Origin: Squalus acanthias
Lineage: Eukaryota
DNA: 64,000 nt
Assembly (NCBI GenBank): GCA_030390025.1
Contig: JASTWF010000502.1
Location: 1-64,000 of the forward strand
Reading direction: 5' to 3'
Positions 1 through 64,000 of the stretch are shown one piece after another (the first letter of the stretch is position 1; each line of letters begins with the position of its first letter). The position numbers and the translations under genes were made by a program. The notes beneath the pieces were generated by a model that saw only the letters and a list, made by a program, of their open reading frames with translations, made no database searches and had not been told where the DNA came from.

Positions 1-11045: not shown

Positions 11046-13539
11046 TCTTTTCAACCTCGGTGATGTTCTGTGCTCTGAGCCTGGAGCCTCCACTCAGGTT
11101 TCTCAATTTAAAGAATGCAGGTCAGTCTGGTCTGGTCTCATCTCCTGTGAGATTTTATCAGCAATCATTTTATAAATAAAAATCTGAAATCTGTAGAATC
11201 TGAACAAGGGGTTCATCAGAACTTATTGCGACTGATTTATAACGGAATTCCGAGTGCAAGCCTGTCTCTTTAAGCACTGTACTCCTTCCCATAATAGCTC
11301 CCAATTGATTGGTGAATGCACCATAATTACTAGTTATCACCAGCTAGCACTGTGTTCAGGGCAGTCGCCTTGGAGATTTGAGTTTAAATAAACTACTGTT
11401 CGAGGACTGAAGGGAACCTCAGCAGCTCATATTAGGGTGGATAGGGGCAGCTCTCATCCGAGGCCTGCACGTCTATTGAGGCAATGGATTGTTGGTCGGA
11501 GATGATGCTGAACCGGGCAGTCATACAGCGCGAGGACTTTACCAGCAGCCAAACACTGTGGGGAGCTATCCCCAGCCAGGCTTTAGAGCTTGGTGAATGA
11601 CATAGAATTACGTTGAATTCACAGCACAGAAACAGGCCATTCGGCCCAACTGGTCCATGCCGGTCTTTATGCTCCACACGAGGCTCCTCCCACCTCTCTT
11701 CATCTCACCCTGACTGCATATCCTTCTATTCCTTTCTCCCTCGTGTTTATCTAGCTTCCCCTTAAATGCATCTCTGCTGTTCTCCTCAATGGGGCAGCAA
11801 GTTCCACCTACAGCCCTACAACCCTCCGAGATCTCTGCGCTCCTCCAATTCTGGCCTCTTGCGCATCCCCCGATTTCCATCGCTCCGCCATTGGTGGCCG
11901 TGCCTTCAGCTGCCTGGGCCCTGAGCTCTGGAATTCCCTCCCTAAACCTCTCCGCCTCTCTCTCCTCCTTTAAGACGCTCCTTAAAACCTACCTCTTTGA
12001 CCCAGCTTTTGGTCACCTGTCCTAATATCTCCTGATGTGGCTCGGTGTCAAATTCTGTTTGATTATGACCCTTTGAAGCACCCTGGGATGTTTTTGCTGT
12101 ATAAATACAAGTTATTGTGCTGAAGCCCTCATTACTTCCTCTTTCTCTCTATCGTGTGTCTCTCGCTGCCCTAGTGGGGTTAAAAACAATTTTTATTTGT
12201 CACTGAAGTGGTTTAATTGCATTGATCACACTATAAAAATTCAAATCAGCAGACTCATCCCTCTGCTTTTATATTGAAAATCAATAACCCGAAACTCAAG
12301 AAAATATTACAAAAGATCACCGTTCCCTTCCTCGGGATTCTGCCAACAGGAGTCACTGCAACTAAAAGAAAGCTAGAACGTGCATTTCTATAGCGCCTCT
12401 CACGACCTCAGGACGCCCCAAAGCGCTTTACAGCCAATGAAATACTTTTTGAAGTGCAGTCACTGTTGTAATGTAGGAAACGCGGCAGCCAATTTGCACA
12501 CAGCAAGATCCCACAAACAGCAATGAGATAAATGACCAGTTAAATATGTGAATGTTGGTTGAGGTATAAATATTGCCCCAGGACACCGGGGAGAACTTCC
12601 CTGTCCTTTTTCGAATAGTGCTGCAGGATTGTTTACAGCCACCTGATTTCCATTGGGCCCTTTTAATTTACCATTTAAATATTATCCCACAATTTTCCAG
12701 CAAGGAAGTTTTGCATTTATAACAACACCTCATCATATCATAGGCAAACCCAGCAGCAACATCCTGCAGGCACAGTGAGCTAAATGGAACAATGAGTTGG
12801 TTGGATACCAGCCAGGACAGCAGGATAACTCCTTGTTCTTCAAATATCGCACTGGGGAATCATTTAATTCCAGCCCCCCAACACGTTGTATTGCATTCAG
12901 AGGAGAGTTCTGAATTCAGGGGGAATGTCTCGTTTAGCAAGACGGCACTCTCGACATCGAGAGGATCGGCCTCAGAGAGTGAGCTGACATACTGGAGTGG
13001 GACTTGAACCTACCTCTGACCCAGAGGCAAGAGAACTACCAACTGGGCCAAGTGGATGACTAAAATCTTTAATGTTTTCCATGACTGCAGAACACTGCGG
13101 CCCACATGTGCACTTCCAGTAAGAGTTACGGGAGAGTTCCCACAGTTCCGAACAGTAACAGATGCTAACAGTAGCTCCGTAATGCTGTTTCCATGTCTCA
13201 CAAGGCTGCCTGTACTCTAGCAAGGGCTTATTTTATTTTCTTCCTTAATGTAATTCTGTTGTCAAATAATTTATCTTAGTCCCACGGAGCCTGTCAAACG
13301 CCAGTCAAGACAGCCGCTAATTTTTCACCAGGGGTGGCTCTGTGACAACCTGCCAGGCTGTGTGGCCTTGTTCAAATATGTAATCGTGTGACAATTTACT
13401 TTTGCATTTTTAGGGAGGGGTTTCACAGTCAGTCAAATTTGCTTCAAGGTGAAGAGACTATCTTTGCAAATGAGATTAGCTCCATAGCCTTCACTAACAG
13501 CAATCCTCCATCTCCTTTGTTCTGCAACGGTCTGTTCAT

Positions 13540-13760
13540 TAATACCTGTACTTCTTTCGATTTAGTATACTGCATTCGCTGCTCACGATGCGGTCTCCTC
13601 TACATTGGGGATACCGAACGCAGATTGGGTGACTGCTTTGTGGAACACCTCCTGAGCTTCCGGTCACCTGTCACTTTAATTCTCCGTCCCACTCCCGCTC
13701 GGACCTCTCTGTCCTCGGCCTCTGTTCCAATGAAGCTCAACGATTAGGCATTTTACAGTC
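13540..13760 (+). mobile_element. Penelope-like retroelement GIY-YIG endonuclease fragment (decayed)
   Basis: Translation TCTSFDLVYCIRCSRCGLLYIGDTERRLGDCFVEHL matches the PLE GIY-YIG signature (VY..C..C...YIG.T.R.L..RF.EH). Confidence 0.8.
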
Positions 13761-13804
13761 TTCTCCCCTCCTGCCCTGAAGGTGCAGTTCAGTCCAATGA
13801 ATAC

Positions 13805-14403
13805 TAAGAGTAAAGACGTCTTACTGCAATTATATAGGGCCCTGGTGAGACCACACCTGGAGTATTGTGTACAGTTTTGGTCTCCTTACCTAAGGAAGGA
13901 TATACTTGCCATAGAGGGAGTGCAACGAAGGTTCACCTGACTGGGTCCTGGGATGGGGGAATTGTCCTATGAGGAGAGATTGAGTAGACTAGGCCTATAT
14001 TCTCCAGAGTTTAGAAGAATGAGAGGTGATCTCATTGAAACATACAAAATTCTTACAGGGCTTGACAGGGTCGATGCAGGGAGGATGTTTCCCCTGGCTG
14101 GGGAGTCTAGAACCAGGGGTCACAGTCTCAGAATAAGGGGTCGGCCATTTAGGACTGAGATGAGGAGAAATTTCTTCACTCAGAGGGTGGTGAATCTTTG
14201 GAATTCTCTACCCCAGAGGGCTGTGGAGGCTCAGTCGTTGAGTATATTCAGACAGAGATCGATAGACTTTTGAATATTAAGGGAATCAAGGGATTGGGGA
14301 TAGTTCAGGAAAGTGGAGATGAGGTAGAAGATCAGCCATGATCTTATTGAATGGCGGAGCAGGCTCGAAGGGCCAAATGGTCTACTCCTGCTCCTAATTC
14401 TTA
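13805..14403 (+). mobile_element. CR1 LINE 3' end
   Basis: Near-identical to 4219-4820. Confidence 0.9.
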
Positions 14404-14491
14404 TGATGCGGAGATGCCGGTGTTGGACTGGGGTGGACAAAAGTGAGAAGTCGCACAACACCAGGTTATAGTCCAACAGCTTTATTTGAAA

Positions 14492-14528
14492 TCACAAGCT
14501 TTCGGAGCGCTGCTCCTTCGTCAGGTGA
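14492..14528 (-). ncRNA. Minimal type-I hammerhead ribozyme, Penelope-like family B
   Basis: Minus strand reads tcac-CTGACGA-a-ggagc agc gctcc-GAAA-gc-TT-gtga; palindromic AAGCTT. Confidence 0.8.
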
Positions 14529-15759
14529 CACAGGATCTTTTACGTCCACCTGAGTGAGCAGTTGAAGAGCTGCATAGGAGGGCTCCTCTCCCGAAATTGA
14601 TATTTAATTCACGCCACCAGTCTCGCAGATTCCACAGGTGCCAGTAGCCCTGTGGTACATCCACCTGGGAGAGCAGACTGGGCCTAGGTTTAACGTCTCA
14701 TCCGACAGTGCAGCGCTCCCTCAGCACTGCACTGGGAGCGTCAGCCTGGATTTTGTGCTCAAGTCTCTGGAGTGGGGCTTGATCCCACGACCTTCTGACT
14801 CAGAGGGGAGAGTGCTGCCCACTGAGCCACGGCTGACACACATAAACAGAATTTACAGCAGATCCGAAGCGACAAACCTAAAATGAAAAGAGAAAATGCT
14901 GGAAACACTCAGCACGGAGTGGGGAATCGGGCCTGAATTTTCCCTTCTCAGCTTAGCAACAATCACGCCAATTGTCACATCTTTGCTGCTGCTTTAGCTA
15001 AGATGTGTCAACTCAGCACACTACCAGAGATCAAACCTAGGCCCCTCCGGGTCTAGTATGGGCACCGAGTCAGTGCATTTAACCATTGAGCCACCAGGGG
15101 AAGCTCATCGCACCTGTTTTAACAACACCAGGTTTGAGCCAGAAGATCCCAGGGGCAATGCCGGGCCAATATTGAGGTTGCTGAAGTCAGTTAGATTAGC
15201 GGTTGGGTTCTACAATTGGCCGCAACTCTCCTGGGCTATGTAGCGGAAGGATCAGTCCGTTCTTTCAAACTCCTGATCCTCGTCGCGTCACCCCTCCCCC
15301 TGCTAGGATGTGCAAGTGGCGTGAGGCCCTCACAGGTCGAATATCCGACCAACACTAACTGCCAAGGCTTCGACATGAAGACATCGGAGGGTTATACTCC
15401 GGCGAGAGCATTGAAGAAAAAGCACAGCAGCCAATAAATAAATAATGAAGTCTATGCATTTGTTTCACTCAGTCTTGCTAGCTCAATCGATGCATGCCTA
15501 GACCATCTTTATAGGCTCTTAAAAAGATATTTCTTGATTACTGCGTCGGTCAATTTACTGAACATTGTCTAAATTGTCGTGGATACACGGTCCTCGTAAT
15601 CTGAGAGACTTGGAGACAGACGTCTGGCGCCCGTCTGTCACGATCGTTACAAAGGTTGGAGGTGCGTGTCTCCGCGGCAAAAGGAATGTGTTCTGGCACT
15701 GCGCGCGTACGCATTCCAACGCCCACGGAAACTGCTTGGGAATTTTTGCTGAGTCCGGG

Positions 15760-16483
15760 TGGGCAGCACTTCTCGCCTCTGCCTCAGGAAGTCGCTGACT
15801 CAAGTGCCCTGCCAGAGACTTGAGCTCTAAAATCCAAGGCCGACACTCCCGCTACCAGAACTGAGGGAGCACCGCACTGTCGGAGGTGCCACCTTTCAGG
15901 TGAGACGTTAAACCGAGGCCCCGTCTGCTCTCTCAGGTAGACGTATAAGATCCTGTGGCACTATTTTGAAGAAGAGTAGGGGAGTTATCCCCGGTGTCCT
16001 GGACAATATTTATCCCTCAATCAACATCACTAAAACAGATGATCTGGTCATTATCACATTGCAGTTTGTGGGAGCTTGCTGTGCGCAAATTGGCTGCCAC
16101 GTTTCCCACGTTACAACAGTGACTACACTCCAAAAGTACTTAATTGGCTGCAAAGGACAAGGGCAGCAGGCGCATGGGAACACCAGCACCGCCAAGTTCC
16201 CCTCCAAGTCACACACCATCCTGACTTAGAAGTATATCGCCGTTCCTTCATTGTCGCTGGGTCAAAATCCTGGAACTCCCTTCCTAACAGCACTGCAGGA
16301 GCACCTTCACCACACGGACTGCAGCGGTTCAAGAAGGTGGCTCACCACCACCTTCTCAAGGGCAATTAGGGATGGGCAATAAATGCCGGCCTTGCCAGCG
16401 ATGCCCACATCCCATAAAAATGAATTTTTAAAAAGGGTTTTGGGATGTCTTGAAAGGCTCTATATAAATGCAAGTCTTTCTTT
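15760..16483 (+). mobile_element. Deu-domain SINE interrupted by a LINE 3' end (16153-16430)
   Basis: SINE homology; the inserted segment matches the LINE at 35130-35400. Confidence 0.75.
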
Positions 16484-19029
16484 CAGCGTAACTCGTGATA
16501 GCAATAAATAATGCCCCCATCACTGTCACCCACATCCCAAGTACAAATAACAAAAAGCAGCTTAAAAAAAGCAACAGAGCCTTGCCCTTTGACACTCCAG
16601 AGATTTCAGGACGGGGCTAATCACTGATAATGGCTGGGAGATGGGCAGACACCAGGACTGAGGTTCTGCAGGAGCAACTTCTTCACACACGCAGAAACCA
16701 TGTCAACATTCAAGATTGGATTGGAGAGTGGCGGGGGGGGGGGGGGGGGGGGAGGTGAAGGAAAAAGGATTGAAGGGTTGTGGGAACAGGGTGGGTAAAT
16801 GTGATTGGATCTACTTGCTCACATGCAGGTTAAATGCTGACATGAACTAGTTGGGCCGAATGACCTGTTTCCATTTTGTATCACCTTGCTGATGGTTTCC
16901 TGATACTGAGGCATTGGATATTCTTTCCTCAGAGAAGGGAGAAAATGTTATATTTAAGAAAGAATCCAGAGTGCAACTATACACATAGATGTTTTAAAAA
17001 TAGATGAATGGGAATTTTTTTTAAATCAAATGAGAAAATGTTGGAAATGCACAGCAGGTGGGATAGAGAAAAGATATATTAAGGTTTCGAGTGGGACATC
17101 TCCTCAGAACAAGGAAGGGTCTACACCCAAAGTGTTAACAACAACAATTTGCATTTATATAGCGCCTTTATCGTAGTTAAAAAGTCCCAAGGCGTTTCGT
17201 AGGAGCGTAATCAGACAAAGATTGACACCAAGCCACATAAAGAGATATTCGGACAGGTGACCAAAAGCTTGGTCAAAGAGGTTGCTGGTTCAAGTCCCTA
17301 CTCCAGAGGTCCATAATCCAGGCCGACACTCCTGCTGCCAGTACCGGGAGCCTGCTGTGCTGTCCGAGGTGCCATCTTTAGGGTGTGACGTTAAAACCAC
17401 GGCCCTGTCTGCTGTCTCGTTTGAACGTAAAAGTTCCCACGGTACTATTTTGAAGAGGAGCAGGGGAGTTCTCCCCGGTGTCCTGGGCCAAAATTTAGCC
17501 CTCAACCAACATCACTAAAACAGATTAGGACCTGAAGGAAAATAAAAATTAACCTGATTAACCAGATTAACCTGAAGGAAAAAAAATGGCAAGGCTACGG
17601 GGAAAGGGCGAGGGAGTGGGACTAGCTGAGGTGCTTTTGCAGAGAGCCGGCACGGGCTCGACGGGCCGAATGGCCTCCTTCTGTGCTGTAACCATTCTCT
17701 GATTCCATGATTCAAGGTAGGTTTTAAAGTGCATCTTAAAGGAGGAGAGAGAGGTGGAGCGGTTTAGGGAGGGAATTCCAATGCTTAGGGCCCAGGCGGC
17801 TGAAGGCACGGCCGCCAATGGCGGAGCGATGGAAATCGGGGATGGGCAAGAGGCCAGAATTGAGGGAGCGCAGAGATCTCGGAGGGTTGTGGGGCTGGAG
17901 GAGGCTACAGAGGTAGGGAGGGGGGGGAGCGAGGCCATGGAGTAGATTTGAAAACAGTAATGCAGTCTTTTATTGTTTTCAGATGCTGTAACTTCCTGTA
18001 TTTTCTGTACTTCTGACTCCGAGAGCTGTGAGCTCCAGTCCTGGGTTTCCTCCTCACCGTCATATTTCAGCCAAGCCAAGTCAGTTTCAGTCCCACGTGG
18101 GATGTTTGTAGCGCTCTCAATTAAACGGCCAATGAAAACTAATCTTTTCAGTAGCAAATGACCCTGACACTTCATGCAATAGAAACAGTTGAAACGTGTC
18201 CAATTAGGACTCGAACAGACATTGAACACTTTAAAAATAATTGTCAAGCGCTTGAGATTTATACACTAAGGTCATAATTTATAGGATGGAACAGATGAAA
18301 ACAAAATAAGATATTTTTCTTTGTTTTAGTTTAGCAGGCACTTGTGTTCATAAGAGGAGGCTGAAGTGGAAATTAAACAATGGCAAAAGTTGGGGGAACC
18401 GATTTCGACCCATTAAAAACTTTTATATTTTTTGGAGGCGTTGCAAACGGCGTGATATTTTCTCAGTGGTATAAACTATTATCGTTTTGCTTTAGGGTAA
18501 AATGGGCAAATTGCACCCTTAATTTTCCATAAGGTTGTTCCTATACTGGGGACATCTGCGTTTCTCGTTATGCAGAAATTATTTTAAACTGGGATTTTTT
18601 TTTGGGGGGGGGGGTAGGAAATAAGAATCTATAAATATTAAAAGCTTCTAATTTGGGGTTATCAACATTTAAAACAAAATTAAATTACGTGGGGCGCAAA
18701 GCCTGAGCTTGTAGACATCTTTATGTAGGCGGCTGTTCCAAGTTGGCAATGCTCCTTTTAAAAGGCATCTTATGATTAACATTTGCTAAGTATCGACTGT
18801 CACCAGAGTTGATGGGATTTGAAGTGATGTGATCATCAGTTTTTATTAATATATATATATTAAAAAAATACCAAAAAAATTGTGGCTGCTGGAGATTTTC
18901 TGCCTTTATGCTTTTTTTTTCCACACAGATCCTTTTACCACATGGTACTGACAGATTGTTTGAGCTGTTGGGGAAAAGACATTCAGAACTAATTAAGCAG
19001 CATTCCAGTCGTTATTTGCGAGCAGGAGG

Positions 19030-20446
19030 CAGAATCAAAGGCATTTGTCAGCGCGGCTGCCCCTCGTGGGTTTGATTGACAGCTGGTCGGGAACAGGCGC
19101 GGGGGGGTGGGGGGAGAGGGTGGGCGGAGGAGGGTTTGATTGACGGGGACGGGCGCCGCCGACCAATGGGGCTGCGAGCCGAGGCAGCGGCGCGAGCCGA
19201 TTGGCCGCTGTCGGTGTGTGTATGTGGGGGGGGGGGTGGAGGTGGGGCTGGCCTTCCTTTTCGCGGCCCCGCCCCCTCCTCCACTGCTCACCCCCACGTG
19301 GGGTCCGGAGCCCGTTGATTGGCCGGGCCCCCGGCGGAGCCTTGGTTACTTTCCACCCAAATATGGTCAGGCTTTCGCTGCAGGTTAGCAGGAGGAGAGA
19401 GAGAGCGAGCGAGCAATAGACAGGAGAGAAGGGGGAAGCGGCGTGGTGTGGATTGTGTCTGTCTCTCTCTCTGTGTGTGTGGCATTCCCTGTGATCGCTT
19501 GCATTTGCACAGCCCCCTTTCGATCTTTGCCTACAGGAGGAGGAAGAAGAAGAAGGGGGAAAAAAAAGCAACATTCAAGAGTTGCAAATTGTATGCAATC
19601 GGCGAAGAGGAAGAAATCTTTGGAATCTTGTCAACTGCCACACCAAAAGGGGAAAAAAAATCGCCGTGCTGAACTTAATTGCAGATTATTGCATTTTTTT
19701 TTGTGTGTGTCTCTTGCTTCCTCTGTACCGATCGCGGAAAAAAAAAGGGGGCGAGAAGCGACTATGATCTCCACAATGCCTGCCTGTGCGGTGTTCGCCG
19801 CCGCCGCCGCCGCTTTGGAACTCGGAGCCTGTCGTTTTTGCTACTGAGCGTTCGATTATAGAATCTTCCCCGGGGATCCGGCGTTCCAAATTCGGTCTCC
19901 GGATTCCAAAATCCCGGGTCAACGTTCTAAATTCCCAGCGCACGTTCCAAAGTGCAGGCCGGCTCCTGGACGTTGCAGCCGGGGGTTCTTGTCTTTATAT
20001 ATATATTTCTCTTTAAAAACAAACTGATTTGCTGCTTTAAAAAAATATATATATATACATACATCGAAGAGAGAAGCTCCCTTCTGATTTTTTTTTTATG
20101 GGTGGTCGGACAGACCGAAACGCCGCGGACTGTGCGATGATGATGATGATGATGTGCTTTCGCCCGGAGTGTGCTGCTGGAGCCCCCCTTGTTTATACAG
20201 CACAAAGGGACTTCTGAAAACCTCGCCTCTCACTCAGCCCGAGAGAGGTCTTGTTGCTTTGTTCTGTGGCACTGGGAGTGGTTCTGATCCTGAGCAGCGT
20301 GGCGGTGGACTTTTACAGCTGTTTTTTTTGTGTGTGTGTTGTTGTTGCTGCATTTAGCCATCCAACATCGGACTTGTGCCTATCTCTCTCTCTCTCCAGT
20401 GTGTTTCCTCCCCTTTCCCCCTAACCGGGGATACATTGTTTAAGAG
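19030..20446 (+). promoter_or_regulatory. TLE3: CpG-island promoter and long 5' leader of the TLE gene
   Basis: GC/CpG-rich and free of interspersed repeats. Contains CCAAT boxes (19163-19167; ATTGG at 19200-19204 and 19318-19322), GC boxes, TGATTGAC twice, E-box CACGTG (19295-19300) and CArG CCAAATATGG (19357-19366), directly upstream of the ATG at 20447. The TSS is inferred (~19.4 kb), not seen. Confidence 0.8.
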
Positions 20447-20470
20447 ATGTATCCTCAAGGCAGGCACCCG
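20447..20470 (+). CDS. TLE3: TLE/Groucho corepressor coding exon 1 (MYPQGRHP)
   Basis: ATG TAT CCT CAA GGC AGG CAC CCG then GTAAGT donor; identical to the TLE3/TLE2 N-terminus; 24-nt coding part as in human TLE3. Confidence 0.95.
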
Positions 20471-20723
20471 GTAAGTGTGTTCCACTCTCTTTTTAGCTAC
20501 CCTTTTAACTTTGAACAGCGCGAGTTTGTGTGTGTGTGTGTGTGTATTAAAAAAATATATATTATTTAAAACAAACTGCATCAAGAAATGCATTGATTTG
20601 GGGCCGTGTAAACGATTGCTGGCATTAATTGACTGGGTTGGTGTTTGGTGACTGTTCTGTGAGTGTTGTTTTTTTTTCTTCTTCCTCCCCTCCCCTGTTT
20701 TTGAAATTCTGCTGTACTTGCAG

Positions 20724-20821
20724 GCTCCTCACCAACCTGCTCAACCGTTTAAATTCACCGTGGCCGAATCCTGCGATCGAATCAAAGAGGAATTTCAGTT
20801 TTTACAGGCGCAATATCACAG
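20724..20821 (+). CDS. TLE3: TLE coding exon 2, Q domain ([33 protein letters not shown])
   Basis: ttgcag acceptor, AG|gtgggg donor, 98 nt, phase 0 to 2; Groucho Q-domain sequence. Confidence 0.95.
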
Positions 20822-21150
20822 GTGGGGGAACGTGCATCATATTCTGGCTGAGGAGTTTGTTCAGAGAAAGATCAGATCCTGTACAACTGCACAGAACGCC
20901 CCAGTCTCTCTCCCCTTCTACTCACACTTCATTAGATAATAGGCACTGTATTTTAATGATAATATTGAGCAATCAGCTATTTCTGTTTGCCTTTTGTGTA
21001 GGTCGGTGCATTCCATGTAAACAAGCTTTAAATTATTCAGAGCGTGTGATGTAAGCTCATTGTTTGGATAATGTGTTGACACAGTCTCGGTTCCCCGAAC
21101 CCCCTCAAACTGACTTTTCTCTTTTTCTCCCATTCTCCTCTCTCATCCAG

Positions 21151-21214
21151 TTTAAAGATGGAATGTGATAAACTTGCAAACGAGAAAACGGAGATGCAGC
21201 GGCACTATGTTATG
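21151..21214 (+). CDS. TLE3: TLE coding exon 3, Q domain (S-LKMECDKLANEKTEMQRHYVM)
   Basis: Polypyrimidine tract plus ccag acceptor, gtaagt donor, 64 nt; frame continuous with exon 2. Confidence 0.96.
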
Positions 21215-21868
21215 GTAAGTGTGGGCTGGGATCTTCTTGCATTCTAAGTAATTCATATTCACATTTTCCAGTAAATTTGCTTTTTATCATTTAAGAGTAG
21301 ATTAAAAATGTGACGTGATGCAGACATTGACACACACCAACTCGGTTGCTGTCAATCCTGTTGCTAAGTATTATGGCCAAATAATTTCTGGGGATTTTAA
21401 AACCTGTACGGCGAGATGTCATTAAAAGTTAATGTACTTCTTTGTAAATGCATTAAGTTGCAATCTGGTGCTTAATACTAATACGTTAATTTCTTTGTAC
21501 TGGGGTCACACTGATGGTTAATCATTGCTAAAATTCACCACTTTTTCTGAGGAAGGATGCCAATATTTGGATTAATATATCTATCTATCTATGATATATA
21601 AAATGAGTAAACATGGTTGTACACGTGTGGTCTGTGAGCTGGCGATTTATCACTTCCGCCAGCGCAGCTCTGTTTATGAAGAATTTTAAGGTAAAGGCCA
21701 GGCAGTGGGAGACGAGAGTCTTAAACAAATTAGGTGCAAATAAATTAATGGCCTATGCAGAAAAAAATAGTCAAATGGGAAATAACAGGTGGGAAGGATT
21801 TGCAGGGAGACTTTTTTTTAAAACAAATCCCAGAATGTAGATTAACGCGTTTATGACTTTTGTTTCAG

Positions 21869-21913
21869 TATTACGAGATGTCGTATGGGCTGAATATTGA
21901 AATGCATAAACAG
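21869..21913 (+). CDS. TLE3: TLE coding exon 4, Q domain (YYEMSYGLNIEMHKQ)
   Basis: tttcag acceptor, gtaagt donor, 45 nt; invariant Groucho motif. Confidence 0.96.
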
Positions 21914-22915
21914 GTAAGTGTGCAGTGGGGAAATATGTCTGATGCTTGTTTTTTTTGGGGGGGAGGAGTTGCTGTAACACGTGTTTTGGCTAGACATGAA
22001 ACAAATCCAGGTATTTCTGCAGATGGAGGGCCTGATTGGTCTTTGGGTGTATTTTTGTTTTTGCAGGAGAGTGAAATTCTGGGTTTGTTTTCAATGGTTG
22101 TGGATTTAAAACGTGTTTTTTTTGGGAGGTGAAGGGCATTTCCAAGCTCTGCCACTAGTTGGTGCTGCAATCTGCTACTTCTGACCAGTCAACCTCTTGC
22201 AATATCTTTTTTTAAATTACCTTCTGAAATGCTCCCAATTCAAACATCTGTCAGTCTCAGGTTCCCGAATATCTCTGCGCAGCATTATGTGTTACTAATT
22301 AGAGGTAATGTGAAACTTGGGTAATCTAATGTCAGGAGCTTAAAGGGACAGGGCTCCTTTTGTTGTCTCGCACAAGCAGGCTTTTGAACGGATCAGTCCC
22401 CCTTCCCTGCACATTCTTCACAACAAAAGCCCCAGACCCCCTCTCAACGTCAAAGGCATTTAAAATTAATGAGAGGATGTTCCCTGAATAAAAGGATAAA
22501 TCAGCTTTTTTTTGGGGGGGGGGGGGGACGATTGTAATTGGCTTTTCCTTTCTGCCCTAAAAAGGGAAATGTATTTGTGTGTGTGTGTGTGTTTTTTTTT
22601 TAAACTATTTTATTGGAGCGTACTTGTGGAACCGCACTCCAGCGATTGAATTGATACCTTGAGGGTAAGGGAAGAGAAGAGAGTATTGGCAGAAAAATAG
22701 AGGGTGGGAATCTTGAGGCAAACTCATTTCAATTTTCTGAGAGTCTCGCTTTAAGAGGCGGAGGTTTTAATGGAAGTTGCATGGCTCTGTCCTGTCTAAA
22801 TGGGGAATGTTTAAAGTGCGCTGTTTGGCCAACAGACAGTCCTCCAGCAATATGAAGTCCTCAAGATTAAAACCAAACCTCCCCCCCCCCCCCCCCCCCC
22901 CCTCCCAATCAAGGC

Positions 22916-22962
<47 letters not shown>

Positions 22963-23150
22963 AAAATGGCAGCTCCTGATATCTGTGGGTCACATTTGCT
23001 CAGATTAATGCAAGCAAGGTTCAATGTTCAGAACATGTGTTGGGGAACGATGCAAAGCTGATACTGAGGGGAGGGTGGGGGTGGGGAAGGTTTGGTTTTA
23101 ATCTTGAGGACTTGCACCAGGGAGTTTGTGAAAATAAGGGTGGCTTTTTT

Positions 23151-23194
<44 letters not shown>

Positions 23195-23794
23195 GCAAGC
23201 TGTTTCTAAAGTAGGACTTGCAGTAACACTGTCCCTGGCAGGTCGATTCGGTGACCTCTTCAGTTCCTAAAACAGACAACTTCAAATTACCCTCTTGTCA
23301 ACTGTTGGTGACTGTAACCCTTGCACGATGTGTCTGAAAGCTGGTTGTTGATGGTATGTTGATTCCGTGAATCTTGTGAGCGTCCCTTCCCCACCTGCTC
23401 CTGTGCTACACGGGAGGTGTGGAATTTTCATTATGCTCACCCCAGGTTCTGTCTGCCTTCCCATTTAGTTTTGTTTTTTTTTCTTTTCTTTAAAACCTTT
23501 CTACCTTTTGGCATTGATCGCAAATGACCCTAAAGAAAAAAATGCGAGGGCAGTCATGGAATGTGATAAACTGAGCAGATAAGATCACATCACGATGGGG
23601 AGGAGTTGTGCACCTGTTGGATTGAAGTTACTGGGGTCGGTCCAGACTGTTGTGGCTACGGACACTGTGGGCTCTTGTAGCTGTGAGTGAAGAGTTAACG
23701 GGATGGCTGTCGTACTACTAAACTGTTGCTCAGGGGTGCTGATGACGTTTGTTTGACCCACCGATCTGTTGGCTAGAATTTAGACCATGTGAGA

Positions 23795-37366: not shown

Positions 37367-38616
37367 ATACAAATGCAAGTTGTTGAGTGCCGAGAACATT
37401 ACTGTCTTCAGCTTTTCATTGGGTCTTGTCACTGTCATAATTCCTCTGACTTTTTTTAAAAAGCTGGGGGGGGTTATTGCCTTGAGACAAAAGGGGGCTA
37501 ACGGAGAAACCGACAGCGTGCCAAAATTTGACTGGGTGGGCGAGGAGGCGGTGTGGCGGGGAGGGCGATTAAAGCTGGCGCAGCCGATGGGAAGTTCTTG
37601 AAATGGGAGACTCGGTTGACTGTTGGTGCGTTGACTTGTGTCCCCGCTCAGTTGCTGCGTGCTTGCTTAATCTGCCCTTAATTTGTGAAGCAGGTCTGAT
37701 TGGCAGCTTGAAAATTCAGTTTAATGACCTGCCTTGATGCCTGTCGTGGTCAAGGAAGGTGCAATTTACATAATGATCTCGGGGACTGGCTCTCGTGTAA
37801 CCATGGTAACGTGAAAGGAGATGAGTTGAGAATTTTTCTTGGCTGGAAATTACCCGAGGAGAGTTTGGTTGCCACCGAGGCCTCGATGGATGGATAACGT
37901 TACCGGGGAGGTGTAATGCTTCATAAAGTCTACACTCGGCTATTTTGGTCTTTCGTTCTGTCAGAGAGTAGTAGGCCTTGGTGGCGACAAACGGTTCAGA
38001 TGTGTTTTTTAGAACCAACACTTGGCTCGTGAGTTGGTGTTGGGGGGAGGGGGCCAGTGGGGGACATGAAAGAGAAGAAAATCTCTGCGGTTCACTAGTA
38101 TCTAGCTGTGGTATGTGTAGGCGGTAGGTCAACTTTTCAATCCAGCAAGTGAGGGATTGTGATGGGAAGAACAGAGGAACAGGAGTAGGGCACTCAGCCC
38201 TCGAGCCATTCAGTCAGATCATGGCTGATCTGCATCTTAACTCAATTTACCCGCCTTGGTTCTAATCCGTAACTCTTGATACTCATGCCTAACAAAAAAT
38301 CTTACCAATCTCAGTTTTGAAATTGATATTAAGCAGGGTTGGCTTGAACAGATGGGCTTGAATTGATGCAGAATTTGATGACTCGAACATTTATATCTGC
38401 CCTGTAGACTTATTCCGCCTGACAAGGTAGAATTCTCCTTCTCTTCCACCTCATCGTATGTGTTTTTCCCTCCCATGTATAAATGTTTGCAGTCAGTGCA
38501 TCGATGGGTTTCTTTAAATTTGTTTAAATAGTCTGGTGTGCAAGTAGTCTGCCCTTTCCATATAAAAATGAGAAGTCGCACAACACCAGGTTATAGTCCA
38601 ACAGATTTATTTAATT

Positions 38617-38655
38617 TTACAAGCTTTCGGAGCAGTTCGCTCCTTCGTCAGGTAA
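38617..38655 (-). ncRNA. Minimal type-I hammerhead ribozyme, family B variant
   Basis: Minus strand reads ttac-CTGACGA-a-ggagc gaact gctcc-GAAA-gc-TT-gtaa; stem I covaries relative to the copy at 14492. Confidence 0.8.
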
Positions 38656-39189
38656 GTTTAGCAGTGAGAATAAAGCAGGGGAATGGAAGGTAGAGAATTG
38701 GGCGTGGGGGGAAAAGAGAGAGATGAAAGACAACCGTTGTATTCCTGGGTCAAACCGAATGCTATCTTGAGGGGTTTGAAGTGTAAATAAGGTTTTAGTG
38801 ATTCACTGCTCCGGATAGCAGTACTAAAGACATCGAAGGCCAATTAAAAGGAACTGTGCCCCTCTGAATAGGGTGTTGACTGCTACACATTAAGTCTTTC
38901 AGCAGCTCACTTTAAAAAAAAACCAAGCAAGTCTAAGGTTTGGCTAATAATTGTTAATTTGGCTCCATGAAGCCTCTGTTCATAGGAAAGAGGACAGGGT
39001 ATGTCCGCCTGTGTTGCTTTTTGCCTGTGGGCACTGCTGTCCACATCAGCCCTGGTTTTGGCCATGCTATGATGGACATTTAAGTGGTGCCACAGTCTGT
39101 GGAGATGCTGAGCAGTGCCGTGAGGTTGGTTGTTTCCTTGGGCAGGTGAAGACTCGGATGTTGGCAGCGATTATTCCTTTCTGGGCGTG

Positions 39190-39945
39190 GTCACCGTGGC
39201 TCAGTGGGCGGCACTCTCGCCTCTGAGGTCAGAAGGTTGTGGGTTCAAGTCCGGCTCCAGAGACTTGAGCACAAAAATCCAGGCCGACACTCCCAGTGCC
39301 AGTACTGAGGGAGCGCCGCACTGTCGGAGGTGCCGTCTTTCGGATGAGACGTTAAACCGAGGCCCCGTCTGCTCTCTCAGCTGGACGTAAAAGATCCCAT
39401 GCCACTAGTTCGAAGAGCAGGGGAGTTCTCCCCGGTGTCCTGGCCAATATTTATCCCTCAAAGAATATCACACAAAAAATTAAGTATTTACAGCGCAAAA
39501 ACAGGCCATTTGGCCCTAATGGTCCGTGCCGGTGTTTATGCTCCACACAAGTCTCCTTCCCTCTTCATCTCACCCCAACAATATATCCCTCGTGTTTTTG
39601 TAGCTTCCCCTTTAAATGTATCTATACTATTCGCCTCAACCACTCCCTGTGGTAGCGAGTTCCACATTCTCACCACTCTGGGGAAAGAATTTTCTCCTGA
39701 ATTCCCGATTGGATTTATTAGTGAACATCTTATATTGATGGCCCCTAGTTCTGGTCTCGTCCGCAAGTGGAAACCCCTCGCATTGCTGTTTGTGGGAGCT
39801 TGCTGTGCGCAAATTGGCTGCCGCGTTTCCTACATTACAACAGTGACTAGACTTTTAATTTTTAAAAATGCTTCATTGGCTGTAAAGCGCTTTGGGACGT
39901 CCTGAGGTCATGAAAGGCGCTGTAGAAATGCAAGTTCTTTCTTTC
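39190..39945 (+). mobile_element. Deu-domain SINE with nested minus-strand CR1 3' end (~39485-39770)
   Basis: SINE head and tail flank a CR1 segment (RVVRMWNSLPQGVVEA). Confidence 0.75.
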
Positions 39946-40639
39946 ATGGAGGATCTGAGCGTATGGACACCCATTTGGGCCAGCGATGTGGACTTTGCTT
40001 GCTGCCCTGTCAGGCCCCTACCCCACCCAGCGGGGAATGTTTTTGGCCAGCAATTGAGGGCAGTTGCTGACTACATTCCCTTGTTGCTGGTATTCGCTCC
40101 CTATATGTGTGAGGCATGTGTTAAAATGCTGAATTTTTTTTTTTTTGCACTGTGAATGTATTTGGGGCGGGGGGGTGGGGGTGGGATTAGGATTTTGAAC
40201 TAAGTGACAAAATAGATCAGTGAGGACCATGGAGAGCAAAGCGAGTCCCTTGCCCCTCTACAAATACCTTCTAGTAGCCAGGCACTTATCACCCATCCAG
40301 CGGTCGTGGGATTTCAATAGAATCGTCAAATGCCCCCGTGGTCTGAAAGGAACGGCTGGTCACACAGAGAATCCCCACTGAGACACATCCAGGGAAAAGA
40401 ATTAAGCTGCTATGTTTTTTTTAATTGGGAGTTTCTTTTGAGGCTGTAAATGTTTAATAGGGCTGGAGCTATACGGCTCTTAATTTGCATACTGATCTAC
40501 ATGAGGACCTCACTCCATTGTTTGTGTGAAGCTACTTGGGGAGAGACCTTTCCCGGAGTCTCGACGGTGTACTTACAAATATCTACGGTACATAGCGCAA
40601 CTCCAGAGTGACTTAAAGTGACAATGCAGCGAATACAGA

Positions 40640-41130
40640 GCAGATTCACCAGAATGATTCCGGGGCTAAAAGGGTTCAATTAAGAGGATGGGTTGCACAG
40701 AGCAGGCTTGTATTCCATCGAGTATAGAAGATTAAGGGGTTATAAATTGAGGTGTCTTAAGATGATTAAAGGATTCGATAGGGTAGATGGAGAGAAACTA
40801 TTTCCTCTGGTGGGGTGGGGGGGGAGTCCAGAACAAGGGGGCATCACCTTAAAATTAGAGCCAGGCCGTTCAGGGGTGATGTCAGGAAGCACTTCTTCAC
40901 ACAAAGGGTAGTGGAACTCTGGAACTCTCTCCCCCTCCCCCACCCAAAAAAGCTGTTGAGGCTGGGGGGCAATTGAAAATGCCAAAAATGAGATTGATAG
41001 ATTTTTGTTAGCCAAGGGTATTAAGGGTTACTGAAACAAGGCGGGTGGATGGAGCTAATCTACAGATCAGCCATGATCTAATTCCATGGCAGCACAGGCT
41101 CGCGGGGCTGAATGGCCTCCTCCTGTTCCT
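40640..41130 (+). mobile_element. CR1 LINE 3' end
   Basis: CR1 C-terminal motifs and 3' hairpin. Confidence 0.8.
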
Positions 41131-41734
41131 CATGTGTTGTTCTGACTGGGCTGGAGTCCAGAAGCAGTGAAGTGTAAATTTGCACAAGCTACCTCTCGAT
41201 GTCCGCCAATGTTCTCCGTTCTGTGGCGTCTCCTTTTTAAACAAATTCTGTTTTGGCTGTTAAATCGTGCGATAGGGAAATTCGACTAAAGGTCTGTAGC
41301 TAAAGACCTGAAGTTGCTTTTTTTACTTCATCATCTAAATAAAAAGCAAAGAGGGGGGAAAAAAAATCTGCAAATGTTGGAAATCTGAAACAAAATCAGA
41401 AAATGCTGGGAACGCTCACAGACATTGGTCAGCATCCGTGGAAAGAAGAGGCAAGTTAACCTTTCGGGTCGAACAACATCCAGGGTGCCAGGGCTGTGGA
41501 CTCCTAGCCTGTGGGTCACGTGTATCCCTTTTGAAACTTACTGTCGAAACTGCTTCCATCGCTCTTTCAGGCAGTGCATTCCAGATCACAACAACTCTGG
41601 TTGTCTCTCTGGTAATCGAGTTCCTTATATTACCAAGAGTTGTTGGCTCTGGAAGTACCAAGCCTAGGCATTCAACAGCAATAACGTGCATTTATATAGT
41701 GCCTCTAATGTTTTTTTTAAAAAAGTCCCATGGC

Positions 41735-42105
41735 TCTATGTATAACATTCTTAGAGGGCTTGACAGGGTAGATGCTGAGAGGTTGTTTCCCCCTGGCTGG
41801 AGAGTCTAGAACCAGGGGGCATAGTCTCAGGATAAGGGGTCGGCCATTTAGGACTGAGATGAGGAGGAATTTCTTCACTCAGAGGGTTGTGAATCTTTGG
41901 AATTCTCTACCCCAGAGGGCTGTGGAGGCTCAGTCGTTGAGTATATTCAAGGCCGAGATCGATAGATTTTTGGACTCTGGGGAATCAAGGGATATGGGGA
42001 TTGGGCAGGAAAGTGGAGTTGAGGTCGATGATCAGCCATGATCTTATTGAATGGCGGAGCAGGCTCGAGGGGCCGAATGGCCGACTCCTGCTCCTAATTC
42101 TTATG
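41735..42105 (+). mobile_element. CR1 LINE 3' end
   Basis: Near-identical to 4430-4810. Confidence 0.85.
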
Positions 42106-43333
42106 AGATAATGGGCGCCCAAGAAGGGGGATATTAGGAGGGACACCTCAAAGCTTAGTCAAACAGCTGGGTTTTGCAGATGTCTTAAAGGAGGAGAGAG
42201 AGAGTGACGAGGCGGAGGAATTTAGTGAATGAATTGCAGAGCACAGGGCCTAGGTGACTGAAGGCATGGCATCTAATGGTTGGGCGAAGGGATGGGGGAT
42301 GCACAAGAGTAACTTCAGAAAATAATTAATTTGTACAAGAGTTGCTTTGGGATGTCGTGAGAGTTGGTTTAAGGCACTACACATGCAAATTCATATCTCC
42401 ATAGTTGATCGTTTCTTGAAGGAATGTGCGTTGCTTTAAACTACGTGTCTGTTCTGCAGTTTTGTCCCTTGCTTTTACACCCTTAAAGATGGCCCCTCCT
42501 GTTGGGGGGTGCGGGGGGGATTGCAATCCCATGCCAGCGCAGATCCTGCATAATTGCAGTGTGGGAGGGTGTTCCTTGTGTGGGAGTCCCACAAACAGCA
42601 ATGAAATAGTAATGTTGACTGAGGGATAAATATTGGCCAGGACGCCGGGGAGAACTCCCCTGCTCTTCTTCAAAATAGTAGGGTGCGATCTTTTGTGTCC
42701 ACCTGAGAGAGCAGACGGGACCTCGGTTTAAAGTCTTTCCCGGAAGACGGCACCTCCGACAGTGCAGCGCACCCTCGTTACTGGAACTGGGAGAGTCGGC
42801 CTGGATTATGTGCTCCAGTCTCAATTGTGGGACCTGAACTCACCACCTTCTAGCTGAGGTCTAATTCCACGCAGACCACGGATTGAACCTAGGGAGACAC
42901 CTGTCTGGTATAGTTCAATACCCTCGACAGTGCATTTGGACATTGAGCTATAACCGGACTCCCAACACTTGAGTGTAAAAAGATCTCCAGGAATAGAAAC
43001 CGACAAAGACCAACGGAAAAGGAGGGAAAGTCCTGGCAGTCCACAATACCATGGAGATCCCATGTGCAAAACCACATTGCAATGAGATGCAGTTTTCACT
43101 GAAGTGTCTTGGTGCCTTCTCATCTTCACTCGCCCATCTCTGGCAAGCTGCCAGCCACTCTTGCGAAGCGTAACAGCTGGTTGAAGAGTGGCACTGACAG
43201 AAGCTTGTAGTAGACAACCTGCTCCCTTTAGTGTGGTGTATCGTGTTTGGCAGGTGGTGAGGGGGGGAGGGGAGGACTTCCCAAAATGGGGCACGACAAG
43301 GCTCAGCTTATTGAGAATTTATGCCAGCTGTCC

Positions 43334-43533
43334 NNNNNNNNNNNNNNNNNNNNNNNNNNNNNNNNNNNNNNNNNNNNNNNNNNNNNNNNNNNNNNNNNNN
43401 NNNNNNNNNNNNNNNNNNNNNNNNNNNNNNNNNNNNNNNNNNNNNNNNNNNNNNNNNNNNNNNNNNNNNNNNNNNNNNNNNNNNNNNNNNNNNNNNNNNN
43501 NNNNNNNNNNNNNNNNNNNNNNNNNNNNNNNNN
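43334..43533. other. Assembly gap (200 N, probably an unsized scaffold join)
   Basis: Run of N with a round length. Confidence 1.
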
Positions 43534-43890
43534 GCACTGTCGGAGGGGCAGTACTGAGGGAGCGCCGCACTGTCAGAGGTGCCGTCCTTCGGATGAGACG
43601 TTAAACCGAGGCCCCGTTTGCGCTCTCAGGTGGACATAGACGATCCCACCACACTATTTCGAAGAGGGGATGGGGAGTTCTCTCTGGTGCCCGGGCCAAT
43701 ATTTATCTCTCAACCCGCATAGCTAAAACAGATGATCTGGTCAGTCTGACACTGCTGTTTGTGGGAGCTTGCTGTGCGCAAATTGGCTGCCGCGTTTCCT
43801 ACATTACAACAGTGACTACACTTCAAAAAGTACTTCATTGGCTGTCGAGCGCTGTGGGACGTCCTGAGGTGGAAATGCAAGTCTTTTTCT
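43534..43890 (+). mobile_element. Deu-domain SINE abutting the assembly gap
   Basis: Homology to other copies. Confidence 0.8.
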
Positions 43891-44351
43891 TGCACTAGTC
43901 GTTGTGCTGAGGATACAATGCCGCGGTAGCTGAGAGTGCTTCGCTGGACTGATTTTTGTGTCTGGAGGGATTAGGGGAATGTTTAACCGGATCAAAAAAA
44001 AATGCCTGAAATGAAGACTGCCCCATTACCTTCTTAAAAGTAAAGCGCTCTCCTTGGATGCTAAGCTTGTTGTGACTGTCCACATTAATTTGTTTTCTTC
44101 TGGCTGAAGGTCTATTGAGCCGTAAAAGTTCTGAAGCATTTGTGGTCACTCTGCCCTGGGCAAGTCGAACATCTCCCAGAAGTACTGGCGGTCTGGGAGG
44201 GGGAGACTTGTGGTCTTCTGAATGTGCCTCAGACTCCCGGTGGCAGGGTTTGTGTGGCCAAATGAGAGGTTACAACTATCCGGAAGGACTAAACCGGCTG
44301 GGGCTCTTTTAGAAACAGGAGCAGGAGTAGGCCATTCGGCCCCTCTCTAGA

Positions 44352-44825
44352 AAAGAAAGGAAAAAGACTTGGATTTTTCCAGCGCCTTTCACGACCTCCG
44401 GACGTCCCAAAATGCTTTACAGCCAATGAAGTACTTTTTGAAGTGTAGTCACTGTTGTAATGTAGGAAACGCGGCAGCCAATTTGCGCACAGCAAGCTCC
44501 CACAAACAGCAATGTGATAATGACCAGGTTATTTGTTAGTTGAGGGATAAATATTGTCCAGGACACCGGGGAGCACTCCCCTGCTCTTCTTCGAAATAGT
44601 GCCGCGGGATCTTTTCCATCCACCAGAGAGAGCAGACGGGGCCTCGGTTTAACGTCTCATCTGAAAGACGGCACCTCTGACAGTGCAGCACTCCCTCAGC
44701 ACTGCACTGGGAGCGTCAGCCTAGACTTTTTTGTGCTCAAGTCCCTGGAGTGGGGCCTTGAACCCACAACCTTCTGACTGAGGCAAGAGAGAGAGAGAGT
44801 GCTGCCCACTGAGCCACAGCTGACA
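44352..44825 (-). mobile_element. Deu-domain SINE, full length
   Basis: Homology to other copies. Confidence 0.85.
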
Positions 44826-46655
44826 CACACGAGAAGGCTGAGGGGTGACCTGATGGGTTAGACGTAGAGAAGATGTGGGGGAATCCAAAATGAGGTGCTG
44901 TAAATAGTCACTAATAAATCCAATAAGGAATTCAGAGGAAACTTCTTTACCCAGAGAGTGGTGAGAATGTGGAACTCACTACCACAGGGAGTGGTTGAGG
45001 AGAATAGCATAGATGCATTTAAGAGGAATCTAGATAAACACATGAGGGAGAAAGGAATAGAAGGATATGCTGATAGGGTGGAGCATAAACACCAGCACGG
45101 ACCAGTTGGGCCGAATGGCCTGTTTCGGTGCTGTAATTACTACGTAAAATACGAGTGGCTTCGGATTTAGTTTTTTGGGGGTCTCTGTGTTTCCTCCTAA
45201 CAGGATCTGGTCTGTTTTTTAACGGGGTGGTGAGAGAGACGGGAGTACAATTTGGGTTGGGTGGGTGGGTGGGGAGTGGGAAGAGAAATATGACCATGCT
45301 ATTCAAATATGAGGTATCCAGTGTACACGGAGCCAGCTTGCTTGCTTGCCTCAGTATTAAAATGTTATATCTTGAAGAATCTAAATTTTGCACGTTCCTC
45401 CCCACTAGAATTGGCTCAAGGATTTATTGGATACAGCTTGTGGTCCCATAGAACCATCACGCAGAACCTGAGGTAGTAATTTACACATGAGCCAAGCAGG
45501 GACATACTCGGGACTTGAGTACGTATTCTAGGCTGACCCTTCCAGTGAGGTACTGAGGGAGCGCTGCACTCTGGAGCTGACAACGCTGGACGTATTCCGG
45601 GAGGTATCGTCACATGACCCTCCCGCCATTGGTCGCCCTACACGTCCATCCTCGCGTCCCACAGCCAATCAGAAAGCGAACAGACTCTCCTTTTACCCCG
45701 ATCGGATGATTCTTGACTCAAACAACCTTTCCCCCCCCCCCCTCCCCCCACACACCGTCTCCAATATTTTCATAACTAATAAACAAAAGTGTTCAAAAGA
45801 AAATGAACAATTTTTTTTTTTTTAGTGCCCTTATAGATTTTCTCCAGGGTTTGATGTGTCTTGGGGATCAGTCTTTAATTCCTGAGGACTCCAGGACAAG
45901 CCTGGAGGGTGGGAAACCCTACTCAGGGCAGTTATCTGTGTAAATAGCCAAGCCTGGTGTGTCTGTAACTGGATTGCTCCCCGCCCCCAGTGACTCGGTC
46001 GGTGTCGGGAATCTGGAGCAAGTTTCCCATCCGACAGGAAAACACCTGTTGGGTTGAAAAAGACCTCGCCGCATTTGCTATCCAAAAAGAAATAGTTAAA
46101 AGAGGGTGGTAAAAAGATCAGAGACTTTGCATAGGCAGAGAACTGCTGGCAAACCTCAGGCAAAGTGAACACAGATGCTGGTAATTTGTGTTGGATAATG
46201 AGCAAATGCAACAGTGTGTGTGTGGAGGGACTGCTCCAGACTGCAGTGTAGTATGGGTTCCTGGGTTAGTTGGCACATACAGCCAGCCACAGTAGATTAA
46301 AGTATTGACGTTAGGAAACTGAGGGGGAAGCCTGTTGATGTACAGAGCTTGTTATCTTGGATGGAATTTTGAGAACTCACGCTTTGGAGTAATTTAGCCC
46401 ATGTGGTGGTTTTTTTTTTGTTTTACACCATGTGTTTTGAATTGGAATTGTTGTTATATAACCACAATCTCTTTATTTCTTTCCCCTCTGCTCCTGCAAG
46501 GGCCAGTTCACGCCAGGGTGCGATTCTGCTGGTGCCCACTGGTGCCTGCCCCAGGTTAGCTCGTCACTGTGGGCAGGCTATGAGAATACGAGATAACCAC
46601 AGAAAATGCTGGGAAAACTCAGCAGGCCAGGCAGCATCCGTGGAGCGAGAAACAG

Positions 46656-46693
46656 AGTTAAACGTTTCAGGTCGAAGACCTTTCGTCAGAACT
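46656..46693 (-). ncRNA. Minimal type-I hammerhead ribozyme, family A, inverted partner copy
   Basis: Minus strand reads agtt-CTGACGA-a-aggtc ttc gacct-GAAA-cg-TT-t-aact; core intact, one extra U next to the cleavage site. Confidence 0.7.
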
Positions 46694-46749
46694 GGAAAAA
46701 AGCAGGAAATGAAATAGATTTGAAGCAATTTCATTTCCTGCTTTTTTTC

Positions 46750-46788
46750 CAGTTCTGACGAAGGGTCACAGACCTGAAACGTTAACTG
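46750..46788 (+). ncRNA. Minimal type-I hammerhead ribozyme, Penelope-like family A
   Basis: cagtt-CTGACGA-a-gggtc aca gacct-GAAA-cg-TT-aactg: intact core, stem I cagtt/aactg, stem II, palindromic AACGTT in place of stem III. Confidence 0.8.
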
Positions 46789-47034
46789 TGTTTCTCTCTC
46801 CACGGATGCTGCCTGACCTGCTGAGTTTTTCCAGCGTTTTCTGTCGTTATTTCGGATTTCCAGCATCCGCAGTATTTTGCTATCGTATGGGAATACGAGG
46901 TCAGCTTAGGCCGAACCTGTTCTCCCGCTTGATGTTCGCCACATGGGAACTGTCCAGCAAGTGGTCAGGCGGGGTGGGGGGTAATCACGTGATCAGTAGG
47001 AGGAAAGCAGCCTGCTCTTTATTTCTTTCTCTAT

Positions 47035-47545
47035 ACAGTGCACAGTTTTGGTCTTCTGACCCAAGGAAAGATATATTTGCCTTGGAGGCGGTGCAACGAA
47101 TGTCCACTAGATTGATTCCTGGGATGAAAGGGTTTGTCCTATGAGGAGAGATTGAGTAGATTGAGCATATATACTTTGGAGTTTAGAAGAAGGAGGTGAT
47201 CTCATTGAAATGTATAAAATTCTTAGAGGGCTTGACAGGGTAGATGCAGGGAGGCTGTTTCCCCTGGCTGGAGTGTCTGGAACCAGGGGTCATAGTCTCA
47301 GGATAAGGGGTCGGCCTTTTAGGACTGAGATGAGGAGAAATTTCTTCACTCAGAGGGTGGTGAATCTTTGGAATTCTCTACCCCAGAGGGCTGTGGAGGC
47401 TCAGTCGTTGAGTATATTCAAGACAGAAGCACTATGGGGATCGGTCGGGGAACTGGAGATGAGGTCGATAATCAGCCACGATCTTATTGAATGGCGGAGC
47501 AGGCTCGAAAGGGCCGAATGGCCGACTCCAGCTCCTAATTCTTTG
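47035..47545 (+). mobile_element. CR1 LINE 3' end
   Basis: ORF 47210-47560 carries CR1 motifs. Confidence 0.85.
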
Positions 47546-48126
47546 TATTCTCCTCCATAGCTCCCTGGGACTGGGCAAAGAGGCAAAGAGGCAAATAGGC
47601 TGCCTAGCTAAGGCCGCACAGCACAGTTTGGACATCGAGCATGCGCGTGTGACGTTCCTGGTCTGAGTGTGGATTGAGATCATTTGAAGTGCTTTGCTTT
47701 CCCAGTTCAGGCAATTCAGACAGTGAACTGTAGGGTCCTAGAGGACACAGAATTAAGGCAATTGCCTGAAGAACCAGGGGGGGGGGGGGAGATGAGAATT
47801 TTTTTTTTACGCAGTGAGTTGTTGTGATCTGGAATGCGCTGCCTGAAAGGGCGGTGGAAGCAGATTCAATCGTAACTTTCTAAAGGGAATTGGATAAATA
47901 CTTGAAAAGAAAAAATTTACAGGAAAGAGCAGGGGGGAGTGGGATTATTTGGAGAGCTCTACCAAAGAGCCGGCACAGGCACGATGGGCCGAATGGCCTC
48001 CTCCTGTGCTGTAAGATTCTATAGTTTAACGGTAGAATAGTTGGTTTTGGCTCTTCTGCTTAAACCCTTAGCCCCATTGGATTGGATTGCACCCAAACTA
48101 GTCGGAACGTTACGGAGAGACTCCCT

Positions 48127-48627
48127 GGGGAGGAAGTTCGGTCACGCCCCCTGTGGGGAGCTAACTTTGATACTGTTAGCACCCCGCACCGTAAATTGAA
48201 TGGTCGCGCCCCAAGCAGGGGGCAGGGCGCACTGGGGGCCCTGTTGGACCACCGGGGAGCCGAGTGCCGGGCTGACCGATCGCGGCCGGCACCCCACAGG
48301 AGGAGGCGAGAGGGGGGCAGGTGCTGGCAGGCGGCCCAAAAAAAAAGGCCGCCCGGCACCTGCCCTTTAATTTGCGCCGCCACGGCCGCAAACACGGCGC
48401 CCTGACCCTGTCGGACACGGCGAGCGGCGGTAGGTCAGGGGGCGCGAGCCAAGTTTGCGGCCGGGGCGCTGCGCACGGTGATGATGTCATCGCCGGAGAC
48501 GCAGCGCCGTGGGGCGCTACCGCCGCCACTAACCTCCCGCTGAAATTCGTGGGAGGCGTTAGCGGCGCCGTGCCTAGGGGCTGGGGCGCTAACGGGAGGC
48601 GCAAAGCAACCCAATTCCCCCCCCCCC
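48127..48627. mobile_element. CpG-rich MITE-like element with imperfect terminal inverted repeats
   Basis: Ends ggggaggaagttcggt ... acccaattcccccc; abrupt CpG-rich block with internal gcgctaac/gttagcg motifs. Confidence 0.4.
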
Positions 48628-49854
48628 GGGTCTTTGTGCCTCTTCCTCCCTCCTCCCACCACTGGACGGTTCAACTCTTTCCGAAAGCAGATTATGATCT
48701 CGGCGAGTGGCTACAAGAATAAGAGTCACTGGCTCCTGCTCCTGAACACGATCTAGTTACCCTGCCCTGCCCCCACCCCGAAATGAGGGCAAGATAGAGC
48801 CCTGGCTGTGGTGCTTTCCATGGTGAAATAATCTGGCCAAGGCGATCGACAATAACAAACCTCCCCAAGTCACATGCTGCCTTACGCACTGCAATTTAAT
48901 AAGCCAATTGTTGCAGTCGAGCTTATAAATAAACAAGCACATGATGGGGCTCTTGCTAATGTGTTATCATCCAAGTCAAGTGGGCCATTTTATTAGATTA
49001 GAAATTCTGTGCCAAAGTTCAGCCGAGAAACAGGCTCGCTATTTAAACCATAATTGCCCAATAAATTCTCACCCAACGCTTCTATTTATTTTGGGTGCTG
49101 CGTCTGCTGTGGGGGGCGGGGGGGGGGTGGGGTCTGGTTCCTTGGCTTCTGGCAGACCTCTTATCACCACCCCCCCCCCCCACCTTAATTGGCCACATTT
49201 CACATGCGAGTCTGCACAGTGACTGTTGGTGGGCTATTCGATTGTGGAGGGCATCATAGCTGAGCTTGATTGTTCGCACATGCGCCCGTCCAAACGGGTC
49301 CGCGATCAGGAGCATAAGCATAGCCCCATTTGAGTCTAGTTTGGCCTTCCGAGAATAATGTGCAGCTCGCTCTCCCTCTCTCCGCTTCCCTCCCCCTCTC
49401 CTCTCTCTCTCCCCCCTCTCCTCTCCTCACTCTTCCCCCCCCCCCCCCTTTTCTGCACTTTTTTCCACACCCTACCGCTCCCCAAAAAAATAATGGTGTA
49501 ACTCTGTCCCAAGGGCAGTGCCCCTTTATTGAATTGATTTCTTTATTTGGCGAGAGCAGTTTTGCCTTTGTGTCGTGTGTCGTGGGGAGGGCGTTCAGGT
49601 CAGGTGCTCATTGTAGTTTATTGATCCTGTGGTTTGATTTTAGACTTCAAGGTTGCTCCTCCCCGGGTTGTGGTGCTAGGAAGCTGTAGATTAACCAGCA
49701 AATGTGCATTTTTACTGTGAATCCTGTAACACAGAGATTCAAAAGAGATTGCTTTATATTGTAAATATATTAATTTTGCAAAACGAGTTATTTTTAGATA
49801 TTGCTTGTGGTTGAGGTCCAATCTTTCGAAAGCATAGGTCTTTCCTGATTCCGA

Positions 49855-50148
49855 GGCCCCGTCTGCCCCCTCAGGTGGACGTAAAAGATCCCACGGCACT
49901 ATTTCGAAGAAGAGCAGGGGAGTTCTCCCCGGTGTCCTGGGGCCAATATTTATCCCTCAATCAACATCACTAAAAACAGATTATCTGGTCATTATCACAT
50001 TGCTGATTGTGGGAGCTTGCTCTGTGCAATTTGGCTGCCGCGTTTCCCACATTACAACAGTGACTACACTTCAAAAAAAGTACTTCATTGGCTGTAAAGG
50101 GCTTTGGGATGTTCTGAGGTCGTGAAAGGCGCTATAGAAATGCAAGTT
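49855..50148 (+). mobile_element. Deu-domain SINE, 3' half
   Basis: Homology to other copies. Confidence 0.8.
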
Positions 50149-50260
50149 CTGCCGACCTGCAGTCGATGCTTGGAGCTCCCTTTGGGGCTTCTACACCAGC
50201 CGAGACACCCAAAAAACGCTGTGGCGCGGCAGGCTGGCGACATGTTGATGGGTCGGCCAC

Positions 50261-50305
50261 GCACGGCATCAGTTAGCACGGCATCAGTTAGCACGGCATC
50301 AGTTA
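50261..50305. repeat. 15-bp tandem repeat, 3 copies (gcacggcatcagtta)
   Basis: Directly visible. Confidence 0.9.
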
Positions 50306-50378
50306 GTTCACGGTGCCAGTGCACGGTGTGGGATGGCCAGGTTTTTTGGAGCAGGCCGTGACGGGTTGGCAGGGAGAG

Positions 50379-51491
50379 CGGTTGCCTGTAGGCGGCGCTC
50401 TCCTGGACGCGGGACACGGGCCGCTGCCTGTAGGTGGCGCTCTCCTGGACGCGGGACCCAGGCCGCTGCCTGTAGGTGGCGCTCTCCTGGACGCGGGCCA
50501 CTGCCTGTAGGCGGCGCTCTCCTGGACGCGGGACCCAAACCGCTGCCTGTAGGTGGCGCTCTCCTGGACACGGGCCGCTCCCTGTAGGCGGCGCTCTCCT
50601 GGACGCGGGACCCAGGCCGCTGCCTGTAGGTGGCGCTCTCCTGGACGCGGGACCCAGGCCTCTGCCTGTAGGTGGCGCTCTCCTGGACGCGGGACCCAGG
50701 CCGCTGCCTGTAGGTGGCGCTCTCCTGGACACGGGCCGCTGCCTGTAGGTGGCGCTCTCCTGGACGCGGGACACGGGCCGCTGCCTGTAGGTGGCGCTCT
50801 CCTGGACGCGGGACCCAGGCCGCTGCCTGTAGGTGGCGCTCTCCTGGACGCGGGACCCAAACCGCTGCCTGTAGGTGGCGCTCTCCTGGACACGGGCCGC
50901 TGCCTGTAGGTGGCGTTCTCCTGGACATGGGCCGCTGCCTGTAGGCGGCGCTCTCCTGGACGCAGGACCCAGGCCGCTCCTGTAGGTGGCGCTCTCCTGG
51001 ACGCGGGACCTGCCTGTAGGTGGCGTTCTCCTGGACATGGGCCGCTGCCTGTAGGCGGCGCTCTCCTGGACGCAGGACCCAGGCCGCTCCCTGTAGGTGG
51101 CGCTCTCCTGGACGCGGGACACGGGCTGCTGCCTGTAGGTGGCGCTCTCCTGGACGCGGGACACGGGCCGCTGCCTGTAGGTGGCGCTCTCCTGGACGCG
51201 GGACACGGGCCGCTGCCTGTAGGTGGCGCTCTCTTGGACGCGGGACCCAGGCCGCTCCCTGTAGGTGGCGCTCTCCTGGACGCGGGACACGGGCCGCTGC
51301 CTGTAGGTGGCGCTCTCCTGGATGCGGGACACGGGCCGCTGCCTGTAGGTGGCGCTCTCCTGGACGCGGGACACGGGCCGCTGCCTGTAGGTGGCGCTCT
51401 CCTGGACGCGGGACCCGGGCCGCTGCCTGTAGGTGGCGCTCTCCTGGACGCGGGACACGGGCCGCTGCCTGTAGGCGGCGCTCTCCTGGAC
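50379..51491. repeat. GC-rich minisatellite, 42-bp unit (35-bp variants), 28 units
   Basis: Unit gccgctgcctgtaggtggcgctctcctggacgcgggacacgg; 28 occurrences of the ctgtagg core counted. Confidence 0.95.
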
Positions 51492-51816
51492 GGTGGGCCC
51501 AGAATGAAAGGTCTTTGAGAAAGAGGGTCGGCGGGGGGAGATGGAGAGATGATTGAAATGGTGCAATTGATGAATGATTTCAATCAACGTTAAGTTATAT
51601 TGAGTGATGGTGTTCATTCTCTCCGAGAAAAAGATCACATAGAATATTTTAGAGTTTGATTTTTCTTTTAAGGGTAAGAGTGTATGTGTTCGGGTTAACT
51701 TGCTTTTAAGGGGTCATTGTGTTTTTTTTAGCGGGGGGTTATTGGGATGCAAACGACGGGAGTTAAGTCTTAATAATTTAACGTCTGAAATCTTTTTTTT
51801 CTTTTTCATTTCCCAG

Positions 51817-51846
51817 CAGCACCACGCTATCTACCCACCTCTCATG
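51817..51846 (+). CDS. TLE3: Candidate alternative 30-nt TLE microexon (QHHAIYPPLM)
   Basis: Long T/C tract plus tcccag acceptor (NAGNAG), ATG|gttagt donor, phase 0-0, no stop codon; lies upstream of exon 7. Inferred from splice signals only. Confidence 0.6.
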
Positions 51847-53134
51847 GTTAGTCCCTCCCTCCTGAACTGTTTTCTGCCTTTTTGTGTCTCTAGCATGCTG
51901 CCCGTGTGACTCGCTGCTTCCGTGCGCCAGATGTGCATGCGCGCAGGTCTGGCCGCTTTCGCTGAAGCCGCAGTATCTTAACGCTACTTGGCGGTGTGGC
52001 TGAGCTTTTAAAGGGACAGCGTTCCTTCCCTCTTCCCCCCACCCCCTCATGTCAGCTGCCTTGGGCTGCAGTAACTGCCAGTGTTTCAGTCCAGGGCTGT
52101 TTCTCTTCAGCTCAGTTGGCTGATCTCGCCCTGGGGGGTCCCTGGACTTGGCTTTAGCACTCTAGTTATATAAGGGCCAATCAACCAGGGTTTCTAGCGA
52201 CCCTTGCAGGATGTGTGTGCGTGTTGCTTTGAGGGATGTAGAAGTCTCGAACAACAGCAACTGGGGTGTGAAGCGCACAAGCGGCTCGAGTGCTGTGCTT
52301 TCAATCGCCTGAGCGACTTCTCTTCCTCCACACCCCGGTTTGATTCTAGGCTTTCTTCCTGTAACGTGCCTCATTTCTAGATCTCCAAAAGTTTTGTCAC
52401 TTCAGTCTAGATCTCTTTGCATCTCTGCTTTTAGTTTGGCCTCAAGGAGGTCGGTCTGTGAGGGGGAGGGGGGGGGCGCCTGGAAATGTATTTTCTTCCT
52501 AGAAGTCACTGTAGCGTTAGCAGAGAATGTTGGCCCAGCTTGCTTTGCTGCCTGTCCAGTTAATAAAGGGCCACTCTCTCTCTGACCTGATTCCGGGGGT
52601 CAGTGGTTCCCTCGAAGGCCGGGCTTGGTATTGAGCCAGGAAATTCCCAGGCCCCATTCCTGGCCTCTGCAGCCTGGTCCGGAGCTGGTCTCAGTTGAGG
52701 TGGTGATGGGGATGCTTCTGTTGACCTTGTCCTCTCCCGTGAGGGGAGTTTTTTAAAAGAAAAAATTGGATGGTTCTTGACTCTCAGTCAAACAGCCTTT
52801 TTTCCCCATGTCTGATATTTTTATAACTTAATAGACAAAGTGTTCAAAGAAAATAAAAAGAACACTTTTTTAATACCCCATGATTTTTCTCCGGGGTTTT
52901 TGCTCTCAGCAGTGTCCTGGAGATTAATCTTCAATTCCTGGAGACTCCAGGGCCGATCCTGAAGGGTTGGCAACCCCAATAGACTAGTGCACAGAGAGGT
53001 GTTTCTGAATAGTGATCAGGAGCACAAATCTAGCTCAACTTCCCAAGTCCGGCGTAACATCCAAACCAGTACTCTGGCTGCGATCACAGCACTTTGGGTT
53101 AATGGCCGTGCCTCGGATTTTATAGATCAGGACA

Positions 53135-53555
53135 TTGGGCTGTTCTCCTCCTTGGAGCAGAGAAGGTTAAGGGGAGATTTGATGGAGCTGTTCAAAATCA
53201 TGAAGGGTTTTGATAGAGTAAATCAGGAGAAACTGTTTCCAGTGGAAGAAGGGTTAGTTACCAGAGGGCACAGATTTAAGGTGATTGGCAAAAGAACCAG
53301 AGGCGACATGAGGAAACACATTATTACGCAGCGAGTTATGATGATCTGGAACGCGCTGCCTGAAAGGGCGGTGGAAGCAGATTCAATAGTAACTTTCAAA
53401 AGGAAATTGGATAAATACTTGAAGGGGAAAAAGTTTCAGGGCTATGGGGAAAGAGCAGGGGGGAGTGGGGACAAAGTGGAGAGCTCTATCAAAGAGCCGG
53501 CACAAGCACAATGGGCCGAACGGCCTCCTTCTGTGCTGTACCATTCTATGATTCC
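53135..53555 (+). mobile_element. CR1 LINE 3' end, second subfamily
   Basis: LEQRRLRGDLMELFKIMKGFDRV...WNALPERAVEA. Confidence 0.85.
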
Positions 53556-54750
53556 CCCAATAGCACATACGAACATACAACATTGACAGACAGGAAAAGA
53601 CCCACTGGTCCATCTACCCCGTCCCATACAGTTCTGATGCCCGGTGCCTCACGTACACGGTTGGGGGGGGGGGGGGGTGGAGAAAGAGCGGAGAGACACA
53701 AAGAGTGACAGATGAAATGCAAGAGAACATCAAAACCTAGTCCTGAACCTTTGTAACCATTTGATATGTCTACATCAAGAGCAGCACCAATGGAATGCTC
53801 AAACAAACCTTGATCTCCAGGCTCTTCCTGCCAGAGTAACCTGCTCACCAGCTTCCAGTGGAAAATTCTAGCAAGGAAGGAAACAAAATCCTATAGCATG
53901 ATACCCGCAAAGCTTGTCCTTATTAAGTCAAAAGATATTTGAACTAATATCGCTTGTGTTGCCTGGAGCGGTGTTGCAATGGATGCCTTGTAGTTGCCTG
54001 AACTTGATGGCTTTTTTAAGCTCGAGCGTATGGCGTCTGTTTTGAATAATTTTTTATTTTTTGCCAAGACATTTTTGGGTCTATCGGTTGTGTGTGTGTG
54101 TGTATATTTTGTTCAAAATTTGAATAATAAGTCTAGTAGTGAGAAGACAGTGTTGGTATCTCTCCAGTTGCTGAGGGTAGCATGTCAACGAACCCCACGC
54201 GGCCTGGGGTTTGACCCCCCGCTGGTCTGCGCTGAGGTAGCGGAGCTTGGCCTGAGGCTGGTACCAGTTGGGATGCTGCACTTGACACATGTGCCCGTTG
54301 GGGCTAGGCAGTGGAGGGGGGGCCAGGGTTCCTGCTCCTGATCACTATAATGCCTGCTGGACAATGCACGTTGGGCTCTACTGTGACCATCTCTCCGCCC
54401 CCCCCCCCCCCACCCCATCACCAGCTAATATCTGGCCAACACTTGCTTTCTAGGCTCCCTCCTTGAAGAATGGCCTCTTGAGCAAGGTACTGAAGGGCAA
54501 CTGAGACCCCTGGGGCCATAGCTCAGCACATAGAGGAGAGGCAGGAAGACCAAGCCTTTTAATGTTGTGTGTTTGTGAGGTTCTTTTGTCGCTTTGTACA
54601 CTTCAGGATTGATTTTTGTCTCTGACCTGCTTAATTAACCTTTTTTGTTTCTGGAATTTTCTCTTCTCTTTAGCAGGGCACTACCAGGATGCCTTTTTTT
54701 TTAAGTTTGTTTTTGCATTTAATGACCTATTTAAAAAGTTACTCATGAGG

Positions 54751-54791
<41 letters not shown>

Positions 54792-54890
54792 TCCCTCTCT
54801 CTCGCTCCTCCGTCACTCTTGCTGCTCCGCTCCATCCGTGCTTCCTGGCCTGATTTCCTTCCAACCCATGTGCCATTGGTTTCTCCACAG

Positions 54891-55095
54891 CAGCAACAAC
54901 TGCAGGCCCAGCACCTCTCCCACACCCACGCTCCTCCTGTCCAGCTGCCGCCCCACCCCTCTGGTCTGCAACCGCCAGGAATCCCCCCGGTCACCGGCAG
55001 CACCTCCGGGCTCCTAGCACTTTCCAGCGCCCTGGGCAGCCAGGCCCACCTGTCGGTGAAGGACGAGAAGAACCACCACGAGTTGGACCACAGAG
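54891..55095 (+). CDS. TLE3: TLE coding exon 7, GP domain ([69 protein letters not shown])
   Basis: ccacag acceptor, G|gtgag donor, 205 nt; closely matches the TLE3 GP domain. Confidence 0.95.
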
Positions 55096-56400
55096 GTGAG
55101 AAGGAGCTTGGACCTCGGTAGATGTTGGATGGCGGGCGGACAAAGGTGTAATTTTTGCAAAGCCTCGCTCGGTGGAAGCAGACCCGTCACAGAATTGACC
55201 CTCTGCTGTTTTAGTCCCACCTCGAACCTGCGCTCCCATCTAGTCAGGGAGCTCGGCCTCCGAAAATAACCCCGACACTGTGTGACTGAGACCGGGTGTT
55301 TGCTGCCCTTGGCAACCGCTCGTTTACTTCCATTTACCAATGTGTTGGAAAACGCCGAGCCGAGAAAAGGCAATTGGACATGATTTCGAAGAGGACGAAT
55401 GTACAAGGTTATGGGGAAAAAGCTGGGGAGTGGGATTCAATTGTTTTTTCAAATTGCTCCGTTAAACAACCGGCACAGGTGCGATGGGCTGAATGGCCCC
55501 CTTCTGTGCAGATTCGATGATTCTAGGGATACAAATCCTGGAGAGAGAAAATGTCAATACTTTCTCATGGGAAGGATACCTATATATTTTTTTTATTCAC
55601 TCTTGGGATGTGGGCATCGCTGGCGAGGCTAGCGTTCATCGCCCATCCCTGGTTGCCCTGAGAAGGTGGGGGGTGAGCCGCCTTCCTTGTCGAAACCGGT
55701 AACGGTTTGACACGACCGATTGGTTTGCTGGGGCGGTTAAGGGTCATGCACGTTGGCGTGGGTCTGGAGTCACGTAGGCACAGACCGGGTAAGGATGGCA
55801 GGTTCCCATCCCTTGTTACAGTTGGGCTTCTCCTGAGACCCCTCGATTTAAATGTCCGCTATTTTGGTAATAATGGGGTTAACCTGCACCAGGGCTAGGG
55901 TTGCCACCCCACCAGGATTGGCCTGGAGTCTCCAGGAATTGAAGATTTAAAAACCCCGCAGAAAAATCATAGGGGCCGTAAAATAAAATTGTTTGTGTTT
56001 CATTTCCTTTGCACAGTTTCACTTATTAGTGATAAAAATATTGGGGGATGGCGGCGGGGGTAGGGAAACTTTCACTGACATTCAAGAAACATCCAATAGA
56101 GTCTGTTCCTTTTCCAATTGGCCGTGGGAAGGGAGCGAGCCTGGAGGATTGACCAATGGCGGGGAGGAACAGCAGGTCATATGAGGAAACATCCAGGAAT
56201 GGACCCAATCAGAGCTGGCAGCCCGAACCATGGCTCCCATTGTATTAGTTGGATTATGTGACAGATGTTTCACTCTTGTTTTCGAGAATTCTAACTGCTG
56301 CTCTTTTATTCCATCCCCCACCCCCCCCCACCCACCGACCGTTCCTCTTCTCCCGCCACCGCCTGACCGCTGATGTCGCCACTCCATCGTGTTTCACCAG

Positions 56401-56417
56401 AGAGAGAATCCAGTGTG
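56401..56417 (+). CDS. TLE3: TLE coding exon 8, 17-nt microexon (ERESSV)
   Basis: caccag acceptor, AGAGAGAATCCAGTGTG, gtaagt donor; continues phase 1 from exon 7 and gives HRERESS as in TLE3. Confidence 0.9.
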
Positions 56418-57774
56418 GTAAGTACCGAATCGCACTGTCTCGCGTACGCAGGCACCGTGGCCAGATAGCGCTGTAGGAGTGGCTTTGCTTTGATCTCCTT
56501 GCCTCCCTCCTCCTCCTCCTGGTGCCCATGAAGTCTTTGTGACGAGTACACTCATTTACAAAGCATACTGGACAACGCAGTGATAATTGAAGGCCAATAA
56601 AATCCGTGCTGTGAGTTTGTAGCTTGACCAGATAGCAGTGTGGGGAGAGGCACCTCCCACTCTGATCCATGACTCTATTTTTAACTTTAGTAGACTTTGT
56701 AGAGTCTATCCAACTTTGTTATCTCAAACGCCAAGGCTCAACAAAGTGTCTCTTGTTGACGGCTCTTCCTGTCGACATTCTGAGCTCCTCTTCAGCCTGA
56801 GTTTTGGTGAAGACCTTTGGAGAGGGAAGTGTTCTTGTTGCATTAAGTTTGTAATATCAGTTCTTTCTTTCTCTCCCTCCCTCTCTCTTTCCCCCCTCCT
56901 CTCTTCTTTCCCTCCCTCCCTCCCTCTCTCTTTCCCTTCTCCCCCCCCTCTCTCTCTGGAAGAAGTTTACTGATTGCCAGGGTTATGGTTCCACAGATGC
57001 TAGTTACTCTCTGGTGCCTCGCAGAGCTGGCCATTATTGTTGTATGTGCGCGCTCGCTGGCAAGCTATTCGACTACTGGGGCAGTGCGATTGATGACGCG
57101 GACGTGATCCTTGCTTGCCATCCATGAGTGGAGGTTGCTGGGTCGAGATCAGGAAAGGGAGCCTTGACTGAAATTCCCCTTACCCACCTCCCACCCACCA
57201 GGCAAGGAATGCTGGCTCTAATTCTAGCCCCCCCTTATTGATCCCCTTTCTGAAACAAGGTAACTCTGCACAGACTGGGGATAGACCCCAGGACTGTCTC
57301 TGAATCAGTGACTAGAACCAATTTGTTTTTGTATTCTACGGTTTGGTTCTGTTTCGTTGTTGCTTTTGGGTAATTGCAATTCAAGACTATTGACACACGT
57401 GTTGGGTCTGATTTTTAAATGTCTCGAGCGTTGAGTTAAATTTGGATGTAATGGGAGATTTTGTTGTGGATGTTGTGTAGATTGATGAGTTTTGTAAATG
57501 GAATTGAGTGAGCTAACGATTCGGGGAGGTATTGAGCCGCCGAGTGTTTAATACTCTCCGGTTCCCTTGTTTTCACTTCTGTGCACATTATAACGAAGAG
57601 GTTTTCCAGCTGCTGTCGGGTGGCCTGATTATACATCGACCGGAGCCTTTGAGGATTGTGACTGATGCTCTCGTCTCAAAAACCTGCTGCTGCCCAGGTG
57701 CTTGTCTTTGTCGCAGATATCATTGGTTTTGGGGCCCCGGTTTGAGCTTTTCCATTGCCACTTGGGTTCTCGTC

Positions 57775-58310
57775 TGGCCGCCCGGGCCCGGCTTCCCGCC
57801 CCGCCCCGGGCCCGCAATCCCGCCCGCCCCGCCCCGGGCCCACCGTCCCGCCCCGGGCCAGCAGTCCCACCCCGCCCCGCCCCAGGCCCGCTGTCCCGCC
57901 CCGGGCCAGCAGTCCCACCCCACCCCCGCCCGCCGGCCCGCCGTCCCGCCCCGGGCCAGCAGTCCCACCCCACCCCACGGCCCGCCGTCCCGCCCCGGGC
58001 CAGCAGTCCCACCCCGCCCCGCCCCGGGCCCGCCGTCCCGCCCCGCCCCGGGCCAGCAATCCCGCCCGGGCCCGCCGTCCCGCCCCAGGCCAGCAATCCC
58101 ACCCCGCCCCGGGCCCGCGGTCCCGTCCCACCATCCCGCCCCGGGCCCGCCGTCCCACCCCGCCCCGGGCCAGCAATCCCGCCCCGGGCCAGCAATCCCG
58201 TCCCGCCCCGCCCCGGGCCAGCAGCCCCGCCCCGGGCCAGCAATCCCGCCCCACCCCACCCTACCCTCGCCATTCCACCCTCGCCGTCCCGCCCGCCCCG
58301 GGCCCGTCTA
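57775..58310. repeat. C-rich low-complexity minisatellite (cccgccccgggcc / cagcagtccc modules)
   Basis: Directly visible; extreme C/G strand skew. Confidence 0.9.
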
Positions 58311-58453
58311 GCCCGTGTTCAGCAGCAGAACTCTTCAGCCAAGTGCATCAAGGACTTTAAGCATCAAGGACGAGTGATTTCTTGGAGTGAAACAGATGAT
58401 TGGATTTAAAAGGCAAGACACTGGGAATCTGAATTTAAAGAGAGAGCGAAACG

Positions 58454-58610
58454 CTGGAAACACTCGGCTCAGACAGCGTCTGTGGAGCGGGAGGAAGGTA
58501 GGGTCAACGTTGCAGGTCAGCTCCGCCTCTGAGCAGAGGTCACTGACCTGAAGCGTTGACCCTACCTTCCCCCTTCCACAGATGCTGCCTGACCGGCCGA
58601 GTGTTTCCAG
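58454..58610. mobile_element. Inverted (palindromic) pair of Penelope-like family A terminal repeats; hammerhead decayed
   Basis: Arms 58454-58520 and 58543-58610 are reverse complements and homologous to the tail at 46776-46835. Confidence 0.7.
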
Positions 58611-59660
58611 ATAGTTGGATTCGTTGCCCTGGCGTGGCGGGGTTGCCCGAGGAGGCGTCTGGTGCTTCAGTGGGACTGGCGGTGTCTGTGGCGGGACTCG
58701 GCGGGGAAAGCATCTCGTCTTCAACTGCCTTCATTTTCTTGAAATGTACTTTCACGGCTGAAGAAGTTTCCTTTTATGTGAAAACATTTTCCCCTCTATT
58801 TTGGCAACTGGAGCATGATCTAAACAAGGTTTCACTGTGTCTAAAATCCGTAGGGAACGCTTGAGTCCAATGGCAGTTTGTGATTTACTTTTCCTTTCGC
58901 TCAATTTTTCTCTTTAGCCTCTCTTTACTCATTCTTTTTTTTTCTCTCTTGCTCTGTCTGTCTGTCTGTCTCTCTGTCTGTGCGTGTGTCTCTCTCTCTG
59001 TTTTTCTGTCTCTCTCTGTCTGTCTCTCTCTACCTTCCCCCCCCCCTCTCCTGTGAGTGCTCTCTGCAAGGAGGGACAGCTTATTAAAATGAAACTACAT
59101 GGGGAGATTAGCAATGCCTTAATTTCATTAGAGTGAGCACAAACTGGCCTCCTTCACCCCACTGACTGCTTAGGATGAGGATTTGCCCGTTCCTTGCCTG
59201 AGACCGACGCAGGAATACAAATGGTGAATTGTGCTTTGCCTGTTCATTTACTGGCTGCGTAAGCCGTTTATTAGATGGGCTTAAAGCATTCAGATGGCTC
59301 GTACTGCCAATGCAAGTTTGTGTTTCATGTGAGTGAGTTCTCTGAATACGTGCAGTCAAGTCTGAAGAACTAAAAATCCCCCTGTGATTAAGAAGCCATT
59401 TTATCCTTGATCAGACTCCTCTATTATCCAGAGGCAGCTGACACTATGCATTTGGCCTGAGTTATTGCTGTGTGACAAGCTGACGTTTAACTGCTGAGGG
59501 GCCTTTTTCTTTCCCAATCATTCATTTTCTCGCCAATTTCCTCTCTTGTCCCCCGCTCCTAAAATTGACTCCTTGCTGTGGTGTAGCTTCACGGATCTAG
59601 TTGTCCTCTTGATAATACGGCCACGCAACAACACTGCATTTATATAGCGCCTTTAATGTA

Positions 59661-59787
59661 TGATGCGGAGATGCCGGTGTTGGACTGGGGTGGACAAATG
59701 TGAGAAGTCGCACAACACCAGGTTATAGTCCAACAGCTTTATTTGAAATCACAAGCTTTCGGAGCGCTGCTCCTTTGTCAGGTGAAG
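59661..59787 (-). mobile_element. Penelope-like family B hammerhead mini-element (core mutated to CTGACAA), nested in an L2
   Basis: Near-identical to 14404-14528; flanked by TGTA at 59657-59660 and 59788-59791. Confidence 0.75.
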
Positions 59788-60544
59788 TGTAGTAAAACTT
59801 CCCAAGGGGCTTCACAGGGGGCGTTATCAAACACAATTTGACACCGAGCCACATCAGGAGAGATTGGGACGGGTGAGAGGTGGGTTTAAGGAGCGTCTTA
59901 AAGGAGGAGAGCGAGGCGGAGAGGGTTTAGGGAGGGAATTCCAGAGCTCAGGGCCCCAGGCAGCTGAAGGCACGGCCGCCAATGGTGGAGCGATGGAAAT
60001 CGGAGAATCGCAAGAGGCCAGAGTTGGAGGAGCGCAGAGATCTCGGAGGGTTTTAGGGCTGGAGGAGGTTACAGAGATAGGGGAGGGGGGGGGGGGCACC
60101 ATGGAGGGATTTGAAAACAAAGATGGGAATTTTAAAATCGAGGCATTGCCGGACCGGGAGCCAGTGTAGGTCAGGGGTGATCACTCAATGGGAGTGTGGA
60201 AAGTAAGGCAGGCAGAAGCGCCCAACTGGCACTATACACCTGTCGAGGAATGGGTGTCCATGCCATTCCCCAACCCCCGCCAACCCAACTGTAGCAACCC
60301 TACCATCACCCGCCCAAAACCAGCTGACTCAGAACCGATTGGGCATCAAACCCCAGGTCTTCCTGACCTGCAGAACTCAGCAACTCACGAGATGAAGCTG
60401 CTCTGCTATCGGGAAAGAAGGACGAGAGGATGACTAGTCCCGATTGAATTGGACTGCAGCATCTGGTGAGCTGTGGGAAAATGTGCGGATGCTGCAGGAG
60501 AACCTCAAACTCGCAAGTTAGCGCTGTTCCAGCAACAGGCATTT

Positions 60545-61020
60545 GGTTATGTAGAATTTACAGCACAGAAACAGACCATTCGGCCCAACTGGTCTATGCC
60601 GGCGTTTTTGTGCTCCGGAGCCGCCTCCCACTCTAATTACCTCGATTCCCCTCTCCCTCATATGCATCAAGCATCCCATTAAATGCATCAGTACTTCAAC
60701 CACTCCCTGTGTGGTACAGATGGTGGCACCAGTAATTTTAACATTCGAACGTAGGAACAGGAGGAGGCCATTGAGCCCCTCGAGTCTGTTCCGTCATTCA
60801 ATGAGATCGTGGCTGATCTGCGACCTAACTCCATACACCCGCCTTTGGCCCATAACCCTTAATACCTTTGGTTAACAAAAATCTTATCAATCTCAGATTT
60901 AAAATTAACAATTGATCGAGCATCAATTGCCATTTGTGGAAGAGAGTTCCAAACTTCGACCACCCTTTGTGTGTCGAAGTGTTTCCTACTTTCACTCCTG
61001 AAAGGTCTGGCTCTAATTGG
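60545..61020 (-). mobile_element. CR1 LINE 3' fragments
   Basis: Homology to the CR1 tails above. Confidence 0.7.
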
Positions 61021-61319
61021 ACCTCCACTGTTTCTGGCTTTTCACCATTTAGAAAGTGTCGGTCCTATCATTTTTAGGTCCAAAGTGGATGAGCTCACAT
61101 TCACATTCGAGGGGTGTTTAGTTTGTTTAAAAAAACGTGCACTGTTATCAGCACTAAACTGATGTACTGACATGTCAGTGGTGGTATAGACTTCCTCATG
61201 ACTTCTGCAAGTTTTAATCTAAGCTTGGAGTTGGGGTGAGGGGAAATAAAATGCGATTAAGTGAACCATTTCAAGTCTTGAAATTTTCTAATCTTGGGGC
61301 TTTAATAAATGGTCCACTT

Positions 61320-61665
61320 GTTGAAATGCAGGGGGTCCCATGTGTTGAAATGCAGGGGGTCCCATGTGTTTTGGGAGGGTCCCATGTGTTGAAATGCAGG
61401 GGGTCCCATGCGGTGAAATGCAGGGGGTCCCATGCGGTGAAATGCAGGGGGTCCCCCGGGTTTTTTTAGGGGGTCCCATGCGTTGAAATGCAGGGGGTCC
61501 CATGCGTTGAAATGCAGGGGGTCCCATGCGTTGAAATGCAGGGGGTCCCATGCGTTGAAATGCAGGGGGTCCCATGCGTTGAAATGCAGGGGGTCCCATG
61601 TGTTGAAATGCAGGGGGTCCCATGTGTTGAAATGCGGGGGTCCCATGTGTTTTGGGGAGGTCCCC
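61320..61665. repeat. 24-bp minisatellite (tgYgttgaaatgcagggggtccca), about 13 units
   Basis: Directly visible; 8-aa periodicity in the ORF track. Confidence 0.9.
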
Positions 61666-63360
61666 CAAGAGTGATGATTGATGGTCTGATGATTATCATT
61701 GTGAGGTGAGGTGGGCCGGGGCGTGTGTGGGGATCAGTCCTCTTAGTGCTTGGGGGTACGAGGGAAGGGAGAAATCTGTATACTCCTTATGTTTACTTGG
61801 GATCTGCTCAAAAGCTGAAAGAAGCTTGACTCAATTCTCTGGTTTCCACTGCTTTTGACACGGTCCCTGTATTGAGCAGTATTTAGATTAAGACCTCCTT
61901 GAAGCATCTGTGTGCGTGTGTGAATTACTGTTTTGACTGTTGCGTAGACTCTCTCTCCTCCTTTTAAGACGCTCCTTAAAACCTACCTCTTTGACCAAGC
62001 TTTTGGTTCACCTGTCCTAATATCTCCTTACGTGGCTTGGTGTCGAATTTTGCTGCTTGATGAAGCACCTCGGGACGTTTTTGAAGGGGCTACATAATGA
62101 GTGTTGCTGTTGTTGTCGATTGTGCACTCTGGTCTTGGTGTGGGCCGCATCCTTCGGAGCCAAGACTGCTGCCAGCTGAGCCGAGCTGACAACACTGTTG
62201 GTTGTTGTTGAGCATCTCGAGCAGCTGGTACTGGAGCGGGCATTAGCAGAGGTCTGGGAGCAGAGCACTTGTCCAGCCTATTTGGCAAGTGCATGTTGCC
62301 CATGGAGAGCATTGAATGGCTTACAAAGGAGCTTTCGAGCGTGTTGTCAGATCAGCGATTCACTTCGACACCGCCCGAGGGGGGCAGCTCCTTGCTGGGC
62401 GACGATACCCAACTGGTGTGGGAAGATTTTTATTTTAATAAGTGGACCGTGAATATTTTCCGGCGCCTTTTTTGTTGTTTACATGAGGCATGTGGGAATC
62501 TGAAGCCGATTCCTGGAGAGAAAGCGTTCCTGGATATGCATTTAATGTGATCTTTTTTTTTCTTCCTTCTTTTGACTCGAGGCTTGCTTCGATGCAAAGA
62601 AGGACTCTGGCTATTGTGTGCCCAGGGCTGGGACTGAAGCTTTTGTGTGGCGTTTGAGGGATGTTGGCGGGAGGTTGACGTTGCAATCAGCCTTGCCCCT
62701 GGTTCATATTGATTTCCTAATGTCACTTTGCACAAAGCCTCTCGCAGTAGGAGGAGGGAGCGTGGGGAGGGGGGGGGGGGGAGGAGGGAGGAGGGGAGGA
62801 AGAAACAAGCGGCCCTTTAGAACGAAAATGCCCGCAGATAAAAGAACAGAAGTACATTCGGTGGTGCAGCTGTCCATCACTTAACCTTGCAAAGAATGTG
62901 TGGTCACAAAAAGATGATTTGAAATAACCTATAAAGCCTTATTGGAAAAGCCTCTGTTTAAAAAAAAAAGCCAGAACAGGCCACGATCTCGAGTGAGATT
63001 CATTCATAAAAATAAAAACATTTTTTTTTTTAAAGTCTGCCAGAGCAGGAATAATATTTAGTTAGTTGGCTCTGTGCCGGTGAAGGGCTGAATGGATCGA
63101 TTCCTCTAAATGCTTGACACGATTCTCTGGTATCCACAGCTTTTTCTCAGCTTGACTGGCTGGGAAGAAAGGCTTGCTTGGTCTTGCCCATTGCTGCTTA
63201 TTGGTGCTGAGGAGAAATATGAAGTGCTTCACCCCCCCCTCCCCCTCCCCTTTCACCAGGAGAATGAAGAGAAGTGAAGCGGCTTAAAGAACACTGTTAT
63301 TATTTCCACTTGGCCCCCACCGAATAGCTGCCTCTTTGTAAACTGCAGACAAGGCCTATT

Positions 63361-63391
<31 letters not shown>

Positions 63392-64000
63392 TCAAAAAGC
63401 TGCCTGTGACATTCTTTTCATGCCTTTGCACCTTCAGTAATTCACCCAGGCAGCTCATGCCGAGCGCACCTTTCAGGGGATTCGCTCTTGAATCGCCTTA
63501 TTCTGTACCTGCAGCAGTTTGGAAATAAATGGGTTGATGTTTAATGTAAAGCACAGCTGATTAGCAAGTTGTTGGGCCTAATGTTGGCTTGTGTTACAGT
63601 CTCCAGGCCAAATCCCTTCTCTTTGTTTAGCTGGATGAGCGGTTTTCTGGAAGGAGTTGAATAGAGGCTGAAATCTTGCTTATTTGGGTGCCTCCCTCCC
63701 TCCCTCCTCCTCCTCCTCTTCACTTTTTATTGAAGAGTTCAATGATGAAACGTCTGTTCAGTCTTCACATCTTGGCCTAGCTTTCTGTAAAGAGCTGAAT
63801 TGCTTTGAGAGAGTCCTTGTGTTGGAAGTGGTTGGCAGTTTGAATCTAGCTTTTAATCCCTAGCTAACTTGCCTTTTTCAACAACAAAAAAAACCAACTG
63901 CACATTATTCATGGCGACATGGGAATATCGTACAGGGCGTTGTGTGTGTGACTGGCGGCATGTCTCACCCTCCGGCTTCTAACCGTCCTATCGAGGTATA

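Follow-up and report, generated by a model that had tools for sequence, protein, structure and literature searches.

The palindrome that lies within the TLE gene is a 293-bp insertion, bounded by a 14-bp target-site duplication (TSD) and absent from the same site in three related organisms; in all likelihood it consists of pLTR copies of a Penelope-like element (PLE), and the hammerhead motifs that it carries are likely to be inert, a reading to which, taken as a whole, we give a probability of about 0.85. As an element of the host it deserves little weight, being one young copy of an abundant repeat whose layout was published between 2013 and 2021. Its value is that of a clean record of the way in which PLEs integrate, since the filled and the empty alleles together fix the exact positions of the nicks, and the asymmetry of the two arms allows fold-back to be told apart from two-ended priming.

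Boundaries of the insertion and the empty site

The insert occupies positions 46593-46885 of the window, by which we mean the whole stretch of 64 kb that was analysed, and lies between the two copies of the TSD (Table 1). Since 55 of the 2955 comparable boxes across the window reach an identity of at least 13/14 as well, the TSD call rests on the empty site and not on the match statistic. At two solo copies of the same repeat (9994-10124 and 41363-41470) a TSD was also sought, and the best candidates reached 9/14, which is the background level.

The empty site was read from contigs only, belonging to 4 of 21 sequencing runs and aligned on 46000-47035; three of these runs (X3, X9 and X15, from two studies) represent other, related organisms, and X1 is the run closest to the window. 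All three related runs (3/3) carry the empty allele, with a single contig crossing the site in each: the contig covers 46002-46578 and passes directly to 46886, with contiguous positions in its own record (290-871, then 872-1021 in X15; 339-922, then 923-1037 in X3; 51-200, then 201-779 in X9, on the minus strand). The 307 bp that the relatives lack correspond to the 293-bp insert plus one copy of the TSD. The first-pass annotation, made from the letters of the window, had named absence from the orthologous site in related species among the outcomes that would make the palindrome a neutral PLE remnant, and in each of the three it is absent there. The filled allele is seen in the window alone, X1 having no coverage of the junctions (46525-46592 and the right flank are almost uncovered). 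The flanks differ from those of the relatives by 4.1-6.1%, and the simplest reading is that the insertion postdates the split from these three organisms.

Table 1. Coordinates of the insertion and of its parts within the window
Feature	Position	Strand	Remarks
Left TSD copy	46579-46592	+	13/14 identical to 46886-46899; single in the empty allele
Left repeat copy, tail-less, 5′-truncated, 136 nt	46593-46728	-	the 12-nt centre is the upstream part of this copy
Left minimal hammerhead	46655-46694	-	core letters present; fails the descriptor
Single-copy centre (hairpin loop), element-derived	46716-46727	-	loose ends of family contigs
Right repeat copy, tail-bearing, 5′-truncated, 158 nt	46728-46885	+	sequence comparison within the window
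Right minimal hammerhead	46750-46788	+	passes the descriptor; predicted cut 46783/46784
3′ tail, 31-35 nt, right arm only	46851-46885	+	also in solo copies 9994-10124 and 41363-41470
Right TSD copy	46886-46899	+	TSD comparison and empty allele

Anatomy of the hairpin

The long inverted repeat of this region folds as one hairpin, with a minimum free energy of -228.5 kcal/mol (z -25) that none of 100 shuffles equals. It had been described as a palindrome of ~280 bp at 46584..46882, and while the palindrome is real, its bounds are those of the insert given above, given that the outer 8 nt of the left arm as then drawn are target DNA and that the right copy extends by 31-35 nt as a tail. What is found between the TSDs are two 5′-truncated copies of a repeat placed head to head, so that their 5′ ends meet centrally and their 3′ ends adjoin the TSDs. 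The 12 nt formerly taken as a spacer are in fact upstream sequence of the left repeat copy, as the loose ends of family contigs extend this centre in the orientation of that copy.

Nor are the arms the near-perfect reverse complements that they had been called: they are 90% alike, with 12 differences in 124 columns, made up of 10 substitutions and 2 indels. The substitutions (10/122, or 8.2%) may be set against the 4.1-6.1% measured between species in the flanks (Fisher P 0.06-0.42), and the changes between arms that preserve pairing as G.U, 3 of 4 transitions, are not above chance (P 0.31). The pairing of the hairpin shows no sign of being kept, and decays at least at the rate of the flanks.

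The repeat family

The repeat is very abundant, between 24,557 and 71,082 contigs per run aligning on the stretch with nearly all of their depth on the arms, and it has five further loci within the 64-kb window, one of which is a second and older head-to-head pair at ~58407-58610 (58393-58621). The latter has its tail on the left arm, a degenerate core, and a candidate TSD of 12/14 that shares its first 3 nt with the end of the tail-less arm; as in 46593-46885, its centre belongs to the tail-less arm, and both this centre and the tail-less end differ from those of the younger hairpin. Among the contig joints, 12 of the 15 listed (there are 457 more) link a place in the left arm to a place in the right arm, skipping 62-153 nt, which suggests that there are other hairpins with other centres; clipping of the alignments may shape the joint places.

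The collections scanned yielded no member of the family: the viral contigs gave 0 matches to the family, and in metagenomes a looser pattern found 16 loci (a stricter one, 0), of which 15 gave BLAST rows against the arm, with alignments of no more than 20-24 nt, and these were dropped as chance. In the window itself, 13538-13744 (+) resembles a GIY-YIG domain in decay, with a CxxC motif, a weak match (Pfam E 0.24) and another repeat behind it; this fragment is perhaps the remnant of a Penelope-like endonuclease, and is not joined to the hammerhead repeat. Self-BLAST also reveals fold-back structures of unrelated repeats at 4679-5061 and 8728-9053.

Hammerhead motifs

Each arm holds one match to the pattern CTGAYGA...GAAAC, on the minus strand at 46664-46689 and on the plus strand at 46755-46780, and the rest of the window holds none; taken alone the pattern is weak, as two matches are also obtained in 7 of 100 shuffles. 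A descriptor of the minimal hammerhead for RNAmotif, coded from Fig. S7 of PMC4209133, matches at three places, which are the right arm (+) and, on the minus strand, two copies of a different repeat; 60 shuffled versions of the window give 0 matches. These two copies (14492-14530 and 38617-38655) have G-C at 10.1-11.1, and the second is found in the TLE intron, in antisense.

The right hammerhead comprises a stem I of 5 bp, CUGACGA with one extra A, a stem II of 5 bp and GAAACGUU, and lacks helix III; the fifth pair of its stem I, at 46788, is missing from ~95% of the depth of the family. The descriptor places the cut exactly where it had been predicted, after the GUU at 46783 of the + copy. 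In the left hammerhead, an extra U right after the GUU triplet displaces stem I, and for this reason the arm fails the descriptor. This corrects the earlier description, which had given each arm an intact core with stems I and II. The G10.1-C11.1 pair is absent in both, being G.U in the right arm and A-U in the left; in the published consensus, however, this pair is a feature of >80% of motifs and not obligatory, G.U and A-U each appear in single rows of Fig. S3, and GUU triplets are common among the PLE motifs of that figure (PMC4209133), so that neither the triplet nor the pair at 10.1-11.1 is a defect per se.

As for the check that had been proposed, by Rfam or by a minimal descriptor, its two halves diverge: the Rfam hammerhead families give no match at E up to 10 in the 3.5 kb and the 76 nt searched, and the descriptor accepts the right arm. 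A second copy on the + strand that passes the descriptor, with which a dimeric fold could be formed, was not found within the window (1 of the 3 matches is on +).

The TLE gene and the fate of the ribozyme in its pre-mRNA

Pfam TLE_N identifies two exons of TLE on +, 20724-20819 (E 8e-10) and 21149-21211 (E 3e-9), which the TLE1 chains of PDB support, and motifs point to further exon-like stretches at ~20447, 21869-21913 and 54891-55093, the last of them without a Pfam match. Because these exons and exon-like stretches flank it on +, the site of the insert is intronic and the + hammerhead is on the pre-mRNA strand, which bears out the placement given by the first-pass annotation. Two further exons, of the TLE Q domain, would be expected in 21914-54890 and were not found there by motifs or by enumeration of AG/GT; the window has N gaps at 30755-31151 and 43334-43533, which may hide them.

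Several other features of this span can be recorded. At 46470-46560 (+), a pyrimidine tract, an AG (46499-46500) and a GT (46555) frame 54 nt that resemble an exon, at a distance of 38 nt before the insert; a 7-nt insertion that the relatives carry in this stretch rules it out as a conserved coding exon. GC-rich, minisatellite-like arrays at 50300-51500 and 57780-58320 contain long spurious open frames. Throughout the TLE span (20400-64000), both solo copies of hammerhead repeats (38651 and 41363-41470) are antisense and both sense copies lie in hairpins, numbers that are too small for a test and that hint at a question of strand bias at the level of the genome.

As the arms are head to head, the antisense arm is transcribed before the ribozyme on either strand, and as the two hammerheads are on opposite strands, they are unable to dimerise in cis; hammerheads carried on both strands of a palindrome can therefore serve neither as a dimer nor as a switch. 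In the TLE pre-mRNA, the antisense arm would be made first and would capture the emerging ribozyme arm. Folding models, which ignore proteins, agree with this prediction: the hammerhead fold (stems I and II forced, core open) is computed to be 48.5 kcal/mol worse than the free ensemble, the probability of the stem II pairs is ~1e-11, and of the nucleotides of the right arm that have emerged in five prefixes of the transcript, 33/33, 45/48, 59/63, 68/73 and 116/123 are paired with the left arm. Folded by itself, the right arm is still more stable, by 3.3 kcal/mol, in a structure in which letters of the core are paired. A true competition between the ribozyme fold and the hairpin, as had been supposed, is not what these energies and this order of synthesis describe. 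Since the predicted hairpin would capture the ribozyme arm, no cleavage is to be expected in the TLE pre-mRNA, and the hammerhead motifs are likely to be inert passengers.

Mode of integration

A possible course can be proposed for the insertion. The endonuclease of the element would have nicked both strands of the target 14 nt apart, and each nick would have primed its own cDNA on the element RNA, one of the cDNAs starting at the end of the tail and the other ~35 nt further in, at a point where the RNA could pair with the end of the target; both would have stopped early, to be subsequently joined in the middle. The 3′ end of each arm adjoins a target end, as expected of target-primed reverse transcription from both nicks. 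The top-strand target end at 46585-46592 pairs in 7 of 8 positions (one of them G.U) with the element RNA at 46851-46858, and it is exactly at this pairing site that the left arm stops; among 151 8-mers, no other one pairs in this way (binomial P 0.006). Furthermore, each of the window's two hairpins has its single-copy centre on the tail-less arm, and the fold-back of a tail-primed cDNA fits poorly with this, because it would leave the centre on the tail arm. Two-ended priming is thus favoured by the stop of the tail-less arm at the 7/8 pairing and by the centre on that same arm. The arms also diverge slightly more than expected (P 0.03-0.21), which the use of two different templates could explain.

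Two published accounts stand against this: self-priming on an antisense template is preferred in PMC3846280, contrary to two-ended priming, and reverse transcription is described as starting in vitro without homology to the cut DNA in PMC11167929, contrary to a start guided by pairing. Two-ended priming, if true, would therefore depart from both. Considered by itself, and drawn from two loci, the proposed mechanism of insertion has in our judgement about an even chance of being correct; the broader proposal, that hairpins of this kind are a fossil record of PLEs priming at both ends of the target, in which the tail-less arm starts where the 3′ end of the target pairs, is more tentative, and we would place it somewhat below even.

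Alternative explanations

Other origins can be conceived for the palindrome. That it is an artefact of the assembly, or of fold-back in a long read, is the least probable of all and can practically be set aside: the filled allele lacks, it is true, an independent sighting in the four runs examined, but the arms differ in 12 of 124 columns, one base differs between the TSD copies, and the empty site of the relatives matches the TSD to the base. The arm divergence, somewhat above what is expected after the split (P 0.03-0.21), leaves some probability to an older insertion with precise loss between the TSDs in the relatives, or for arms that were unlike from birth, against which stands the simpler reading of an insertion after the split. 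A MITE-like non-autonomous unit, moving whole and with the arms as its terminal inverted repeats, would account for inverted arms between flanking TSDs and for the many contigs that connect the left arm with the right (12 of the 15 joints listed); DNA transposons of this kind have symmetric terminal inverted repeats with fixed ends and a fixed centre, and here, in contrast, the tail is on one arm, solo arms are present in the window, the 62-153 nt skipped by the joints suggest that centres vary from copy to copy, and the second hairpin differs in its centre as well as in its tail-less end, so that we hold such a unit to be quite improbable. The insertion of PLE copies remains the origin that we prefer.

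With respect to function, the first-pass annotation had offered several outcomes, among them a self-silenced or switchable element of cleavage, which in its strongest form would be a ribozyme that regulates the TLE pre-mRNA and has been domesticated like that of RECK. The right arm shares the strand of the pre-mRNA and matches the descriptor, its stem I has the fifth pair that most of the family lacks, and amniotes do have conserved intronic hammerheads (PMC6155905); nevertheless, the site is empty in 3/3 relatives, the barrier of 48.5 kcal/mol and the co-transcriptional capture in 5/5 prefixes oppose the fold, there is neither a helix III nor a second + strand copy passing the descriptor in the window, the lone arm also prefers to pair its core letters, and the arms are not conserved relative to the flanks. 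A domesticated hammerhead of the RECK type would be conserved at the orthologous site, and this one is not; such a role is very improbable indeed. A neutral insertion whose intronic duplex of ~120 bp happens to undergo ADAR editing or dicing, to some effect on TLE splicing, is compatible with the origin preferred here and is less remote, if still unlikely. In vertebrates, inverted repeats within introns are known to be edited, the duplex is very stable, and Rfam models of miRNAs match it by shape; against this, all of these matches are below the gathering score (the best with 47.9 of 82 bits), the insertion is restricted to one lineage, and the G.U-preserving changes (3/4 transitions, P 0.31) do not favour it. 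The same matches reflect the shape of the hairpin, and on their scores a pre-miRNA was rejected. It is the remaining outcome, that the element is simply inert, which the empty site (3/3) and the predicted hairpin-locked fold favour.

Comparison with known systems

The PLE origin and the minimal type-I hammerhead proposed in the first-pass annotation are upheld by the descriptor match of the right arm, the tail, the head-to-head layout and the TSD. Four of the five characters of a PLE (EN+) are present, namely a hammerhead in a terminal repeat, an inverted 5′-truncated copy, a tail of 31-35 nt, and a TSD with its empty site; as to the fifth, an ORF for RT/GIY-YIG, the insert has no ORF, and the weak fragment at 13538-13744 (E 0.24) is unlinked. 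A published account of this repeat was not found in the openly readable literature on sharks, Penelope or ribozymes, and the main text of PMC4209133 contains 0 occurrences of “shark” and of “milii.”

Hammerhead-bearing retroelements of other types are less similar. Non-LTR retrozymes, which have been reported in one chondrichthyan genome, share with this repeat a non-autonomous, pLTR-related, HHR-bearing nature, and are head-to-tail tandem units with at least 2 HHRs (bioRxiv 10.64898/2026.07.22.740005); here only a head-to-head pair exists, and a retrozyme was accordingly rejected. The hammerheads of RECK, CTCL and DTNB in amniotes are likewise type-I motifs in an intron and on the sense strand (PMC6155905), whereas that of TLE is unconserved at the orthologous site, minimal, without a match in Rfam, and buried in a hairpin.

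The minimal type-I hammerheads of metazoan PLEs have in common with those described here CUGANGA with an extra nucleotide, the absence of helix III, GAAACGUU, a palindromic 15.2-16.2, the GUU triplet, and pairs on opposite strands, such pairs, 100-700 bp apart, being known since 2014; the differences are the G.U or A-U at 10.1-11.1 and the broken left copy. In that study the monomer of the minimal hammerhead shows no cleavage, and dimers little (PMC4209133). In PAc, the Poseidon element of Anolis carolinensis, two start sites of reverse transcription bound the tail and both target strands are cleaved and extended, as in the course proposed above; its HHR cleaves only when the protein is present and is not needed for insertion in vitro, and none of the RNA-seq reads had an end at the site of the ribozyme (PMC11167929).

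The nearest relatives are the PLE insertions with an inverted pLTR, whose palindromes are mostly head to head and have a TSD (PMC3846280), and in which an inverted 5′-truncated copy accompanies a tail of 30-40 bp at one end (PMC8557442). Head-to-head 5′-truncated copies, a one-ended tail and a TSD are thus shared with these insertions; the present one differs in being reduced to two stumps with no ORF, in its TSD of 14 bp as opposed to 8-10 bp (PMC3846280), and in a single-copy centre that belongs to the tail-less arm, unlike what simple fold-back would be expected to leave.

What the first reader, a model, noticed from the sequence alone, without database searches (positions are those of the whole stretch)
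51817..51939. Candidate 30-nt in-frame microexon (QHHAIYPPLM) at the Q/GP domain junction, with downstream RBFOX motifs
Seen: strong pyrimidine tract, CAG/CAG tandem acceptor (30- or 27-nt forms), GTTAGT donor, phase 0-0, no stop codon; GCATG at 51893-51897 and TGCATG at 51934-51939. Established: bony-vertebrate TLE3 has an optional 10-aa insert (VRGLPNLPLT) at this protein position, and downstream (U)GCAUG promotes RBFOX-dependent inclusion in neurons and muscle. Inference: this is a same-length but different-sequence tissue-regulated insert.
Basis: partly seen in the sequence, partly recalled or inferred. Interest (0 to 1): 0.7.

Follow-up and report, generated by a model that had tools for sequence, protein, structure and literature searches.

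The report
Ancient optional mini-exon in shark TLE3
A 30-base exon of a shark TLE3 co-repressor gene is spliced into transcripts beside a second optional insert and has counterparts in rays, chimaera, bony fish and the sister gene TLE4; it likely descends from an old optional spacer that would tune how strongly the protein represses genes.

Summary
The exon is real. One contig in each of two RNA-type runs from two studies matches exactly 51817-51846 and runs on into exon 7 at 54891.

It is not a shark substitute for VRGLPNLPLT. That insert is a separate donor extension of exon 6; sharks have it too, and both sit on the same contigs.

The exon is already in RefSeq isoform models of 16 of 18 cartilaginous fishes seen. 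It has a homologue in 21 teleosts, and none in 123 amniote TLE3 records. Chimaera and turtle TLE4 carry a paralogous exon (QQTIYPTM), so it likely predates the TLE3/TLE4 duplication. Four invertebrate-type groucho contigs have a 30-33-nt exon in the same intron and phase.

The two GCATG motifs are locally unusual and unchanged in close relatives, but RBFOX control and tissue specificity are untested. There is no SRRM4-type UGC, no tle gene is on a zebrafish neural-exon list, and the fly gro 33-nt exon is classed as generally alternative.

Likely role: a combinatorial spacer at the end of the Q-domain helix that tunes repression, as human TLE4-T does. Ordinary kind, unexpectedly deep history.

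The parts
51770..51816 (+). 3' splice region of the microexon: candidate branch-point TAAY motifs at -47, -44 and -39, a long U-rich tract and the first acceptor AG; no UGC closer than -69
   Evidence: sequence; no substitution in 51700-51816 in DNA relatives X12/X13, only three small insertions
51817..51846 (+). 30-nt cassette microexon, phase 0-0, QHHAIYPPLM
   Evidence: translation; exact exon-to-exon contigs in X1 and X5; 10/10 identity to the H. francisci isoform X6 insert
51820..51846 (+). 27-nt form from the second CAG of the tandem acceptor (HHAIYPPLM)
   Evidence: sequence; present in relatives' RefSeq models, e.g. P0011, P0146, P0341, P0344; not seen in the two contigs laid here
51847..51852 (+). 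5' splice donor GTTAGT
   Evidence: contigs leave the DNA exactly after 51846
51893..51897 (+). GCATG, candidate RBFOX site (+47)
   Evidence: unchanged in X12/X13; function inferred
51934..51939 (+). TGCATG, candidate RBFOX site (+88)
   Evidence: unchanged in X12/X13; function inferred
51875..51985 (+). cluster of 9 YGCY motifs (MBNL-type; motif assignment recalled)
   Evidence: 9 against 2.6 expected per 150 nt; 3.5% of windows reach it
54891..55095 (+). TLE3 exon 7 (start of the GP region), with its own tandem CAG acceptor
   Evidence: 97% identity to Heptranchias and Heterodontus TLE3; downstream partner of the microexon
20447..21913 (+). TLE3 coding exons 1-4 (20447-20470, 20724-20821, 21151-21214, 21869-21913), Q domain residues 1-77
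   Evidence: tblastn 100% to shark TLE3 P0005; splice sites
56401..56417 (+). 17-nt TLE3 exon 8
   Evidence: sequence; weak tblastn match to the ERESSV segment

Best explanation
This is a spliced, frame-keeping 30-nt exon in intron 6 of shark TLE3, joined in transcripts to the VRGVPNLPLT donor extension upstream and to exon 7 downstream; it is likely optional here as in relatives, is likely inherited from an exon older than the TLE3/TLE4 duplication, and would act as a spacer that tunes repression strength. Splicing: a strong pyrimidine tract with a tandem CAG acceptor (30 or 27 nt) and a GTTAGT donor define it (shown). Two downstream GCAUG sites and a YGCY cluster likely raise inclusion where RBFOX/MBNL proteins are abundant, as a graded boost rather than a neuron-only switch (inferred). 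Protein: with the donor extension it gives four spacer classes (0, 9-10, 10 or 19-20 residues) between the last Q-domain helix (ELNxIIG) and QQQLQAQHL of the HDAC-binding GP region. The proline-rich inserts are predicted to stop that helix about 11 residues early. This would change how the tetramerising Q domain presents the GP region, and so how strongly targets such as TCF/Wnt genes are repressed (inferred by analogy with human TLE4-T).
For: Junctions: (X1 and X5; two studies, two organism labels); the two DNA-type runs laid go straight through the intron. Optional in relatives: RefSeq isoforms with neither, either or both inserts. Spread: 16 of 18 chondrichthyan species seen, including Callorhinchus QHHIIYPPFM; 21 teleost species. 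Paralogue: 5 of 157 TLE1/4-type records carry TIYPTM, four from Callorhinchus TLE4 and one from turtle TLE4, with the same slot, a variable number of leading Q, an IYP core and a final Met. Same intron and phase in invertebrate-type groucho DNA: L026, L030, L031 and L050 hold stand-alone 30-33-nt exons, two of whose peptides match independent proteins P0545 and P0553 letter for letter. Motif rarity. 0 of 24 differences to relative X12 fall in 51793-51952 (P=0.007 for the finding's span, 0.03 scan-corrected). AlphaFold helix 97-133 without inserts against 97-122 with both. A 13-residue intron-6 insert makes human TLE4 a stronger Wnt repressor (PMC2762042, abstract and passages). The GP domain binds HDAC (PMC2997355, PMC2701438, passages).
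Against: The skipped form was not seen in this organism; only inclusion contigs were recovered, and contigs drop rare forms. Tissues of the runs are unknown. The conservation test rests on two close relatives from one study that share nearly all differences. The AlphaFold difference lies in a stretch of pLDDT about 50 or lower and compares no insert with both inserts, so it does not isolate this exon. Likeness to the invertebrate exons is weak beyond position, phase, size, a leading Q and a hydrophobic-x-x-hydrophobic-L/M end (7 of 336 decoys match; pattern chosen after the fact). Only 1 of 15 complete invertebrate-type introns had the exon, and 0 of 4 such exons have GCATG downstream. 0 of 15 lamprey records carry it. 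Intron 6 gains unrelated exons often (TLE4-T). No functional test of this peptide exists.
Confidence: 0.62

Rival explanations
1. A strict neuron/muscle switch: RBFOX (possibly with MBNL) turns the exon on only in brain, heart and muscle.
For: Two GCATG at +47 and +88, rare in this gene and unchanged in relatives. YGCY cluster. RNA-type run X6 showed exon 7 but no cover of the microexon bin. Downstream position fits RBFOX activation (recalled). Some neural microexons lack UGC (PMC12871342, passages).
Against: No tle, gro1 or gro2 row among 708 zebrafish neural exons; the control mef2 was found (PMC12626424 supplement; zebrafish itself was not checked for the exon). The fly gro 33-nt exon is grouped as generally alternative, not neural or eMIC-dependent (PMC8797185). 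No UGC near the acceptor. Inclusion was the assembled form in both runs laid narrowly, tissues unknown. A hole in X6 proves nothing.
Confidence: 0.22
2. A tolerant hot spot: the Q/GP junction accepts short in-frame inserts. The TLE3, TLE4 and invertebrate exons arose separately, and the peptide is a near-neutral linker.
For: Many unrelated inserts at this junction: elasmobranch TLE4 HTEKRRFQCWLL, rodent TLE4, snake TLE1 and Chiloscyllium TLE1 inserts, and human TLE4-T, reported absent from mouse. A leading Q and a final L/M can follow from tandem CAG acceptors and a G before the donor. Not found in 123 amniote TLE3 records.
Against: The H-x-[IVF]-Y-P-x-x-M core is kept from chimaera to teleosts, and TIYPTM is identical in chimaera and turtle TLE4. 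That indicates selection on the letters, not only on length. The flanks are constrained.
Confidence: 0.14
3. The exon is the chondrichthyan equivalent or replacement of the VRGLPNLPLT insert, or it is not a real exon.
For: Same length and position in the protein. The VRG insert is not found in the window.
Against: Both inserts lie on one contig and in 30 of the 380 records classed. VRG is contiguous with exon 6 in genomic DNA (L079, L080). Its absence from the window follows from exons 5-6 being missing from this assembly stretch.
Confidence: 0.02

Closest known systems
RefSeq isoforms of chondrichthyan TLE3 (e.g. H. francisci XP_067874285.1, Heptranchias XP_067827405.1, Callorhinchus XP_042198862.1)
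   Same: Same exon and peptide, 30/27-nt forms, combined freely with VRGVPNLPLT.
   Different: Nothing in kind. These are automatic gene models; no description of the exon was found in the ten paper searches.
Human TLE4-T exon (PMC2762042)
   Same: In-frame cassette in intron 6 that inserts a short peptide at the C-terminal end of the Q domain; shown there to strengthen Wnt/beta-catenin repression.
   Different: 39 nt, testis-specific, activated by RBMY/hnRNP G-T, reported absent from mouse and more distant lineages. The shark exon is 30/27 nt, in TLE3, and old. The sequences were not compared.
VRG[LV]PxLPxT alternative 5' splice-site extension of TLE exon 6
   Same: Optional 10-residue proline-rich insert at the same protein junction.
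   Different: A donor shift contiguous with exon 6 (L079/L080), found in TLE1, TLE3, TLE4, lamprey and in one invertebrate-type form. It is additive to the microexon, not homologous.
Drosophila gro exon DmeEX0008098 (33 nt; PMC8797185 table S2)
   Same: Alternative frame-keeping exon in groucho, with two downstream acceptors 6 nt apart; same size as the exons in L030 and L050.
   Different: The table gives no sequence, so its place at the Q/GP junction is inferred. Invertebrate-type exons end in an LxxLL-like run rather than YPxxM.
SRRM3/4 (eMIC)-dependent neural microexons
   Same: Short, frame-keeping, conserved, long pyrimidine tract, branch-point candidates 39-47 nt upstream.
   Different: No UGC between branch point and acceptor; homologues are not on the neural or eMIC lists checked.

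Membership tests
TLE3 gene (Groucho/TLE) | Flanking exons match TLE3 orthologues; TLE_N Q domain | tested here: met
   Exon 7 is 97% identical to shark TLE3; exons 1-4 are 100% identical; PF03920 is on the isoform that carries the insert.
Cassette microexon | At most 30 nt (at most 27 nt by the stricter definition) and frame-keeping | tested here: met
   30 nt, phase 0-0; only the 27-nt form meets the strict limit (definitions in the listing).
Cassette microexon | Spliced on both sides in transcripts | tested here: met
   Contigs of X1 and X5.
Cassette microexon | Skipped in some transcripts | tested here: inconclusive
   Skipped isoforms in relatives' RefSeq models; no skipping contig seen for this organism.
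RBFOX-activated exon | (U)GCAUG in the proximal downstream intron, above background | tested here: met
   +47 and +88; 6 of 4,139 windows.
RBFOX-activated exon | Motifs conserved across species | tested here: inconclusive
   Unchanged in two close relatives from one study; no distant vertebrate intron available; absent beside 4 of 4 invertebrate-type exons.
RBFOX-activated exon | Inclusion falls on RBFOX loss or motif mutation; enriched in neurons, heart and muscle | not testable with these tools
   Runs carry no tissue labels and are contigs.
SRRM3/4-dependent neural microexon | [quoted passage not shown] | tested here: not met
   Nearest TGC at -69.
SRRM3/4-dependent neural microexon | Neural-enriched, eMIC-dependent inclusion | tested here: inconclusive
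   Indirect only: no tle row among 708 zebrafish neural exons; fly gro exon grouped ASE.
VRG[LV]PxLPxT donor extension | Begins with GT and is contiguous with exon 6 | tested here: not met
   The microexon has its own acceptor and begins CAG; the VRG insert is the contiguous one.
TLE4-T-type intron-6 cassette | In-frame cassette between exons 6 and 7 | tested here: met
   for TLE4-T.
TLE4-T-type intron-6 cassette | Testis-specific; raises repression | not testable with these tools
   Needs tissue RNA and reporter assays.

The most novel reading that the evidence does not exclude
The exon is the surviving vertebrate form of one optional Groucho exon already present in the last common ancestor of bilaterians. 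It kept its intron, phase and size for over 500 million years, appears as an LxxLL-like helix extension in invertebrates and as a YPxxM helix breaker in jawed vertebrates, was duplicated into TLE3 and TLE4, and was then lost from amniote TLE3. It would be a conserved splice switch on Groucho's tetramer-to-HDAC linker that mammalian work could not see.
Probability: 0.45. Interest if true: 0.62.

Novelty: new member of a known kind. Interest (0 to 1): 0.42.

Why it matters
Groucho/TLE proteins carry repression for Wnt, Notch and many homeobox factors. The one intron-6 insert with a functional test that my searches found, human TLE4-T, changes repression strength. If fishes keep an old, sequence-conserved cassette at this spot, TLE activity there is tuned by a small combinatorial splice code. 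That code can be tested directly in teleosts and in the fly gro exon, and it would be invisible in mouse or human TLE3. It also gives a traceable case of one alternative exon kept and lost differently among whole-genome-duplication paralogues. The exon itself is already in automatic annotations, so the interest lies in its history and function, not its existence.

Tried and rejected
- Own-genome search: no genome is held for this window, so exons 5-6 could not be located. Sensitive tblastn found neither exon, nor the VRG insert, in the window; they likely fall in the N gaps at 30755-31151 or 43334-43533 (inferred).
- Sequencing runs: no holder is on record as RNA; 'RNA?' is the tool's guess. 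I laid 6 of 15 listed runs.
- The wide lay (X1, X2, X5, X6) was swamped by repeats and listed no 51846-54891 joint among the rows shown. X1, X2 and X5 had depth in the microexon bin and X6 had none (no verdict). X2 also has intronic contigs and stays unresolved.
- Mouse and zebrafish microexon catalogues (PMC7821500 supplements): no row could be assigned to a TLE exon by codon motifs. Rows carry transcript ids rather than gene names, the size limit is 30 nt (the teleost exon is 33 nt or more), and one file was too large to read.
- The TLE1 tetramer structure paper was not held. PDB 4OM2/4OM3 cover the region by sequence only.
- The 50%-representative search gave 14 hits and no further vertebrate copies; P0544 is a spurious repeat protein.
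- The ESM Atlas gave no usable taxon for the invertebrate-type protein.
- A relaxed exon rule in invertebrate-type introns gave 10 sense against 4 antisense donors in 102 kb. I kept only the 4 hits that start with Q and have GTGAGT donors, and dropped the other 6 as likely chance.
- Earlier findings of the scan: none.
- No complex prediction was run, since a Q-domain tetramer would pass by likeness to solved structures.

Full report
Setting. The window holds the 5' part of a TLE3 gene of a cartilaginous fish, most likely a shark. Exon 7 (54891-55095) is 97% identical to Heptranchias and Heterodontus TLE3, and exons 1-4 (20447-21913) match shark TLE3 at 100%. Exons 5 and 6 are not in the window.

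Observation. Every stated feature is present: the pyrimidine tract, the tandem CAG acceptor, 30 nt reading QHHAIYPPLM, the GTTAGT donor, GCATG at +47 and TGCATG at +88. A rule fitted to the site finds only its two forms in 33 kb of intron. Two GCATG including one TGCATG occur in 6 of 4,139 overlapping 100-nt windows, a count that includes this site, and none is within 150 nt of the six other exons. Nine YGCY motifs follow the donor against 2.6 expected (3.5% of windows). The nearest upstream TGC is at -69.

It is spliced. Of 15 runs listed (none on record as RNA) I laid six. On the narrow stretch 51560-52220, one contig in each of X1 (study P1, organism A) and X5 (study P2, organism B) matches exactly 51817-51846 with no mismatch. 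The 30 loose letters behind are window 54891-54920, the start of exon 7. The 30 loose letters before begin with GT and translate to VRGVPNLPLT. The X5 contig has 596 letters before the exon and 545 after. The two DNA-type runs X12 and X13 run through the intron in one piece, so the joined form was not seen as DNA (0 of 2). In the wide lay, X1, X2 and X5 had depth in that bin and X6 did not; repeats swamped the joint table. No skipping contig was seen, and tissues are unknown.

It is not a substitute for VRGLPNLPLT. Both inserts are on the same contigs, and RefSeq models list neither, either or both (30 of 380 classed records have both). Two vertebrate genomic contigs show the VRG letters directly after ELNAIIG, beginning GT and followed by a second GT donor (L079, L080), so VRG is an alternative-donor extension of exon 6. 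Its relatives occur in TLE1, TLE4, lamprey (VRALPNLPL) and an invertebrate-type transcript (L002, P0554).

Spread of the microexon in TLE3. Chondrichthyans: 16 of 18 species seen carry it (the Chiloscyllium pair counted once; not seen in Pristis and Narcine). The forms are QHHAIYPPLM, QHHAFYPPLM in stingrays, a form ending PPLT in carpet sharks, and QHHIIYPPFM in Callorhinchus, with and without the first Q. Teleosts: 21 species, mostly labelled 3-B, carry QQQPPHSVYPAFM or variants. Amniote TLE3: 0 of 123 readable records (131 picked by name), and none ranked above the VRG plateau in a search aimed at the insert. These are cluster representatives and sampled members, so the loss is likely but not proven. 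Gar, coelacanth, lungfish and amphibian TLE3 were not seen.

Paralogues and flanks. 5 of 157 TLE1/4-type records carry TIYPTM: four Callorhinchus TLE4 and one turtle TLE4, and no TLE1. The same slot, variable leading Q, IYP core and final Met make common descent from before the TLE3/TLE4 duplication likely (my estimate 0.85). Lamprey: 0 of 15. Against relative X12, 17 listed substitutions and 7 indels fall in 655 nt, and none in 51793-51952 (P=0.007 for the finding's span, 0.03 scan-corrected). X13 is nearly the same comparison and comes from the same study.

Deeper history. Unnamed Groucho proteins of invertebrate type carry a 9-11-residue segment at the same junction (P0545, P0549, P0550, P0553). 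Among 80 metagenome loci, 66 end exon 6 with a donor right after the same glycine codon. Four hold a stand-alone phase 0-0 exon of 30-33 nt with tandem CAG acceptors and a GTGAGT donor: L031 (QQRPDLPRLL, both neighbours on the contig, identical to the P0553 segment), L030 and L050 (QQQQQGLQQLL, identical to P0545), and L026. Transcript-like contigs exist with such a segment (L004, L005, L007, L008, L013) and without it (L001, L009, L024). Fly gro has a 33-nt alternative exon with two downstream acceptors 6 nt apart (PMC8797185, supplement row); its position at this junction is inferred. Against shared descent: only 1 of 15 complete introns had the exon, taxa were not determined, the shared end pattern was chosen after the fact (7 of 336 decoys), and intron 6 gains unrelated exons often. 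I put bilaterian descent at about 0.45.

How it likely works. Shown: splice sites, inclusion, combination with VRG, conservation. Inferred for splicing: the GCAUG pair and YGCY cluster likely boost inclusion (the role of downstream RBFOX and MBNL motifs is recalled). Signs against a neuron-only SRRM3/4 switch: no UGC (link to SRRM4 in PMC12871342, passages, which also notes neural microexons without UGC); no tle row among 708 zebrafish neural exons with a working control (PMC12626424, supplement); and the fly exon grouped as 'other alternatively spliced'. Inferred for the protein: the inserts fall inside the last positions of Pfam TLE_N. AlphaFold ends the last Q helix at 133 without inserts and at 122 with both, at low confidence. 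The Q domain tetramerises and the GP domain binds HDAC (PMC2701438, PMC2997355, passages). A 13-residue cassette in intron 6 of human TLE4 gives stronger Wnt repression (PMC2762042, abstract and passages). I therefore commit to an optional spacer that tunes repression, at 0.62.

What is known. The exon is already in automatic RefSeq models. Ten full-text searches turned up no description of it in their listings or in the passages and supplements I read. The library lacks most subscription journals, and VastDB was not searchable. It works like TLE4-T and other frame-keeping cassette microexons, fails the UGC test for SRRM3/4 targets, and meets only the motif criterion for RBFOX targets.

Verdict. 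Observation confirmed; interpretation partly supported; a new member of a known kind. Interest 0.42, rising to about 0.6 if the bilaterian-age switch reading holds.

Noticed in passing
window 21914-51816; N gaps 30755-31151 and 43334-43533: TLE3 exons 5 and 6 are missing from this assembly stretch, although transcripts contain the exon-6 extension. A gene model built here would be broken.
   Followed up: partly
window 56401-56417: A second very short exon (17 nt, not a multiple of three). A 17-nt exon of mouse Tle1 is listed as alternatively spliced in PMC8797185 table S2.
   Followed up: no
window 50383-51492: GC-rich 42-nt tandem repeat, 27.6 copies, ending about 325 nt upstream of the microexon.
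   Followed up: no
proteins P0300, P0303, P0396, P0399, P0401, P0408, P0464, P0469, P0481: Shark and ray TLE4 use a different conserved 12-residue cassette (HTEKRRFQCWLL) at the same junction, whereas chimaera and turtle TLE4 use QQTIYPTM. The relation between the two is unknown.
   Followed up: no
proteins P0403, P0409: The chimaera TLE4 microexon has a longer form ending VIS, which looks like its own alternative-donor extension.
   Followed up: no
L002:721-744; P0554: Invertebrate-type groucho transcript with VRTPTSLA after ELNAIIG, suggesting that the donor-extension event may also be older than vertebrates.
   Followed up: partly
proteins P0017, P0153: Mustelus models add about 30 residues in front of the microexon; no match to them was found in the window.
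   Followed up: partly
L029, L036, L038, just upstream of exon 7: Similar open reading (E-[FL]-x-x-x-x-[MV]-L) before the exon-7 acceptor in three invertebrate-type loci; possibly an upstream alternative acceptor.
   Followed up: no
window 52715-53704 and 55355-56179: High-copy repeats (thousands of contigs laid) inside TLE3 introns 6 and 7.
   Followed up: no
window 54891-54893: Exon 7 has its own tandem CAG acceptor; relatives' models differ by one Q here.
   Followed up: partly
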